Shown here one piece after another: positions 1-64,000 of a stretch of 64,000 bases of DNA (the stretch's first letter is position 1; every line of letters begins with the position of its first letter). The stretch covers positions 124,001 through 188,000 of IMG/VR virus record IMGVR_UViG_3300020380_000001; one strand, written 5' to 3'. The position numbers and the translations under genes are program-made. The notes under the pieces are model-generated. The model ran no database searches. It saw only the letters and a list, made by a program, of their open reading frames with translations, and was not told the origin of the DNA.

Positions 1-660
1 AATTACAAAGTCTGACAGTATTTTGTTGATGATAACGTCGTCATCATCTTCCGTTACTAACGCAAAGTCTGAACCAATGCTACTAATAGTAGCGCCTGGC
101 TCAATAACTGAAACATCACCTGCGTTAATAAAGCTAGGCGACATCTTGAACTCGTCCCATAGAACACTAACTGCGCCACTAAAGTCGGAAACCGTCTTTG
201 GTATTTTAAAGGCACGCCTAATGTACTCGTAATTATTGCATATAGAGAAAAACGTTAGCGCTATTGACGTGTCAATATCGAGTGGCGTTTCTCCCTCGCG
301 GTACTTGAGAATGATACATTCACCGTGTACTCGTCTTAAGTAGGTAGCCGGTACAGTGTCTTTACCGTTTACGTCGTCTACCCATACTGCGCCTGATACG
401 TCGGTGTCCCGTACGAACCTAGCAGTGTCTTCTACCACTCTAGATTGCGGTATAAAATTAGTTGTAGCGACTACGCACGTTTTCTGAGCGCCGTGCTCGA
501 CTACACTTTCTGTTATTTTGCGTGTGTCGGTCGCCCTTACCGTAACTATGTTGTCAGCTAGCTCTGGCATATGTTTTTGCCATTGTGCTTCAACTAAAGC
601 AGACCTTACATTGTCGCCTTTGGGCGACATGTCTAGTAACACTAAAACAACATTATTCAT
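1..660 (-). CDS. hypothetical protein, 3' end runs off the window
   Basis: ATG at 660, overlapping the stop of the 657-1001 ORF; frame stays open to base 1 (MNNVVLVLLDMSPKG...DDDVIINKILSDFVI); absent from the ORF track because it has no stop. Confidence 0.6.
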   Translation of the reverse strand, partial: MNNVVLVLLDMSPKGDNVRSALVEAQWQKHMPELADNIVTVRATDTRKITESVVEHGAQKTCVVATTNFIPQSRVVEDTARFVRDTDVSGAVWVDDVNGKDTVPATYLRRVHGECIILKYREGETPLDIDTSIALTFFSICNNYEYIRRAFKIPKTVSDFSGAVSVLWDEFKMSPSFINAGDVSVIEPGATISSIGSDFALVTEDDDDVIINKILSDFVI

Positions 661-1001
661 TTTTTATAAATATCCTCAACTGATTTGGACGATATTACGC
701 GGTTATAAGCCACGGTATATGCGTTAACAGCCTCACGCTCCTTAGCTATCAAACGCTTGAAGAAGTCTTCGGAATTATGTATCTCAACTGGACGCTGATG
801 ATCATCTAAAATAGTGTATGTTTTGTTGCCCAAGTCGTGCATGGCCTTCGCATAACAAATCAACTCCCTGGTAGCTGCGAAGCATCCGCTCCCGTAATAC
901 AACACACGATCGCGTTCTACTACTTTTTGTAGCTGACGAATTTGCTGATTGGCTGACTTCCGTAAATTGGCCTGTTTGAGTAATGTACCTAGCTTATCCA
1001 T
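657..1001 (-). CDS. hypothetical protein
   Basis: 114-aa ORF; TAAATA motif upstream at 1037-1042 (minus). Confidence 0.7.
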   Translation of the reverse strand: MDKLGTLLKQANLRKSANQQIRQLQKVVERDRVLYYGSGCFAATRELICYAKAMHDLGNKTYTILDDHQRPVEIHNSEDFFKRLIAKEREAVNAYTVAYNRVISSKSVEDIYKK

Positions 1002-1078
1002 ACCTTTAACCTCGTCTATATACTAAAGTATACTTTTATTTATTGTTCGCTAAATCACCTGCTTAAAACTTTTTGTGC

Positions 1079-1084
1079 TAAATA
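1079..1084 (+). promoter_or_regulatory. TAAATA late-promoter-like motif
   Basis: Same hexamer recurs a short distance upstream of many starts (9451, 14007, 26415 on +; 30331, 32710, 41975, 42758, 44022, 46149, 51892, 55293, 56282, 60765, 63674 on -); resembles T4 late promoter TATAAATA. Confidence 0.6.
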
Positions 1085-1115
1085 CCAATAAACCAAAATC
1101 GTGAGGTAATACAAA

Positions 1116-1682
1116 ATGGGTAGACCAGTTAAATCTACATACTTCGGAAAACCTACCGGCAAACAGGCACAGATTGCATATACCGTGTCTAATTCTGGTA
1201 AGATACAGCCAATCATTAAAGAAGCTGGCGAAGGCTATAATAGCAAATTTAAGCTAGAATTAAAAGCTAAAGATGAAGAAGGCGAAGACGTATTGGCAGA
1301 ACTTTCTGTTTCTGTTAAAGACGGCGCAGTGTCTGAAGTATCTGTAGCGCAAACAGGTGAGTTTCCTGCCAACAAGAAACACACTGCACTAGACGGTATC
1401 CCTGCACCTGTTTCTGGTGGCGGTGTTATTGTTGGCAAGGGCGTTATTGACGAAAAGATCGGCGTTGAGGATGTGTTCATCATCAAACAACGTGGCCAGC
1501 GCAAATATGCAATTGGCGCAGTAGCAGACGAAACCCGCACCGGAGTTGGTAGCCTTGTAGAAAAAGCTGAGTCACTTGGCGACTTTGAAGTATCTGCAGG
1601 TGACGCAAAAGTGCATACAATCCAACAGTATCAAGTAAAGACTTTCGGTGGTGAAATCAAACCAATTTCCGATATACTTTAA
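1116..1682 (+). CDS. putative virion structural protein
   Basis: 188-aa ORF, SD GAGG, TAAATA upstream, beta-rich composition; function inferred only. Confidence 0.55.
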   Translation: MGRPVKSTYFGKPTGKQAQIAYTVSNSGKIQPIIKEAGEGYNSKFKLELKAKDEEGEDVLAELSVSVKDGAVSEVSVAQTGEFPANKKHTALDGIPAPVSGGGVIVGKGVIDEKIGVEDVFIIKQRGQRKYAIGAVADETRTGVGSLVEKAESLGDFEVSAGDAKVHTIQQYQVKTFGGEIKPISDIL

Positions 1683-1711
1683 TTGACAAAGTTTGCAAGA
1701 TCTGTTATCGT
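1683..1711 (+). promoter_or_regulatory. sigma70-type promoter
   Basis: TTGACA-17 nt-TATCGT upstream of the 1745 ORF. Confidence 0.5.
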
Positions 1712-1744
1712 ATTGGTAATCATAATAACGATAATGGATCTTGC

Positions 1745-2032
1745 ATGGAAACCTTTATAGATGTTGTACTCCAAGCCTTAGTGGCACTCGCTGCTATTGG
1801 CGTCTCAGACGGCGCACGTAGGAAGATGTATGCCTGCGCACGTGACATAGAAACAGACGACCCCAAATTTAACGATGCGTATCGTGAGTTTCTAGACTAT
1901 AACAAAGGCATTGTGTCGCGTGACACACTTATCATATTCGTCGCTGCAATAGTCGCTATCCAATTTATTGGCATGGTGCCTACCTCTTGTGTTATTGTTG
2001 CTTGGTACATGTGGTTCACGAGAAACCTATGA
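1745..2032 (+). CDS. small membrane protein
   Basis: 95 aa with hydrophobic stretches at both ends. Confidence 0.7.
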   Translation: METFIDVVLQALVALAAIGVSDGARRKMYACARDIETDDPKFNDAYREFLDYNKGIVSRDTLIIFVAAIVAIQFIGMVPTSCVIVAWYMWFTRNL

Positions 2033-2334
2033 TTTCAAGACTACTAGAAGAACACGGCCTACTAAATCGCAACATAGGCGCAGCACGAACCATTAACGAC
2101 ATTCTTATCGAGTACAAGCGTAACCACAAGTATCGTGAACGTTTGCTTCATACTATCATGGCACATGATAAAGAATCAGATCACGAGGGTGATTACCTAA
2201 AAGGCTTGAAAGCTGCGCTTGCCATGCTTGACGGTTGTGACGATGTTGAAGCCCCTCCCAGTGATGCTGAGATTGAACACAATGCCGTGATGATAGGAAA
2301 TAAATTGCTGCCAACTAAGAAGCGCAATAAGTAA
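2029..2334 (+). CDS. hypothetical protein
   Basis: ATG at 2029 overlaps the previous stop (ATGA); 101 aa. Confidence 0.7.
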   Translation: MISRLLEEHGLLNRNIGAARTINDILIEYKRNHKYRERLLHTIMAHDKESDHEGDYLKGLKAALAMLDGCDDVEAPPSDAEIEHNAVMIGNKLLPTKKRNK

Positions 2335-2354
2335 AAACAAAAAGAGATTTATCA

Positions 2355-3617
2355 ATGACCGAAATCAAATTGTCAGATATTTCAATCGGGTTTATTGGCC
2401 TTGGCAAGTTAGGCTTACCGTGCGCTGAAGTATTTGCCCAGCATCATCCAGTTTATGGCTATGACGTAGTTGACTATAAATCAGCAACAATAAACAAGTG
2501 CGAAGACATTGAAACCGTAGTTAAGCAGAGTGACTATGTCTTTATCGCAGTACCAACACCGCATGCGCCCGGCTACGGCGGCGAAACACCGACTAGCCAC
2601 CTCAAACCAACTGACTTTGATTACAGCATTGTTGACAACGTAATTAAGGAAGCTGTCAAATATACAGCTGGTACTGATACTGTATTAGTACTCATTTCTA
2701 CTGTATTGCCTGGCACTATCAGTGAACGTTGGCAAGACGATTTAAAGGGTACTACTTTCATTTACAACCCGTACTTGATTGCCATGGGCACAGTGGCACA
2801 TGACATGGTTAATCCTGAAATGATTATGATAGGCACAGCTGACGGTGAAACAACCGAACAAGCTGAAGTCCTTGCTGCTATGTACAAGAACATGGCTGAA
2901 GTAGATAACCTGCGCATTGAATACGGTACTCATACTGAGATAGAAGCACTAAAGGTGTTCTACAATACGTGGATCACAATGAAAGTCACTCTTTGTAATA
3001 TGGTACAAGACGTGGCTAACGCTGCCGGCAACATGAATGTTGACGTAGTAACTGGTGCTCTAGCACGTTCTGATTTGCGCATTATGTCAGACAAGTATAT
3101 GACAGCTGGTATGGGCGATGGTGGCGGATGTCACCCTAGAGACAATATTGCACTAAGCCAAATGTCATCCAAGTACAACCTCGGTTACGATATGTTTGGC
3201 GCACTAATTAAAGCACGTGAAGAACAAGCGCGTAATATGGCTGAGTTTCTCATGCAATATGATATGCCTGTCGTAATTGTTGGTAAAGCGTACAAGCCAG
3301 CCGTGCCTTATTGCGAAGGTTCACCGTCACTGTTAGTGGGCCACTATCTGGAAGAAAAGGGTACTGAGCTGTATTACATAGACAGCTTAGCAAGCAGAAC
3401 ACAACCTAAGAACTTTCTCAATAAGAAGGTTGTTTACTTACTTGCACACTCGTACGACGTGACGTATCACAAACAAAAGGCCGCAACAGAAGACTCTGCC
3501 CAAGTGCTGTATATATCACCGGGATCAGTTGTAGTTGATCCTTGGCGCAAATTCAAGTCAATTGACGATCGCGTAACAGTAGTTCACTATGGAGACACTC
3601 GTGGCAAATCACTATGA
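2355..3617 (+). CDS. ugd: UDP-glucose/GDP-mannose dehydrogenase family protein
   Basis: Rossmann IGFIGLGKLG, FIAVPTP, LISTVLPG, YNPYLI, KVFYNTW (catalytic Lys), GGGCHPRD (catalytic Cys). Confidence 0.92.
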   Translation: MTEIKLSDISIGFIGLGKLGLPCAEVFAQHHPVYGYDVVDYKSATINKCEDIETVVKQSDYVFIAVPTPHAPGYGGETPTSHLKPTDFDYSIVDNVIKEAVKYTAGTDTVLVLISTVLPGTISERWQDDLKGTTFIYNPYLIAMGTVAHDMVNPEMIMIGTADGETTEQAEVLAAMYKNMAEVDNLRIEYGTHTEIEALKVFYNTWITMKVTLCNMVQDVANAAGNMNVDVVTGALARSDLRIMSDKYMTAGMGDGGGCHPRDNIALSQMSSKYNLGYDMFGALIKAREEQARNMAEFLMQYDMPVVIVGKAYKPAVPYCEGSPSLLVGHYLEEKGTELYYIDSLASRTQPKNFLNKKVVYLLAHSYDVTYHKQKAATEDSAQVLYISPGSVVVDPWRKFKSIDDRVTVVHYGDTRGKSL

Positions 3618-4659
3618 TTTCAAATATGCGGTTGACATTGAGTCAGTCGGCCTTGACTACTGGCGCTGGCTTAACAGCTATAAGAACACGCCTGGACTAA
3701 TCAGTGAGATAAGAGGCTTTCACCGCGCCCGTAGGCCATTTAATATTGTGTGTCCGTACGAAGCGTATGTTGGTATAGACAACCAATACAATTCGTTGCT
3801 TGAAGCAGTAAACGGTGACGCTGACTATATTAAAAACTACGTAACGGTTATTGCTGGGTCTGAACCCCGCAAGAATGCAGAGCGCTATAAACGAGTCGTT
3901 TACGGATCTTTTATCTTTGATTGGATGCAACATGATCCATACAGTGTGCCTGCATATAACGATAAGATACCCGAGCATGACTTCTTGTCGTTTAATCGCA
4001 TTATACGGCCGCACCGTTTGATGTTGATTGCTGCACTTGCGCATATAGGCCTACTCGACAAGAACTTAGTGAGTTACACACTAGCTCAGTTAGAACACTT
4101 TCCTAAGTTTGCATTAGACGGTGTTGCGTGCGTGCCAGATGAACGCGCCAAAAAGATAACAGAAATATTGGCTGAGTTACCTACTGAGCAAAAAGCTGAC
4201 CCGATTACGTGGGATTCTAATTTGTCAGTAATGACAGCGCCAAGTGATCTTTACGAAAATGCCTTTTATAGTCTTGTAACGGAAACCGCATTCTTTGAAG
4301 ATGATCCGTTCTTGACTGAAAAGATCATTAAGCCGCTGACATACGGGCATCCGTTCATTACATTAGCGCCTAAGAACACCCTGTCGCTTCTACAAGCGTA
4401 CGGCTTTAAAACCTACTCAAGTATATTCGATGAATCATACGACACTGTAGACGAAGGCTACGTGCGATTTAGACGCGTGATAAAGGAAGTTGTCCGTATT
4501 GCTAACTTGACACAAGAAGATAAGGCGCATTTGTTCGCGAGTGCACGTGAAATAGGTGAACATAACAGTGCCCACTTTAAAAAGAATGTCAAACAGATAA
4601 TTGAAATGTCTAGTAACATTAATGAGCACTTGGATATCAAGAACAAAGTCTTGCGTTAG
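3589..4659 (+). CDS. putative glycosyltransferase (GT10/fucosyltransferase-like C-terminal motif)
   Basis: YSLVTET...FLTEKIIKP...GHPFI...GFKTYSSIFDESYD resembles the nucleotide-sugar-binding E...Y/FxTEK motif; translationally coupled to ugd. Confidence 0.5.
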   Translation: METLVANHYDFKYAVDIESVGLDYWRWLNSYKNTPGLISEIRGFHRARRPFNIVCPYEAYVGIDNQYNSLLEAVNGDADYIKNYVTVIAGSEPRKNAERYKRVVYGSFIFDWMQHDPYSVPAYNDKIPEHDFLSFNRIIRPHRLMLIAALAHIGLLDKNLVSYTLAQLEHFPKFALDGVACVPDERAKKITEILAELPTEQKADPITWDSNLSVMTAPSDLYENAFYSLVTETAFFEDDPFLTEKIIKPLTYGHPFITLAPKNTLSLLQAYGFKTYSSIFDESYDTVDEGYVRFRRVIKEVVRIANLTQEDKAHLFASAREIGEHNSAHFKKNVKQIIEMSSNINEHLDIKNKVLR

Positions 4660-4703
4660 TGAATGAAGCGTGTTTTAATGTCGTAATACATTAGGGAGAT
4701 AGT

Positions 4704-5519
4704 ATGAAGATTTTATCTAAGTTTTATGATTATTACGACAGTTGCCTCGCAGCTGGTGTAGACACTACTGTTATCTTCAAACGCGAGCAGGAAACAAGTG
4801 ACTACCGTGATATTCTTGACGAATATTATCAGTACAAGACTGCTCGCGAACAGTTTTTCAGTAAGGATAAAAAGCCGCACGTGGTTAGCCGTTACGCTAC
4901 CCGCCTCAAGCACAACAAGAAGCTGATTCTCAGAACCGGTGTTGTTGGCTTTTGTGGTGAGTTTTATCCCTACGCTTATGCTAACATCATGGACTATTTC
5001 GATCACGACTACGAAACCGGCGAGTACTTTTATTCGTACGATGAGTTGGTTGAATATATACGTGGTTATTTCCCTGATTATATACAGCGCGTCAAGGGTA
5101 TTGACATAATAGACATTCCGAACGAGATTCATCGTTACCAAGCTGACGATTTACATAATCACTTCATCGGCAAATACACCAAGCTTGAATCGTTGTTCAG
5201 GGATCGTAATGTGGCGTACTTTGATATATCGCCTAGTCAATCGTTCCATTACGGTGTCGGGTTCGTTAAGTATCCTGAACTTAAGAAACTTAACTTCGCA
5301 CGCGTAGTTGACCCGTTTACTGCGTTCCAAAAAATTGAGCAGTTTATTACTGGCGTGCTAGGTGTAGGCGAGCCCGAAACTGTAGAGATAGGTGACACGT
5401 ACAAACGCGACGCAAAAGGCTTTGATGAGTGGAGTTTCAAAAACCAGCCGCCTATGCCCGGCAAAAGTCGCAAAATACGCAAACAAAAACGTAAACTAAA
5501 AGGCCGCACTGATGGGTGA
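4704..5519 (+). CDS. hypothetical protein
   Basis: 271-aa ORF with SD GGGAG. Confidence 0.8.
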   Translation: MKILSKFYDYYDSCLAAGVDTTVIFKREQETSDYRDILDEYYQYKTAREQFFSKDKKPHVVSRYATRLKHNKKLILRTGVVGFCGEFYPYAYANIMDYFDHDYETGEYFYSYDELVEYIRGYFPDYIQRVKGIDIIDIPNEIHRYQADDLHNHFIGKYTKLESLFRDRNVAYFDISPSQSFHYGVGFVKYPELKKLNFARVVDPFTAFQKIEQFITGVLGVGEPETVEIGDTYKRDAKGFDEWSFKNQPPMPGKSRKIRKQKRKLKGRTDG

Positions 5520-5889
5520 TTTGATTTACGATTATGAATTAGGGAAAGCCTGGGCAAAATGCTACCTGGCTTCCTACTACGGATGGTCTGACCGCAGCAC
5601 TGGTGACGACAAAGAGTTGTTTTTAATTTACAATGCTTTCCGTTCATCAAGGGTAGTGTCTGTTAGGTTCTCACACGTCGATTGCCCGGATAACCGCGAT
5701 AAGGCTAAAAGTCTTGTATTACACTTAGGCCCGAGAACTGAAGACTTAATAGAAGCCTTGCAGATAGAAATATTGCAGTGCCGCTGGCCGCGATCCGGTA
5801 TTACCGGTGTAATCAAAATGATAAAGGCAGAATATGATAAACAATGTAGCACTGAGGCCTGTGCGAGTCATAGTAGAGACGACGAATGA
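5512..5889 (+). CDS. hypothetical protein
   Basis: 125-aa ORF coupled to the previous gene. Confidence 0.7.
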   Translation: MGDLIYDYELGKAWAKCYLASYYGWSDRSTGDDKELFLIYNAFRSSRVVSVRFSHVDCPDNRDKAKSLVLHLGPRTEDLIEALQIEILQCRWPRSGITGVIKMIKAEYDKQCSTEACASHSRDDE

Positions 5890-6271
5890 TTCTTTTTGTA
5901 TCGATGCCTATGTCATTTACGAGGAAGGCGCTGAGACGTTAGCTCTAAGGATTGATCGTGTTGAAGAGCGTGCGCTATTCGAGGAAGTTGCACTGTCTGT
6001 CGAGTTAAGTGGTAACACCTCCTCGCTACTATATGTCGTGAACCACTCCGCCACTTATTTCGGGGAGGATTTTGAGTTGTGGTGTAGTGCCCCGGCCTCT
6101 CCTGAACACTTCAGATATGCATCTCGCGGAATGCGACTGGAACATATGTTAATGAAAGCTGGACTAAAAAACCAATTCAATAACGGTATAATATTGTTTG
6201 AAAACTGGCGCACTCCGGAAGAGCGCGACGAGGCAGTGACTCTTTTAAAATTACAGCACGGTGGCGTATAA
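5834..6271 (+). CDS. hypothetical protein
   Basis: 145-aa ORF; start uncertain. Confidence 0.65.
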   Translation: MINNVALRPVRVIVETTNDSFCIDAYVIYEEGAETLALRIDRVEERALFEEVALSVELSGNTSSLLYVVNHSATYFGEDFELWCSAPASPEHFRYASRGMRLEHMLMKAGLKNQFNNGIILFENWRTPEERDEAVTLLKLQHGGV

Positions 6272-6306
6272 AGTCTTGCGCTTAAACGACAGGCGTGCTG
6301 TAATTA

Positions 6307-7080
6307 TTACCAATGTTTCCAGAACTGCCACCAGGGCGCTTTTTTCTTATCCGGTACACTGTCGGATGGTTCAGAGGGAGCGGGTTTTTCTGGTTCATCG
6401 TCTTGTGGCGGTTGTGTTTGCTCGACTATCTTCTCCTTGAAAACGATACTATCGCTTTCTTGGTCGACTGCACGATCGCCACAAACCTCAACCCCGCCCC
6501 AACCGTCGTCTTTATACAAGTCTTGTAAACTGAATATAATCTTACGTGGATAATGACGGTTTTCTTCCTTAGCCCAATCAGCACGCGCACTGACATCCTC
6601 AACTGAGTTCCAGTATTGATCCCTGCTGCCGCCTTGTTGTTCTACTAAGTTTTTCTCACGGAATATCCACCCAGCCCCGCCGTTATACGCTGCGAGACTA
6701 AAGCCGTAATCGTTGCACTCGTCTATGGCAGAAATGCGTTTCTTCAAGTCACCCATGTAAAGCGCTTGTGCCTTTATAGCCCATTTAGGGTTCATCACAT
6801 CACCATCGTCTAACTCAGGAAACTTGTTGTTGACATAGTCGCGGGTATCGTCGGTGAACTGTGATAGTCCACATGCATATGGCGAGCATACATCAGGACG
6901 CCATGTGCTTTCCTGGTGTATTTGCCCTGCCAGCATACTAACAGGCGCGTCTAAGCCAAAGACGTATTGTGCTTCGGCTATCACAGAACGCTTATAACGG
7001 TAGGCGTTATCTGGTATTGACTGTGCGTTTACTGCAAAGCACAGCACCGCCAGCGCACTAAATGCCCAGCGATACACCAA
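6307..7080 (-). CDS. soluble lytic transglycosylase (SLT) endolysin
   Basis: N-terminal signal-like segment, QIHQES (catalytic Glu), GLSQF, AAYNGG motifs; Pro/acidic C-terminal extension. Confidence 0.88.
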   Translation of the reverse strand: MVYRWAFSALAVLCFAVNAQSIPDNAYRYKRSVIAEAQYVFGLDAPVSMLAGQIHQESTWRPDVCSPYACGLSQFTDDTRDYVNNKFPELDDGDVMNPKWAIKAQALYMGDLKKRISAIDECNDYGFSLAAYNGGAGWIFREKNLVEQQGGSRDQYWNSVEDVSARADWAKEENRHYPRKIIFSLQDLYKDDGWGGVEVCGDRAVDQESDSIVFKEKIVEQTQPPQDDEPEKPAPSEPSDSVPDKKKAPWWQFWKHW

Positions 7081-7414
7081 GTATTACCCCCACAATAATA
7101 ATAGCTCTACGGATCATAGCAGAGCCCGCAAGCTTGCTGAATGTCGCGTGTTTCTCTGTATCAATAGACTCGCGCATATCGGCAGCGATGTTATGTGGCC
7201 TAAAGTTAGGGAACAACATCAAGTCAATACCGTAGCCCAAGACCGCTGCTATCGACACAAGTGATAATTTATAAAGAACTAAAGGTACTTTGACCGGGCT
7301 TAGTAATCCTATGGTTACTAATAATAGTAAAGTTACGACGATGAAAGTTATCCGTCCTTGGTAAACTGGTCTCATTATGTTATGCTCCTTTAAAAGACTA
7401 TAATATTTAGTCAC
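7058..7414 (-). CDS. putative 2/3-TM holin
   Basis: Multiple TM segments, C-terminal RRAIIIVGVILGVSLGI typical of the 2/3-TM holin family, directly upstream of the SLT; likely start 7375. Confidence 0.75.
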   Translation of the reverse strand: MTKYYSLLKEHNIMRPVYQGRITFIVVTLLLLVTIGLLSPVKVPLVLYKLSLVSIAAVLGYGIDLMLFPNFRPHNIAADMRESIDTEKHATFSKLAGSAMIRRAIIIVGVILGVSLGI

Positions 7415-7477
7415 ATGTGGTTCTTAATATGACACGCTTGGTGTGTCACGCACTAAGTAACCATAAAAGAGGTAATT

Positions 7478-7756
7478 ATGAAACAATTAGGAAGACTTGA
7501 CCAATGGTTTCGTGTCGGTGTAGACGGACCGGGCAAATCAGTTATATTCGGTATAATTAGCGGTAGTGATGTTGCGGAAGACGGTGTGAGTTACTGTACC
7601 GGCGCTATACATATCCTTGATCACACAAAGGATATAGCAATAACAGCTGAAGGCCATTTTGCACTTGGCGACAAGAACAATGACGAGGCGATTCTTGATG
7701 AGATACTCAAGAGTTTTAACATTTATGAACACAAGGATTCACTGAGTTACTTATGA
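7478..7756 (+). CDS. hypothetical protein
   Basis: 92-aa ORF, SD GAGG. Confidence 0.75.
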   Translation: MKQLGRLDQWFRVGVDGPGKSVIFGIISGSDVAEDGVSYCTGAIHILDHTKDIAITAEGHFALGDKNNDEAILDEILKSFNIYEHKDSLSYL

Positions 7757-8109
7757 ACTTGGAACCAAGCAACGCTCGTATAGTTTTAGAAGATTTAACG
7801 CCTCCGCTATTGTTTGGCTACGCATGGGGATTCTTCGGTTTATATGTCGAGATGACTTTCGGTCCGTTTCTCACCGGCATACTTGTCACGATACTCGGGT
7901 GCATCGGGCTAGCAAAGTATAGACGATCATTACGCAAGCACTTGAAGCAACTGCGCGACATGTCTAATATTGCGAGAAAGTGCCACGGCAATACATCACT
8001 CACATATTCAATCGACGACGGGCAGTATTACCTACACTCGCAAGAGTACGGCACGATATGGTTTGCTGACGGCGATGGGCAGGGCTTCTCTGTTTATAAC
8101 CGTTTATAA
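7753..8109 (+). CDS. membrane protein
   Basis: Two hydrophobic segments; coupled start. Confidence 0.7.
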   Translation: MNLEPSNARIVLEDLTPPLLFGYAWGFFGLYVEMTFGPFLTGILVTILGCIGLAKYRRSLRKHLKQLRDMSNIARKCHGNTSLTYSIDDGQYYLHSQEYGTIWFADGDGQGFSVYNRL

Positions 8110-8179
8110 AGTTTTCCATCTTGAACATTGACTTGGTAAAAACCGGTGTTATTATGCGGGTTTTACTGGAGGGAATAAG

Positions 8180-8650
8180 ATGGAAAAGGCTAAGGCACTA
8201 TTCAAAATTAAAGATCGCAATCTGATAGCCGATCTGGATGATACTGTTAAACGCTTTGTAACGCGCAAACAAGATGTCAATATTGATGTGACTTGCTGCG
8301 AAGAGGTGGAAAGCATTAAAAAGAAGCTTAAGCCATACCTTCCAGCAAGCGCACTTCGTTCACTTTACATGTACAGTCCAATGGATCTGTCTCAGGGCGT
8401 AATAATGCATGAAGACTGTGAGTTCGTCGAAAGTACACATCTAAAACCAAACGCGTATGTCATTGTTACACATGCAAGTGACGCACCATCAGCTGGGCCG
8501 GACAGTCCGTCGAGTCAACTAATCATTAATTCTGGCAGGCAGCTCTGTGAACTATCAGAAGGCCTCGCATTCAGGTTCAACGCAACAAAGCAACACGGAC
8601 TAATCAACAATTCTACCTTACGTATGCTGGTCCTGTGGTTCGCTAAATAA
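8180..8650 (+). CDS. putative 2OG-Fe(II) oxygenase/cupin-like protein
   Basis: HxD (MHED) and distal His (KQHGL) followed by R (LRML); SD GGAGG; sigma70 promoter at about 8129-8156. Confidence 0.45.
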   Translation: MEKAKALFKIKDRNLIADLDDTVKRFVTRKQDVNIDVTCCEEVESIKKKLKPYLPASALRSLYMYSPMDLSQGVIMHEDCEFVESTHLKPNAYVIVTHASDAPSAGPDSPSSQLIINSGRQLCELSEGLAFRFNATKQHGLINNSTLRMLVLWFAK

Positions 8651-8676
8651 TCACTAAAGCAGTAAGGTTTGAGTAT

Positions 8677-8925
8677 ATGTCACAATGTTGGATCAAGTCA
8701 TCTAATATCACAAAAGCACTCCATAATTTAAACTGGTTTAGAAACACTGGTAAAGTGCCCGTAATAGCCTGGGCAATTGATATGCCACTCGGCTGCCGTC
8801 ATGTATTAATATATGAAGAAGGCAGTGACAAAATTAGAAAAGATCCGCACCGCGCCACCCATAGATTTGAATTTGTGTCTGAAGATGAATTCAGAGATAT
8901 TGTTGAAGAAAAGTTGCTGTCCTAA
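8677..8925 (+). CDS. hypothetical protein
   Basis: 82-aa ORF. Confidence 0.65.
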   Translation: MSQCWIKSSNITKALHNLNWFRNTGKVPVIAWAIDMPLGCRHVLIYEEGSDKIRKDPHRATHRFEFVSEDEFRDIVEEKLLS

Positions 8926-8969
8926 AATTCAGGTGTTATAGTTTGTTTAACCACAAAAAGGATAATACT

Positions 8970-9098
8970 ATGAAAACTATATTACAATGGCTTGAGAGTC
9001 TATCACCCTTTGCTTATATTGTATTACTGGCGATATTGGCGGCTATCGGCTTGACAATCGGTAACCTTATTGCGTTATTTATGACATCAGGGGTTTGA
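8970..9098 (+). CDS. small membrane peptide (42 aa)
   Basis: MKTILQWLESLSPFAYIVLLAILAAIGLTIGNLIALFMTSGV, SD AAGGA; below ORF-track cutoff. Confidence 0.55.
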   Translation: MKTILQWLESLSPFAYIVLLAILAAIGLTIGNLIALFMTSGV

Positions 9099-9418
9099 AT
9101 ATGGAACCGGCTGTTATAAAAGTACTGATAAGCACCGCTGGCCTATTTGTAGGCTTTGTGTTGGCTATGTCTGCGCACCTTTGGCTCCCTAGGCTGTTTA
9201 GGGCTATACTCAAACGAATGCCTCTCGCCCCTGCTAAAAACACAGTAGTTGGTGATACGCCAGATCAACGTGTACGAGAGTTTATTTGTAGAATTGACGG
9301 GTGTATAACCGTTGGGTCATACTACGGTATGGCACAGGCAACCTGTAGACGATGTGGGCATAAAAACGCTTGCGCTGGTACACACGTTCCTGAATGGCGC
9401 GACCCGACACTGGAGTGA
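9095..9418 (+). CDS. membrane-anchored protein with Cys-rich C-terminus
   Basis: N-terminal TM; CxxxxC...CxxC motif. Confidence 0.65.
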   Translation: MNMEPAVIKVLISTAGLFVGFVLAMSAHLWLPRLFRAILKRMPLAPAKNTVVGDTPDQRVREFICRIDGCITVGSYYGMAQATCRRCGHKNACAGTHVPEWRDPTLE

Positions 9419-9481
9419 TTAAAAAATACTAATCCTCACCCTGCTCGTACTAAATATCACTAAAAATAGTATGAGTATCAC

Positions 9482-12400
9482 ATGCAACGAATTCAAAATG
9501 TGGTTGCGCTCGGGACTCCGGGCGAACCCTCCCCTATACCTGAAGTTACACTAGACGACGGCACTGTCGCTGAAGGCTCTGGCACAGGCACATCGCTGCT
9601 GGTGTTTCCTATTCGCTTAACTGCGCCGTCTAATGCGCCAGTACAAGTATCATTTTCCACAGAAGTAACGGGTTCCGCCGCCGATGAAGCAACGCCAGGC
9701 GACGACTATGACGCTGTATCAGGCGCGGTGTACACTATATCTCCCGGCCAAACCCAAGTAAATGCCATGGTTACTGTGAACCGTGACTTTGATGCAGAGT
9801 ATGACGAGTTTGTGCAAGCCCGTATCACATTTGTTTCGGGTCCAGGAAACACTACTATTGCTCGTAGCGTGGCACGTGGCATTATTACAAACGACGACGG
9901 AGAGCCAGGCGATGCGTATACCGTTACATTGTCTGGCGGCACAGTTACTGAAGGCGCACCTGGCGAGAATCCACAATTAGAGTTTGTGGTTGATTTCGGC
10001 GCTGTGACTAATGTGCAGACAAGCTTTGACTTTGAAACATTGCCTACCGGCACTGCTACAGAAGGTGTTGATTATCAGTATACTCAGACTACTGTATTTC
10101 ACCCAAGCGGATCTCGCTTTGCATATGTGTATGTTGATATCATTGGCGATGACGTATTAGAAAGCAACGAAACAGTTGACGCACGTATATATAACCTAGT
10201 AGCGCCTACGGGCTCGACTATAGCTACAGGTACCGCCTCGGGTACAATTACAGATGATGATGTTCAATACGCGATAGACTTAGAGACAGGAACAGGCGAT
10301 CGTCTTGAATCCGATAACGCTGCTGGTGTAGTGAACAACATATTCAGGATACGTGTAATTGGCACTGACGCTAATGCGCCCCGTAGAGCAGGCGGGACTG
10401 TTAAATTCAGAACACTTGCAACAGGGACAGCAACACCTGGCACTGACTTCGAGGCCGTAGATAATTATGTTGTGTCTATCCCGTCCGGTTCTACTGCTGC
10501 ATATGTAGAAATACCTGTCAGAATTTACGGCGACTATGATCCTGAATCGGATGAAACGATTGTTGGTGAGATATATGACTTGGATACTACGGATAACAGA
10601 GCCTACATAAATACGTCTCAGCATTCGGTAACAATATCAGATAACGACCAAGTGGCAAATTATAGGTTGGTTACAACTAGTACGCTATACGATGAAGATG
10701 ATGGTTCGGCTGTGTTTCGTGTAGAAAACATAAATCCAGGATCAAAACCATTTGATGGTGCTACTGTGCAGATCACGTTTGAAACGTTTGTAAAAGGCGT
10801 TGCTAATGAAGCAGTCGCGGGTACTGATTATGTGGCTAAGACCCAAACAGTTACCTTCACTAATTCTTCTGCTACCTTTTTTGACATCCCTGTTTCGCTT
10901 ATAGACAACGAACAGTTAGATGGTGATAGACTGCTATACGCAAGAATTAAAGATATGGTTACTAATGACCCGCGTGCGCAGCTAGCAGGGACAGAAGCCT
11001 ACACAACCATACAAAATGAAGACACTGCATATTTTCCGTTACTAACAGGCTCAAGTCAGTCCGAGAGCTCGTCTAACTTGGTGTTTACTGTGCGAGCGTA
11101 CTTCGAAGACGTGAACGGTAATTATGTTGGATATAGCTCACCGCCTGAGCCTATTACGGGCATGTTTAGAACGTTAGTACCGACACAGGATCAAATAGAT
11201 AATCAGAACTATGCGGAGCCTGGTGTTGACTTTACGGCTGTAGATACAGGTTTTACTTTAACCAGTTCGTCGGTTAACATTAATGTGCCTATTATCTCTG
11301 ACTTGGATATTGAAGGGATAGAAACAGTTATGGCTGAAATTTATAATATCCAGTCAGACTCGCCTCGTGTGATAGTAGACAGGGTGGCTGATCACTCAGC
11401 TACCGGGATGATTACAAACGACGATCAGCCGGTTGTGTTTACTGTTAACCGTTCAGCAACAAACGTGACTGAAGGTGATCCGGGCGACAATATTACTGCG
11501 AGATTTTACGTAACTAGTAACCGCGCCGTAGCGCCCGGTAAAACAATTAACGTGCGACTGGTTACAACGAGCAATGATCGTGGTTTTTCGTACTCTGCAG
11601 GTGATAGACTTGCAGTAGCGGGCACTGACTATACCGCTATAGATCAAACTCTAACGTTTACTAATGCTGATGGTGTAGTAAGCAACTCAAGCAAATTTGT
11701 TGATGTGCCTATTATTGCCGACAACACTGAAGAAGATGATGCATTGGTATTTGTCGAGATTGCAGAGATAACAGGTGATGATCCTCGCGGCCAGTCTACC
11801 GGCACTAATGCATATAACTGGACTCGTATTACAGACGAAGACTTCCCCGCATTGCAAGTAACATGGCCTTACCCGGCTAATACCGGTGAAGAGTACACTG
11901 CAAATCAACAACGAACGTTCTCTGAATCAATATCTATATCAGGCGGTGATGGCAATTATTCTCATGTGTGGTATGTGGACAAACCATCATTTGTGACTGA
12001 ATTTAACGGCGACACACTTACTAACTATGTCGTTCGTATTAATGAGTTCACAGGTGCAGACGAGCTTATAACAGTGGGGCTAGATGTCAGTTCCACAGAT
12101 GGGCAGACAGTAACAAACACAACAACTATTACCGCACTTTCGCAAGGCGCACCAATCACGTATGATAGAATGACTATTGTAGCGAGTGCGTGGCCTTTTG
12201 AAGAAGCTGTGTTTGATGTTAACTCATCCAACCGCAACGCACGAATAGCGGGAAACAAACCGTCATGGAGTGTGCCGCCAACACCTGCTGATAGCACACA
12301 AGCCGCAACAGGCAACGGTATAAGTGTTATTGAGTTTGACTCTGCTATAAACCTGCGCGGCCTTAAGTTCCTAGTAGGCGCTGACGGCGCTGGCGAACCA

Positions 12401-12601
12401 ACTCGTTACAGAGTTAGGTACTGGACCGGTACTGAATGGGCTATAGCGCATAGTGGTAGTTATTTCACGCGAACATCAGGAAATACCGTTCAATCTCTGC
12501 TACTTAACCCAGTAACTACTACTAAGATAGAGATAGCCACCGGTAACGTGGCATCGGGTAATGACTTATTTATGACATATATTGACATATATGGTACTTG
12601 A
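9482..12601 (+). CDS. Calx-beta repeat virion surface/adhesion protein
   Basis: About six repeats with A(T/V/E)xGxD(Y/F) and terminal IxDDD/ITNDD motifs, C-terminal beta-sandwich-like module; TAAATA at 9451. Confidence 0.85.
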   Translation: MQRIQNVVALGTPGEPSPIPEVTLDDGTVAEGSGTGTSLLVFPIRLTAPSNAPVQVSFSTEVTGSAADEATPGDDYDAVSGAVYTISPGQTQVNAMVTVNRDFDAEYDEFVQARITFVSGPGNTTIARSVARGIITNDDGEPGDAYTVTLSGGTVTEGAPGENPQLEFVVDFGAVTNVQTSFDFETLPTGTATEGVDYQYTQTTVFHPSGSRFAYVYVDIIGDDVLESNETVDARIYNLVAPTGSTIATGTASGTITDDDVQYAIDLETGTGDRLESDNAAGVVNNIFRIRVIGTDANAPRRAGGTVKFRTLATGTATPGTDFEAVDNYVVSIPSGSTAAYVEIPVRIYGDYDPESDETIVGEIYDLDTTDNRAYINTSQHSVTISDNDQVANYRLVTTSTLYDEDDGSAVFRVENINPGSKPFDGATVQITFETFVKGVANEAVAGTDYVAKTQTVTFTNSSATFFDIPVSLIDNEQLDGDRLLYARIKDMVTNDPRAQLAGTEAYTTIQNEDTAYFPLLTGSSQSESSSNLVFTVRAYFEDVNGNYVGYSSPPEPITGMFRTLVPTQDQIDNQNYAEPGVDFTAVDTGFTLTSSSVNINVPIISDLDIEGIETVMAEIYNIQSDSPRVIVDRVADHSATGMITNDDQPVVFTVNRSATNVTEGDPGDNITARFYVTSNRAVAPGKTINVRLVTTSNDRGFSYSAGDRLAVAGTDYTAIDQTLTFTNADGVVSNSSKFVDVPIIADNTEEDDALVFVEIAEITGDDPRGQSTGTNAYNWTRITDEDFPALQVTWPYPANTGEEYTANQQRTFSESISISGGDGNYSHVWYVDKPSFVTEFNGDTLTNYVVRINEFTGADELITVGLDVSSTDGQTVTNTTTITALSQGAPITYDRMTIVASAWPFEEAVFDVNSSNRNARIAGNKPSWSVPPTPADSTQAATGNGISVIEFDSAINLRGLKFLVGADGAGEPTRYRVRYWTGTEWAIAHSGSYFTRTSGNTVQSLLLNPVTTTKIEIATGNVASGNDLFMTYIDIYGT

Positions 12602-12611
12602 TTTGTGAATT

Positions 12612-12731
12612 AAAATGCCTTATTATAGATTCTAACAACAAGATTGGATAAAAAATAAAAATTATCCAACGACAAAACGAAAAGCAAGTCCTAAGAGACT
12701 GCCATTAATAAGAATAATAATAAGGCATTTT
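12612..12731 (+). promoter_or_regulatory. structured 5' leader sequestering the SD of the downstream nuclease-like gene
   Basis: 15-bp inverted repeat 12612-12626/12717-12731 enclosing TTGGATAA/TTATCCAA and AGTC/GACT hairpins; 3' arm contains TAAGG just before ATG 12736. Confidence 0.55.
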
Positions 12732-14013
12732 GCACATGACTGACAATACCCCATACGTACCCGATCCATCTGAATTTGCATCCCTCTTTTTAGGCATTGC
12801 GATGAACTTGAAAGAGCGCAAAAAGCAACAAGATGCTGACTATGTTGATGTGTCTAAATTCATTACCATGAATGATCGTGATAATGATTTTGACATATCA
12901 AAACGATCGTCCATGCACTTCTTAGGACACGATGCTCCGAATGGTTTTGATATCCTCCCGGCTGTTGATTTAGGCGGCTTAGCCAACACAGATAAAAACG
13001 GGTACGATATGTTTATGCAGGTAGATGGCAGAATTGTCCCAGCCGAATTAAAGTCAACATCACTTAGCCCAACTGACCGTAATAACGAATATTGCCTAGA
13101 CGTAATGTCGCGACTATGCAAGCGTGTGGCATCCGGTGATTCATTTACGTTAGTGCCGCTTGAACAAGCACTAACTATCAGTTTTAAAATAAAAACCCAC
13201 TCAACCATGATGTTGAAACACTGCGACTGTTACTTGTACTTATTTGACGGTGACGCTCGTTCAGACGTTATCCAAATTTGGAAAGTTGCCGGTGATCGTA
13301 TCCTGGCATTCTTAGAAGAAAGACTTAACTTTGACAGCAAGGGGCGTTTAAAAGGCGGTTCCGGCGCGGTGAGTGTTCCTTTACAGTTCTTCATAGACAA
13401 CGGCATCGTGGTTCCGCCAATGTCAAGTAAGCAGTACGGTTGGGAAAATGCGCTTAAAGTATTACGTGAGCACTGTGACTATGACTTCAGAACAGATCAG
13501 CCAGGCCAGAAAAATGGCGAACAATTTATCAAGTATTTGTCGCCGGCACTAGATAAAGAAACAAACGAAACTTTTAAACAGCTACTAGAGCACCGCGGTC
13601 CGTCTGAGTACGAAACTAAGTTTGCAATTAACAAGCTACTTACTGAACGCGGACTAGACACCAGTCGTGTAATTATGACAGTAGTTAACAAAACCAAAGA
13701 CGGCAAGCGTATGTACTTTATGTCCGGTGCTCTACAAAAGAAAGGCAAACCCGGTGACGTGTTAATGATGCTTATGTACGAAGACATCTCCCAAAAAACA
13801 TATATGGTGGTTGTACCATACCGTGAGTATGTCACTACGTATAACGGCCGCCTCTACCTTAATCAAGCTGACGGCACTTATGCACCTCGCCCAAGACAAT
13901 CTAAAAGAGGCGATACTCTTGAAATGTATAACTTTCTTGTAAAAGATGTACATGACGCACTTGAAAAAATTGAAGTGTATTTGAACGAAGAAGCACCTGC
14001 TTCTGATAAATAA
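12730..14013 (+). CDS. putative PD-(D/E)xK-fold endonuclease
   Basis: GYDMFMQVDGRIVPAELKST fits a D-x(n)-(E)xK nuclease core; likely start 12736. Confidence 0.45.
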   Translation: MHMTDNTPYVPDPSEFASLFLGIAMNLKERKKQQDADYVDVSKFITMNDRDNDFDISKRSSMHFLGHDAPNGFDILPAVDLGGLANTDKNGYDMFMQVDGRIVPAELKSTSLSPTDRNNEYCLDVMSRLCKRVASGDSFTLVPLEQALTISFKIKTHSTMMLKHCDCYLYLFDGDARSDVIQIWKVAGDRILAFLEERLNFDSKGRLKGGSGAVSVPLQFFIDNGIVVPPMSSKQYGWENALKVLREHCDYDFRTDQPGQKNGEQFIKYLSPALDKETNETFKQLLEHRGPSEYETKFAINKLLTERGLDTSRVIMTVVNKTKDGKRMYFMSGALQKKGKPGDVLMMLMYEDISQKTYMVVVPYREYVTTYNGRLYLNQADGTYAPRPRQSKRGDTLEMYNFLVKDVHDALEKIEVYLNEEAPASDK

Positions 14014-14040
14014 AAACTATAAAAAAGAAGGAAACTGAAA

Positions 14041-14313
14041 ATGTCAGACGAAAGACCAAATGTACGCCACTATAACCAGGAAGACAAGGAACGCCTTAAA
14101 AAGCTGGTTAGAGAAGGGGTAGCGGTGAAACAAGAAGTTAAGGATCTTAACGACGGTTTAGCCGACGCGGTAAAGGCAGTTGCTGAGGAACTAGACATTC
14201 CTGCATCGCAGCTAAAGAAAGCGATTACTATTGCGCACAAACAGAACCTAAGTGATGAGCGTGCCAAGTTTGAAGAAGTCGAAGACATCTTAGAAACTAT
14301 AGGATTCAAGTAA
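14041..14313 (+). CDS. dsbA: dsDNA-binding protein, T4 DsbA-like
   Basis: 90-aa helical protein, EDKERLKKLVREG...DAVKAVAEELDIPASQLKKAITIAHK pattern; TAAATA at 14007. Confidence 0.7.
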   Translation: MSDERPNVRHYNQEDKERLKKLVREGVAVKQEVKDLNDGLADAVKAVAEELDIPASQLKKAITIAHKQNLSDERAKFEEVEDILETIGFK

Positions 14314-14314
14314 A

Positions 14315-14650
14315 ATGAGCCAAGACACACAACACACTCTTATCAGTACTGCTGAAGAAATTAAATCGAACCAAGAAGCTGCTGCATTTGCGAGCAAGCT
14401 TTACAGCGACAACGATGACTCTATTGTTGATATTGACTTAACTTTCGATACTCAACGAGTTCTTATCGCGACAAAGCTGAGCGAGTTAATTAGCGAGACG
14501 TCACGACGACATTTCGCAACACAGTTACAAAGACATGGTGATGTGTGTCTTGCAGCCGGTGAAGCGATTCTAAACGAAGCTATTATCGACACACTCCAAA
14601 CCGCGGTTGACAGCGGTATGTTTGAAACAGACGAAGGCAGCGAAGAATGA
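14315..14650 (+). CDS. hypothetical protein
   Basis: 111-aa acidic ORF in operon. Confidence 0.75.
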   Translation: MSQDTQHTLISTAEEIKSNQEAAAFASKLYSDNDDSIVDIDLTFDTQRVLIATKLSELISETSRRHFATQLQRHGDVCLAAGEAILNEAIIDTLQTAVDSGMFETDEGSEE

Positions 14651-15615
14651 GAAAGAACGTACTTGTACTGGGCTTAGGCATAGGTTCAGTTTATGTTGAC
14701 GAATTGTCTAAGACCCATGATGTGGACACTCTTGACAATAATCCAGAGTTAGACACGACATATAATGAGTTGTCCGATCTTGAGGTCATTGATCGCAAGA
14801 AGATGTACGACATTGCTATTGTGTGTTTGCCTAATTTCCTGCACGAACCGGCAATCGAAGCGCTGCGGGATTTAGCTGATATTATCCTTGTAGAAAAGCC
14901 GGGTTTACCGTCTCTTCCTGAATGGCAACGTATGCGTACTGAATGTGAAGTTGAAGGCACACGACTAGTGATGGCCAAGAACAACATGTACAGAAAAGGT
15001 TTAGGTGAGTTCTTTGACTTGGTTGATGTAATGATCGACAACGGCAGTGTCAAAAAGGTCTGTATTAGTTGGGTCAATAACGCACGCATTCCTAATCCCG
15101 GATCATGGTTCACTAATAAAGACAAAGCATGGGGCGGTGTTGGCCGCGATCTTATGCCGCACTTGTTAAACGAACTATACATGACAATGTACACTGATCC
15201 TGCGGATGAGCCATGCGACTGGATCAAGTCCGTAAAACTCACACAACGTTACGATATAGACAGTGCATCAAAGTTATGCAGTGATCCAGAATACGCGAAT
15301 GGTGATGCCACAGGCGTTTATAACGTAGACGATCGCGCTGTGATAGTTGCAGAAGACGACGGCGTGGAATACCACCTCACGGCTGACTGGGCACACGACT
15401 ATGGTGTCGAAGATGTGGGTATCTCGGTTGAGCTTACAGAAGGCTACATGTTGTATCGTTTAGGCCTATGTCCTAACGAGTGCTACGGTGATATGGTAAA
15501 CACGATGCTCGCGTTTATTGACGACCAAACATTCTGGGAAGAACAAGCCGAGATTGACGATTTCACGCTAGGTGCAATCGACTATTTGTATGAAAATGGA
15601 GACAAAAATGTCTGA
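14647..15615 (+). CDS. Gfo/Idh/MocA family NAD(P)-dependent oxidoreductase
   Basis: VLVLGLGIG Rossmann, ILVEKPG, GGVGRDLMPH. Confidence 0.88.
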   Translation: MRKNVLVLGLGIGSVYVDELSKTHDVDTLDNNPELDTTYNELSDLEVIDRKKMYDIAIVCLPNFLHEPAIEALRDLADIILVEKPGLPSLPEWQRMRTECEVEGTRLVMAKNNMYRKGLGEFFDLVDVMIDNGSVKKVCISWVNNARIPNPGSWFTNKDKAWGGVGRDLMPHLLNELYMTMYTDPADEPCDWIKSVKLTQRYDIDSASKLCSDPEYANGDATGVYNVDDRAVIVAEDDGVEYHLTADWAHDYGVEDVGISVELTEGYMLYRLGLCPNECYGDMVNTMLAFIDDQTFWEEQAEIDDFTLGAIDYLYENGDKNV

Positions 15616-16570
15616 GAAGATTAGATACCTACACGCCTACGGTGACAGAAAGATCGTGTTTAGTGAAATAGACAAGCCTTCTTGTCCTGATAACGGTGTA
15701 TTAGTAAAAACCATTATGACTGGCGTGTGTCGTTCAGACGTAGCGCAGTACCTTGGTGATGAAAAGGGTGTGCCGTTCGGTATGTTTGGGCACGAAGGTC
15801 TCGGCGAAGTAGTTGAGATCGGTAAAGATTGTCATAAACCAGGACTAAAAATTGGTTCTATAGTTAGCACATGGAGCGACCCTGCGTATGCTGACTACTA
15901 TCCAGCCAAGATGAATGAGTTTGTTATCGTTCCTGAAGCCGCGCCTAAGTATATCTTACAGCCGGTGGCGTGCGCGATTAACATTCTTATGCAGACTATT
16001 AAATTCATGGAGCGCATGGATTTAGTGGGTGAAGAAATCCTGCTTCTTGGCACCGGCTTTATGAGTACTATTATCGGTGACGCTGCTAAAGCACGCGGGA
16101 TTGACATGACTATTGTTGGTCGCGCTAATACTGAGAAGTGGGATTCGCTTGGTTTTAAACGTTATGACACCAGTGCTGAATTGTGCGACGAAATAAAAAA
16201 TAAAACGCGTAAAAATTTTAGTGTAGTCATAGACTTATCGTCAAAAGAAGAAAACTTCTACGCCATTTCTGAAACCCTTGCCGGTGACGAAGCGTTAATA
16301 TGTTATGCAGGCACTCCTATGAGTGATGTGAAAACAAACTTCTTTGCCAACTGCTGGAAATGTCATACGTTGATTATGCCTAGCCCCAGAAACCGTGACT
16401 TTAATGATAGTATGGCAGAGTCTGCAAAACTTATTGAAGCCGGTGTTCTTGACACAGACAAGCTTTGGACTTGCGGTTATACACGTGATGTTGAAGCTGA
16501 TGTGATTCAAGCATTTGAAGACGGTTCTGACAGAACACCTGATTATATCCGGGGCTATATTAGCTGGTAA
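15608..16570 (+). CDS. zinc-binding (MDR) dehydrogenase
   Basis: GVCRSD and GHE catalytic Zn ligands, LLGTGFMS Rossmann; structural-Zn Cys lobe absent. Confidence 0.88.
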   Translation: MSEKIRYLHAYGDRKIVFSEIDKPSCPDNGVLVKTIMTGVCRSDVAQYLGDEKGVPFGMFGHEGLGEVVEIGKDCHKPGLKIGSIVSTWSDPAYADYYPAKMNEFVIVPEAAPKYILQPVACAINILMQTIKFMERMDLVGEEILLLGTGFMSTIIGDAAKARGIDMTIVGRANTEKWDSLGFKRYDTSAELCDEIKNKTRKNFSVVIDLSSKEENFYAISETLAGDEALICYAGTPMSDVKTNFFANCWKCHTLIMPSPRNRDFNDSMAESAKLIEAGVLDTDKLWTCGYTRDVEADVIQAFEDGSDRTPDYIRGYISW

Positions 16571-16578
16571 GGTAACCA

Positions 16579-19512
16579 ATGTATATTGACGCAATAAAAG
16601 ACGCTAAGAATAATAAAATACACACGGTCAACAGAGTTAACGGCGAGCGAATCTATAAGTCGTACCCAATTGACTGGTCTTTTTATTACGACGATTCAAC
16701 CGGTGAACACATGAGCTGGTATAATACACCAGTTAAGAAAGTGGAGCCGTCAAGCGCTGCTGACCATAAAAAGTTGGTAGGGTCTTTTGGCAACCGCAGA
16801 CTTTATGAGTCTGACGTTAACCACGTGTTTAGATGCTTAGAGCAACATTACCCTGATACAAGTCAGAGTCCCAACTTGCATGTTGCTTTTTTCGATATCG
16901 AGACTGACTTTGACGAAGAAATGGGATATTCGTCACCGACAGAAGCATTTAACCCTATTACGTCAATTGCTGTATACTTGCAATGGTGTAATACTATGGT
17001 GTGTTTGGCTGTGCCGCCTCCTACATTATCGCGGGAAGAAGCAAAAGCCATCGCCGCGCAGGTCCCTGATGTTATACTGTGCGCCACTGAAAAAGAAATG
17101 CTACAAGATTTCCTGAGCATTATTGAAGATGCTGACGTGTTGTCTGGCTGGAACAGCGCAATGTACGATATTCCGTACACTATTCACCGCTTGCAGAAAA
17201 CTATAGGCGGCGAAGCTGCACGACAAATGTGCCTTTGGGGACATATGCCACAGCGCAAGAAAGTGAATCACTTCGGTAAAGAAGAGGTGACATATTCACT
17301 TATAGGCCGTCAGCATTTGGATTATCTTGATCTGTACAAGAAGTACACGTATGAAGAGAAACAAAGTTACAAGCTGAACTCAATTGCAGAAGCCGAGCTT
17401 GGCGAGCAGAAAGTTGAGTACCAAGGTACACTTGATGACCTGTATAAGAAAGACTTTAAAAAGTTTTTAGAGTACAACATTCAAGATACCAAGCTACTTG
17501 ACAGCCTAGACGAAAAGCTAAAGTATATTGACTTAGTTAACACCATTGCACACAACAACCAGGTGCCAATCCAAACAGCGCTAGGCACCGTGTCCATGAT
17601 GGAACAGGTCATCACAGTTGAGGCGCACAACAACGGGTTTATAGTTCCAGACAAACGTAAAGATATTACGGATGATGGACAAGCCGCTGGTGGTTGGGTT
17701 AGTAAGCCTAAGAAGGGATTACATCGCTGGGTAGGCAGCTCGGATTTGAACTCACTTTATCCGTCAGTTATCCGTGCATTTAACATGAGTCCTGAAACGA
17801 TTGTTGGGCAGGTAGATATGTCTTACACTCGTAGTTGTGTTGAAGAATACATCGCTAAAGGATCCAAGTATACGTTCTCTGGCTGGTGGAATGATCGTTT
17901 CAATATTCTTGAAATGGAAGCGTTTTACGATGGCAGCAAGACTACACCTGTTAAACTGCACATTGAAGACAACGGCAAGAAGGGTCCTATCCTTGATATA
18001 ACAGGGCGTGAATTACGCGATGTTATATTCAGTGAAGACCACGACTGGTGTATAAGTGCTAACGGGACTATTTTTGATAATAGTCGTCAAGGCACTGTGC
18101 CTAGCTTGCTTTCAAGATGGTATAACGAACGTAAACAATTACAGAAAGTAATGAAGCGTCTTAAGTTCCTTGCCGCAGCCAACTACGAAGTGCCCAGCGA
18201 TCTAGTTGCGCAATTTGCAGTTGATGAAGAAAAAGAACTTACTAAGAGTGACGTTTACGACTTTCCGCTTGATGCGTTTGACGAGATGGTCAACAACAAA
18301 GACGTTGAGGCACTCAAAAGCTTTATGGACACCTGGGGCTTGACTGTGCATAACGGGCACTTTGCGCCTTGTCCTGCTTGGAAGACTGCGTACACGTATG
18401 CATGTGACTATTGGGATAAACAACAATTAGTTCGTAAGATTAACCTGAACTCGTGTTACGGTGGACTACTGAACGCCCACATGAAGTTCTACGATCAACG
18501 AATTGGTCAGAGTACTACACTAAGCGGGCGCTCAATCACGCGTCACATGACTGCTAAGACTGCCGAGTTGCTAGAAGGCAAATACGACATAGAAGACGTG
18601 AAGTCTATTATCTACAACGATACTGACTCTGTGTATTTCTCAGTATGGCCTGTAATCAAAGACAAGGTAGAAGCGGGCGAAATGGAATGGAACAAAGACA
18701 TAGCTGTGAAGCTGTATGACGATGTATCCGATCAGGTAAGTGACACTTTCCCTGAGTTCCTTAAAACGAAGTTCAATGTGCCTGAGCACCGTGGATCTAT
18801 TATCGCAAGTGGGCGTGAAATTGTTGCTGAGTCTGGATTGTATATTACCAAGAAACGTTATGCTGCACTTGTGTATGACGATGAAGGTGTAAGACGTGAC
18901 ACAGACGGCAAGCCCGGTAAGCTAAAAGCCATGGGTCTTGACTTGAGACGAAGCGACACCCCTGTTTATATCCAGGAATTTTTAAAAGAGATTCTGTTGG
19001 ATACGCTACAAAACAAAGGTGAAAGCTATGTTGTTGACAAGATACTTGACTTTAAGAAAAACGTACAAGGCAAGCTTAAGCCATGGCAACGCGGTGTACC
19101 GAAAGCCGTAAACGGCATGTACAAGTACACCAAAAAGAAAGAACAGCACATCGAGAATCTGATGCGCGGTGTGAAGTCATCCTTGGCTATCCCGGGACAC
19201 GTACAAGCCAGTTTTAACTGGAACGAGTTACTCGAATCCAATGGCGATATGGAGTCTACTAAGATAACAGACGGCACGAAAGTTATTGTGTGTTACTTAA
19301 AGACTAACGAGCGCAACTATACGTCGGTTGCGTACCCGGTGGACCAGTCACGTTTACCTACTTGGTTTACTGATTTGCCATTTGACGTTGATGACATGGA
19401 AGAGCGTGTTCTTGACAAGAAAGTAAGTAACTTACTTTCAGTGCTTAAATGGGACTTAAGCATGGCTAGTAAACAAGGCGAGGTATTTGGTAACTTGTTT
19501 ACTTTTAATTAA
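16579..19512 (+). CDS. gp43: family B DNA polymerase (gp43-like)
   Basis: Exo I FFDIETD, Exo II WNSAMYD, Exo III YNIQD, Pol A DLNSLYPS, B KINLNSCYG, C YNDTDS. Confidence 0.97.
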   Translation: MYIDAIKDAKNNKIHTVNRVNGERIYKSYPIDWSFYYDDSTGEHMSWYNTPVKKVEPSSAADHKKLVGSFGNRRLYESDVNHVFRCLEQHYPDTSQSPNLHVAFFDIETDFDEEMGYSSPTEAFNPITSIAVYLQWCNTMVCLAVPPPTLSREEAKAIAAQVPDVILCATEKEMLQDFLSIIEDADVLSGWNSAMYDIPYTIHRLQKTIGGEAARQMCLWGHMPQRKKVNHFGKEEVTYSLIGRQHLDYLDLYKKYTYEEKQSYKLNSIAEAELGEQKVEYQGTLDDLYKKDFKKFLEYNIQDTKLLDSLDEKLKYIDLVNTIAHNNQVPIQTALGTVSMMEQVITVEAHNNGFIVPDKRKDITDDGQAAGGWVSKPKKGLHRWVGSSDLNSLYPSVIRAFNMSPETIVGQVDMSYTRSCVEEYIAKGSKYTFSGWWNDRFNILEMEAFYDGSKTTPVKLHIEDNGKKGPILDITGRELRDVIFSEDHDWCISANGTIFDNSRQGTVPSLLSRWYNERKQLQKVMKRLKFLAAANYEVPSDLVAQFAVDEEKELTKSDVYDFPLDAFDEMVNNKDVEALKSFMDTWGLTVHNGHFAPCPAWKTAYTYACDYWDKQQLVRKINLNSCYGGLLNAHMKFYDQRIGQSTTLSGRSITRHMTAKTAELLEGKYDIEDVKSIIYNDTDSVYFSVWPVIKDKVEAGEMEWNKDIAVKLYDDVSDQVSDTFPEFLKTKFNVPEHRGSIIASGREIVAESGLYITKKRYAALVYDDEGVRRDTDGKPGKLKAMGLDLRRSDTPVYIQEFLKEILLDTLQNKGESYVVDKILDFKKNVQGKLKPWQRGVPKAVNGMYKYTKKKEQHIENLMRGVKSSLAIPGHVQASFNWNELLESNGDMESTKITDGTKVIVCYLKTNERNYTSVAYPVDQSRLPTWFTDLPFDVDDMEERVLDKKVSNLLSVLKWDLSMASKQGEVFGNLFTFN

Positions 19513-19522
19513 AACGAAATCC

Positions 19523-19554
19523 GACTTGACAAAAACTGTCAAGTCGCGTATAAT
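19523..19554 (+). promoter_or_regulatory. consensus sigma70 promoter overlapped by a 9-bp inverted repeat
   Basis: TTGACA(19526)-17 nt-TATAAT(19549); GACTTGACA-5 nt-TGTCAAGTC at 19523-19545. Confidence 0.75.
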
Positions 19555-19597
19555 ACATCAGATAATAATAATAAGAAGCCTAGGAGCTCACACACAT

Positions 19598-20368
19598 ATG
19601 TCTAAAGTAACCTACGAAGGTCTAAACGATCTTCTTCAATTCACTCACCGTCTTGGTTTCATCCCTGCTGTTAAGCTAACAGGTACAGCGGAAGAGACTC
19701 AGGCAGCGTCTATCCTAGAAGACAAGTCTGTTGTCTTTTTTGGCAAACTGCGCACACCAATCAGCGAACTACAGGGGCAAGTAGTAGGCCTTTCTCGTAT
19801 GAACGTACTTGACGGCTTTATGCGTTATCCTGACTTTACGCCGACTAAAAACGGTACTATCTCGTTCAAGAAAGAAAACCACCCATCCCACGGTGATGTT
19901 GTTAGTGAAGTGCACTTTGAAAGTAAAGCTGGCACGACTGGTAGCTACCGTTTCGTAGGCCGCACTACAATCGAAGAACAGATTCGCGTACCGGAGTTCC
20001 GTGGCGTTAACTGGGACATTACCTACGTACCTACCAAAGAAGACTACGAAGACTTAAAATACCTAGCCGGTATCTTCGCAGCGCAAGAAGCTGTATTCAT
20101 TCCTGAAATTGCAGGCGATGAACTTGTATTCAGCATCGGTACCCAAGCTAGTGACCGCACACAGATTCACTTAAACACTGGTGAACTTACTGTGGAAAAC
20201 ACGTTGAAAGGTAATTTGAGCTGGCCGCTAGATAAGGTACTAACTATTCTAGCTAAAGGCATGGACGCAGAGTGTAAGATGTTTATTTCTTCAGCCGGCG
20301 CGCTTAAGATTGAGATCGACACTGGTGTTGGCCTTTACGAGTACATCCTGACAGCGAAGCCTGTTTAA
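19598..20368 (+). CDS. probable DNA polymerase sliding clamp (gp45/PCNA-like)
   Basis: 256 aa from ATG 19598 (SD AGGAG), directly after polB, alternating alpha/beta pattern and PCNA-like C-terminus (FISSAGALKIEIDTGVGLYEYILTA). Confidence 0.6.
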   Translation: MSKVTYEGLNDLLQFTHRLGFIPAVKLTGTAEETQAASILEDKSVVFFGKLRTPISELQGQVVGLSRMNVLDGFMRYPDFTPTKNGTISFKKENHPSHGDVVSEVHFESKAGTTGSYRFVGRTTIEEQIRVPEFRGVNWDITYVPTKEDYEDLKYLAGIFAAQEAVFIPEIAGDELVFSIGTQASDRTQIHLNTGELTVENTLKGNLSWPLDKVLTILAKGMDAECKMFISSAGALKIEIDTGVGLYEYILTAKPV

Positions 20369-20397
20369 TACAACAATAACAAACACACGAGGCTCGA

Positions 20398-22137
20398 ATG
20401 AGTAGAGAAAATCACGATTTGAGTGCCGAGTTTGATGAGCAGAATTACGCGGTCTACTTGCCCGCGTTATCTGGCTTTTATACTCAGTCACTTGCTAAGG
20501 TTAAAGACAAACCTGAAACCATGCGTAAAGACGGTCCGCCTAAGGGATTCGAATACGGCTTTGAAGGCTTAGACTTCTTGAGAAAAGAAGACAATTACTT
20601 TAGGTACCGTTATGCGCTATACTCTGCAGGTCACGCGCAACTGGACTTAGAAAAAGCTAACGCTGACTCACCTATGGTGCACGAACGTCCAGACGATACT
20701 ATTATTGTTGGCGACTCGGGCGGGTTCCAGCTTGCAACTGGTGTAATTAAAATGAACTGGGAAAATGCAAAGTCTGCAAATGACCCAGAGCGCGAAAAGT
20801 TGTGTGAGAAAATCCTGCGTTGGCTAGAGCATACTGCTGACTGGTCAATGACACTGGATGTGCCAGCCCTAGCGGCAGCGCCACCACTAAACAAAAAGAC
20901 TGGTTTAACAAGTTTCCAAGATACATTAGATATTACTCTTCTGAATCTTGATTACTTTATGAAGAACCGTGTGCCTGGTGCGACTAAGTTCTTGAACGTG
21001 CTTTCTGGCTCCACACAAACCGATCTTAAGCGTTGGTATGACGCGGTAATAAAGTACTCAGATCCCGAGCAGGTAAAGGCTATGGGCTATACAGAAGACC
21101 GTACGCTGGAAGGCTTTGCTTACGCCGGTATTAACGCACTTAATATTGGATCTGCGCTTGAGACAACGTGTCGACTAATAGACGACGGCATGCTTAAAGA
21201 GTGTGAGTGGATTCACATACTAGGCATCGGGCGTACTGACTACGCGTGTTATATCAACTCACTGCAACGTGAACTGAATAAACACCACGCGCCTAAACTT
21301 AAGATTAGTTACGATGCGGCAAGTCCGTTTGTATCTACTGCATATGGCCAGTTTTACGGTGACGGCACGTACACCAAACACCGCATTGGTTACAACATGG
21401 GCAAGGCGCCAGACGACAAGCGCTTAGCGTTCTGTGAAGATCGCATGCCGTGGAACAACCCTATTATGAACCGCTGTCGTATTAATGACATTTGTGTTCG
21501 TAAGCCTGCGTATGCTGAGGTCAACGGTGAACTACTATTCCCGCGCCAAAGCAAGTTTAAAGACAAGAAGAAAGCTGAAGCTGAAAACGAAGTGTTCCTT
21601 GCTGAGTTTGAAGATCAGATTAATGACTTGCGCGAAGCAGGGGTAGAAGCAACGTTTTATCCGCCAGAGCTTAATCGCCAGGATAAAGAAACACGTACTT
21701 CTTGGGATATTGGTTCTTACATGATTATGATGGGTCACAACGTGTGGACACACATTGACTCAGTAACACAAGCGATCCGCTTAGGTAAGCTTGAAGCACA
21801 TAATTATCGTGATGTGTCGTGGCGCGACTGGATGCCAGGCAAGGGCAAGAGTTCAACTAACGCTTTTGCCGAATACGTGCCTGGATCAGTTATCTACTTT
21901 GATAGCTTATGTCGTGACTTGTTTGACCCAGCGCGTACTAGTGAAGAACGTATGCAAATTCTTAAAGAAGCGCAACCGTTCCTGAACACCATTAACGCAC
22001 GTAACTTGGGATCAGGCAACGTGTTCGATAGCTTATTCGATATAGGCGACGAAGGCGCTACTGACCCTGAAAGCTCTTACGCTAGTCTGGATGACGAAAA
22101 GATGGTAAATCTGGAACAGAATCAAGACGATTTGTAA
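20398..22137 (+). CDS. tRNA-guanine transglycosylase-fold protein (DpdA/TGT-like 7-deazaguanine insertase)
   Basis: GDSGGFQ (catalytic Asp), MTLDVP, HILGIG, SYDAASP motifs of TGT; adjacent to queE. Confidence 0.8.
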   Translation: MSRENHDLSAEFDEQNYAVYLPALSGFYTQSLAKVKDKPETMRKDGPPKGFEYGFEGLDFLRKEDNYFRYRYALYSAGHAQLDLEKANADSPMVHERPDDTIIVGDSGGFQLATGVIKMNWENAKSANDPEREKLCEKILRWLEHTADWSMTLDVPALAAAPPLNKKTGLTSFQDTLDITLLNLDYFMKNRVPGATKFLNVLSGSTQTDLKRWYDAVIKYSDPEQVKAMGYTEDRTLEGFAYAGINALNIGSALETTCRLIDDGMLKECEWIHILGIGRTDYACYINSLQRELNKHHAPKLKISYDAASPFVSTAYGQFYGDGTYTKHRIGYNMGKAPDDKRLAFCEDRMPWNNPIMNRCRINDICVRKPAYAEVNGELLFPRQSKFKDKKKAEAENEVFLAEFEDQINDLREAGVEATFYPPELNRQDKETRTSWDIGSYMIMMGHNVWTHIDSVTQAIRLGKLEAHNYRDVSWRDWMPGKGKSSTNAFAEYVPGSVIYFDSLCRDLFDPARTSEERMQILKEAQPFLNTINARNLGSGNVFDSLFDIGDEGATDPESSYASLDDEKMVNLEQNQDDL

Positions 22138-22152
22138 GATTAAAACATTTTA

Positions 22153-22180
22153 AAAAAGCGCCAAACAGGCGCTTTTTTTG
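22153..22180 (+). terminator. Rho-independent terminator
   Basis: AAAAAAGCGCC-aaaca-GGCGCTTTTTT. Confidence 0.8.
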
Positions 22181-22246
22181 TTGCAATTTTTGGTAGTTCT
22201 GCTATACTACTTAAAACCGTAGAATAAAAATTATAAGGTTGTGTAA

Positions 22247-23152
22247 ATGTCTAAAGAATATAGATATACTGAGATTTTTAGAAGTTTGCAGGGTGAAGGC
22301 ATGTACACCGGCGTTAACACCGCTTGGCTACGTTTCTTTATGTGTAACTTGGAGTGCCGTGGTTTTGGACAACCAGAGCCAGCTAATCCAGAGTCTTACT
22401 ACCCTGTGGGCCAGACTATTGATATTACTGATATCACTAGCTTAGATGATGTGCCGGTACACGAGTACGGCTGTGATAGTGCGTACTCTGTTGCCAAACA
22501 GTACAGAAACCTTGCTATGAAAGGTACTGCTGCTGAAATTGCAGACAAAATAACTGCGATGCTGGCTAACGACTTTAATCCGGATGGGTTGTTTTTAAAT
22601 CCGCATACAGGATTAGATACGCATATGGCATTCACTGGTGGTGAGCCCATGATGCAACAACCAGCTATGATTGACATTATGGAAGAGTTTAATCACAGAA
22701 GCAACCCTATCCGTTACATGACTATTGAGACAAATGGCACACGTAACTTAGATGGGAAGTTTGGGTCTTATATTGCGGAGCAACTTCTCTGTTCAGAATT
22801 ACAAGAAGTGTTCTGGTCAATTAGTCCTAAACTAAAGCACGTATCGGGCGAGGATCCTAAGAAAGCGATCAAGCCAGCAGTGTTGGCAGCTTACGCAGAT
22901 ACGTACGATCACGGACAGTTAAAGTTCGTGTTAAACAACGATCCCACAGCATGGCGTGAACTGCATTTGGCAATTAAAAAGTTCCGTGATGTTGGTGTTG
23001 ATTGGCCAGTATACATTATGCCGGTTGGTGGTCTTAAAGAAGACCAAGAATGTGACGCAACACGTAGAGTAGTTGAACGCGCATTATATGAAGGGTTCCA
23101 TGTAAGTGGGCGCTTGCACGCGCACATCTTTGGTAACGAACACAACACGTAA
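22247..23152 (+). CDS. queE: 7-carboxy-7-deazaguanine synthase (radical SAM)
   Basis: EIFRSLQGEG, LRFFMCNLEC...GCDS, FTGGEP, TIETNG, SISPKL, RLHAHIFG. Confidence 0.9.
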   Translation: MSKEYRYTEIFRSLQGEGMYTGVNTAWLRFFMCNLECRGFGQPEPANPESYYPVGQTIDITDITSLDDVPVHEYGCDSAYSVAKQYRNLAMKGTAAEIADKITAMLANDFNPDGLFLNPHTGLDTHMAFTGGEPMMQQPAMIDIMEEFNHRSNPIRYMTIETNGTRNLDGKFGSYIAEQLLCSELQEVFWSISPKLKHVSGEDPKKAIKPAVLAAYADTYDHGQLKFVLNNDPTAWRELHLAIKKFRDVGVDWPVYIMPVGGLKEDQECDATRRVVERALYEGFHVSGRLHAHIFGNEHNT

Positions 23153-23164
23153 TAAGGACGAGGT

Positions 23165-23371
23165 ATGGCCATGTTTTACGACGATGTTAGCTACGATGTA
23201 CTTAACGAGTCAGGCGGCAGAATTGACTGGCTCGAGGAAGACTTACAGAAAGCAGAGGAGCAAAATAAAAAGCTCATGGAAAAATTAGAGTTTATATTGG
23301 CGAATTCTGAAGAAGCACGCGCCCTCGCAAACGCCTGGGACGGTTCAGTCATAATACAGAAAGGTGGTTAA
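23165..23371 (+). CDS. small coiled-coil protein
   Basis: 68 aa, SD GAGG. Confidence 0.65.
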   Translation: MAMFYDDVSYDVLNESGGRIDWLEEDLQKAEEQNKKLMEKLEFILANSEEARALANAWDGSVIIQKGG

Positions 23372-23372
23372 T

Positions 23373-23525
23373 ATGATGTTCGAAGAAGATGGTCCTGACA
23401 CTGTTTTTAAAGGTAGTAAAACAAACCACGACCTTGAAGAAGAAAACCGGGAGTTGAAAGCACAACTCGACGCACTTACTGAGAGACTCGACAAGCTTGA
23501 GGAGAGGATTCAAAATGAACGATGA
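23373..23525 (+). CDS. small coiled-coil protein (50 aa)
   Basis: MMFEEDG...LEERIQNER fills the gap between neighbours; below track cutoff. Confidence 0.55.
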   Translation: MMFEEDGPDTVFKGSKTNHDLEEENRELKAQLDALTERLDKLEERIQNER

Positions 23526-23880
23526 TGACGTTTTCAATCCTGGTAATATCTGGAAAAGATCCCTGGAAAAAGCAAGTGATAGTTTTGACCCATGGACTAA
23601 CCAGCGTGCTAGTGATCATATTTCGGAAGCCCTAAGAAAACAACGGGATAAGGATTTTAAGGATTTCCTGTTAAACGGTTTGTACAAGTCCGAAGACAGC
23701 GCGGGAATCAAACGTGCGAAAGAAGCAGAAGAGCGCTACCAACGCCTGCACCGTGATTTAAAAGACCTTTTGGATATGTGTCCGGAAGCGCAGGACGCTT
23801 GGAATAAGCTAATGGGAATCAGACGTTTACAAGGCGAGGACGAGTACAATGACAGTATATCCAAAAGAGCCGGAGGATAA
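23515..23880 (+). CDS. hypothetical protein
   Basis: ATG 23515 with SD GAGG. Confidence 0.7.
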   Translation: MNDDDVFNPGNIWKRSLEKASDSFDPWTNQRASDHISEALRKQRDKDFKDFLLNGLYKSEDSAGIKRAKEAEERYQRLHRDLKDLLDMCPEAQDAWNKLMGIRRLQGEDEYNDSISKRAGG

Positions 23881-24169
23881 GCCGGGCATAAGTATCGGTG
23901 GCTACATCAACGTACTCGGTTTCATGATGAGTTACGACAACGAATACGGTATTGCTGATTACATAAAATCCATAGAAGATCAGCAAAAGCCTGCTATGAT
24001 AGCAATCAAAAAGGCTTGCGCTAAGTTTATCCCTGTTCTTAAAAACGAAAACCGTTTTTACACAGACTGGGCAGCTTACGTGATTGGCAAGAAACAAAAC
24101 AGCCAGTCCGCATTAACCGTTGAATCTCTTCAATCAGCGTTTCGATACATGGATAGTTTTGATGGATGA
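23849..24169 (+). CDS. hypothetical protein
   Basis: 106-aa ORF in tight operon. Confidence 0.65.
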   Translation: MTVYPKEPEDKPGISIGGYINVLGFMMSYDNEYGIADYIKSIEDQQKPAMIAIKKACAKFIPVLKNENRFYTDWAAYVIGKKQNSQSALTVESLQSAFRYMDSFDG

Positions 24170-24452
24170 TAAACATGTAGAGCGATATACTCGTTTAGTT
24201 GAATGGTTTGCGAGTCGCTACCGTATTTGTCAGTATAACCGCAACAACCTTATAGCCTTTCAGATATGGTCGTTGTCGCACTTAGAGCACGAGCAATGCC
24301 TTACTAATGCTGTGGCTGTATCACGCGAAGCTAATGTCCTAGAGAAACAAGCTAAGAAGACTAAATGCGAAAGAGTATCTCCCTTTTGGGCAGAAAGACG
24401 TGCTCTTACCGCACTATTCAGGAGGTTTTTAGAAAAGTATGGCAAGAAATAA
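24162..24452 (+). CDS. hypothetical protein
   Basis: Coupled start at 24162. Confidence 0.6.
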   Translation: MDDKHVERYTRLVEWFASRYRICQYNRNNLIAFQIWSLSHLEHEQCLTNAVAVSREANVLEKQAKKTKCERVSPFWAERRALTALFRRFLEKYGKK

Positions 24453-24645
24453 TATGGGCGAAGCTCAACGAATCCGACAAGAAAAAGCCATTTTTGACAC
24501 TGCGCGTGACCTGTTAATCAGTTACACCCGAAGCGGTAAGATTGCTATCCCGCTGCATGTTGATGAGATTTACGAGAGTGCTGAAAAACTGCACAAGAAG
24601 TTTCAAGATAGAATGGAAGCAAGTGAGGACTGGAAAGATGACTAA
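24439..24645 (+). CDS. hypothetical protein
   Basis: 68-aa ORF. Confidence 0.65.
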   Translation: MARNNMGEAQRIRQEKAIFDTARDLLISYTRSGKIAIPLHVDEIYESAEKLHKKFQDRMEASEDWKDD

Positions 24646-24868
24646 GAAAGCATTCCAGCCGGCTGCGCCTATAATGAGTGTTGATATGGCACTAGGCGAA
24701 GCACCGGGCCTAAATAAATTAGAGATATTTACTCTTCACATTGCTAGTGGATTGACTTCTGCGAACCAGCAGGCAATCAATAGCATGGCAGCTAGGCAAA
24801 TAGTATCCAGCGCGGTTAATTTATTAAATGCTGTAGAAGAAAAAGAAAAAGAACTACGAGGCGAGTAA
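24638..24868 (+). CDS. hypothetical protein
   Basis: Coupled start at 24638. Confidence 0.6.
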   Translation: MTKKAFQPAAPIMSVDMALGEAPGLNKLEIFTLHIASGLTSANQQAINSMAARQIVSSAVNLLNAVEEKEKELRGE

Positions 24869-24869
24869 C

Positions 24870-25403
24870 ATGGGATTATTTTGGCTGTGGCCAAGGCATT
24901 GGGGATTGCGCGGTCGCGACAGAAAAGAAGCACGTATTAGATACAATGCTAAGTCTGACTACGATGCTGAACTGGAAATCATTAAGTTGGATTTCCCGCA
25001 ATTGTTTGATGAAAATCTCGAACAAGACGAGGACGAAGATTTCATCGCAGCTGAACAACGTGCGTATGACGAAGCTGTTCTTGATGTGCAACTGAAGCAC
25101 GGCAAGATACGCAAGAAAGAATACGACGAAAAAATGAAAGACATGTCAGGCGAAGGCTGGGTTAAAGTAATCGGGGTAGAGTATAACCCCGATAAACCCG
25201 AGCAAGCAGGCATGGTGCTGGACTATAACGAGCAGTTTGTTATAGACTTACGGGCTGCTGGTTACGAAGGCCAAACAGATGACGACGTAGTGTCACAATG
25301 GCTGGACCATTTATTCCTTAGTTCTCTTGTAGAGGACGTTGATTTGGAAATCGCAAGCGACATAAAAACACAACTAGAAGCCGCTAGACGGGGGAAACGA
25401 TGA
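24870..25403 (+). CDS. hypothetical protein
   Basis: 177-aa acidic ORF coupled to rnh. Confidence 0.8.
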   Translation: MGLFWLWPRHWGLRGRDRKEARIRYNAKSDYDAELEIIKLDFPQLFDENLEQDEDEDFIAAEQRAYDEAVLDVQLKHGKIRKKEYDEKMKDMSGEGWVKVIGVEYNPDKPEQAGMVLDYNEQFVIDLRAAGYEGQTDDDVVSQWLDHLFLSSLVEDVDLEIASDIKTQLEAARRGKR

Positions 25404-26404
25404 GCAAAAAGAGACTTTACATACTCGTAGACACTATGAACATGGCGTTCAGGGCACGACACGGCGGTAGCAAAGCTGCCGATATTGATCAACAAATAGG
25501 CATGAGCATGCATATTATGCTGACTTCTATCGCGTCCTGTGTGCACCGCTTCGGGCAAGACACAGAAGCAAGGGTTGTGTTCAACTTCGAGGGGAAGTCC
25601 TGGCGTAAGAAGGTTAGTGCGCAATACAAAGCAAACCGTGACTTAAAGAAACTAGAACGCACACCGCGTGAAGTGGAAGAAGACGAATTGTTTATCGAAG
25701 CAGTAGAAAGCTTCAAAGAGTTTGTCACTGAAAAGACTAACGCGATTTGTCTTCAACACGACGAGTTAGAAGCTGACGACTTTATTGCATTTTGGATTCA
25801 GCACCACCCGGATGATGACCACATTATCGTGAGTACCGACTCTGACTATAAACAGCTTATTGCAGAGAATGTTGATCTGTTCGATGGCGTCCGTGACTAT
25901 ATGTACACAATAGACGGCGTGTTTGATAACAAGGGTCGTCCCGTAGAAAAGAAAGGCGTGCCACTTACTGTTGAACCTGAATACGAATTGTTTATGAAGT
26001 GCATACGCGGCGACAAGTCGGACAATATCTTCTCTGCATATCCCGGTGTCAGAGAAAAAGGCACTAAGAACAAAGTGGGTATTCGTGAGGCATTTGAAGA
26101 CCGTCACGACAAGGGTTACAACTATAACAATTTTATGTTACAGCGCTGGACTAACCACGAGGGCGAGGAAGTAAGAGTAAAAGACGCCTACGCCATGAAC
26201 CGCCTTTTAATTGACTTAACTGCACAGCCGGAAGAGTACAAAGTCAAAGGTGCGATTGCTATTGAAAATGCCAAGAATGCCGACCCAATCCCGGCTGCAT
26301 CAATTGGTTTTAACTTCATGAAGTTCTGTCAAATGTGGGCACTAAACCGCATTGGTGAGAAAACAGACTTCTTTGCTGGACTGTTGAGCAAAGGCTACAA
26401 GTAA
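25400..26404 (+). CDS. rnh: T4-type RNase H / 5'-3' flap exonuclease
   Basis: ILVDTMN, YKANR, LEADDFI, IIVSTDSDYKQL, GDKSDNI acidic motifs of the FEN-like family. Confidence 0.92.
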   Translation: MSKKRLYILVDTMNMAFRARHGGSKAADIDQQIGMSMHIMLTSIASCVHRFGQDTEARVVFNFEGKSWRKKVSAQYKANRDLKKLERTPREVEEDELFIEAVESFKEFVTEKTNAICLQHDELEADDFIAFWIQHHPDDDHIIVSTDSDYKQLIAENVDLFDGVRDYMYTIDGVFDNKGRPVEKKGVPLTVEPEYELFMKCIRGDKSDNIFSAYPGVREKGTKNKVGIREAFEDRHDKGYNYNNFMLQRWTNHEGEEVRVKDAYAMNRLLIDLTAQPEEYKVKGAIAIENAKNADPIPAASIGFNFMKFCQMWALNRIGEKTDFFAGLLSKGYK

Positions 26405-26452
26405 ACTTTTCCATTAAATACATACCTATAATAAAAACAATAAAGGTACACA

Positions 26453-26965
26453 ATGACAAGCAAGTTTTATCAAGTTGAAGAAAATGCGTTAATGGTTGTT
26501 GACGGTGAAGAAACCCGTCTTATTGTCGAAAACCCGGGCATCGGCCTCGTGTTTATGGGCAATGACTCTGTTGAGTTATACAACGACCGAACATCCTTTA
26601 CAAAAGCAACCGGCGTAGAACTAAGCAACGTTCGCACTAAAACGCTTCCTGAAAAATCTCAGCTGTATATTCGCGGTGTTAAGATGCCTGCAACTGGCGA
26701 ATTTTATTTGCCGACACCCGAGTATTCAAGTAAATATAACTTGCCGTTATTTAGGAAAAACGAAGTTACTGACATCCACTTTGTTGCGGGTATCTACCTG
26801 CTTAAAGAAGGTGAGGGCAAAGTAACGCCTAAAGATACCCCGAAATTAGACACGCTACTTGACGCGGCTGAAGGATACGAAGGCCCGTTTAAAGATATGC
26901 GTAAAGCTCGTGATAGAGCGATGGTTCTACGAAAAGAATACAAAAAAAGGACTAGAAACACATGA
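26453..26965 (+). CDS. hypothetical protein
   Basis: 170-aa ORF; TAAATA at 26415. Confidence 0.75.
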   Translation: MTSKFYQVEENALMVVDGEETRLIVENPGIGLVFMGNDSVELYNDRTSFTKATGVELSNVRTKTLPEKSQLYIRGVKMPATGEFYLPTPEYSSKYNLPLFRKNEVTDIHFVAGIYLLKEGEGKVTPKDTPKLDTLLDAAEGYEGPFKDMRKARDRAMVLRKEYKKRTRNT

Positions 26966-27186
26966 ATAAAATTGTAGTATACACCAAAGACAATTGCGGA
27001 TTCTGCACTAAAGCCAAAGAGCTATTAGAGTCACGTGGATTAGAATATGATGAAATCAGTTTTAATGACCCGGGCGTACTAGCAGAGTTCAAAGAAAAGT
27101 ACCCAATGGCGCGCACTGCACCTCAGATCCTCATCGATGGTGAGCGTATCGGCGGACACAAAGAACTGGTTCAGCTTTTGGACTAA
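26962..27186 (+). CDS. glutaredoxin
   Basis: YTKDNCGFC, TAPQI, IGG. Confidence 0.93.
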   Translation: MNKIVVYTKDNCGFCTKAKELLESRGLEYDEISFNDPGVLAEFKEKYPMARTAPQILIDGERIGGHKELVQLLD

Positions 27187-27189
27187 TTA

Positions 27190-28863
27190 ATGACAATACG
27201 TGATGCTATAACAACGCATACGAGCAAGCCGGGCGATGCGTGGGCGAGATCTAATATCTTACCTACGAAGCCTGGCTTCGTTCTTTTTATGCACGACTCA
27301 AAACCAGACCTCGAACACCTTGACTTTAGGCATGCTAATGTAACACTGAAGGCAGGTCGCCACCTTAAACCAGACAAACATGGCCACCGAGCTTTATCCG
27401 CAGCATGTGGACAGTACGGCACAGCATGTGATATTGAGGTTGACTTCTACGCATTTGACCGTAACAGTATTACTGAATTACTCGCGTCGTTTGAAATGTT
27501 AGTTCATGATGCGATCCGCGACCCGAGACGAGTTGCGGTTTCTGTTAACTGGCAAATCACTGACGCAGTGTACGCAGAAAATGCAGATCGTTTAGACTAC
27601 TGTTTTAGGACACTTGCTAACGCGAATGTGCCTGTATTTGTCGCCGCTGGTAACATGGGCACGGATCTAGTCATGTACCCGTGTAACCACAAGTCGGTAA
27701 TAATCACAGGCTCCCATGACAAAGATGGTATGATCAGTCTGTTTAACAACACGCCTGAATTAATACGTGTGTTTGCACTAGGCAAAGATGTTCGTGTCGC
27801 GTCCTTAGACAGCCGTACAGGGTACACAACTGATAGTGGTACTAGCTTTAGTAATTCAGCAGTGGCTGCGGCTATGGCTTATTATGATACTGTAGACGAG
27901 TTGTTGGCTGCGACGATACAAAATACATTGAACTGGAAACGAGCGAGTCTAAACAAACTAACATCCAGAGCATTGTTTTGTGGTGATCTTGATAGAACGC
28001 GATCAGTCAATAACGTAACGCACGGCAACACTGAACTCAAATACGAGGACGGCCTGCAGATTATCGTGCACGACTTCAACACAAGTGATTATTCAAGTGA
28101 CAAGACGCATGTTGAATACTGTGTTGATCACATAAACGAAAAGCTTGCTGGCGAAAACGTTTGGATACCTATGTCCGGCGGCCTTGATAGTGAGTATGTG
28201 ATGCATTGTGCTCTGCAATCAGAAGCGAGAGTTCGCCCTGTAATTATGCGCTACATGTCTGACTTCGGTAAGCCACTTAACGAATATGATTACAAGAACG
28301 CCATAGCCTATTGCGAAGCAAACAACTTAGAACCACGCTTCATTGATGCAAAGATACGTGAGTTGTTTGATAATGGCGAGTACTGGTATTTTGTTAAGAA
28401 GTTTATTACCCGTAGTCCACAACTCGCAGCGCATCTGTGGATGATCAATCAACTAGATGCCAACTGTATTTTGCCGGGAGATCCACTAACGCTACATGGT
28501 TCTGGCAACATAGGCATACAACCGTATGACTATTACTGCTATGATAGGATGTTCCATAGCAAGCGCATGACGAACAGTATAGCTAGGCTACACACTGCAT
28601 CTGGCAACATAGTTAAAAAGAGTTTAGAAATTACAGCGAGCTTGGATCCTGCTATGGCACCTGCAGAAAGAAAGCATGAGTTCTATTCTCGTTGCGGCAT
28701 GCCTGATACTGCGCCAAGGATAAAGTACACTGGCTTCGAAAAAGTGCGCGAGGAGTACGACAAAAAGTACAGCGCGATTGATTATTTTAATCGCAAGTTT
28801 AGGATGCCAGCAAAGCACCTTCACACCTACGGGAGTAAGTTTTTCTATGACGGACTTGACTAA
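27190..28863 (+). CDS. subtilisin-like (S8) protease fused to a PP-loop (SGGLDS) adenine-nucleotide alpha-hydrolase domain
   Basis: FMHDS (Asp), KHGH (His), AAGN, SGTSFS (Ser) in N-half; PMSGGLDSE in C-half. Confidence 0.75.
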   Translation: MTIRDAITTHTSKPGDAWARSNILPTKPGFVLFMHDSKPDLEHLDFRHANVTLKAGRHLKPDKHGHRALSAACGQYGTACDIEVDFYAFDRNSITELLASFEMLVHDAIRDPRRVAVSVNWQITDAVYAENADRLDYCFRTLANANVPVFVAAGNMGTDLVMYPCNHKSVIITGSHDKDGMISLFNNTPELIRVFALGKDVRVASLDSRTGYTTDSGTSFSNSAVAAAMAYYDTVDELLAATIQNTLNWKRASLNKLTSRALFCGDLDRTRSVNNVTHGNTELKYEDGLQIIVHDFNTSDYSSDKTHVEYCVDHINEKLAGENVWIPMSGGLDSEYVMHCALQSEARVRPVIMRYMSDFGKPLNEYDYKNAIAYCEANNLEPRFIDAKIRELFDNGEYWYFVKKFITRSPQLAAHLWMINQLDANCILPGDPLTLHGSGNIGIQPYDYYCYDRMFHSKRMTNSIARLHTASGNIVKKSLEITASLDPAMAPAERKHEFYSRCGMPDTAPRIKYTGFEKVREEYDKKYSAIDYFNRKFRMPAKHLHTYGSKFFYDGLD

Positions 28864-29254
28864 AGAAAAGGTACACGAGTTACTAGGCGGCGAAAACGAT
28901 TTTAGTATTTTTGCCAGTCAGGATTCTTGGTTATTAACACCCGCAGCGTTTCATGCGTTGCGGGAGAAGATAACAGCATATAAGCTAGAGTCAGATCCTA
29001 GTATGGTACTGATTAATCGTGATGTGATACGTTTGTCACGCACAATGCGCGAGCCGTATTATATCCAGTACCCAAATGACAAGCGTAGAACAGTGACATA
29101 TGGCAGACGCAACGGTAAATTAGCTAGGATATATTCTGGTGTTGATGATAATGAAAAACAAAGTGCCGCGGTGTGGGTGTTTAACTTTAATATGGCAGCA
29201 ACGGCAAAAGTAATGGGCGATTTCCGCCCATTACTTGATCAATTAGACTATTGA
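28847..29254 (+). CDS. hypothetical protein
   Basis: ATG 28847; last + strand gene before the strand switch. Confidence 0.7.
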   Translation: MTDLTKEKVHELLGGENDFSIFASQDSWLLTPAAFHALREKITAYKLESDPSMVLINRDVIRLSRTMREPYYIQYPNDKRRTVTYGRRNGKLARIYSGVDDNEKQSAAVWVFNFNMAATAKVMGDFRPLLDQLDY

Positions 29255-30301
29255 TAATATTAGTGTTTCTCTTGTAAGCTTGCCGTTCATTCTAGCGTCA
29301 AGCTTATCTACTCCCTTGTAGTACTTCTTTAATTCCTTAGCATCAGTGACCCCAGACATCTTTTTCTTGTAGTCTTTTAAGTCAACACGCTTACTTCTTG
29401 ATTCAGTACTAAAGCTGATTAGACTGGATCCCTTTACACTTAGTCCGTTCGCATCCTCGGCATAGTACACACCCAGTTTATTAAGACGAGTATCAAATAC
29501 CCACACTTCCTTGGAACCGATAAGCGTTTTTAAGTCTGCACTCTTAACACCAATCTCACTCCAACCAGGCCTAACTTTAAGTGATTTTATTAACTGAGCA
29601 GGATCCTTAGGCGTTACTTGTTTGCTGTATAAGTATCTAACGTCAGTTAACAACTTGTCGTACACCTTAGCCAAGCGTTTGGCGTTCATACGAGTAAAGT
29701 TATCACCTATAAGTTCATAGTCGCTATCGGCTTCTATGGCGTTATTAACATTAGCAAGTTCTTCACCATAAACTGCGATTAGCATCTCTAGGGCTTTTGC
29801 TTTGGGGTCGTGTGGCGCAAGGATAGTGACAAAGTCGTACTTGGGGTCAAGTAAAGTCGTATCAATGATCATACCATCAATGACATTATCAATCTCGCCT
29901 GAAATTTGTTCTACTTGCTTTTGAGCAATTTGCTCAGCTGAAGGCTTTTTTACCTTTGGTTTGCTGTCCTCCTCGACAGCGACTATAGACTGTGACTTTT
30001 CGATAACTTGATCAACATATTTCCACAGGGAGCCGTATTTGTCGGGGAGTTCCGCGCCGCTATTAAGTGCGTAAAGGTATTTGCCTATTACTGCGAATTC
30101 GTAATCGGGTAGCTGGTCCAAGTCTTTGGTTACAGACGTACCTTTATTCTCTCTAGCCCAGCGAAGGGTTTCGGTTTTAAGTTTCTTTTCCAGCACTTCG
30201 GACTGAGCCCAGTGTAGCCAATGTCGCCATTGTTTAAGGCATTCAGGGCTATTAAGCTCAGTCTTGGTGAAGCGCGGTTTTGTTTGTAATACTTTTGCCA
30301 T
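29243..30301 (-). CDS. hypothetical protein
   Basis: 352-aa ORF; TAAATA at 30331-30336. Confidence 0.85.
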   Translation of the reverse strand: MAKVLQTKPRFTKTELNSPECLKQWRHWLHWAQSEVLEKKLKTETLRWARENKGTSVTKDLDQLPDYEFAVIGKYLYALNSGAELPDKYGSLWKYVDQVIEKSQSIVAVEEDSKPKVKKPSAEQIAQKQVEQISGEIDNVIDGMIIDTTLLDPKYDFVTILAPHDPKAKALEMLIAVYGEELANVNNAIEADSDYELIGDNFTRMNAKRLAKVYDKLLTDVRYLYSKQVTPKDPAQLIKSLKVRPGWSEIGVKSADLKTLIGSKEVWVFDTRLNKLGVYYAEDANGLSVKGSSLISFSTESRSKRVDLKDYKKKMSGVTDAKELKKYYKGVDKLDARMNGKLTRETLILSIV

Positions 30302-30343
30302 AATTTCCGTCTGTGTGTTTTAATTATAGTTATTTACGATGTG

Positions 30344-31288
30344 CTATGATGCTCGTTCTCTAAACATAGTCACATAAGCAAACAATTTCCAGTCATTGCC
30401 CGACTCACTGTGCGCTGATAACTCGATCGTATAGCCTTTACGTAGGCGAATACAATCCCAGTTATCAAACGTTTCGTAGCCGTGACTGTCACCGTATACT
30501 GGTATTTTGTTCATGAATATTGCGTACACTGCTTCACGATCAAAGTAGATGTCAGCGTTGCCGTCGCCAGCTGGTGCCGGTGTTAGATCCATTGTTTCGG
30601 ATAAGTTCCAGTAACCATCATGGTCGTGGTTTCTTACAGGACAAGGCGTTTGTGCGAACCCGTGTGTGCCTGCGCCCATACCGGCATATACCACTCTGCC
30701 GTCCTCCGTTAAGGTGTAATCCAAGTTTACTGCGGTTTGCATAACAGCTCTACTCGCAATACATCTAGCAGTAACGTAGTCACCTACACCCGCGCCGGAC
30801 CACATAAGCTGGGCCTGTTGCACGTAAATAGGATCCATATCGTTAAGACCGTGATAGAACTCCAGCTTCTTAGTAGCCACTGGCGTAGCGGCACTAGGCT
30901 CCATGATTAATAAGTCGCCAGAACCTAGTTCACTAGTTGTCTCGCCGGCGCCAGTCCAGTAAACGTAAATCGTCCTGCCTTCTTTTTCCGGTCGTGGCGA
31001 ATTGTGAGTCCACACTTTGTTGCCCGTTGCATAAGAAGACTGTGCGATTGTTGACTTGACTTCTGTGCCGTTTAGGATGTTCCATGCGGCAACTGGTTCT
31101 AAGTCACCGCTCTGATCAGATATAACGATACTACCGTCAGCTAGCTTTTCGAATAATACATCGTTATTTGCTAATCCGTCTATCTTTCCAGGGTCGCTGA
31201 TGTTCCTAGACGCGTTTGGTGAAAACACGATGCCTGATATAGCGATGTGCTCGTCAGTCGTGTTGGTTACAGTTATAGATACACTCAT
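30344..31288 (-). CDS. putative virion structural protein
   Basis: 314 aa, beta-rich, in late-promoter operon. Confidence 0.6.
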   Translation of the reverse strand: MSVSITVTNTTDEHIAISGIVFSPNASRNISDPGKIDGLANNDVLFEKLADGSIVISDQSGDLEPVAAWNILNGTEVKSTIAQSSYATGNKVWTHNSPRPEKEGRTIYVYWTGAGETTSELGSGDLLIMEPSAATPVATKKLEFYHGLNDMDPIYVQQAQLMWSGAGVGDYVTARCIASRAVMQTAVNLDYTLTEDGRVVYAGMGAGTHGFAQTPCPVRNHDHDGYWNLSETMDLTPAPAGDGNADIYFDREAVYAIFMNKIPVYGDSHGYETFDNWDCIRLRKGYTIELSAHSESGNDWKLFAYVTMFRERAS

Positions 31289-32032
31289 TTATACATTCCA
31301 ATAGTTGCCGTACCAAGGTCTAAATATTTGCCCTGATGTGTTTCTGTTGTGCGTCAATACCCCGTTCTCGCCTAGATCATCAATATCAGCGGTGTAGTAC
31401 AATGACACAACCGCGTCATTCATATCTCGTCTATCCTCGCGGTAGAACACTGCTATGCGATCTTGCTGGTCAATCCTTACGTTCAGGCCAGTGTGTATTA
31501 TCTCTTGTTGATCATAAACCCGTACTGAATATAACAAGTCGGGCGCTGAATAGATACTTCTGTCAACCGGCATGCGTAATATCCACAAGTACCCGTCGGC
31601 GCCGTTTTGTCTATGGTTTATAGTGACAGCTTTTAGGATAGAGTTGTACGGCGATATCCACGCTATTCTATCATTTGAAATGCTACTTGCACCTGTCAAC
31701 TGCAAGAACTCGTCAGAAACTGTATTTGGTCCTGAATATGATATACACCAAGACGGGCAAGAGTTAGTAAATGTCTCTCTAGTAACGGCCTTGCCTTTTT
31801 GTTTTCCGGTACACCATACACTTAGACTTTCATAGTTAGAAAGTATGTAATCTATTTCGCCAATCTCAGACGTTGAAAGGTCGCCGTCATAATACAAGGC
31901 AACTTGTGAAACATCGGTGTATTCTATGTACTTTAATGGCGTGGTGATGCCCTCTGCGTTTTCCAGCAATAGCTGTAGACAGGATGGATCCACGCCTTCT
32001 TTATGTCTTACTAGACTAGGTAACTGCGCCAC
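31289..32032 (-). CDS. putative virion structural protein
   Basis: 247 aa, coupled in the same operon. Confidence 0.55.
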   Translation of the reverse strand: MAQLPSLVRHKEGVDPSCLQLLLENAEGITTPLKYIEYTDVSQVALYYDGDLSTSEIGEIDYILSNYESLSVWCTGKQKGKAVTRETFTNSCPSWCISYSGPNTVSDEFLQLTGASSISNDRIAWISPYNSILKAVTINHRQNGADGYLWILRMPVDRSIYSAPDLLYSVRVYDQQEIIHTGLNVRIDQQDRIAVFYREDRRDMNDAVVSLYYTADIDDLGENGVLTHNRNTSGQIFRPWYGNYWNV

Positions 32033-32684
32033 CGTTTATTCTCCATATGTAAAGTGAATAATTCCATATAGAGGCCTTGGAACCAGCTAAGCCGGCCCGT
32101 AGTTGTATATCAATGGTGTGCGTGCCTTCGGCCAATGTTAATATAGAAAAATCATTGTAGCCGCGCTTGAGAGCAGTTCCCGTAGACAGATAGTCGCCTA
32201 AAACAAGTCCGTCGTTATTATCGGCAATCTCGTTTAAGTCTATAGTTGAATCCAGTTGTACTTTCCAACCCGCGGCATTTTGCGAATCGCTACAATTGTA
32301 ATTAAACCTATAGCCTACAAAGTAAGTACCGCCCCCGGCAGGGACACTGAAAGTACTTGACGGACCCGTTGACCATGTAGCTGAGGTAACGGTAGTTAGT
32401 GTTGGGTCACTGAAATAATTAAACCCGGTAAGTTCTTGAAACTCGAGTGAAGCGATGGCGTTATTGACGAATTCTTGCGTGGCACTTGAGGCGCTAGCAA
32501 GGTCTAACCAATCGGTGTTCAGCTCGTTCCTGAATTTTATTGCGCGTGTGGTTGAGTTAATCCAGACACTTCCAGCGATGACACTAGTAGGTTCTATAGG
32601 AGTGTGGTAAATTTTCGGGCTTTTAGATCCGATCTGTATTTCGGATTTAACTGTCCCAGTAAAAGCAAGGAATTTATCACTCAT
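32016..32684 (-). CDS. putative tail-fibre/virion protein
   Basis: GSVWINSTTRAIKF...W pattern common in fibre proteins; TAAATA at 32710. Confidence 0.55.
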   Translation of the reverse strand: MSDKFLAFTGTVKSEIQIGSKSPKIYHTPIEPTSVIAGSVWINSTTRAIKFRNELNTDWLDLASASSATQEFVNNAIASLEFQELTGFNYFSDPTLTTVTSATWSTGPSSTFSVPAGGGTYFVGYRFNYNCSDSQNAAGWKVQLDSTIDLNEIADNNDGLVLGDYLSTGTALKRGYNDFSILTLAEGTHTIDIQLRAGLAGSKASIWNYSLYIWRINGGAVT

Positions 32685-32976
32685 ATCACATTTATTCTTT
32701 TTGTTCTTATATTTATCGTGTTCTAGACCTTGCAGAGCGCGGGTTATACTAAAGTATAATCAACTAGGCAGAGGCCGAACAGGAATACGGTTTTTCGAGA
32801 GTTTGTCTTTGAGATTTGTCTTTTTATGTTGTATGCACTTACCACAAGCCGTACCAACCAAATCCTTTTTGCTAGGCGGGTCACTTTCCTTAACTGCATG
32901 ACAAATACAAAGGTATGCCATTTTATTCCTCTCTTATTGTTATTTAATACCAACGTGGTTGTAGCTGTGTCAGAAA

Positions 32977-33774
32977 TTATTCACTTAAGTACAGGTCTTC
33001 TTCCAACTCTGCTCTGTATTCTGGATCTCTAATTGCACGGGCGTATCTGTCCGGGTCGTACGAACTGACTTTGCCTGCCAAATAATAATGATGGGCCTTT
33101 ATGTTTGCTAACTTGCGAGTAACCCGGCCTTCAGATACCATACCGGTATGGTGATAATGTGATTTTTCCATATACCTCAGTACATGATCAAGTATCATCG
33201 GCGTGTACAGTATGCGGTTTCGGGTTGCTGTATGGATCAAATGTCCGAAACTAACTTCTCGTTTATGTGCATTTCCAAGTGGTCTTGAAACAGTCACATA
33301 GCGCTTTATATAAAAGCTCTTGTGTAGGCGATCGGTATTGTTCTTTACTATAGTTTCATATGCACATTGCATGAGATTCGCAAAAAACTTGGCGCGGTCA
33401 CCTGCAATGCCATGATACGGACCGTCAAGCCTTATTATCTTTTTTGACATGAACTGGGAAAATTCAACTTCGTCAAGTATCAAGTACTCACCGACGTGAC
33501 AGTAGTATGGTATGCCTATTCCCTTCTTCGCTATAGAAGCAAGAGCGTTGGCTGTCTTTACCATTTCTTTAGGACTAGGGATATAACCGTCACTTATGGT
33601 ATCAATGTCCAGATCCGGTGTGCATAGTGTAGTGGCTAGGCGCATTGCTTGCCAATGTTGGTGATTGCTACCTGACACGTAATAGGAATTGGCCTGCGAT
33701 TCAGATCTACACAACCGAGCTTTCGCCGCGGCTATATCGATGCCGACTTTCTCGAATAGTTCACGATATGTCAT
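32977..33774 (-). CDS. hypothetical protein
   Basis: 265-aa ORF. Confidence 0.8.
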   Translation of the reverse strand: MTYRELFEKVGIDIAAAKARLCRSESQANSYYVSGSNHQHWQAMRLATTLCTPDLDIDTISDGYIPSPKEMVKTANALASIAKKGIGIPYYCHVGEYLILDEVEFSQFMSKKIIRLDGPYHGIAGDRAKFFANLMQCAYETIVKNNTDRLHKSFYIKRYVTVSRPLGNAHKREVSFGHLIHTATRNRILYTPMILDHVLRYMEKSHYHHTGMVSEGRVTRKLANIKAHHYYLAGKVSSYDPDRYARAIRDPEYRAELEEDLYLSE

Positions 33775-33777
33775 GTA

Positions 33778-33972
33778 TTACACTCTGTTATGAATAGCTT
33801 GGCTAAAAACACTTAATAAAAATGCCTTTAGCCAAGAATCTTCACGACCCTTGTGTTTGCGCTTTCTGTTATACTTGGTAGCGTCTTCTTCAACACGCTT
33901 CCTAAACATCGGCGTTCTTACCACTTGTTTAATGGCGCTTGGTTGGCTATGTTTAACTTTCTTCTTGCCCAT
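33778..33972 (-). CDS. arfA: alternative ribosome-rescue factor A homologue
   Basis: SAIKQVVRTPMFRKRVEEDATKYNRKRKHKG aligns with the E. coli ArfA core NAIEALLHDPLFRQRVE...SYMRKGKH; hydrophobic C-tail; SD GGAGG. Confidence 0.78.
   Translation of the reverse strand: MGKKKVKHSQPSAIKQVVRTPMFRKRVEEDATKYNRKRKHKGREDSWLKAFLLSVFSQAIHNRV
33798..33836 (-). promoter_or_regulatory. 17-bp mRNA hairpin in 3' coding region of arfA (candidate RNase III site)
   Basis: CUUGGCUAAAGGCAUUU-uuauu-AAGUGUUUUUAGCCAAG, three G-U pairs possible only on the coding strand. Confidence 0.65.
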
Positions 33973-34014
33973 AATTTCCTCCTGGCGTTAGAAGAGGGCA
34001 TTGTATTAATGCCC

Positions 34015-34290
34015 TTACATTAGAACTGGTATGATCATCAAAGTCAACATCAAAGCGTAGAAAATTATCCGTAGGTAGACATTAGTCTTGTGCTTGAATG
34101 CGTCGAACCTTTCCAGATACTCAGCCACATTGCGTGCTGACGGCAGTGCTAATAACACCGCAATAATACCCACAAAAGCTTCTAGATACACCGTTAGCAC
34201 TACGGCAGCGATACAGAGTACCACAACAATAATACCATGGCCTATACAGTCTACGGTTTCTTCGTCTAAGTCGCTGAATAAATGATTCAT
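34015..34290 (-). CDS. membrane protein
   Basis: Three hydrophobic segments. Confidence 0.75.
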   Translation of the reverse strand: MNHLFSDLDEETVDCIGHGIIVVVLCIAAVVLTVYLEAFVGIIAVLLALPSARNVAEYLERFDAFKHKTNVYLRIIFYALMLTLMIIPVLM

Positions 34291-34419
34291 AATTAGCCCA
34301 GTTCTTCTACTAGGTTGCTATAATGCATAACTGTTTTTGCATGAAGCAACGCGTTTTCAATACTAAATGAGTAGCATTCCAAAAAGGCCACTGCATATAT
34401 GTATATATCCATAACAAGA

Positions 34420-34749
34420 TCACTCCATCGGCGGCACGGTTATTTTTCCCTGGAACGCAAGTAGGGCAATGGTTTCTGGCTCTATCTTAACAAACGTTTC
34501 ACGGGTTTTATTAGACGCACGCTCATGTCGTCCTGGTGTGCCTACGCGCACTGATGATCCTATCCACATAGAAGCACCGGAGGCTGTAGGCTTTTTAATA
34601 CGGCCTAGCTTTAAGCCTGACGACTTATAAACACTCACAGCAACAATGTCGCCTGCACGTATTTCATTTCCGAGACAGTCAGTCCCTACTTCATCTGATG
34701 TATCTGACATAAGTTCCTCTACTTTTTGGCGATATGATTTCTGCGTCAT
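34420..34749 (-). CDS. hypothetical protein
   Basis: 109-aa ORF. Confidence 0.7.
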   Translation of the reverse strand: MTQKSYRQKVEELMSDTSDEVGTDCLGNEIRAGDIVAVSVYKSSGLKLGRIKKPTASGASMWIGSSVRVGTPGRHERASNKTRETFVKIEPETIALLAFQGKITVPPME

Positions 34750-35081
34750 TACTCTTCTTTAAGATTCAAGAGGACAGGTGTGTCAAACCCGCCTCGTTTT
34801 TCTCTCTTGTACTTACGCTTATCTTCAATGCCGGTTTCAGAAACCTTACCAATTTTGATAATTGCTGCCAAAACTTCAAACACGTCTGCTAGTTCTTCTT
34901 CAAGCGCTTCGGTATCACCTCGATAAATCTCAGCTAGAACTTCTTCGACTTCTTCGTGTGCTTTGTCACAAAGTAAGGCAAGGTGATCTTGAGTGGTAAG
35001 CTCGTCTACGGGAAGTAGGGGCAGTGGGTCAGATGCAATATCGGGGATTTTATCCCTGATCAATTTGTGTGGGTACTTCAT
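34749..35081 (-). CDS. MazG-like/phosphoribosyl-ATP pyrophosphohydrolase family NTP pyrophosphatase
   Basis: KLIRDKIP, EEVEE, EELADVFEVL, KREKRGGF. Confidence 0.85.
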   Translation of the reverse strand: MKYPHKLIRDKIPDIASDPLPLLPVDELTTQDHLALLCDKAHEEVEEVLAEIYRGDTEALEEELADVFEVLAAIIKIGKVSETGIEDKRKYKREKRGGFDTPVLLNLKEE

Positions 35082-35134
35082 CAGATGTTCCTCTTGTTAT
35101 TATCTCCGTATTATAAGGCAAGAGGATGTCAAAA

Positions 35135-35386
35135 TCAAGACTTAGATGAAAACTTTCCGGAAAATGTGTCTTCGTGTAACGAGTTTGTGAGGTGACTAAT
35201 ATACGCCATATCAGCCGCACGCACTGCGATCATGTTTTCGACATAGTCGCGCATGTCGTGGGCATCGATGGCTTGATCTAAGGTGCCTGCGAAGCTGCTA
35301 ATCATAGGTATGGTGGACACCCCCGTATAGACAGCGACTCTGGCTTGATCTTTAAATTGTTGCGCTACCTTTATACCATCAGCCAT
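35135..35386 (-). CDS. hypothetical protein
   Basis: 83-aa ORF. Confidence 0.6.
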   Translation of the reverse strand: MADGIKVAQQFKDQARVAVYTGVSTIPMISSFAGTLDQAIDAHDMRDYVENMIAVRAADMAYISHLTNSLHEDTFSGKFSSKS

Positions 35387-35744
35387 CGTTGTCTCCTTGC
35401 TTGTCGGATAAAAATCCGGGTATCAGATCCAGGTATGCGTTGGTGATAGGACACCCTAACAACCTTAAGCGAGCAACTGTTTCGGTATTCATCTTCATTG
35501 CGCCTTTACCCTTCCAATTATCGTACTCGTCATCTACCATACAAAACGGCAGATACTTTTTCCAGCGCATATATTCATCAACATCGTGTCTGATAGCCGG
35601 GTGCATCAGAGGTTTCAACTCGTCAGCACTCATTTTACCGCGCAATAAGGCTTCCGTAAAAGATCCTGGACTCACACCGTAAATCCAGAACATTTCGACA
35701 GCCGAACAAATGTTTGTGTCTAAACTAAATTTTAAATCGCCCAT
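35379..35744 (-). CDS. hypothetical protein
   Basis: 121-aa coupled ORF. Confidence 0.7.
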   Translation of the reverse strand: MGDLKFSLDTNICSAVEMFWIYGVSPGSFTEALLRGKMSADELKPLMHPAIRHDVDEYMRWKKYLPFCMVDDEYDNWKGKGAMKMNTETVARLRLLGCPITNAYLDLIPGFLSDKQGDNDG

Positions 35745-36208
35745 GTGAACTCCAGATCACTATCAGAAATCGGTGCGCCGTTCTCGTGCATCATCTTGAT
35801 GATTTTAACGTAATCCTCACGCAGCTTTTTCAGTTTGTCCAGGCATTCTTCGCGTATAATAGATATAGTCTCGTCGAGATTAGATTCCAAAACGCCTGTG
35901 GCCATAGTCCAATAATTTCTCTCTATAAAACGATCGCGCACCCAGCGAAGTGACTCTGATTCTGTTACCCCTACTTTGAAATGCTCGCCATAATGCTCAC
36001 GTAATGCGGCTAGGCGTGCTGTAAGTGTATCAGCTATGGCTTTGTCAATAAACATCATCGTGTCAGCAACAACTTCTAAACTAAGAATACTTGTGCTTCG
36101 GGAATATTCGTATTCACCGTCCTTTTCAATCATACCAAGTATAAAATGCAAGTTATCCATGTCTTTATGGATTAAGCTCACATACGGGTTTAACGGATCA
36201 TTGCTCAT
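35732..36208 (-). CDS. hypothetical protein
   Basis: 158-aa coupled ORF. Confidence 0.7.
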   Translation of the reverse strand: MSNDPLNPYVSLIHKDMDNLHFILGMIEKDGEYEYSRSTSILSLEVVADTMMFIDKAIADTLTARLAALREHYGEHFKVGVTESESLRWVRDRFIERNYWTMATGVLESNLDETISIIREECLDKLKKLREDYVKIIKMMHENGAPISDSDLEFTWAI

Positions 36209-36644
36209 TGATTTGCTCCGTTACACCGTCAGTTAATGTTTGTTTAATTTTGACAGCCAAGTTCCAATATTTCTCTGCTAGTTGCTGTTCCAACGCATTG
36301 TGTTTCAACGTGTAGAGGTCTTTTTTTATTACCTGCTTGCGCAGTGTCTCTATCATTCCGGCACTTCTTCTGAGGTCAAGGTGGTGTCGGCGTGTCACCA
36401 CTTCCGGCGAACCCTCTTTGGCACTGCGCATTACCAAGACATCGGAGTATGCATCATACAAGTCAATATAGGCACGAATCGCGTCAATTGTCTCTTGCCA
36501 TTTTAGGGTGTAATCGAGGTTTTCAATCAAAGTTACTTTGAACGGTGCAGATGCAAATATGTTGTCGCTACGGTTTACGTCATCAATATTCGAAACCATG
36601 GCAAGCGCATTTATCAGATCGGCTCTCAGCTTTTTAGCATTCAT
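36198..36644 (-). CDS. hypothetical protein
   Basis: 148-aa coupled ORF. Confidence 0.7.
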   Translation of the reverse strand: MNAKKLRADLINALAMVSNIDDVNRSDNIFASAPFKVTLIENLDYTLKWQETIDAIRAYIDLYDAYSDVLVMRSAKEGSPEVVTRRHHLDLRRSAGMIETLRKQVIKKDLYTLKHNALEQQLAEKYWNLAVKIKQTLTDGVTEQINEQ

Positions 36645-37321
36645 GATCGTGCCATTCCTTCTTCTACTATTTTATCAGCCAGCGTTCGTACTTCGTTAGT
36701 CAACACTTCATGCTTGAGTGTCCATTCGCCATCCGACATTAGTTTTTTCATTGCAATTGAAACCAACAGATACGTAGACGTAGGTGATATACGAGTTTCA
36801 AGACGCTTGCATAGTAAAGCAGGATCGCCAAGCACGCCGTTTTCAAGCATATTCAACTCACCAAGCAACGACTTACATGTTTTGTCAAATGTGGCAACAT
36901 CAACCCCGCGCCCGTGTCGTGTAAGGTCCGGGTAAGTTTTGACGACATAGTCAACATAAGGCTGTACTGCGAATAAGTCATAGCCAATCGGATCAAGTGG
37001 TCGGTTAAATTTATGCCGCGCTATTTGCAACGCGCACATATCAACCATCATATCAGATGAGTGTGCGCGTACTTTACGCCGCATTTCGAGTCCATAGCCG
37101 TACAGCTTGCCGAGTCGCTCACATAATCGATCGGCGTTATAGGCGGCTATACGAAACCGGGCTTGTCCTGATATGAGGTGGGTATTGTCGCGCCTGACGT
37201 CGTCAATCAATTCACGGTCTTCGGCTGTGAGTTTTTTATACTCAGATGGGGTGTCGTATAACCACCCCAACATAGAGTCGACGAACACCAGCAAGGTGTG
37301 CCGGTATGGCCTTTTAGACAT
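36641..37321 (-). CDS. hypothetical protein
   Basis: 226-aa coupled ORF. Confidence 0.75.
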   Translation of the reverse strand: MSKRPYRHTLLVFVDSMLGWLYDTPSEYKKLTAEDRELIDDVRRDNTHLISGQARFRIAAYNADRLCERLGKLYGYGLEMRRKVRAHSSDMMVDMCALQIARHKFNRPLDPIGYDLFAVQPYVDYVVKTYPDLTRHGRGVDVATFDKTCKSLLGELNMLENGVLGDPALLCKRLETRISPTSTYLLVSIAMKKLMSDGEWTLKHEVLTNEVRTLADKIVEEGMARS

Positions 37322-37589
37322 TTGCGCTTTCCTTCAATACAGAGTTGATGTGTGCTACTGCCTCTTCAACTTGCTCGTCAACGGTGCCGTTGCACTTGCC
37401 TTGTTTGCGTAGTTCAACAACTAAGTCATACCGTTCCATAGGTTGTAGATGATTAATCCAAATAGAATACGCCGGGTCAACTAAATCAACCGGCGTGCCT
37501 AACTCTTCAAACAATTTTTGATCAACTGCTTTGCGTGCTTTCTCTGCACTAAGTATTCTGTCTTTAAAAATCATCTTATCACCTTTCAT
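37314..37589 (-). CDS. hypothetical protein
   Basis: 91-aa ORF. Confidence 0.65.
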   Translation of the reverse strand: MKGDKMIFKDRILSAEKARKAVDQKLFEELGTPVDLVDPAYSIWINHLQPMERYDLVVELRKQGKCNGTVDEQVEEAVAHINSVLKESANV

Positions 37590-37621
37590 CTATTAAGCAA
37601 GAATTAAGTTTCTCACTACTG

Positions 37622-38401
37622 TTAGATATTATAGGGTAACTCAGTTAGAATAGCAAATTTATTTTCAACAAGGTCTTCTATTAATTTAACTCTTTCTTTT
37701 TTAATTTCACGGATAGCTTTTTCTATAACTGCATCAAGCTTTTGGCGGCCTAACTCCATCTGTAATGTCCAACCACCGTCAGTGCCAAAGTCAACCAAGT
37801 CCCTACAAAAGTTACCAGTATACGGCATGTCTGATTCAAACATGAAGTCAATAAACTCAGAACAGCCGCTTATTATATCAGCTGACAGTTGAGCGTACTT
37901 TGTGCGGTTTAAAAAAGACCATGAACACAAGTCGTAATTTATTTGATCGTAGTCGTAATAGCCGTCGTGTTTGGTTTCAAGCCTGGATATTAACGTGGCA
38001 TACGCTATCTCATGCCGTGCTATCCGACAAGCGCGTCTGAATTGTGGCGAGCCGTATTCATCAACCAGTGCCTGTGTTGCTTTGGCGATAGTCCCGAATG
38101 CTAGATCATTTGACAGAATAAGATCATTCTTGACTTCCTTTTTCACCACCGAGCCCCATGTAGGAAACGTGCCGCTTGCGTTTGAGCTTGATACATGATT
38201 CATCAGACGAAGAATGGTATACGCTTTGTTTTCGAAATTGCGTCTTATCACACACCCGGGATTGACCTTCCCTGCGTAAAAGTGCAAATAGCGAATATAC
38301 CAAAACACGCGATCATTGGCCCAACATACCATAGGTGATGGATCGAAACGATTTAAGTTTCCTAGATTAAGTACTAATAACTTATGTTTTTGGACGTTCA
38401 T
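37622..38401 (-). CDS. hypothetical protein
   Basis: 259-aa ORF. Confidence 0.75.
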   Translation of the reverse strand: MNVQKHKLLVLNLGNLNRFDPSPMVCWANDRVFWYIRYLHFYAGKVNPGCVIRRNFENKAYTILRLMNHVSSSNASGTFPTWGSVVKKEVKNDLILSNDLAFGTIAKATQALVDEYGSPQFRRACRIARHEIAYATLISRLETKHDGYYDYDQINYDLCSWSFLNRTKYAQLSADIISGCSEFIDFMFESDMPYTGNFCRDLVDFGTDGGWTLQMELGRQKLDAVIEKAIREIKKERVKLIEDLVENKFAILTELPYNI

Positions 38402-38945
38402 TATATCGTGGCAACCCTAGTGTGGCAAGCATACGATCGATTTCATCTTCCGACATCTCTCCCATATCCTCGGCAGACGGAATGTAAATCTCATCAACAA
38501 AATACTTGATATGATCTCGCTCGCGCTTTTTTGACTTAAGCAAATGGTCGTTATCGCGTACAAGTATAGTCCTACGACCACGTGATGTTATCCAGTTACG
38601 TGTGCGCTTATGTACATTAGACGAGAGCATCGCTAAGCTCGTGTATCCGCGATTTGCAAGCCTGACAGAATCAAACGCACCTTCACTTAAAAATATAACG
38701 TCTGGACTCCAGTGAAAGGTCTCCATACCGAATAACGGCACCATGCCTTCCTTACTTGAACTCGAAAAGTACTTGCTGTTTTGATCGGTGGTATCCTTAG
38801 AGCCAAGCGGGTAATATTGCAATATGCCAGCGAGTTGCATCCGATCATTAGCCAGCCAAAAGGTGACTTTGTCGGCTTCGTCATCAACATGACAGTGATA
38901 CATATCCACGTCAAGGTGCCGTTGTTTCAAATGTGTTCTTATCAT
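38382..38945 (-). CDS. small Toprim-domain (primase-like) protein
   Basis: IFLSEGAFD and ILVRDND Toprim motifs, EDMGEM tail; no N-terminal Zn finger. Confidence 0.75.
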   Translation of the reverse strand: MIRTHLKQRHLDVDMYHCHVDDEADKVTFWLANDRMQLAGILQYYPLGSKDTTDQNSKYFSSSSKEGMVPLFGMETFHWSPDVIFLSEGAFDSVRLANRGYTSLAMLSSNVHKRTRNWITSRGRRTILVRDNDHLLKSKKRERDHIKYFVDEIYIPSAEDMGEMSEDEIDRMLATLGLPRYNERPKT

Positions 38946-39523
38946 TCCAATCCTAACTCTTCGGATAGTTTTAGTTGGTCAATTAATTTGCGCATACGTT
39001 CCTTAGGTCGCAGCTCAGAAACTTTTACTTCAGTACGTTCGTCCTGTAATTGATTACCGCGATGGATGTACAGTAGCGACTTGTTTTTGTCGTAGTAAAC
39101 ATCGTGAGTATCATAGTGCATGAGAAACTCAACATCCTGCCATGTGGCGTACTTATTGCCGAAATTAGGCGTGCGCTTGCCCCTGCGATACATGTTTACT
39201 GCGATCTCGTTTAACTGTCGTGCATAGCGACATATTCTAGGAGCGCCATTGACTTCTTTAGTCCAGTAACGGACTTGACCCGGCGTAAGTGTTCTATACT
39301 TTAAAAAGTACTCGGCATGTTGCGTACCGATAAAAGAATCGAACGATGTAAACCCGCGACCGTTATGCTCAACGGTGGTGGCGGCTTCTTTCTCGTCTTC
39401 AGTTTGACGGTTGTACAGATTTACGAGTGCTTTGCCTATATAGACGGCGACATAGTTGGTACCCTTAGTCGACAATACCAACGCCATGCTTTCGCGGCTA
39501 ATAATAGTGTGTTTGACTGCCAT
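38942..39523 (-). CDS. hypothetical protein
   Basis: 193-aa ORF. Confidence 0.75.
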   Translation of the reverse strand: MAVKHTIISRESMALVLSTKGTNYVAVYIGKALVNLYNRQTEDEKEAATTVEHNGRGFTSFDSFIGTQHAEYFLKYRTLTPGQVRYWTKEVNGAPRICRYARQLNEIAVNMYRRGKRTPNFGNKYATWQDVEFLMHYDTHDVYYDKNKSLLYIHRGNQLQDERTEVKVSELRPKERMRKLIDQLKLSEELGLE

Positions 39524-39922
39524 AGTTTATACCTATTAAAATGATTGTTTATCAAAGTGTAAGGCATAAAGTGGCCAAAGTAAAGAAAAGATTGAATAAA
39601 AAATGGCACACAAGGTAAAAGTAAAAAATCAATAATCAAGGGCTAGGCCTTCAACGGCTCACACCCACAACCCAAAGCATACTATCAACTAATCAAAGGA
39701 CATCATTATCGATCAAAAATCACATGTATTGGCTTGCAATATTCTATATTCGATTTATCAATATCCGTCGGAAAAGTAGTAATCTTCATTTAGTCAACTC
39801 GTTTACGAGTAATGGGTTTTTACTTTTATTATTCCTAGTGTGCCAAGTTCGGGGCCAGAAACGATCGAAATCACGCCCCTATCTAACAAGGTGCCTAAGC
39901 CTAAGCACCCCGTGAGAATTCT

Positions 39923-40546
39923 TTAAATTATTTCAAAATCACGTAGTGTGTCAATAACGTCGTCTGACAGCGTGATTTTGTTTGCGAGGTTTAACTCAAG
40001 AAGCTGTTCGTCAATTTCGCGAAGTCTGCGCTTTTTCGAGTTAATAATATCACTTATACGGCCTTCATGATCTTCTGACATAACAACTACGTCAGCAGTT
40101 CCGGAACGGTAGTTGAACTCATCCGAGTTGGAGCGCTCTGCTTTTGACTTGATACGCTCTTCTAATTCATCAGGGCCCGATATTAGTGGCTGATGTACAT
40201 GGCGCACATCAAAGCGCTGCAACATTTTGATTACTTCTTTTGCTTCGTTATACTCAGATAACAAATCAGCAACACCGCAACTGGCATTCGCCCGGGCTAG
40301 TTCTTTACGGATGAAAAACATTGCTGATGTTACTACTTCAATTTTTTCGATGGTTTCCCAGATGCCGTCTGATGCCTTTTGAGCGGCTTTCACTGCTTGG
40401 TCTGGACTGTCAAGTGAAATTGACTTAGATGTAGCGAAGTTAGTGTTGTGTAACTCAGCTGACAGTAGCTTCGCCAGGGCTGAAGCCTTCTTTAGATTTA
40501 CTTGCATCGGATTTCCTTCCTTTATAATGAATGTTGAATCGCACAT
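39923..40546 (-). CDS. hypothetical helical protein
   Basis: 207-aa track ORF, likely start about 40507 (MQVNL, SD AGGA). Confidence 0.75.
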   Translation of the reverse strand: MCDSTFIIKEGNPMQVNLKKASALAKLLSAELHNTNFATSKSISLDSPDQAVKAAQKASDGIWETIEKIEVVTSAMFFIRKELARANASCGVADLLSEYNEAKEVIKMLQRFDVRHVHQPLISGPDELEERIKSKAERSNSDEFNYRSGTADVVVMSEDHEGRISDIINSKKRRLREIDEQLLELNLANKITLSDDVIDTLRDFEII

Positions 40547-40694
40547 GGTTTCTGCGAATTACTTTCTTTTTCATTTAATTTTCCTTATTATACATTATTA
40601 TTTTTCAGTTGCAAGACCTTTTTGGACAATTCTTATAAGAAAAGTGAGTAGGGAATCTGACTTGCTACCTACTCACTACCCGGTTTGTGAATTA

Positions 40695-41108
40695 CTACTG
40701 CGCAGGATTAGTGTACGCTTCACGTTTTCCGAACATGATACGTGTGCTATCTCTGCGCTCATAGAAACGTCCATTTTCTGGGTTGCGTTCGACCAAAATT
40801 GGTCCGTTAGATTTCATTTTAAATACATGTTTTTCACCGCTTTTGTTGCGTGTGATTTTGTATTCTTGATTAGTTGCATGTTTACCATTTCGGTCAGTTC
40901 TCGATGCGCGGTCTTCTTGAACCACTACATAAGAAAATCGTCCATGAGTAAACACGTCTATTACCGTGGCTGGCGTCTTGCCTTTCCACGTAACTAAGGT
41001 TGCCGGCTCGCCTACTTCGCGACCCTGTACAGGATCAGGTCTCGGCTGCATCGGTGCTTTCATAGCTACCCCCACACCCTTAACTACATTTACTCGAATA
41101 TTAGACAT
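40695..41108 (-). CDS. hypothetical protein
   Basis: 137-aa ORF, SD GGGG, sigma70-like promoter upstream. Confidence 0.75.
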   Translation of the reverse strand: MSNIRVNVVKGVGVAMKAPMQPRPDPVQGREVGEPATLVTWKGKTPATVIDVFTHGRFSYVVVQEDRASRTDRNGKHATNQEYKITRNKSGEKHVFKMKSNGPILVERNPENGRFYERRDSTRIMFGKREAYTNPAQ

Positions 41109-41269
41109 ACAAAAAATTTCCCCGTGTTGTGTTAATTACACCGAGATTATTATACAGAAACGGTCATAAGTCAACAAATTTCCTTAAAATAATTAAAAAA
41201 ACTTCGAAGACAAATTACGTAATGTTAACTTTGATTATTTGTAGTCATGAGCCAGCGCACCAAAAAAGT

Positions 41270-41411
41270 TCTTAAAAGTTTGTGTTTATTATTGCTTTTC
41301 ACAAACTTAATACTACCAAGTCCCTTATCGATCTTGTCCCAATGCTAGCTTTTACTGGGAGCGCCTACGGTGTGCGCTCGAATAATACAAAAGTAGCATC
41401 CCTGGACAACG
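41270..41411 (-). ncRNA. candidate stand-alone small RNA (long interrupted hairpin plus terminator)
   Basis: Promoter TTGCAA(41441-46)-17-TATATT(41418-23); nested stems TTGTCC/GGACAA, ATGCTA/TAGCAT, CTTTT/AAAAG, GAGCGC/GCGCTC (41334-41409); 9-bp terminator 41276-41308; no ORF. Confidence 0.55.
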
Positions 41412-41481
41412 TGATATAATATACGAAAGTATACTAGGCCTTGCAAGCGTTTTTTGCATATTTTACAAGGCCGTGTATAAA

Positions 41482-41964
41482 TTACACTCTACGTCTTATA
41501 GATAGTGTAAGGCCGCTCGGTTTTACTTTGTGCCACGCACGCACTGCCCAGTAATATAACTTAGCCATGCTGAAGTTTAAGTCCTCCAACATCTCTTTAA
41601 AGATTATATCAATCTGTTTAGTAGTAACCCATTCCATCTCTTTAGGATGCTCGTTTTTAATTTGAAGAAGAACGTCATGCACCAACGTAGCGCGCCACAG
41701 TTCTGGCCTTCCAATACTAGTGTCCCACTTACCATCCCAAGTACCAATAATCATTGGACCTATTCTAAATTTAGGCGATGCGCCATCCCATGCGTATCCT
41801 GGATATACAGTAAGCTCACCGGCTTTTGTTAAGGTTGCTAGAACTTTTGTACCATCGTCCGACATAACGTTGAGATCAGTATAAGGTTCTATATCGAAGC
41901 TCTCAGAGACAACTTCTGTGAGAGTGTAAAAGTAATTTTTAGACATACCACTTTCCTTAGTCAA
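41482..41964 (-). CDS. DUF1353-like protein
   Basis: PGYAWDGAS, ATLVHDVL, IDIIFKEML motifs; likely start 41946. Confidence 0.7.
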   Translation of the reverse strand: MTKESGMSKNYFYTLTEVVSESFDIEPYTDLNVMSDDGTKVLATLTKAGELTVYPGYAWDGASPKFRIGPMIIGTWDGKWDTSIGRPELWRATLVHDVLLQIKNEHPKEMEWVTTKQIDIIFKEMLEDLNFSMAKLYYWAVRAWHKVKPSGLTLSIRRRV

Positions 41965-42005
41965 GTACTAGTGATATTTACGTAGATATGAAAATTGGGG
42001 CGGTT

Positions 42006-42314
42006 TTAATCCCAACCCCAAGGATCCTCCCAGCGCTTGTTAGGTTTAAACTCGTAACAAGTAGTGGGGTCAATTGCCATTTTACGACACGCATTTCGTT
42101 CATAACAGCGGCGTGCACGATTGTCGTAATGTTTTACATAGCGCAAATAACCGCGCCAGTGTCCAATATCACGAGTGTAAGTTCTCATGTAAAACTTTTC
42201 GTCAAAGTCATAATACCAATAAGAATCGCGACTCTTATTAAGTTGACGTTCGATGTGGGCCTTTAGCTCACCTTTCGTTTTACAGTAATGGCGCTTACGC
42301 ACAGTTCTAGACAT
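42006..42314 (-). CDS. basic hypothetical protein
   Basis: 102 aa, SD GGAGG. Confidence 0.75.
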   Translation of the reverse strand: MSRTVRKRHYCKTKGELKAHIERQLNKSRDSYWYYDFDEKFYMRTYTRDIGHWRGYLRYVKHYDNRARRCYERNACRKMAIDPTTCYEFKPNKRWEDPWGWD

Positions 42315-42369
42315 TGTATCCTCCGTTGAAAATTAATTCAACGGAAAACTAGTGCTGGTCCTAACATAA

Positions 42370-42726
42370 TTATGCCTCTTTAGATGATTCCGGAACAGGG
42401 AAAGTAGCGTAAAACATGCCATCGCCTTTAGTCTGTAACTCAGAGCCAAGGTCGCTTAGCTTTACGTATAAACCCGATTCACCGGATATTGTGTACGCTG
42501 TAATAGTGCGCATTGTAATGCCAAAAAGTTGGCTGTGATATTCAAGAGTGCAACGTTGCGACCCTGTAATATCAGTTAACAGCACCGGTGCCATTTTCAC
42601 ATTAGCGTCCGCTCGTAGCGTAGTGCCAATCAAACCGTCTTCGATTACTACTGCCGGGAAGGCATTTAAGTCGTAATCAATTTGTACTTCTTGCTCTTCC
42701 GCTACCGTTGCTACCACTTCTGTCAT
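42370..42726 (-). CDS. hypothetical protein
   Basis: 118 aa; TAAATA at 42758. Confidence 0.7.
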   Translation of the reverse strand: MTEVVATVAEEQEVQIDYDLNAFPAVVIEDGLIGTTLRADANVKMAPVLLTDITGSQRCTLEYHSQLFGITMRTITAYTISGESGLYVKLSDLGSELQTKGDGMFYATFPVPESSKEA

Positions 42727-42796
42727 GTTAAATCCTACGTGTTTGTTAATGTATAGGTATTTAACGTGCGGTACTCAGTGTTGCGTCAAAAAGTAC

Positions 42797-43045
42797 TCAT
42801 TTTGTTCGCTTGCGTGATTTTTCGCGTACTGCTTTGTAATACGCCCTTTCATCTGCCTTGCTGGCAAATACGGTGCGGTAGCCAATGCCGCGAGTTGAAG
42901 CAGTCATTTTGCCGTTATAAATGGCAAGATTACGCGCTTTTGCGCGTAACCTGGCATATTGCTTTCTGCCTGCATGAGTCCTTATCTCTGGCACAACCGA
43001 CAATAATATTTGCCGGTTAAACCATTTTCGGATGCACCGCAGCAC
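42797..43045 (-). CDS. basic hypothetical protein
   Basis: 82-aa ORF. Confidence 0.55.
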   Translation of the reverse strand: MLRCIRKWFNRQILLSVVPEIRTHAGRKQYARLRAKARNLAIYNGKMTASTRGIGYRTVFASKADERAYYKAVREKSRKRTK

Positions 43046-43215
43046 TAGAACTCTCGTGAGCGATCAGTCAAAATGATAATCGCATCAGGGTCTGCAAGCT
43101 CTGGTTTAGACTCTCGGCCACTTACAAATTGCATCTCATTGACACGGCGCAAATAATCCGGCTTGTCTACATGAGAGTTAATTTCGCTTATTAAGTCGTC
43201 GAGTAATTGATCCAT
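43045..43215 (-). CDS. small hypothetical protein (56 aa)
   Basis: MDQLLDDLISEINSHV...SREF; below track cutoff. Confidence 0.5.
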   Translation of the reverse strand: MDQLLDDLISEINSHVDKPDYLRRVNEMQFVSGRESKPELADPDAIIILTDRSREF

Positions 43216-43234
43216 TTTGTCTAAACCTTTAAAG

Positions 43235-43435
43235 TGGTGCCCGGCTTCATTTTATGTATTCTATCCACTAACACCAAAGCCTCCAAGCGCTATGACTAGT
43301 ATTAGCAACTAACGCAAGCCCATCCCCGTAAGCACTATGTATTATATTATGGTCCACAGTCAATTCACTACTCGGGGTAGAGCGTGCTAAGCATTTAATG
43401 ATCGTCGTGGACGGGCAGTTGTAAACCCGCCGGGC
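43235..43435 (-). ncRNA. 201-nt tRNA-like ncRNA (acceptor stem plus ACCA)
   Basis: GCCCGGC/GCCGGGC 7-bp terminal stem then ACCA; own promoter TTGCAA(43476-81)-16-TACAAT(43454-59); several internal helices. Confidence 0.6.
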
Positions 43436-43488
43436 GTTGTTAATTAAGCCGTGATTGTAACAAACCAAATCACACTTGCAAGGTGTTT

Positions 43489-43719
43489 TTAGGAAATTTT
43501 GTATTTCAATATCTTGTCTAAGTGAGAACTCATTTGGTTATAAGCTTTGACACTAATGCCGTCGGTGTTACTGCCGATCGCATCGTCTAGCGCCTTTATT
43601 GCTAAGCCTAGCTCAACAGGCACACCAAGCTTTGTCGCTTGTGCTTGTCTTTTTGCTGCTAGCTCTGCAGCGACTTCTTCCGCGTGCTTGTCGTGCCAAT
43701 ATTGTTGTCCCGAACTCAT
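43489..43719 (-). CDS. hypothetical protein
   Basis: 76 aa, SD GGAG. Confidence 0.7.
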   Translation of the reverse strand: MSSGQQYWHDKHAEEVAAELAAKRQAQATKLGVPVELGLAIKALDDAIGSNTDGISVKAYNQMSSHLDKILKYKIS

Positions 43720-43723
43720 AAGT

Positions 43724-43999
43724 TCATTCTCCTATTATATCACTCACATTCAATGTTTTGACTCTACCACGTCTTTCGTAGAGTATGATCTCTACGCCTA
43801 TTTCGTGCAGTAATTTGACACACTCCAAATAGGCATCGCGCGTTAGGTTCTCACCATGTGCGCCTGAAATATACGCTGTCGTATCCGAAATATGCTGTAT
43901 TGTAAAAATACCCGTATACGGCTTACGTTCGTCATATCCGTCTGAATCCTCGTATACCCTAATTTGACTAACTAACCTACTTATGTGTGCACCGTACAT
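43724..43999 (-). CDS. hypothetical protein
   Basis: 91 aa; TAAATA at 44022. Confidence 0.65.
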   Translation of the reverse strand: MYGAHISRLVSQIRVYEDSDGYDERKPYTGIFTIQHISDTTAYISGAHGENLTRDAYLECVKLLHEIGVEIILYERRGRVKTLNVSDIIGE

Positions 44000-44031
44000 A
44001 AATCATCTCCTATTATAGAGATATTTACAGG

Positions 44032-44316
44032 TTACTCACTCGGGTTCCAAATCCAGAGCATTACTTTTTTGGAAGCTTTGTACTCAGTCCATCCTTTCGG
44101 TATGTCACCGACCCTGCCATTTTTACGCGCTTCGGATGTTGACTTTACCACCTTTAATTCTTTCAACAAGTTGGGTATCGGCATATCATCCACGAAGATA
44201 ACTTCTTCGTCACCGTACAAGATGTCGAGATCGTTTTGTGTCCATGGACTTGATCTTACTACTACATTCATTGATCCATGCGCCTGAAGTGTTTGGCTAA
44301 ACTGCGAGTCCTGCAC
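44032..44316 (-). CDS. hypothetical protein
   Basis: 94-aa track ORF; start uncertain. Confidence 0.55.
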   Translation of the reverse strand: MQDSQFSQTLQAHGSMNVVVRSSPWTQNDLDILYGDEEVIFVDDMPIPNLLKELKVVKSTSEARKNGRVGDIPKGWTEYKASKKVMLWIWNPSE

Positions 44317-44600
44317 TCTGACAGGTATCGTCTCAGTTTTGATACTTTTACGTGGAACTTGTTAGCGGCCTCGGAATCAGTACAGTCGTGTTCGTTAAGA
44401 TACTTAGCTGCTCTGCGTACTGCATTACAGTGACGTCTGTACTGTCGTGCCACTTCTTTTTCGGTGTGATTAAACTTTTCGGCAATGCTTTTTGAACACG
44501 TTACTACTACAGGATCAGAATCGTTTAAGATTGATATACCCGTTGCGCTCAATACCAGGCGTTCCATTTCCCTGTTTGCTTGGTAATATTTTCCTGGCAT
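44268..44600 (-). CDS. hypothetical protein (possible HTH at C-terminus)
   Basis: 110 aa, SD GGAGG; DSEAANKFHVKVSKLRRYL resembles an HTH. Confidence 0.65.
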   Translation of the reverse strand: MPGKYYQANREMERLVLSATGISILNDSDPVVVTCSKSIAEKFNHTEKEVARQYRRHCNAVRRAAKYLNEHDCTDSEAANKFHVKVSKLRRYLSECRTRSLAKHFRRMDQ

Positions 44601-44613
44601 ACATCCTCCGTGT

Positions 44614-44868
44614 TTACTTCACGCCCATTATGCCCTCGATTTCTTTCTTAGACATCATGACATATGTGTTGTCAATTACCTTGCACCATTTGCCGTTGAT
44701 TTTGGTAGCCACTTCAGTGCGATATTGGTTACAGCAAGGATCGTGACCATCAGGGAATCGCGCATTGAGGCTCACTTTTTCACGATCATGTGGATACGTC
44801 GAAGCGTGGTAAACCTCGCCTCGTTTAATCCCTAGTCTCGTGTCGTTCTTCAGAATCATTACTTCCAC
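44614..44868 (-). CDS. hypothetical protein
   Basis: 84-aa ORF. Confidence 0.65.
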   Translation of the reverse strand: MEVMILKNDTRLGIKRGEVYHASTYPHDREKVSLNARFPDGHDPCCNQYRTEVATKINGKWCKVIDNTYVMMSKKEIEGIMGVK

Positions 44869-45226
44869 TGGGTATTCCTTTTTCTAGAGCTTGAATTTCA
44901 CCGGTATCAGTGTCTAATACGTAGACAAATACACGGCAGTATGAACGTATTGTTGCGATGCGGCACTGTCTACGGTCTGACTGAGAAACTAGTTGCTCGC
45001 AGCCTGACAATGTGGTGTTAAATGCAATGCGGTCCTGGCCGCTCACATTAGTACAATCTTGTTCAGTAAATGGTTGGAATCGGGAACAACCGGTGATAAA
45101 CAGTAATGGGACTAACACACCTAATAGTTTTCGCATACTTCGTTGCTCCGTTATAAATAAGGCCCGGGCGCTTTGAGCAGAACAGACGGCCAGTGCTGTA
45201 TCTACCCATAACGCCCTTGAAGGCAT
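44825..45226 (-). CDS. putative lipoprotein
   Basis: Internal MRKLLGVLVPLLFITGC lipobox suggests a true start near 45136. Confidence 0.55.
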   Translation of the reverse strand: MPSRALWVDTALAVCSAQSARALFITEQRSMRKLLGVLVPLLFITGCSRFQPFTEQDCTNVSGQDRIAFNTTLSGCEQLVSQSDRRQCRIATIRSYCRVFVYVLDTDTGEIQALEKGIPSGSNDSEERHETRD

Positions 45227-45323
45227 AGAATCATCCCTCTATATGTTTTTTGCGCACGGCATACGCGCCGTGGTGGGATTTGCGCCCAAATGAAGCATGC
45301 CAACCAATTTAACTGGTTGAAAA

Positions 45324-45446
45324 GGGTGGAGAGTAAGGAATCGAACCAAATCCGCCGGCTTGGGTTTAATGAAAACTTGCTGTTAGAATACTAATACAGT
45401 ATTCGTTTCATTCGGGGCCGGAGTGCAACCATTACACTTCATCTCC
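45324..45446 (-). ncRNA. tRNA-like gene with structured insert in the anticodon loop (degenerate scaffold)
   Basis: D arm GTGT/GCAC, anticodon stem CCGGC/GCCGG, TTCGATT T loop, imperfect acceptor, ends ACCC; insert carries the 27-nt core at 45378-45404. Confidence 0.65.
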
Positions 45447-45466
45447 ATATTCGCTATTATACGTTT

Positions 45467-45703
45467 TTACTTGTTAGTGTCAAGTAGTTTTAGCAAATTT
45501 TTTAAAAATTCTGGATCTTGTTGTTGGACTGGCGCAGTAGTTGGAATTGGAACGGCGCGTACAAACTCGGGTTCTTTATTTCGTTTGCATGACATGACAC
45601 ATCCGCATGTCATATCAAAAGCAGATTCACCAAAACCGTGACTCACGATGTCTTCTACTTCAGTGACACAGTTGCAATTGGTGCATATTATTATTTCATT
45701 CAT
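45467..45703 (-). CDS. small Zn-ribbon-like protein
   Basis: CxxCxC...CGCxxxC. Confidence 0.6.
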   Translation of the reverse strand: MNEIIICTNCNCVTEVEDIVSHGFGESAFDMTCGCVMSCKRNKEPEFVRAVPIPTTAPVQQQDPEFLKNLLKLLDTNK

Positions 45704-45752
45704 TATAGTTGCTCATATAACAGATGGGCCAAAGGTATCGCGGATAGCAGGG

Positions 45753-46124
45753 CTAAAGGTACTCTATGTCTATTACCTTAGCACTAGGCACAGTGAACTC
45801 AGTCTCACGATCAGTTATATTACCAAAAATGATATCGTTTGGGTTGAACTCAAACGTTACCAGTATTTCTTCTTCTGCTAGGCCGCTATAATAGTCAAGC
45901 ACATAATCACGGTCAAGTGACATGTAAATGCCGTTACCGGGCATTCGCATCGTATCGCCTTTCTTTATATCAAGCACTATGCGATTGTTGGCGCCTGCTA
46001 CTACTTTGCCGTTTTCTATGGCCATGACTTTATAGCCGGTCATAGTTTGATTTCCGGCAATGTTTTCAGCCATGCTACGTAGTACAGCCGATACATCATC
46101 CTGAAAAAGTTCATCTAAAATCAT
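45753..46124 (-). CDS. late protein, possible ADP-ribosyltransferase fold
   Basis: GNGIYMS...YY...ETEF pattern; TAAATA at 46149. Confidence 0.45.
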   Translation of the reverse strand: MILDELFQDDVSAVLRSMAENIAGNQTMTGYKVMAIENGKVVAGANNRIVLDIKKGDTMRMPGNGIYMSLDRDYVLDYYSGLAEEEILVTFEFNPNDIIFGNITDRETEFTVPSAKVIDIEYL

Positions 46125-46175
46125 ACAAGTTCCCGTTAGTTGTTACACTATTTATATGATTTTAGTTGAACGCTT

Positions 46176-46433
46176 TCAATCCTGTGCGGGAAAGCGAACA
46201 GCAACCTGATTGCCATTTGTGTCAATACCATTGACAGACCAGGTTTTGTTAATATGATTTTGACGCACCATGGCAGTCAATGTCACAGATTCACCAGTTG
46301 TGAACTCCACGAGCATCTTACACATATGGGTGTCAACAAATTGCAGATCATCAAAGTCCACAGATTCGACAACGCGGGTGTCATACCCGCGATATCGTTT
46401 ACTAAACCATTTGAGTGTTATTACTTCCATCAA
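46176..46433 (-). CDS. hypothetical protein
   Basis: 85 aa. Confidence 0.65.
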   Translation of the reverse strand: MMEVITLKWFSKRYRGYDTRVVESVDFDDLQFVDTHMCKMLVEFTTGESVTLTAMVRQNHINKTWSVNGIDTNGNQVAVRFPAQD

Positions 46434-46810
46434 CCTCTCGCTTGTTTCATTGCTTCAATATCATCTTCGTCGTACAAATACGCATCACCAACAGCGTCGT
46501 GGGCTGGGCTACCGTAACGCGGCGCTACAGCGTACCATAAATCTGAACGGTGTAATTTGGGATAGCGGCCTTCTTCAGAAATTTTATGACGCATAATGTT
46601 TAAGCGCTCACGTTGCAAGTTCAAATCTTCGCTTGCAGCAACATGGCGATAACGCTTACCGTTGAATAATTCAACTTGGAAATAATAAACATCAACGATG
46701 ACGTTTTCACCGTCTTCAGTGTAATGACCAGCTTTATATTGCTTATCAGAAACAATCTCAAGCGAATGTATTTGAACGCCTTCTAGGGCTTTGGTGTACT
46801 TGTCTGTCAT
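46430..46810 (-). CDS. hypothetical protein
   Basis: 126 aa, strong promoter upstream. Confidence 0.75.
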   Translation of the reverse strand: MTDKYTKALEGVQIHSLEIVSDKQYKAGHYTEDGENVIVDVYYFQVELFNGKRYRHVAASEDLNLQRERLNIMRHKISEEGRYPKLHRSDLWYAVAPRYGSPAHDAVGDAYLYDEDDIEAMKQARG

Positions 46811-46845
46811 ATCGTTTTACCTTGTTTTGTTAGTTTACAATAGAT

Positions 46846-46873
46846 ATGATAGCGCCTTGAGCGTCAATGTCAA
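46846..46873 (-). promoter_or_regulatory. early sigma70 promoter with UP element
   Basis: TTGACA-16-TATCAT, A/T tract upstream. Confidence 0.7.
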
Positions 46874-47129
46874 GGCCTTTTTGAAGAAAAATTAAAAATT
46901 ATTCTTATTCAGCTTAGCTCTGCACGAGTCGCTGCGTCAAGCAAGTCAGTGATAGTTTTCAAGTAGCCTAGACGCAAGTTAACACCGTGGCCGTCGCAAT
47001 CATTGCCAACGTAGCGCGCCATTTCTTCTCTCAGTGCTGCCGCCGACATGTTTTGTAATTTTTCAAATGCTTTGTTTTTCATGATATTACCTTATTAATT
47101 GGGAGGAAGGGAGGGTTGTTAAACAACCC

Positions 47130-47402
47130 TTAGCGTAAGTAAGTTTGCTTCAAACTGTCAATCCAGTTTGTCATGCTTACTAGTTGCTTCTGAGTCATGC
47201 GCTCAGTGCCTGCCAATTCAAGCACTTCGTCTAACATGTAACCAATTTGGTCGCTGTTAGCGTAGTAAGGATTATTTTTGCTTAACACATAACCAGTGTT
47301 ACGTGTACGACGCTTAACGAAATTTTTAAGGTCAGCCACAGTGTGCTTTGGCTTTTCAATCAACGCTAGCTGTTCTTTTTTAATGCTGTTCAAAGTGTTC
47401 AT
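47130..47402 (-). CDS. hypothetical protein
   Basis: 90 aa, SD AAGGT; terminator hairpin right after the stop. Confidence 0.75.
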   Translation of the reverse strand: MNTLNSIKKEQLALIEKPKHTVADLKNFVKRRTRNTGYVLSKNNPYYANSDQIGYMLDEVLELAGTERMTQKQLVSMTNWIDSLKQTYLR

Positions 47403-47443
47403 AGTGTCTTACCTTTGTTTGTTAAATGTCGTCTTCAGTATCT

Positions 47444-47471
47444 ATATTACTACCTTGACGACCAAAGTCAA
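47444..47471 (-). promoter_or_regulatory. early sigma70 promoter with UP element
   Basis: TTGACT-16-TAATAT, A/T tract upstream. Confidence 0.65.
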
Positions 47472-47507
47472 CACCTATTTGAAAAAAATTTCAATTATTT
47501 TTCGACA

Positions 47508-47951
47508 CTACTTTAGGAAGCATTTTGACATTAAGCTGCCGGCAGGTATAATAATATAGTACACCGCGTTGTCACCGTGTCCCATTTCATTCCAAAAAAA
47601 CAACACATAATCACCTGAGTTTATTTCCTGGATTACTAACGACTCACCGTGCATTTCGTTAATGCTAAACGGATCAAGGTTAGTGTTGTATTGCACCGGC
47701 GCGGATATAAATTCCAAACCATCTCGCTCTACGCCAATTAAATCAGCTATCACTGACTCATCAGCGTCAACAATATAAAGGTAAAAACCTTCCACGCTAG
47801 GGTCAAGATTTATAATACCGTTGCACAGCACGTTTGATACCATGCCCGGAGGGATAGGGGTATGTAACACAGAACCAGGGCGTATAAAAGAAAGTGATGA
47901 AAGTCCCGATCTAACAATGCCGTCAACGGTGTTTGCGATTAAGTGAGTCAT
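47508..47951 (-). CDS. hypothetical protein
   Basis: 147 aa. Confidence 0.7.
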   Translation of the reverse strand: MTHLIANTVDGIVRSGLSSLSFIRPGSVLHTPIPPGMVSNVLCNGIINLDPSVEGFYLYIVDADESVIADLIGVERDGLEFISAPVQYNTNLDPFSINEMHGESLVIQEINSGDYVLFFWNEMGHGDNAVYYIIIPAGSLMSKCFLK

Positions 47952-48004
47952 ACTATTGCCTTTTTAAGAATTAGTTCAAAGACAGTATTACATGGTGTGA
48001 GATT

Positions 48005-48176
48005 GAAAACAAGACTATTCGCGAGTTGTCTTGCCGGTCATTTGTTCCTACCTTCTAATTGCCATTTAGTAAGGCTGACCCCGGACCTTCCCCTAACAAG
48101 TTAGGCTAGCTGGTTAAGTAGCTGGCTGGGCTACACAGCACATACGGCTCCAGTTTGTCGCGATCCGGTCTTTTTC
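48005..48176 (-). ncRNA. candidate structured ncRNA
   Basis: ORF-free about 170 nt with CCTAAC/GTTAGG, CCTT(A)CTAA/TTAGAAGG and CAAGAC/GTCTTG hairpins, and possible GACC-GGA/TCC-GGTC pairing. Confidence 0.4.
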
Positions 48177-48178
48177 GT

Positions 48179-48457
48179 TTAATCCTTGGATGTCTTTTCA
48201 ACATCCTCGATATTCTGCATTACATCCTGTCTGAATGCTTTATACGCGCTCGCTAGTACATCAGGTCGCGTTAAACCAATCCACCACGACATAATGTTAT
48301 TGATTCTATTTGAATCGTCAGACGGTGCCTGTGGCGTTTTAAACCAATGAAATACAGTTAGCATACCTAGCAGGGTAAAGAATATACCGCCAACTGAGAG
48401 TAAAAATAAGAATAGTGACAGAATCATAGAATCTCCTTTTCTTTTATTTACTCTCAC
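48179..48457 (-). CDS. small membrane protein
   Basis: N-terminal TM; likely start at MILSLF. Confidence 0.7.
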   Translation of the reverse strand: MRVNKRKGDSMILSLFLFLLSVGGIFFTLLGMLTVFHWFKTPQAPSDDSNRINNIMSWWIGLTRPDVLASAYKAFRQDVMQNIEDVEKTSKD

Positions 48458-48941
48458 CGACTGCTGACTTTATCAGTTCTGCCTCGCCGCTTGCGACGAT
48501 GTCAAATTCAGCTTGCGCTTTCTTGAATGCTCGTTGCTTTTTCTCTTTGAGTGCGGTTATTTCGTCGGCATACGCATTAATAAAGTGCGCTTTGCCTTCC
48601 GGGTTTAGTAAGTTCCATAAGTAGAAAACTGACACGAAATCGTTATACGGGTTGTCAAGCTTGGCACGCAATACTTGTACTGAATTAAAGTACTCAACCC
48701 CACGAAGTTCGCGCGGGTATGCGCCACTTATTTCGATATTGTATTCTTTATTTTCGTGACGAGTCCAGCCATTACTTTTGCCAAGAAAATCGCCCTCGAC
48801 TTCAGTGAATTCAATATCAAAGTATGACATGAATGTTTTCATTTCAATGCGTGCTGGTTTCTTGAAGTTGATTGTATTTCTATCAACGGCCGCGGCAATG
48901 GTTTCAATACCAGGCGACAGGATAAAAGCTTCTTTCATCAC
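48444..48941 (-). CDS. hypothetical protein
   Basis: 165 aa. Confidence 0.75.
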   Translation of the reverse strand: MMKEAFILSPGIETIAAAVDRNTINFKKPARIEMKTFMSYFDIEFTEVEGDFLGKSNGWTRHENKEYNIEISGAYPRELRGVEYFNSVQVLRAKLDNPYNDFVSVFYLWNLLNPEGKAHFINAYADEITALKEKKQRAFKKAQAEFDIVASGEAELIKSAVGESK

Positions 48942-48955
48942 TTACTCAATAAGGT

Positions 48956-49032
48956 TGGAGCACACTGCGGGATTCGAACCCGCGTAATCTGGATTTGCAA
49001 TCCAGTGCCTATATCCACTCGGCCAAGCGTGC
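48956..49032 (-). tRNA. tRNA-Cys(GCA)
   Basis: Full cloverleaf, CTGGA-TTGCAAA-TCCAG, U73, encoded CCA. Confidence 0.95.
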
Positions 49033-49039
49033 TTTATAT

Positions 49040-49279
49040 TTAAGAACAAGAAGTTGCAACAAGCGCAACGGCGTCAACTAGTGCAAGAATTTCATTTTCA
49101 GTTTTGTTTTCTAAACTCTCAAAACATATGTCCATTGACGTACAATCAACGAACTGGAGTTCGAACGAGTCAGTCATTGTCGGAATTACGCCGACGTGAA
49201 ACATAATCGGTGCCTTGTCGCGAATACGTGCAGACAATTCGTTAAAGAATTCTTTTGAAATAATCTTCTTGTTTGTCAT
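49040..49279 (-). CDS. hypothetical protein
   Basis: 79 aa. Confidence 0.65.
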   Translation of the reverse strand: MTNKKIISKEFFNELSARIRDKAPIMFHVGVIPTMTDSFELQFVDCTSMDICFESLENKTENEILALVDAVALVATSCS

Positions 49280-49287
49280 CTTTTTTC

Positions 49288-49866
49288 CTAGTATGTACTT
49301 ACGTCTTGTGCGAACTCGTCGCCAAATCCAACCAATAACTCAGTCATGTTTTGGCAATCAAGGTAGTTGGCAGCGTGCACATCTGCAAAAACAGCAACGT
49401 CACCGCGCTCGCGGGGCTCTAGCATTTCTGTCGATCTAGCTAAAGTTTCGACGTCCATTTCATAATGTGATTTGATGTACGCACCGTTTACAATGCTACC
49501 CAGACGCTGTCCATCTGCGTTGCCGCCATATACCATGAATTCTTCCACGATATAGTTACCAATTGGCATTGAGAATGATTCACTGTCAATCACTGCGATA
49601 CGGTATTCACCGATTTCGCACACTAACACACCTTCAAGCCCAGTAGCACCTTCGTGCTTTACTAGATCAGGCGTTTTAAGCATAGATATAACTTCGTCTA
49701 TGTGTTCTTGACCTTTGCATAGTGCAAGGCTTGTGCCGTCAGAGCCGCTAATATCGAGTTCAATACAAGCCGGTGGTGTTACGCTTGATTGGCAGTAAAA
49801 TGTACCTTCGAGGTTAAGTTTACTGCCCGGGTAGTGGATTTCTACCTTGTGCGGTACGAGTTCCAT
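49288..49866 (-). CDS. hypothetical protein
   Basis: 192 aa, SD GGAG. Confidence 0.75.
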   Translation of the reverse strand: MELVPHKVEIHYPGSKLNLEGTFYCQSSVTPPACIELDISGSDGTSLALCKGQEHIDEVISMLKTPDLVKHEGATGLEGVLVCEIGEYRIAVIDSESFSMPIGNYIVEEFMVYGGNADGQRLGSIVNGAYIKSHYEMDVETLARSTEMLEPRERGDVAVFADVHAANYLDCQNMTELLVGFGDEFAQDVSTY

Positions 49867-49956
49867 GATCGTTCTCCGTTACGTAAAGTCCAATTACTCT
49901 ACTTCGTGCATTATAACACCGGATCCAAATCAGTCAACTGTTTTGTGAAAAATGAT

Positions 49957-50100
49957 TTATTTCTTTTTCTTCTTGTCTTTTTTGGCTGGTGTTGCTTTTT
50001 CTTCAACTTTTACTTTAGGTACGCTAACTGCTTGAGGTTCAATGTTATTTGCAAACACTGATTCTATTAGTTCAACAAACCATATTCCGTTTTTTCCCAT
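49957..50100 (-). CDS. small Lys-rich peptide (47 aa)
   Basis: SD GGAGG; MGKNGIWFVEL...KKDKKKKK. Confidence 0.55.
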   Translation of the reverse strand: MGKNGIWFVELIESVFANNIEPQAVSVPKVKVEEKATPAKKDKKKKK

Positions 50101-50238
50101 ATATCCTCCGTTATTATGATGATGGTGACCCTAGTGAAAATTAAACAAGCTTGATGGCGAGGTTAGATTCAGAAGGAGACGGTCTTATAAGTATATACTA
50201 GAAAATTTCATTAATTACCGGCATGCGGTGTAAAGAAG

Positions 50239-50359
50239 TGGTAGGGAGTGCAGGACTCGAACCTGCGACCAACGGCTTATCAGGCAAAAAGGATATGCTG
50301 TTAGAATACTAATACAGTATTCATTTTTACGTTGCTCTACCCAACTGAGCTAACTCCCT
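50239..50359 (-). tRNA. tRNA-Ile(GAT) interrupted by a 44-nt insert (50286-50329) between positions 29 and 30
   Basis: Removing the insert gives a perfect 77-nt cloverleaf: AGGGAGT/ACTCCCT, GCTC/GAGC, ACGGC-CTGATAA-GCCGT, GCAGG-TTCGAGT-CCTGC, ACCA. Confidence 0.85.
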
Positions 50360-50570
50360 AGAAGTTTCTAATGAACTGTCTTAAGTCTTTGACACCTCCA
50401 CATCCGAGTATTATTAACCCACCTAGTGGCAACATGCTAAAAATACCTGCGAGTGCGTTAAACGCGAAGCAGTATATGATGGCCATTACTAAACCAATAT
50501 TAAGGGTTAGTATACCAGCCATCAAAAGCATTGCACAAAAACGGGCTAATGTTTTAAATGTTGTTTCCAT
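50358..50570 (-). CDS. membrane protein
   Basis: 70 aa, two TM segments. Confidence 0.7.
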   Translation of the reverse strand: METTFKTLARFCAMLLMAGILTLNIGLVMAIIYCFAFNALAGIFSMLPLGGLIILGCGGVKDLRQFIRNF

Positions 50571-50591
50571 TTTCTTAGTATGAACCCAAGT

Positions 50592-50867
50592 TTACTTTTT
50601 GTCAAGGAATTTTTTAAAATCGCTGTAAATTTCTATACCGGCTTCATCAACTTCTGATTGTGTCAAAAACGCCGAGTCCGAGTACAATGTGCCGTCGCGT
50701 TTAATGAAGTAAAACCGATCATCGACTTTGCCCAACACAGCACCCCGTTCCAAAAGTCCAGGCACCATATCAATCAAAGAGTCTGCGCCAAACACGGTGC
50801 CCTTAAACAATTCAGCATCAGGCACTACACCAATCAAAACGCTGGTAACATCATCTATTGTTGCCAT
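50592..50867 (-). CDS. hypothetical protein
   Basis: 91 aa, SD GAGG. Confidence 0.7.
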   Translation of the reverse strand: MATIDDVTSVLIGVVPDAELFKGTVFGADSLIDMVPGLLERGAVLGKVDDRFYFIKRDGTLYSDSAFLTQSEVDEAGIEIYSDFKKFLDKK

Positions 50868-50868
50868 G

Positions 50869-51216
50869 TTAACCTCGCTTACATTTAACGGGTAGCGTTA
50901 AATAATTCCCTGTATCGAACTCTGCGATGCGCATGAGGAACTTGCGCTCCGCGATGATGCCGCGCTTTTTGCCTTTGACGGAAAGTTGGCAGCGATAGTG
51001 ACCATCCCAGAGTTTGCGTTGGAGTTTCTTTAGTTCGCCGGACTTGATTGAGTACACTTCTTCGCGCTCAATAGAAACATAGTAACCTGGCGCTTTTGCT
51101 ATTGGGTATAGTAGATCTGATTTGTCTAATTCGACGGCATCACGGGGCGGGGATAAATGTTGCTCGTTAAGCCGGTCTAGCGCCGCTAGTACAGCTTCTT
51201 TAATTCTTTTAATCAT
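50869..51216 (-). CDS. NUMOD4-like (homing-endonuclease-associated) basic protein
   Basis: YPIAKAPGYYVS...VYSIKSG..LKK...GHYRCQL pattern; no HNH motif seen. Confidence 0.45.
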   Translation of the reverse strand: MIKRIKEAVLAALDRLNEQHLSPPRDAVELDKSDLLYPIAKAPGYYVSIEREEVYSIKSGELKKLQRKLWDGHYRCQLSVKGKKRGIIAERKFLMRIAEFDTGNYLTLPVKCKRG

Positions 51217-51235
51217 AGTAACCTCAAGTTAAGGT

Positions 51236-51340
51236 TGCCGGGCCAAGGAATCAAACCTCGTTCGGGTGCGTACTTGCGAAGTTTGCTGCGACAAATCTAA
51301 TACAGACTTGATGGAGTTCCCTCAGAATCATTCACCCGGC
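51236..51340 (-). ncRNA. tRNA-like gene carrying a variant of the 27-nt core
   Basis: GCCGGGT/GCCCGGC acceptor, CGAGG-TTTGATT-CCTTG T arm; CAAGTC-TGTATTA-GATTTG-TCGCAGCA at 51284-51310. Confidence 0.6.
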
Positions 51341-51384
51341 ATAATAGGTACGTAAAAGTTAGCACCTATTTGATTAAAAGTCTA

Positions 51385-51855
51385 CTAGTTTCCTGGATGT
51401 CTACGATGCCATTCACGCTCTTGTTCAGCTTCAGCGTCATCTTGCCATTGCTGTTTTTCGTCACTAGTTGCTTCAAACTCAATCTCGGAGCCGTTCACAT
51501 CATATGTAACTTTGTCGAAATACTTCTCGTTTGCGTCGAAGAATTCCTGAACGTGATCCGGGCTTGCCGCGTGCTTTGCCTCGCTAGCAAGTCGTTGGAT
51601 TTCTTTGTCAGTGATGTAGTCGTTTGGTCCAAACGAATCAGAGTTGGCGATTTCACGATCCATATAAATCTCAACTGGATCCTTGGTGCCTGCCATCTTA
51701 TTGAGATAACGCAGAATGGCTACTAGTAGTTCAGCCACTGCCATGTTTTGACACAGGTAAAATTGATCGTCTACGCTGTGGTCAATAACTAGAGCAAGGT
51801 CTACGTTTAAAGAGCTCTCCATGAGCTTTGCTGATTTGGTGATTTTATCAAACAT
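51385..51855 (-). CDS. acidic late protein (candidate internal head protein)
   Basis: TAAATA at 51892; leader MFDKITKSAKLMES. Confidence 0.7.
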   Translation of the reverse strand: MFDKITKSAKLMESSLNVDLALVIDHSVDDQFYLCQNMAVAELLVAILRYLNKMAGTKDPVEIYMDREIANSDSFGPNDYITDKEIQRLASEAKHAASPDHVQEFFDANEKYFDKVTYDVNGSEIEFEATSDEKQQWQDDAEAEQEREWHRRHPGN

Positions 51856-51930
51856 TATGAATTACGCCTTGTCGTTGTGTTTTAACGTGTGTATTTAGCA
51901 CTCATTAAAACACAACGTCAAGATCTTTAA

Positions 51931-52875
51931 TCATCGTTTCGATTTCTTTTTAGGTTTTGGTTTATATGTAGGCTTTGGTTTCGGCTTATACTTTGGTTTC
52001 GGCGCGTAAGTCGATTTCGGCTTTGGTGTAAAAGAACTTGTGCTGGCCTTAGGAACCGGCTTACGGGTAGTTATTGTCTGATTAGCTTTAGGCGTCTGGG
52101 TAGTGGTAGACGATGCTGCCTTGGCATTAGCGTTAGCCGCAGCGCGGTTTTTCTTACAGGTCGTAGTCGTGCAGTTATTCCACGCGCTGTCTTTGTTGCC
52201 CGTCTTCTTGCTACCCCATCCACCTTGCGCTACTGAGCTCGATTGTGTTTTGGGCTTCGTGTCGGTTGTCTTTGGCTTTGATTTGATCTTAGACGACACT
52301 GTCTGTTTAGTTTCGGTATACTTGCGCTTGCGCACATTATACATGGCATCGCTTGACGACTTACGTCTACGATAGTCAGCCTCTGAGATTGACTTACCGT
52401 CCGACGACGTGTAGTTATTAACAGTGACGTTTGTAGTGCGCCATCCGCCTGGGTTAGAACTTTCCCAGCTGTTACGGGTTAATGCATATGCCGCTGATGC
52501 TGCTAGTACGCCGGTTGCTATTTGATACGACACGTAGTTTCTAGACTGCTGGGCATAGATGCTATTAGGGTCATGCCATTCCCAGTTACCAAACGCGTTC
52601 CAGTGGCCGTACTGCAAATTACCGCGGTAATCAACATAAGCGCCCGGCGCTACGGGGCGGTTGTAATACGCCATTCTTTCTTCATGTCTGGATTTGTTTA
52701 GTTGCTCATAGTAGCCTGACTCAATTCTTGCCAGCTCTAATTCATGCTGACGAGCGCGGCGTAACTCTTTTTCTTCAGCTGTTTCGCAACCACTTAAGCT
52801 GCTACCAACCAATACAATACACAGTGCCACTACCACGGTGGTTATTGTATTCCTTACCGATTTACTGATTTTCAT
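51931..52875 (-). CDS. lipoprotein with Lys/Ser/Thr/Pro-rich disordered tail
   Basis: Signal peptide with LSGC lipobox; KPK repeats at C-terminus. Confidence 0.8.
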   Translation of the reverse strand: MKISKSVRNTITTVVVALCIVLVGSSLSGCETAEEKELRRARQHELELARIESGYYEQLNKSRHEERMAYYNRPVAPGAYVDYRGNLQYGHWNAFGNWEWHDPNSIYAQQSRNYVSYQIATGVLAASAAYALTRNSWESSNPGGWRTTNVTVNNYTSSDGKSISEADYRRRKSSSDAMYNVRKRKYTETKQTVSSKIKSKPKTTDTKPKTQSSSVAQGGWGSKKTGNKDSAWNNCTTTTCKKNRAAANANAKAASSTTTQTPKANQTITTRKPVPKASTSSFTPKPKSTYAPKPKYKPKPKPTYKPKPKKKSKR

Positions 52876-52894
52876 GCTCTTTCCTTATGTGGTG

Positions 52895-52912
52895 AATGGG
52901 GCCGAAGCCCCA
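52895..52912 (-). terminator. GC hairpin (probable terminator)
   Basis: GGGGC-TTCG-GCCCC between SPFH gene and lipoprotein. Confidence 0.45.
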
Positions 52913-52927
52913 AACGGTTTGATTACA

Positions 52928-54913
52928 TTACTCGCCTTTCTTATCCGTAGATAGGAACTGTGCAATGTTGTTGGTCGTGCCAAGTAATGTGGCTGCCGCT
53001 GTGGTACTTTCGCCACCGTCGCCGCCTACAAATACAGTAGCAGTTTTAACCATTTCTGGGTTCTTAACAGCACCGTCTACAGCCATTTTAAATAACACCT
53101 GCTCTTGTACTTTCTCTTCACCCATTACAGCTACTAGCTCGCGCTGACCTTTCGCAGCTTCAATATCACGGTCACGCATACCCTCACCCTCTTTCTTAAG
53201 TTCATAAGCGCGGGCATCAGCTAGCTTTTCACGTTCGGACTTGATCTTGTCAGCCGCTTGGTCACGTAGTTCAGCAGTAACAACAATCTTCTGATTTTCT
53301 GCTTCTACACGGGCTGCCTCTGAGTCTTTACGTTGCTCGTAGGTAGCTTGCTCTTCCTTAAACGTGTTTTGTAACTGTCGAGCATAGTTAGCACGCATAC
53401 GCGGGATAAGAGACTCAACTGGTAAGTTAGGATGACCCATAGTCTGGATGTTAATTCCCAGACCGTAGTCAGAAACAAACTCGTTAAGTGCTGTAATGCT
53501 TTCCGATTCAATCTCTGCGCGGTTGTTGATCAAGTCAAATAAACGTCGACTTTCGTCAACACATTCTTGATCCTTATACGTGCCCGCAGCGTACTTGAGC
53601 TTTTTGCCTTCGTACACATCGTTTTCGTACACAGCACAGCGCATGATATCCTGGCCTTGTGCTGCAATACGGAACGTACTTTCAATTGGGTTTTTAAGGA
53701 ACTGCTCCACAGCGTGTAAGCCTGTGTTTCTGTCTTGCACGAAGTCACCGATTGTTGCAACTACCAGAGGCGCGTCAACAACTTGGTATTTCGTTTTCAA
53801 ATCAATAGGCACTGTCCAGCCTTCTACCACTACATCAATGGCTTCGCCTTCCGCGTTAGCTGGTTTAGTGATAGTGTCAGATCCAATGATGTTTTTGATC
53901 TTACCGTCATCTTCCATTTCAAACGATACGGTTTTCTTAACGTATCCGCCGAAACGGTCAAAGTCTTGCTGGCGAGTAGGTACGTGGGTAATCGTATACA
54001 CTTTAGGGTGGAAACGATACGTTTTAGGCTCAAGGTGTTCGTTCCATACGCCAGCACAGCCCTTAGGCACTAAGTAAGTAACCGCACCATTAAACGAACG
54101 TACTTCTCTACGATTATCATTACAAAATTCACTAGGCAAGTCGTCTGTAGCTGAACGCACAACGCCTACTTCACCAGTTCTAATGTCTTCCGCAGGGTAG
54201 TTTTTAAAGCTGTATAGGATTTTGTTTGCCATGATCACACCGCCTGTTACTAGCGTTGACTGATCACCGCGGTAACCAAGCTTGTTGCCGTTGCTGTCAG
54301 TTTTAGATAGGAATGTCGCAGCATCAAGGAATTCGTTTTGGTCCTGCCATTTTGGCGCAAGGATCATGTCGTCTGACATTGGACGGCCATCACGTGTATT
54401 CACGATAGCGAAGTGGTTCGCAGGAATGCTGTGAGGCTTAGTCAAGTCAATTTCAGTACCGTTGATCTCAATCTCGTCTAGCTCTGTATACAAGACATCA
54501 ATTAACGGGAACCATTTAAAACCAGGTGTGAATACTGTCGCTTGTGGGCCTTTCATGCCACCGAACGGGTTCGCTGTCATTGGCTTAGTTGCAACATAGT
54601 GTCCAACTGGGAGTGGTTCACCACCGTATACACGAGAGAAGTGTTTGATTTCACCGTCACTAACGTATACTGAGTTGAGGTCAACCATCAACACAATTAC
54701 CAACACCGTCGCGATTACTGCCGGAAACTTGGAAACGACACGAACAATGCTCTTAGCTACTTTTGCATGGGGCGATTCGTTTCGTCTACCGTACTGATCT
54801 TGTTGCGATGAATGTTGCTCTGATTGTTTTTGAAGTTTTTCTCGCTTCTTGCGCGTCAGTGCGAAATACACGAGATAGATTATTCCTACGAGTAGGAGTA
54901 GTAACTTGAACAT
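52928..54913 (-). CDS. SPFH/band-7 (flotillin-like) membrane protein
   Basis: N-terminal TM segments, repeated beta region (GEVGVVRS, GVWNEHLEPKTYRFHP), SPFH-like core and C-terminal coiled coil. Confidence 0.75.
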   Translation of the reverse strand: MFKLLLLLVGIIYLVYFALTRKKREKLQKQSEQHSSQQDQYGRRNESPHAKVAKSIVRVVSKFPAVIATVLVIVLMVDLNSVYVSDGEIKHFSRVYGGEPLPVGHYVATKPMTANPFGGMKGPQATVFTPGFKWFPLIDVLYTELDEIEINGTEIDLTKPHSIPANHFAIVNTRDGRPMSDDMILAPKWQDQNEFLDAATFLSKTDSNGNKLGYRGDQSTLVTGGVIMANKILYSFKNYPAEDIRTGEVGVVRSATDDLPSEFCNDNRREVRSFNGAVTYLVPKGCAGVWNEHLEPKTYRFHPKVYTITHVPTRQQDFDRFGGYVKKTVSFEMEDDGKIKNIIGSDTITKPANAEGEAIDVVVEGWTVPIDLKTKYQVVDAPLVVATIGDFVQDRNTGLHAVEQFLKNPIESTFRIAAQGQDIMRCAVYENDVYEGKKLKYAAGTYKDQECVDESRRLFDLINNRAEIESESITALNEFVSDYGLGINIQTMGHPNLPVESLIPRMRANYARQLQNTFKEEQATYEQRKDSEAARVEAENQKIVVTAELRDQAADKIKSEREKLADARAYELKKEGEGMRDRDIEAAKGQRELVAVMGEEKVQEQVLFKMAVDGAVKNPEMVKTATVFVGGDGGESTTAAATLLGTTNNIAQFLSTDKKGE

Positions 54914-55003
54914 ATATGCTCCTTGTGTGTGTATGAGTATGTTCGGTTAGGTTTTACATTATAGTCATTTAGGCATTCTGTCTAGATAACTATGAATTTT
55001 TTA

Positions 55004-55270
55004 TTAATACGAACGTCGCTGGCCGGCTCTTATTTGTGAATATCCTGACTTGGACTTTACTTCGCCAATAGCATCAACACAATGGTTTATTGACTTGTCA
55101 AGGCTGCGGCCTAGTTCATCCAACTCTTCGTAGTCGCCGAGTTTGGGCTCGTGTATCTTGTTAAATCTTTCTTTAATGCGTGTGAGGTCTCTGTGGATAG
55201 ACTCCAGTACGCCCAAGTCGCCTGGAGATTCTAAAAGTAGTGCTATTTGTTTGAAATCTTGATTTTTCAT
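55004..55270 (-). CDS. late protein (candidate internal head protein)
   Basis: TAAATA at 55293; leader MKNQDFKQIALLLES. Confidence 0.7.
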   Translation of the reverse strand: MKNQDFKQIALLLESPGDLGVLESIHRDLTRIKERFNKIHEPKLGDYEELDELGRSLDKSINHCVDAIGEVKSKSGYSQIRAGQRRSY

Positions 55271-55328
55271 TTGTTATCCTCAATTGGCACAGTATTTAAT
55301 TAACTGCGCACGGATAACACCATATCAA

Positions 55329-55613
55329 TTACCAATCAATATGTAAGTCAAGCATTTCGCTGTATACGAAACCGTCTTCTTCGTCATACGAATCGTTAAG
55401 CTCAGAAGTATACAAATTAATTTCTTCTTCTTCGAAGCCAGCACGCTTCATGACATCAGCAATTGCGTCAATCGCTTCTTGCTTATTTTTGCACTCAACA
55501 AAGCCGTCTTCAACTGATAAAATCATTTCAAGATCATAGCTACCATCGTTTGGCAGGTCTAAAATAATAGCGTCAGTGGCGTCAATAATTTTAAACGTAT
55601 TCGGTTGTGCCAT
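55329..55613 (-). CDS. acidic hypothetical protein
   Basis: 94 aa; early promoter upstream. Confidence 0.75.
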   Translation of the reverse strand: MAQPNTFKIIDATDAIILDLPNDGSYDLEMILSVEDGFVECKNKQEAIDAIADVMKRAGFEEEEINLYTSELNDSYDEEDGFVYSEMLDLHIDW

Positions 55614-55646
55614 AATTTCTTGCCTTGTTTTGTTAAGTTCGTATAC

Positions 55647-55674
55647 ATTATAGCGTTTTGAAGTTCAATGTCAA
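55647..55674 (-). promoter_or_regulatory. early sigma70 promoter with UP element
   Basis: TTGACA-16-TATAAT, A/T tract upstream. Confidence 0.75.
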
Positions 55675-55754
55675 CATCTATTTGAAAATAATTTCAAAAA
55701 TAGATACAAAAAGAGCCCTGTTATTAACAGAGCTCAGCGTAACACGAAGTTATA

Positions 55755-55946
55755 TCACGCAAGTGTTATGACGTTACCTTTACGGACTGCTAGGCCTTCG
55801 TCCAAAACACGATGCACCCAGCGTATTGCTGTTTTTTCAGTGCAACCAAACTTCGCGCTAACTAGGCCACGTACTTGCCAGTCAAAAGCCGCAAACTCGG
55901 TTTCTGACAAAAACTTCGCTACAGCTTGTGGATTAAATTTAGCCAT
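55755..55946 (-). CDS. small winged-HTH-like protein
   Basis: True start ATG 55946 (SD AGGTG); promoter at about 55977-56006; terminator GAGCTCTG/CAGGGCTC-TTTT follows. Confidence 0.6.
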   Translation of the reverse strand: MAKFNPQAVAKFLSETEFAAFDWQVRGLVSAKFGCTEKTAIRWVHRVLDEGLAVRKGNVITLA

Positions 55947-56017
55947 TTTGACACCTTGTGTTGTTAAGTTCACATACATTATAGCAAGGCGAATATCAAA
56001 CACAAGGCCTGTTTGGA

Positions 56018-56257
56018 TTATTTCTTCTGCATATATTTGTATATCGCAGCGCACTTGCCGAGCACTTCTTCTATTTGGTTATCGAGTTCAACCAAAGCGC
56101 GATCAAGGTTAGGGTCTGCAAGGTCGGGCATGTCGTTTTCAAGCTTTTGTTTGGCCGCTTTGATAGACATGTAGGCGTTTCGAATTGGCGCGGTGGCCTT
56201 GGTTACTGCTGTCGTAGTGTTTGGTGACGAGCGTTCAGTAATACTGCTAATTTTCAT
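56018..56257 (-). CDS. late protein (candidate internal head protein)
   Basis: ATG 56257 with SD GGAG; TAAATA at 56282; leader MKISSITE. Confidence 0.65.
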   Translation of the reverse strand: MKISSITERSSPNTTTAVTKATAPIRNAYMSIKAAKQKLENDMPDLADPNLDRALVELDNQIEEVLGKCAAIYKYMQKK

Positions 56258-56301
56258 GGGGTACTCCAATCTTATGTGCAGTATTTAGCCCCCGGCTCGT
56301 A

Positions 56302-56493
56302 TTACCAGACAAATCGCACGCCAGGCACAAGGGTAGGCTCTAGCGCGTCAGTGTCATCATTTGCATCTTGTTCAGCGGCAGTGATATAAGCGTCAACCAC
56401 CTCTAAGTCAACGCCGTTGCCTAGCATTTCAATTGCTAGAGTATCAAGAGCTTCTTGCTTTGTTTTGAATTTACGTTCTTTCATAATCTTCAC
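56302..56493 (-). CDS. hypothetical protein
   Basis: 63 aa. Confidence 0.65.
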   Translation of the reverse strand: MKIMKERKFKTKQEALDTLAIEMLGNGVDLEVVDAYITAAEQDANDDTDALEPTLVPGVRFVW

Positions 56494-56552
56494 CTTTCTT
56501 TTTTAGTTACGTGAAGAATATAACACCTATCAAACAGGCAATCAAGATGATT

Positions 56553-56993
56553 TTAAAAATAATAAGACTCGTCGTCTTCGCGATAGTTTTTAAGACCAGG
56601 AAGTATTTTGCCGTCGTTATAGTTCTCAGTGATTTCCTTTTTATGACCCATAGCACCAGCACAATAGAAACTATCATCAACACATAATAGGAAATTGTTA
56701 AGGAAGAACGGCTTCAGCACACGGTCACCGTTGTGCCACTGCTGAGTTTCAATGTACCCGGCGCTTTCAAGGTGACTGCGCAGTGTCTGGAATGCAGGGT
56801 GGTAGTCAAATGACACGGTTCCGAATGATGCTTGTTTTGAATCATAATACTTTATGCCAGAAAAGACATCACACAAGTATTCCGGCTTAATGAAATAATA
56901 AGGCGGACAGTCTAAATCAAGCTCAAGCTGATAATATACGCCCTGACTTACAGCAATATCGTGAATTAAACCTATTGAGACGGCGCCGAACAT
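56553..56993 (-). CDS. hypothetical protein
   Basis: 146 aa. Confidence 0.7.
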   Translation of the reverse strand: MFGAVSIGLIHDIAVSQGVYYQLELDLDCPPYYFIKPEYLCDVFSGIKYYDSKQASFGTVSFDYHPAFQTLRSHLESAGYIETQQWHNGDRVLKPFFLNNFLLCVDDSFYCAGAMGHKKEITENYNDGKILPGLKNYREDDESYYF

Positions 56994-57298
56994 TCTTCTA
57001 CCCCGGATACTAAATCTAGCATTGCAGCAAGGAACCTTTCAACATCACACAAGTGCCACATATTGATATCGACATTTGCGGTGTACATGTTCTGTCCTGC
57101 GAATACCCATTTCTCAGACACCATGTTGTCTATTTTGCTTATGTTTTGTTTATTGGTTGTAACTGAAAGCGAGCCACTAGACGTGACGTTTATGATAACA
57201 GAGTTTTCGTACAAACGAGATATTACAGTTTCGCCCTGTGGGTCAGGATAAAAGAATTCTCCCAGATAAATAGGACGGATGAGGTTTGCTACGAGCAT
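56972..57298 (-). CDS. hypothetical protein
   Basis: 108 aa, SD AAGGG. Confidence 0.65.
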   Translation of the reverse strand: MLVANLIRPIYLGEFFYPDPQGETVISRLYENSVIINVTSSGSLSVTTNKQNISKIDNMVSEKWVFAGQNMYTANVDINMWHLCDVERFLAAMLDLVSGVEECSAPSQ

Positions 57299-57320
57299 AA
57301 ATCCCTTCTTGTTATAATAG

Positions 57321-57528
57321 TGGCGCCCCGTGAGTCGTTAGACTCATTAATGAAACGACAGGTTTATTGTACTGCCACGCTTAGGAGGCCACCACAGCCG
57401 TACCCCTAGGTGATCAACGTCCTACTTATGCAGACAGTACATGAGTGGTTAGTCCATATAGCGGCCTGCATACTTTCAAACTCAACAGTGACCAGAGAGA
57501 TCATTTCATAAGTGCCATGCACCGGGGC
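57321..57528 (-). ncRNA. 208-nt tRNA-like ncRNA (acceptor stem plus GCCA)
   Basis: GCCCCG/CGGGGC + G + CCA; D-like GTGC/GCAC; T-like TGAGTC/GACTCA; long-range TTATGAAA/TTTCATTAA. Confidence 0.6.
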
Positions 57529-57665
57529 ATAGAACTTTTACGACTTACCGTCGTTTTGTTTCTTTTCTAACTCTTCAACACGTTTTGTTAACTCTTTAAC
57601 CTGTTCTATTAATTTAGATACAGGATCTACACCGGCTGTGATTGTTAACATACTTTGTCTCTATT

Positions 57666-57752
57666 TGGCAGTGGGTGTGGGATTCGAACCCACGTGCCCC
57701 GAAGGACAATTGCTTTCCAGGCAATCGCGTTAGACCGCTCCGCCAACCCACT
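57666..57752 (-). tRNA. tRNA-Ser(GGA)
   Basis: Cloverleaf with long variable arm, G73, CCA. Confidence 0.95.
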
Positions 57753-57772
57753 AAAATTCGGATATAAACTTA

Positions 57773-58075
57773 CTACGCTTTAACCACATAAGTGATTGAC
57801 ATGTTACTGTTAATCATTGTGGGCGTTCTGTGCTTGGTGCGCTTAAGGTCACCTTTCTTTAACAACCGTTTCAAGTCTGGATCCTTGTCCAGCACAATAC
57901 AACCACGGAAATTTACAGGAATAGCCATACCTTCTTTACAATATGCAAGGATACGGTCTCTGCGTTCTTTACCGTACGGCGCTCTATAAAGCCATTGCTG
58001 TACTTCTTCTTTCACCTCGAAGCTTGCGGCTTTGAGCCACGCATCGGGGTTACTGATGGTTTCTGCGGTCATCAT
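57773..58075 (-). CDS. hypothetical protein
   Basis: 100 aa, SD GGGAG. Confidence 0.7.
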   Translation of the reverse strand: MMTAETISNPDAWLKAASFEVKEEVQQWLYRAPYGKERRDRILAYCKEGMAIPVNFRGCIVLDKDPDLKRLLKKGDLKRTKHRTPTMINSNMSITYVVKA

Positions 58076-58095
58076 AGACTCCCTTAAGTGTTAAC

Positions 58096-58216
58096 CATTT
58101 TGTGTAATACCTCATGGTAGGACCTGATCCCTACTTCGTCAAGCCAAGCTTGATTTACCGGTACCTTTAAACCTGCCTTTCCTCGAGTAAACGAGCACAA
58201 AGTATTACACAAAATG
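58096..58216 (-). ncRNA. candidate multibranch ncRNA closed by a perfect 15-bp stem
   Basis: CATTTTGTGTAATAC/GTATTACACAAAATG enclosing TCAAGC/GCTTGA, GTAGG/CCTAC and CTCG/CGAG hairpins. Confidence 0.55.
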
Positions 58217-58220
58217 ACAC

Positions 58221-58445
58221 CAGCACCCCGCCGCATTCACAACGCTTATCTGGCTTATCCGCTCCGCATTCAGCGCAGAGACTTACAAGGTGATTACTGC
58301 AACGGTTGACGGGATTAGTAGGATTCCCGGGGTATCCACACCCCGCCCGTCATTGCTCGCCTGCATGGTGCGGTTCTATTAATCCTAGCGATTGAAATCC
58401 CGTGGACTGAATTAATCACCAATAGACGCTCGATACCGCATCGTT
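58221..58445 (-). ncRNA. candidate GC-rich structured ncRNA
   Basis: ORF-free; GGTGATTA/TAATCACC, TGACGGG/CCCGTCA, CGGGGT/ACCCCG, TAGGATT/AATCCTA, TGCGGT/ACCGCA complementarities. Confidence 0.45.
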
Positions 58446-58457
58446 ACAATAATTCGG

Positions 58458-59069
58458 TTACAAGTCGTTTACTTCAACGACTCGTGCAAAGTCAACAATA
58501 AATTGTACAATATAATCCCAAGAATGACCGTTTTCGATGTTGTATTCAGCAATACGACACAGCGCGTCGAGCGTAGCTTCGTATTCTTCATCATCATCGC
58601 CGTCAACGGTGCACGTCCCTTCGTCGTACATTTCTTTGGCTGCTTCAAAATCCATTTCCAAGTCGTGTACAAGCATTGAAGCCAAGTCACAATCATGGAT
58701 GGCAACATCGTCCATTTCAGCACCGAAACAAACCATGTGTTCGTGTACGAACTCGCTAAGCTCAGGACTTAGTGATTCACTATCAGTAAACAAAATGAAG
58801 TAGTCAGCCACTTCAAATACGATAATCTCGTCGGAACCAATACTGTCGCGCAGTGACTCGATATCACTTTCATCTAGCATACCCAGGAAAGTTTGGATAT
58901 CAGACTCGTTAGACGTCACGTAAACACTAGCGTAATCGCTACCAGTCAAAAAAGACGTATCGTCTACGTCACCGCGCACGGTGTCAGAGTCAGTAGGCAA
59001 GTATGATGTATATTCAACATCAAGCGTTTCGTGTACTAACTTACGTTTTTCGGTGGTGAATTCCATCAC
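58458..59069 (-). CDS. highly acidic hypothetical protein
   Basis: 203 aa, D/E-rich, SD GGAGG. Confidence 0.75.
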   Translation of the reverse strand: MMEFTTEKRKLVHETLDVEYTSYLPTDSDTVRGDVDDTSFLTGSDYASVYVTSNESDIQTFLGMLDESDIESLRDSIGSDEIIVFEVADYFILFTDSESLSPELSEFVHEHMVCFGAEMDDVAIHDCDLASMLVHDLEMDFEAAKEMYDEGTCTVDGDDDEEYEATLDALCRIAEYNIENGHSWDYIVQFIVDFARVVEVNDL

Positions 59070-59082
59070 GCCTCCAAAGAAA

Positions 59083-59158
59083 TGGTGCCCCTAACTGGAT
59101 TCGAACCAGTGACCTAACGATTATGAGTCGTCCGCTCTGCACACTGAGCTACAGGGGC
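59083..59158 (-). tRNA. tRNA-CAT (Ile2-like, or elongator Met)
   Basis: GACGA-CTCATAA-TCGTT, GCCCCTG/TAGGGGC, ACCA; resembles ileX-type tRNA. Confidence 0.88.
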
Positions 59159-59252
59159 TTTAAATAACTTCTTAAAACTTGTGTCTATTATACAACCATT
59201 TAGGTTGCTTGCAAGAAAAACTTTTAATTATTTTCCACATTGACACGGTGAT

Positions 59253-59327
59253 TGGAGCGGATAAGGGGAGTCGAACCCCTTCACTACGGCTTGGAAGGCC
59301 GAGGGCGTCACCAGTGAGCTTACCCGC
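59253..59327 (-). tRNA. tRNA-Gly(TCC)
   Basis: GCGGGTA/TATCCGC, CTTCCAA loop, U73, CCA; D arm imperfect. Confidence 0.85.
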
Positions 59328-59338
59328 GTATTTTGTTA

Positions 59339-59788
59339 CTAAGCATGATTCACATAAGCCGTACTAATAATACAAGCAGTGTGATAATCAGCTTCCTGTT
59401 TAAAAGCGTTAAAGAGTTCAGCGTACTGTTCTTTAACAGATAATTCTTGATCCATGTCAGTAATGTGGAAACGACATTTATGACCACATAGCTTTTTACT
59501 AATTGAACGGCCGATGTCAGTTTTTGGATTACTGTCACAGTAAACGTAAAGGCCGATACGTTCTAGTGCAATGCCGCCGCCCCATTCTACGACTAGGCGA
59601 TACGTGTTATCAATTGCATTACCGCGTATGTTAAGGAAACAACGGGTACTTCTGAACGTAGTGTCAACGTCGACATTGTACTTTTGCTTGAGTTGCTCAA
59701 CATAATCGACTAACTGTGCCTTTATAAAAGCAAAGCTGTCAAGTTCTTTAACAGCCTCGCCCATACTAATCATGCCTGGTAATCTCAT
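59339..59788 (-). CDS. hypothetical protein
   Basis: 149 aa. Confidence 0.75.
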   Translation of the reverse strand: MRLPGMISMGEAVKELDSFAFIKAQLVDYVEQLKQKYNVDVDTTFRSTRCFLNIRGNAIDNTYRLVVEWGGGIALERIGLYVYCDSNPKTDIGRSISKKLCGHKCRFHITDMDQELSVKEQYAELFNAFKQEADYHTACIISTAYVNHA

Positions 59789-59853
59789 CTTTGTAACCTT
59801 CTTTCTTAAAGTTCACAAAGAGTATAACAAACGATTACCAGTTTACAAGACTT

Positions 59854-60414
59854 TTAAGATACTACTTTGACCCACTGGTTATAAAACGCATCGCGTCCAA
59901 ACCCAAGGTACATATCGTCACCAACTAACACAAGAGCTACTTCACGAGAACTTGTTTTAGATGCAGACGGATTAGGCGCAGCAAGATATCTGCTCCAGTC
60001 AGCACTAACGATACCATGTTTGTCAAGAAGGCTTTCGATATCTTCATAATGAACAACGTTATTGCCGCGGCCTATTTGGCGCCAATTTGAAGGTTTAGTG
60101 TTCCACTCTGCACCCAAGTCATGTAACGCTTGGTAAATTTCACCAACTGCATCTAAGTCAGTAGCATAGCCGTCGCCTGATTCAAGAATGGCTTGGATAC
60201 GACTTGCTCTTGACGACGGGCGAGCACTTTCCATTATCTCGCCTATTTCTTCAGCCATTTTGTCTTCAAAGTTCATAAGCTTATCCATGATTCTGTCATA
60301 GAATGCTTTGATTTTATCAGCTGATGCTTGGTCGTCGACCTGAAGCATTAAGTAATTGCGCTCTTTAGTCAGAGCAGTGTAAGTGGCGTTAGCCAATGAG
60401 TTAAATTTTGACAT
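59854..60414 (-). CDS. hypothetical protein
   Basis: 186 aa, SD AGGA. Confidence 0.75.
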   Translation of the reverse strand: MSKFNSLANATYTALTKERNYLMLQVDDQASADKIKAFYDRIMDKLMNFEDKMAEEIGEIMESARPSSRASRIQAILESGDGYATDLDAVGEIYQALHDLGAEWNTKPSNWRQIGRGNNVVHYEDIESLLDKHGIVSADWSRYLAAPNPSASKTSSREVALVLVGDDMYLGFGRDAFYNQWVKVVS

Positions 60415-60451
60415 ATTAGAATCCTATTCTTTTGTTTTTGTTATTAGGATT

Positions 60452-60527
60452 TGGAGCGGGTAACGGGGTTCGAACCCGTGGCCTCTACCTTGGCAAGGTA
60501 GCGCTCTACCAACTGAGCTACACCCGC
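60452..60527 (-). tRNA. tRNA-Gly(GCC)
   Basis: Canonical 76-nt cloverleaf, U73, CCA. Confidence 0.96.
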
Positions 60528-60535
60528 ATAAATGG

Positions 60536-60742
60536 TTATTCGCCTACGTACTCGAGATGTCTTTCGCAATGGCGATCTGAACAAGTCTGGTCAGTGTAAG
60601 TCATAGTACCGCAATCGGGACAAGGAATACTTCCTTCTCTCCCTTCGCGCACTTTGGATTCGCTTCTGCGAGAACGGCGCTTAACTGAACTTTCTGTCAG
60701 TTTACTTAGTAGTTTTTTGTTAGTTTTATCATACTTTGACAT
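60536..60742 (-). CDS. small late protein with C-terminal Zn ribbon (candidate internal head protein)
   Basis: TAAATA at 60765; leader ending KLTES; CPDC...CxxxxC. Confidence 0.65.
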   Translation of the reverse strand: MSKYDKTNKKLLSKLTESSVKRRSRRSESKVREGREGSIPCPDCGTMTYTDQTCSDRHCERHLEYVGE

Positions 60743-60763
60743 AATAGTTTCCTTGTATTACGA

Positions 60764-61174
60764 CTATTTAGCATGTCGTTCAAGGTCTGTTCTATTATCT
60801 TTATCAACTGAATGCTTGGCTCTGCGTGCTTCTGATTCAGAGCGCATACTCACCAAGTGCTTGCCCGGCGTACCCAATACTACATCGTGGATTGGTTCTA
60901 TGCGAATAGTGTTTACCATTTGGCGATAGCGCTTTTTAGTGTCGTCGCTTAACTCAGTATACTCTGTGCGAGTACCGAAAAAGAAATTAGAGCGCTTGGT
61001 AGGTGACCCGGCAATTAGCCACTTTAGATGATTTACTGTCTTACCGATTCTTTCAACTAAATGCCCGTAGTCAGACCCTGCGACTATTTCACTATTATCC
61101 AATAAAAACTGGGTGTCGCCATTCTCTAAAGTGAACACAACAACATATATTTTAGCTGCATGCATTTTGACCAT
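60764..61174 (-). CDS. hypothetical protein
   Basis: 136 aa. Confidence 0.7.
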   Translation of the reverse strand: MVKMHAAKIYVVVFTLENGDTQFLLDNSEIVAGSDYGHLVERIGKTVNHLKWLIAGSPTKRSNFFFGTRTEYTELSDDTKKRYRQMVNTIRIEPIHDVVLGTPGKHLVSMRSESEARRAKHSVDKDNRTDLERHAK

Positions 61175-61194
61175 GCCAGAACCTCATTATAAAA

Positions 61195-61346
61195 TGGACG
61201 AGCCGCCGGGATTCGAACCCGGGAATACAGAATACTTCCGCTATTTGCATTTCGCTTGGCATTGTCTGTACCTTTAAACCCCTCATACCAATACTTGGCT
61301 TAAAGAACCGATGCACCGATTCTTAAAGTTGCAAGGAGTCAGCCCG
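61195..61346 (-). ncRNA. 152-nt tRNA-like ncRNA with canonical T arm and expanded core
   Basis: CGGGCTG/CGGCTCG acceptor (G3-U70 type pair), CCGGG-TTCGAAT-CCCGG, TCCA end; starts 10 nt after tRNA-Trp. Confidence 0.65.
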
Positions 61347-61356
61347 ATTGTTAAAA

Positions 61357-61436
61357 TGGCGCAGGTGTAGGGAGTCGAACCCTCAAGTCTCTCGACACGG
61401 TTTTGGAGACCGCTTTGCTCGCCAATGCGCACCTAC
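61357..61436 (-). tRNA. tRNA-Trp(CCA) with unusual variable-arm hairpin
   Basis: GTAGGTG/CACCTGC, GCGGT-CTCCAAA-ACCGT, G73, CCA; GTC-GAGA-GAC extra arm, weak D stem. Confidence 0.8.
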
Positions 61437-61625
61437 TTAATTCAAATTACCTAGTATCGCAGTAAGCACGATACCGACTTCTAGTCCCAGTAAAACGCCT
61501 ACACAAGCGCAGGGAATCATATAACGGTATTCACCCTGCCGTGCATGGACAGGTTTTCTTGCATAGAACGCCAACGGCGCAGCCATGCCTAATAACATTC
61601 CGATAATACCGCATACGATTAGCAT
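61437..61625 (-). CDS. small membrane protein
   Basis: 62 aa, two TM segments. Confidence 0.65.
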   Translation of the reverse strand: MLIVCGIIGMLLGMAAPLAFYARKPVHARQGEYRYMIPCACVGVLLGLEVGIVLTAILGNLN

Positions 61626-61641
61626 ATTTTCACCTAATAAT

Positions 61642-61726
61642 TGGTACGGATGGAGAGACTTGAACTCTCACGCCTTGCGGCACTGGAACCTAAATCCAGC
61701 GTGTCTACCAATTCCACCACATCCGC
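61642..61726 (-). tRNA. tRNA-Leu(TAG)
   Basis: Cloverleaf with long variable arm, A73, CCA. Confidence 0.95.
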
Positions 61727-61730
61727 GTTG

Positions 61731-61991
61731 TTACTTTTTAACTTTCTCGCCGAGCGGAAGATCGTCTAGCGCATACGCATCGTAATCGCCGAGCACTGTT
61801 TCTGCGTGCTCTATTGCATCTTCCACTGACCAAAACGGTTTAGGCGGTATATCATCTTCATGATCACCTACCCCTTTTGCTACGTACCGTCTTGTATCTA
61901 ACATTAGGTACACATTAAAGCGCTCATACGGGTCTTTGTATTCTATGAATGCCTTGAACTCGTATAAAGGCAATAAATCGTCTAACAGCAT
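61731..61991 (-). CDS. hypothetical protein
   Basis: 86 aa, SD AGGA. Confidence 0.7.
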   Translation of the reverse strand: MLLDDLLPLYEFKAFIEYKDPYERFNVYLMLDTRRYVAKGVGDHEDDIPPKPFWSVEDAIEHAETVLGDYDAYALDDLPLGEKVKK

Positions 61992-62033
61992 ATTCGTACA
62001 TCCTTATGGTATACGAATATTTATGCATTTGAT

Positions 62034-62330
62034 TTAATGCTCGAAAATATCGTCGCAGGTTATTTCACCATCAATTACGGCTCTAACTAGCGCACGTTTT
62101 TCGTCAGCTTTTCCAATAACAGGACAACCAGCAGTTTCAAAGTAAAAATCACACTTATTGCAGCCTGCGTTGGTTGAGCCTGATACAAAATCTTCGAACG
62201 TTGGTGTCATCATGGCCAGCGCTTGCTCGCGCTGCATATCATACGAAGCAACAACCTTATCAATAGCGGTTGCTAGATGATTGATGAACCATGCTCGTAG
62301 ATCATCTGAAATCTTTATGCCTTTACGCAT
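62034..62330 (-). CDS. hypothetical protein
   Basis: 98 aa, SD GAGG. Confidence 0.7.
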   Translation of the reverse strand: MRKGIKISDDLRAWFINHLATAIDKVVASYDMQREQALAMMTPTFEDFVSGSTNAGCNKCDFYFETAGCPVIGKADEKRALVRAVIDGEITCDDIFEH

Positions 62331-62406
62331 AAGTAAACCTCATATGCTATCTAAACATAGTCTTAGTATAAGGCCTTTTTTAGTATTGTAAAGACTTATC
62401 TGACAT

Positions 62407-62440
62407 AAAAAATGCGGCTAACTTTCGTTGCCGCATTTTT
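62407..62440 (-). terminator. bidirectional-type Rho-independent terminator
   Basis: AAAAATGCGGC...GCCGCATTTTT. Confidence 0.7.
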
Positions 62441-62459
62441 GTGAACTGCTTAAGTTAAA

Positions 62460-62870
62460 TTAACGTGCAGTACGCATAATTGTGGCATAAATTTCTAACA
62501 AGTCGTTGAGTTGGAAAACTTCTTCTTGTAGAAAGTCGATTGCTTCCATAGCAACGTCATTGCCGTAGCCTACGCGCTTAGCCCAATCAAAAAAGTACTG
62601 CTCAACAGCACGGTATTGATCGTCGCTAGCTGAACCGAAGTTAGTAACACCGAATTGCTTAAGGAAGCGGCCAGGACGGCGGCGTTTCATTTCAGCTGTG
62701 ATTTCCCACGCTACGTGAACGATTTGCTCAGGTGAACCATAGTCGCTTGCAGCGTCCATAACTTCGTCAGAATCAAGTGTTGCGCCAGGTAGGGCAGCAA
62801 TGTCAGCAGCATATTGGCCAACTTCTGAGTCGTCTTCAGTCATAAGGTTCATAATTTTTCTCATATCCAT
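62460..62870 (-). CDS. late protein (candidate internal head protein)
   Basis: SD AGGAG; TAAATA at 62939; leader MDMRKIMNLMTE. Confidence 0.7.
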   Translation of the reverse strand: MDMRKIMNLMTEDDSEVGQYAADIAALPGATLDSDEVMDAASDYGSPEQIVHVAWEITAEMKRRRPGRFLKQFGVTNFGSASDDQYRAVEQYFFDWAKRVGYGNDVAMEAIDFLQEEVFQLNDLLEIYATIMRTAR

Positions 62871-63049
62871 AAAGCTGTCTCCTTTAAAATGCTAATTGGA
62901 ATGTTTGTCGCTTGCATATTTCGCATAACTTACAAGAGTATTTAGTAAAGTTCTATCGTTGTCGATAATTAACGGTTCAATTTACTCTTTTTGTATTACT
63001 ATCTAAAGTAACGTATTTAGTGCCTTGTTACAAAGCAAGCTTCAATTAT

Positions 63050-63250
63050 TTATCGCCTTATCAGTTCTATGCTACATTTTCGCTTTATTTTGGCAGAAAG
63101 TTTTCTTGCTTTAGTCTGTAAGCGATGCCACTCAATGGCAATTTCGTTATCGTGGTCACTTTCTATATGCAACATTCTTTCTTCAAGTTCACCGATGCGA
63201 TCGAAAACTTTGGCTTCTTTCTTAAGCAGTTTCAGGAGTTTATGTGACAT
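63050..63250 (-). CDS. small coiled-coil protein
   Basis: 66 aa. Confidence 0.65.
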   Translation of the reverse strand: MSHKLLKLLKKEAKVFDRIGELEERMLHIESDHDNEIAIEWHRLQTKARKLSAKIKRKCSIELIRR

Positions 63251-63265
63251 GATGTGCCTATAATA

Positions 63266-63342
63266 TGGCAGGTGCGGCAGGATTCGAACCTGCGACCCTT
63301 GGCTTAGAAGGCCAATGCTCTATCCAGCTGCGCTACGCACCC
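63266..63342 (-). tRNA. tRNA-Arg(TCT)
   Basis: TTGGC-CTTCTAA-GCCAA, full cloverleaf, CCA. Confidence 0.95.
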
Positions 63343-63354
63343 ATTAAAGATGGT

Positions 63355-63648
63355 TTAATCAAACGGCCAGTTCGGGTCTCGTTCTGAGAATTCCATCATA
63401 GAGCCATGGAATTCAAGGTTAATTGAACCTACCTTAGCTTCATGGTAAAATATCCCTATCACCGAGTCGTCTTGGTTGTATATCACCTCAACACGGTGCC
63501 CGTCAATTTCTGACTGTTCGATGTCGTCGCTACTAACCTCCATAGTGAGGTCTTCCCAACGACTGTAATTAACTTTTTTGAAGTTTCCGGATTCAGTAAG
63601 TGGCTTACCTTCCATCACGTTCATAAATCCACGCATTGTATCTGACAT
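63355..63648 (-). CDS. late protein (candidate internal head protein)
   Basis: TAAATA at 63674; leader MSDTMRGFMNVMEGKPLTES. Confidence 0.7.
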   Translation of the reverse strand: MSDTMRGFMNVMEGKPLTESGNFKKVNYSRWEDLTMEVSSDDIEQSEIDGHRVEVIYNQDDSVIGIFYHEAKVGSINLEFHGSMMEFSERDPNWPFD

Positions 63649-63706
63649 ATTGAGTTATCCTATATAATGTACGTATTTAGTGACAGAGGCTTCTTCACTG
63701 TATAAT

Positions 63707-63868
63707 TCAAAGATTAAAGTAGCGGTTTCTATCTTCAATACTAGGGGTCAGTTTACGCGTGGTTTCGCGAAACTTTTCTTCTTGTTCACGCACACTGCGC
63801 CAAAACTCTAGACCCTCTTCTTTAGTGGGTTCATGTTCAGAAAGTGCTTTCAGTAACTCGTCATCCAT
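63707..63868 (-). CDS. small hypothetical protein (53 aa)
   Basis: MDDELLKALSEHEPTKEEG...RYFNL, coupled to upstream stop (TAATG). Confidence 0.6.
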   Translation of the reverse strand: MDDELLKALSEHEPTKEEGLEFWRSVREQEEKFRETTRKLTPSIEDRNRYFNL

Positions 63869-63999
63869 TATTTCGACTCACTCTCGTGTATCTTCTTCCA
63901 CTGTTCAACAGCATCAAAAAACAAGTCACTCACGGCATCAGCGCCGGCATCAGCAATAGATATCATTGTTTCCGAGTCGTTCCACTGCGAAAGCCACTT
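63868..63999 (-). CDS. 3' end of a gene starting beyond the window
   Basis: Open frame KWLSQWNDSETM...HESESK* from the window edge. Confidence 0.55.
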   Translation of the reverse strand, partial: KWLSQWNDSETMISIADAGADAVSDLFFDAVEQWKKIHESESK

Positions 64000-64000
64000 C

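What the first reader, a model, noticed from the sequence alone, without database searches (positions are those of the whole stretch)
61195..61346. 152-nt tRNA-like RNA with canonical T arm and G3-U70-type pair, co-transcribed after tRNA-Trp
Seen: the acceptor CGGGCUG/CGGCUCG-U-CCA and a textbook T arm enclose about 120 nt. This core has a 9-bp AAGAAUCGG/UCGGUUCUU hairpin, CCAA/UUGG, and no recognisable anticodon arm. Established: G3-U70 is the AlaRS identity element, and RNase P and CCA enzymes recognise the acceptor/T domain. Inference: a processed tRNA mimic. A tRNA scanner would probably call only a 3' fragment or pseudo-tRNA.
Basis: partly seen in the sequence, partly recalled or inferred. 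Interest (0 to 1): 0.66.

Follow-up and report, generated by a model that had tools for sequence, protein, structure and literature searches.

The report
Oversized tRNA-shaped RNA in a jumbo phage
An uncultivated marine jumbo phage carries, inside its tRNA gene cluster, a conserved 152-base RNA gene with the two ends of a tRNA but an unrelated 117-base interior; it most resembles phage T4's "species 1" RNA, whose function is still unknown after 50 years.

Summary
On the minus strand, 61346 to 61195, a 7-bp acceptor stem (with G3.U70), a textbook T arm, a discriminator base and an encoded CCA enclose 117 nt. This interior has no D arm and no anticodon loop. The element starts 10 nt after an aberrant tRNA(CCA). 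tRNA scanners and Rfam do not call it.

The only relatives found are two near-identical 307-311 kb marine phage genomes. There the RNA is 98% identical, like the neighbouring tRNAs, and similarity collapses right after the CCA.

The closest known thing is T4 rnaC (species 1 RNA). It shares the niche in the tRNA cluster, in two T4 relatives directly after tRNA-Trp, and the same arrangement of helices and junction lengths. Covariance models of each find the other as best hit, but the scores overlap ordinary tRNAs. The interiors show no sequence similarity above shuffles.

I read it as a processed, non-decoding tRNA mimic: a new variant of the rnaC kind. No covariation test was possible. Charging with alanine is possible but untested. 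Cysteine identity is unlikely because the discriminator varies. tmRNA, Y RNA, an intron-bearing tRNA and a host-tRNA fragment were tested and rejected.

The parts
61195..61346 (-). Whole tRNA-shaped RNA, 152 nt (RNA position p = 61347 - window coordinate)
   Evidence: single copy in the 306.5-kb genome
61340..61346 (-). Acceptor 5' strand CGGGCUG (RNA 1-7); U at -1
61199..61205 (-). Acceptor 3' strand CGGCUCG (RNA 142-148); G3.U70 and U6.G67 wobbles
   Evidence: mean pair probability 0.95
61195..61198 (-). Discriminator U149 (C in the relative), then encoded CCA
61206..61222 (-). T arm CCGGG-UUCGAAU-CCCGG (RNA 125-141), preceded by a single spacer C124
   Evidence: probability 0.99
61278..61339 (-). 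P2 domain in the D-arm position: closing helix ACUCCUU/GAGGGGU (RNA 8-14 / 63-69) starts directly after the acceptor and encloses two hairpins
   Evidence: 0.94
61299..61328 (-). P2a hairpin (RNA 19-48): 9 bp AAGAAUCGG/UCGGUUCUU, extended by CUU/AAG across a U.U mismatch
61288..61298 (-). P2b hairpin CCAA-GUA-UUGG (RNA 49-59)
   Evidence: 0.83
61273..61277 (-). Single-stranded linker UUAAA (RNA 70-74)
   Evidence: aligned to the A-rich linker of T4 rnaC by both models
61224..61272 (-). P3 arm in the anticodon-arm position (RNA 75-123): 8 bp GGUACAGA/UCUGUAUU, a 2-nt bulge, 4 bp, then a 23-nt poorly paired apex; no 7-nt anticodon loop
   Evidence: natural variants A80G (A-U to G.U) and C93U
61347..61356 (-). 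10-nt spacer between the upstream CCA and the RNA; identical in the relative
61357..61436 (-). Upstream 80-nt aberrant tRNA(CCA): weak D arm, long variable arm, G.A at the base of the T stem, encoded CCA
   Evidence: 100% identical in the relative

Best explanation
This is a real gene for a stable, non-decoding, tRNA-shaped small RNA of the same kind as phage T4 species 1 RNA (rnaC). Inferred mechanism: it is transcribed within the long tRNA/small-ORF transcript of the cluster. Host RNase P cuts at U(-1)/C1, because the acceptor and T arm stack into the minihelix that the enzyme recognises. The 3' side is trimmed back to the encoded CCA. The product is a 152-nt four-way-junction RNA. Its acceptor/T-arm half looks like a tRNA to tRNA-binding proteins. 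Its enlarged P2 and P3 arms replace the D and anticodon arms, so it cannot decode. It would then act through that mimicry, occupying or being acted on by host or phage factors that read the acceptor/T-arm/CCA end. Shown here: the anatomy, single copy, position in the cluster, conservation at tRNA level, and the resemblance to rnaC. Inferred: transcription as part of the cluster transcript, both processing steps, stability, and any binding partner.
For: The anatomy is recovered by an unconstrained fold. Chance pairing at the expected start is 0.007. The element sits 10 nt after a tRNA-like gene ending in CCA and about 20 nt before the next ORF's start codon, with all genes on one strand. Nearly all of this phage's tRNAs also encode CCA. 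Against the 310-kb relative the RNA is 98% identical, the tRNAs 96-100% and upstream ORFs 92-97%. Identity drops to 50-70% immediately after the CCA. Two of the three substitutions lie in predicted pairs and keep them (A-U to G.U; C-G to U.G). An ORF that overlaps the RNA (61152-61316) runs into a 14-nt indel in the relative, so it is not coding. Contigs from 3 metatranscriptome runs in 2 studies carry the locus contiguous with tRNA-Leu. T4 rnaC has the same topology, supported by covariation at 22 of 46 pairs. Both have no nucleotide between acceptor and P2, an A-rich linker of 5-8 nt, a long P3, and 1 nt before the T arm. T4 rnaC also lies in the tRNA cluster, directly after tRNA-Trp in Karamvirus CW742 and Erwinia phage COW86c. 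The T4-family model's only hit at E<=0.1 in this 306-kb genome is this RNA (19.2 bits, E 0.02). This RNA's model's only hit in the whole T4 genome is rnaC (30.1 bits, E 2e-6). That score and phiR1-RT rnaC (27.3) exceed the best of 706 kb of tRNA-rich viral DNA (24.2). T4's cluster transcript is the precursor of the tRNAs and of species I and II RNAs (PMC2330249).
Against: There is no end mapping, and the metatranscriptome contigs may be read-through mRNA or DNA carry-over. The fold is not significantly more stable than shuffles (z -1.5). No covariation test is possible, because only two near-identical alleles exist in every collection searched. Homology to rnaC is unproven. Other rnaC members score 17.7-24.7 bits with this RNA's model, within the range of ordinary tRNAs. 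The T4-family model gives tRNA-Arg 16.6 against 19.2 for this RNA. The interiors align no better than shuffles (p 0.02-0.8). The T4-family signature motifs are absent. The function of rnaC is itself unknown (PMC3014915, PMC9697503, PMC12685909), so the downstream mechanism is conjecture.
Confidence: 0.6

Rival explanations
1. It is an alanine-accepting RNA. AlaRS charges it through G3.U70, and the charged form is the active species, as a tmRNA-like rescuer, an aminoacyl donor or a sink for AlaRS or EF-Tu.
For: G3.U70 is flanked by G2-C71, G4-C69 and C5-G68, so positions 2-5 and 68-71 read GGGCU/GCUC. From my own knowledge of the E. coli sequences, this matches tRNA-Ala and tmRNA acceptor stems. 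AlaRS charges minihelices and tmRNA on the strength of G3.U70 alone (established knowledge; review PMC9976931). CCA is encoded and kept in both alleles.
Against: The discriminator is a pyrimidine and differs (U versus C) between near-identical phages, whereas AlaRS prefers A73. The first pair is C1-G72, not G1-C72. ARAGORN's tmRNA mode finds nothing even at a lowered threshold. Rfam tmRNA matches only the T arm, at 14.6 bits against a cut-off of 47. The only open frame ending in a stop (RNA 74-106) has no alanine-rich tail (read from the sequence). The phage encodes no SmpB. T4-family rnaC members have A-U or G-C at 3:70 and no encoded CCA.
Confidence: 0.15
2. It is a decaying tRNA gene, or a tRNA wrecked by insertions, with no function of its own. 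It is kept only because the divergence sampled is too small.
For: This phage carries other insertion-bearing or aberrant tRNA genes: a tRNA-Ile with a 44-nt intron, a tRNA-Gly-like gene with a 50-nt insertion, and the aberrant tRNA(CCA) next door. Overall divergence from the only relative is low, so conservation has little statistical power.
Against: The T loop, T stem, all 7 acceptor pairs and the CCA are intact. There is no remnant of a D arm or an anticodon loop. ARAGORN finds no tRNA using this acceptor, with introns allowed, even at a lowered threshold. No internal segment is a repeat found elsewhere in the genome, unlike the tRNA-Ile insertion. The interior folds into well-supported helices. 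T4 shows that an RNA of this shape can be a genuine stable product.
Confidence: 0.13
3. It is only a cis-acting processing signal. The tRNA-like ends recruit RNase P and 3' trimming to cut the polycistronic transcript and set the 5' end of the downstream mRNA. The excised RNA is a by-product.
For: The 3' end lies about 20 nt before the start codon of the next ORF, just ahead of its GAGG ribosome-binding motif. tRNAs alternate with small ORFs throughout the region. tRNA-like elements that define ends of neighbouring RNAs are known, for example mascRNA/MALAT1 (established knowledge).
Against: A minihelix or an ordinary tRNA would suffice. A conserved 117-nt structured interior is unnecessary for this role. 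The sequence downstream of the CCA is the least conserved part of the region.
Confidence: 0.1
4. It is the 3' fragment of a host tRNA (an attP-like remnant) plus a chance upstream complement.
For: A lone T arm with a 3' acceptor strand and CCA is what phage attachment sites in tRNA genes look like. A chance partner is expected 0.058 times in the 95-260 nt range.
Against: The 28-nt 3' end occurs in only two Streptomyces contigs among 185,579 species genomes, there inside an odd 69-nt tRNA-like call, and in no plausible marine host. The pairing partner sits exactly where the next RNA of the cluster should start (0.007 by chance). The genome is a 306-kb phage with direct terminal repeats, not a prophage.
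Confidence: 0.03

Closest known systems
Phage T4 rnaC (species 1 RNA, 139 nt) and its family in Tevenvirinae (740 phage records)
   Same: The 5' and 3' ends form a 7-bp acceptor-like stem. A canonical T arm abuts the 3' strand. There is no D arm and no anticodon loop. A large P2 domain starts directly after the acceptor, followed by an A-rich single-stranded linker, a long P3 hairpin and 1 nt before the T arm. Both have a U discriminator. Both lie inside the tRNA cluster on the same strand, next to tRNA-Trp in some members. Neither is in Rfam or called by tRNA scanners. The two covariance models find each other as best hit.
   Different: Outside the tRNA-like ends there is no sequence similarity above chance. 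The family motifs are absent: CGAGGA...GGCCU at the base of P2, the GCGUCAAC loop of P3 and the GUACAA tail. Here P2 is a three-way junction with two hairpins instead of one long irregular hairpin. P3 is 49 nt instead of about 26. CCA is encoded here, while T4 types have UACAA. The 3:70 pair is G.U here but A-U or G-C in the T4 family. The host phage is a 306-kb marine jumbo phage whose DNA polymerase is at most about 41% identical to any named phage.
tmRNA tRNA-like domain
   Same: G3.U70 acceptor with the GGGCU/GCUC context, a T arm, no canonical D stem, and an encoded CCA.
   Different: It is 152 nt against roughly 360 nt. It has no tag reading frame, no pseudoknots and no long helix joining the two ends. 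ARAGORN and Rfam do not call it, and the phage has no SmpB.
Insertion- or intron-bearing phage tRNA genes (Lak megaphages, PMC6784885; this phage's tRNA-Ile; Aeromonas phage Aeh1)
   Same: Over-long tRNA-like genes in phage tRNA clusters that default scanners miss.
   Different: This RNA has no recoverable cloverleaf.
Bacterial YrlA / Y RNAs
   Same: Non-coding RNAs that contain a tRNA-like module with a T arm.
   Different: In Y RNAs the ends form the Ro-binding helix and the tRNA-like part is internal. The Rfam YrlA score is 13.5 against a cut-off of 69. The phage has no Ro/TROVE protein.

Membership tests
T4 rnaC (species 1 RNA) family | 5' and 3' ends pair into a 7-bp acceptor-like stem, with a canonical T arm directly 5' of the 3' strand | tested here: met
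   T4 family structure with covariation
T4 rnaC (species 1 RNA) family | Junction signature: no nucleotide between acceptor and P2, an A-rich linker of several nt, a long P3 hairpin, 1 nt before the T arm; no D arm or anticodon loop | tested here: met
   This RNA: 0 / 5 nt / 8+4 bp / 1 nt. T4 family: 0 / about 8 nt / 10 bp / 1 nt.
T4 rnaC (species 1 RNA) family | Located in the phage tRNA gene cluster, same strand, adjacent to tRNA genes | tested here: met
T4 rnaC (species 1 RNA) family | Family sequence motifs (CGAGGA...GGCCU, GCGUCAAC loop, GUACAA tail) and detectable sequence homology of the interior | tested here: not met
   Motifs absent. Local alignment of the interiors is no better than shuffles (p 0.02-0.8).
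T4 rnaC (species 1 RNA) family | Covariance-model match clearly above ordinary tRNAs | tested here: inconclusive
   T4-family model on this RNA: 19.2 bits against tRNA-Arg 16.6. This RNA's model on T4 rnaC: 30.1; phiR1-RT: 27.3; other members: 17.7-24.7; tRNA background up to 24.2.
T4 rnaC (species 1 RNA) family | Excised from the tRNA precursor transcript as a stable RNA | not testable with these tools
   Only contig-level metatranscriptome presence. For T4 see PMC2330249 and PMC9697503.
tmRNA | Tag reading frame with resume codon and stop, pseudoknots, and a call by ARAGORN or Rfam | tested here: not met
   frames read
tmRNA | G3.U70 acceptor plus T arm plus CCA | tested here: met
Canonical tRNA, including one with an intron | D arm, 5-bp anticodon stem with 7-nt loop, and a scanner or Rfam tRNA call | tested here: not met
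   With introns allowed at a lowered threshold, ARAGORN gives only a spurious 205-nt call that borrows the neighbouring gene.
YrlA / Y RNA | Ro60 (TROVE) partner and a match to the Rfam model | tested here: not met

The most novel reading that the evidence does not exclude
A phage-encoded, enlarged tRNA mimic that host AlaRS does charge, through its tmRNA-like G3.U70 acceptor. It would work off the ribosome. For example, it could act as a decoy or sponge for host defence enzymes that attack the acceptor/CCA end or aminoacyl bond of tRNAs, or as an alanyl donor. It would be one member of a widespread, unannotated class of 120-150-nt acceptor/T-arm RNAs in large phages: T4 rnaC, a 149-nt candidate in Vibrio phage 2.275.O, and this one.
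Probability: 0.1. Interest if true: 0.8.

Novelty: new variant of a known kind. Interest (0 to 1): 0.5.

Why it matters
T4's species 1 RNA has been known since the 1970s and still has no function. It has been treated as a peculiarity of T-even phages. An RNA with the same architecture and the same place in the tRNA cluster now appears in a very distant marine jumbo phage, with an unrelated interior. This suggests the shape itself is what selection keeps: tRNA ends plus two enlarged arms. It gives a second, contrasting example with an encoded CCA and an alanine-type acceptor for functional tests. It also shows that standard annotation (tRNA scanners, Rfam) is blind to this class, so its true spread in phages is unknown.

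Tried and rejected
- **Close DNA relatives among named phages:** none found. The 1039-aa neighbouring protein also has no match.
- **Exact and degenerate 3'-end patterns in IMG/VR:** these returned only T4-type rnaC, ordinary tRNAs and the one close relative.
- **Composite pattern TAAGCCRAGTA...TYGG...T loop, shared by T4 and this RNA:** it hit nothing else in IMG/VR. The shuffle test shows the shared 11-mer is within chance, so I do not use it as evidence of homology.
- **Metagenome scan with the P2/linker block plus T loop:** it returned only the two known alleles, plus unrelated tRNA-containing or tRNA-derived sequences.
- **This RNA's model on other phages:** it was run on five jumbo phages or contigs related by DNA polymerase, and on KVP40, Aeh1, RB49, RB43, T5, Acinetobacter phage 133 and Salicola SCTP-2. 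Apart from T4 rnaC, every hit was tRNA-sized or an insertion-bearing tRNA.
- **T4-family model on the same phages:** only marginal tRNA-sized hits, which were not inspected.
- **Anchoring on the upstream tRNA(CCA):** the pattern was too generic (117+ ordinary tRNA-Trp loci). It served only as a tRNA background for this RNA's model.
- **tmRNA, Y RNA and phage CCA-adding-enzyme ideas:** the phage has no SmpB, TROVE or PolyA_pol domain.
- **attP/host-tRNA fragment:** rejected.
- **Mosaic of mobile mini-repeats:** no internal segment recurs in the genome.
- **Neighbouring ORFs:** no informative families. The downstream ORF gave only a sub-threshold T4-like Y01A match.
- **Not used or not needed:** the large protein searches were not used.

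Full report
**Setting**

The window is bases 124001-188000 of a 306.5-kb virus record with direct terminal repeats. The phage has a T4-type family B DNA polymerase that is at most about 41% identical to any named phage. The nearest are the jumbo phages Atu_ph07 and Phosso, Vibrio phage 2.275.O and the Rak2-like group. Sequencing runs that hold the locus are marine metagenomes.

The genome carries 23-27 tRNA genes on the minus strand, interleaved with small ORFs. Nearly all of them encode their CCA.

**The observation**

Reading the minus strand from 61346 to 61195:
- The acceptor is CGGGCUG (1-7) paired with CGGCUCG (142-148). It has five Watson-Crick pairs, G3.U70 and U6.G67.
- The T arm is CCGGG-UUCGAAU-CCCGG (125-141).
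- U149 and CCA follow.

An unconstrained fold gives exactly this frame. It also gives the named 9-bp hairpin and the CCAA/UUGG hairpin. Helix probabilities are 0.8-0.99.

- A 7-bp helix, ACUCCUU/GAGGGGU, starts directly after the acceptor and closes the two hairpins into one domain (P2).
- A 49-nt arm (P3, 75-123) sits where an anticodon arm would be, one nucleotide before the T arm.

The total energy is not significantly below shuffles (z -1.5), so thermodynamics alone proves little.

A partner for the 3' strand is expected by chance 0.058 times anywhere at 95-260 nt. It is expected only 0.007 times within 10 nt of where the next RNA after the upstream CCA should begin. My own scan of the genome for T arm plus acceptor recovers the tRNAs and this element. 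In the 95-260 nt range it also gives one intron-bearing tRNA and three chance secondary partners of ordinary tRNAs.

ARAGORN and Rfam call nothing here. Only the T arm gives sub-threshold tmRNA and mascRNA matches.

**The neighbour**

The "tRNA-Trp" 10 nt upstream (61357-61436) is itself odd. It has a weak D arm, a long variable arm and a G.A at the base of the T stem. ARAGORN calls it only at a lowered threshold, and Rfam matches only the tRNA-Sec model at 32 bits. It is the only CCA-anticodon gene in the genome.

**Conservation**

Only one other lineage holds the RNA. It is a 310.7-kb IMG/VR genome (also present as CEUD01013717.1) whose DNA polymerase is 99% identical.

The RNA differs at three positions:
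- A80G turns an A-U pair of P3 into G.U.
- C93U lies in a weak apical pair.
- The discriminator changes from U to C.

The CCA is kept.

| Feature | Identity to the relative |
|---|---|
| 152-nt RNA | 98% |
| Surrounding tRNAs | 96-100% |
| Upstream ORFs | 92-97% |
| 20 nt after the CCA | 50% |
| Next two ORFs | about 70% |

The conserved block therefore ends at the RNA's 3' end. An ORF that overlaps the RNA (61152-61316) runs into a 14-nt indel in the relative, so it is not coding.

A third allele, with C93U alone, appears in another marine DNA run. This divergence is too small for a covariation test. Every attempt to find more distant copies failed.

**Expression**

Contigs from three metatranscriptome runs in two studies carry the locus, in the relative's allele. 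One 540-nt contig spans tRNA-Leu to the RNA's 3' end, and one 1,326-nt contig spans the whole region. This agrees with a long transcript through the cluster. Contigs give no ends, and DNA carry-over cannot be excluded.

On the coding strand nearby, the scan found only a weak promoter-like site inside the downstream ORF and a weak terminator-like site inside the upstream ORF.

**What it is not**

- **Not a tRNA with an intron.** With introns allowed, ARAGORN recovers this phage's 121-nt tRNA-Ile at default settings. For this RNA it gives only a spurious 205-nt call that borrows the neighbouring gene.
- **Not a tmRNA.** ARAGORN's tmRNA mode makes no call. No plausible tag frame exists: the only frame ending in a stop, RNA 74-106, has no alanine-rich tail. 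The phage has no SmpB.
- **Not a Y RNA.** The YrlA score is 13.5 bits against a cut-off of 69, and the phage has no TROVE protein.
- **Not a host-tRNA fragment.** The 28-nt 3' end occurs only in two Streptomyces contigs among 185,579 species genomes.
- **Not assembled from repeats.** No internal segment recurs in the genome.

**Closest known thing: T4 rnaC**

T4 annotates rnaC (species 1 RNA, 139 nt) at the end of its tRNA cluster. An alignment of six diverse family members gives a consensus structure with compensatory changes at 22 of 46 pairs. The structure reads as follows:
- an acceptor-like stem formed by the two ends;
- a long P2 arm starting immediately after the acceptor;
- an A-rich linker;
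- a 10-bp P3 hairpin;
- one nucleotide;
- a canonical T arm;
- a U discriminator.

This RNA has the same topology and the same unusual junction lengths. A tRNA has 2, 1 and 4-5 or more nucleotides at the corresponding junctions. Both of these RNAs have 0, 5-8 and 1.

In Karamvirus CW742 and Erwinia phage COW86c, rnaC lies directly after tRNA-Trp(CCA). In phiR1-RT it lies directly before it. Here the RNA follows the tRNA(CCA)-like gene.

A model built from the T4 family finds this RNA as its only hit at E<=0.1 in the 306-kb genome (19.2 bits, E 0.02). A model built from this RNA finds rnaC as its only hit in the T4 genome (30.1 bits, E 2e-6). It also aligns phiR1-RT rnaC end to end (27.3 bits). 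Both scores are above the best ordinary tRNA in 706 kb of tRNA-rich viral DNA (24.2 bits).

**Limits of that comparison**

- The T4-family model gives tRNA-Arg 16.6 bits, and its alignment to this RNA skips the true 5' strand.
- Other rnaC members score 17.7-24.7 bits with this RNA's model, inside the tRNA range. Part of T4's high score comes from a coincidentally identical T stem, which is not conserved within the T4 family.
- With the acceptor strands and T arm removed, the interiors align no better than dinucleotide shuffles (p 0.02-0.8).
- The T4-family signature motifs are missing.

I therefore claim the same kind of RNA and leave common descent open, at roughly one chance in three. Rfam has no family for rnaC. 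Its function is stated to be unknown in PMC3014915, PMC9697503 and PMC12685909. PMC2330249 states that the T4 cluster transcript is the precursor of the eight tRNAs and of species I and II RNAs.

**Mechanism**

The most likely account is as follows, and all of it is inferred:
- Transcription runs through the cluster.
- RNase P cleaves at U(-1)/C1. A U at -1 and an NCCA tail are favourable features by established knowledge of bacterial RNase P.
- The 3' side is trimmed back to the encoded CCA.
- A tRNA-shaped RNA accumulates that cannot decode.
- It acts by presenting an acceptor/T-arm/CCA face to tRNA-binding factors.

**Charging with alanine**

Whether it is charged is open. Positions 2-5 and 68-71 read GGGCU/GCUC with G3.U70. 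From my own knowledge this is the tRNA-Ala and tmRNA acceptor context. AlaRS is known to charge minihelices on that basis.

Against this, the first pair is C-G and the discriminator is a pyrimidine. The discriminator also changes between near-identical phages. That argues against cysteine identity (U73) and against strong selection on any synthetase identity.

**Verdict**

This is a real, conserved, unannotated tRNA mimic. It is a new variant of the T4 species 1 kind. The anatomy and context are solid. Processing, stability, homology and function remain untested.

Noticed in passing
window 50239-50359, minus strand: A 121-nt tRNA-Ile(GAU) gene with a 44-nt insertion in the anticodon arm or loop. 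It has a perfect acceptor, canonical D and T arms, A73 and CCA. ARAGORN calls it at default settings only when introns are allowed, and Rfam and default ARAGORN miss it. The genome also has an uninterrupted tRNA-Ile(GAU). The locus is 96% identical in the 310-kb relative.
   Followed up: partly
window 45324-45447, minus strand: A tRNA-Gly(CCC)-like gene with a 50-nt insertion. Its core 27 nt, a hairpin GAAUACU-GUAUU-AGUAUUC plus flank, is identical to the core of the tRNA-Ile insertion 5 kb away. This suggests a small mobile intron-like element that targets tRNA anticodon arms. The T stem and acceptor of this copy are imperfect.
   Followed up: partly
L116 (Aeromonas phage Aeh1, NC_005260, about 96384-96505 and a second gene about 270 nt away): The cultured T4-like phage Aeh1 has two tRNA genes with 33-nt and 49-nt insertions. 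One carries a hairpin GAAUCU-GAUUA-AGAUUC that loosely resembles the insertion hairpin of this phage. Introns in phage tRNAs were previously reported as enigmatic in Lak megaphages (PMC6784885).
   Followed up: no
window 61357-61436, minus strand: The only tRNA(CCA) of the phage is aberrant. It is 80 nt, with a weak D arm, a long variable arm and a G.A at the base of the T stem. Rfam matches only the tRNA-Sec model at 32 bits. It is 100% conserved in the relative.
   Followed up: partly
own genome outside the window: 189501-189597 (minus), 194154-194238, 195686-195770, 196567-196658, and 12992-13062 (plus): A 97-nt suppressor-type tRNA with anticodon UUA lies between two tRNA-Ser genes. Several tRNAs are unusually long: Glu 85 nt, Lys 85 nt, Asn 92 nt. 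An uncalled 68-nt element with acceptor, T arm and CCA lies on the plus strand far from the cluster. No tRNA-Phe or tRNA-Tyr was called. I did not test whether the phage reads UAA as sense.
   Followed up: no
Vibrio phage 2.275.O (MG592671.1) 191773-191921, 211223-211358, 171224-171342: A 149-nt element with acceptor and T arm but no D arm lies 19 nt before tRNA-Leu; it is a possible further rnaC-like RNA with no encoded CCA. A tRNA-His-like gene (G-1, C73, CCA) has a roughly 60-nt insertion in the variable region. There is also a 119-nt tRNA-like gene. None is called by ARAGORN.
   Followed up: partly
window 61167-61194 compared with L003 2977-3000: Similarity to the sister phage breaks exactly at the 3' end of the RNA. 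The downstream 136-aa ORF (sub-threshold T4-like Y01A match) is only 71% identical in protein, while the polymerase is 99%. tRNA-like genes appear to mark the edges of exchanged modules.
   Followed up: partly
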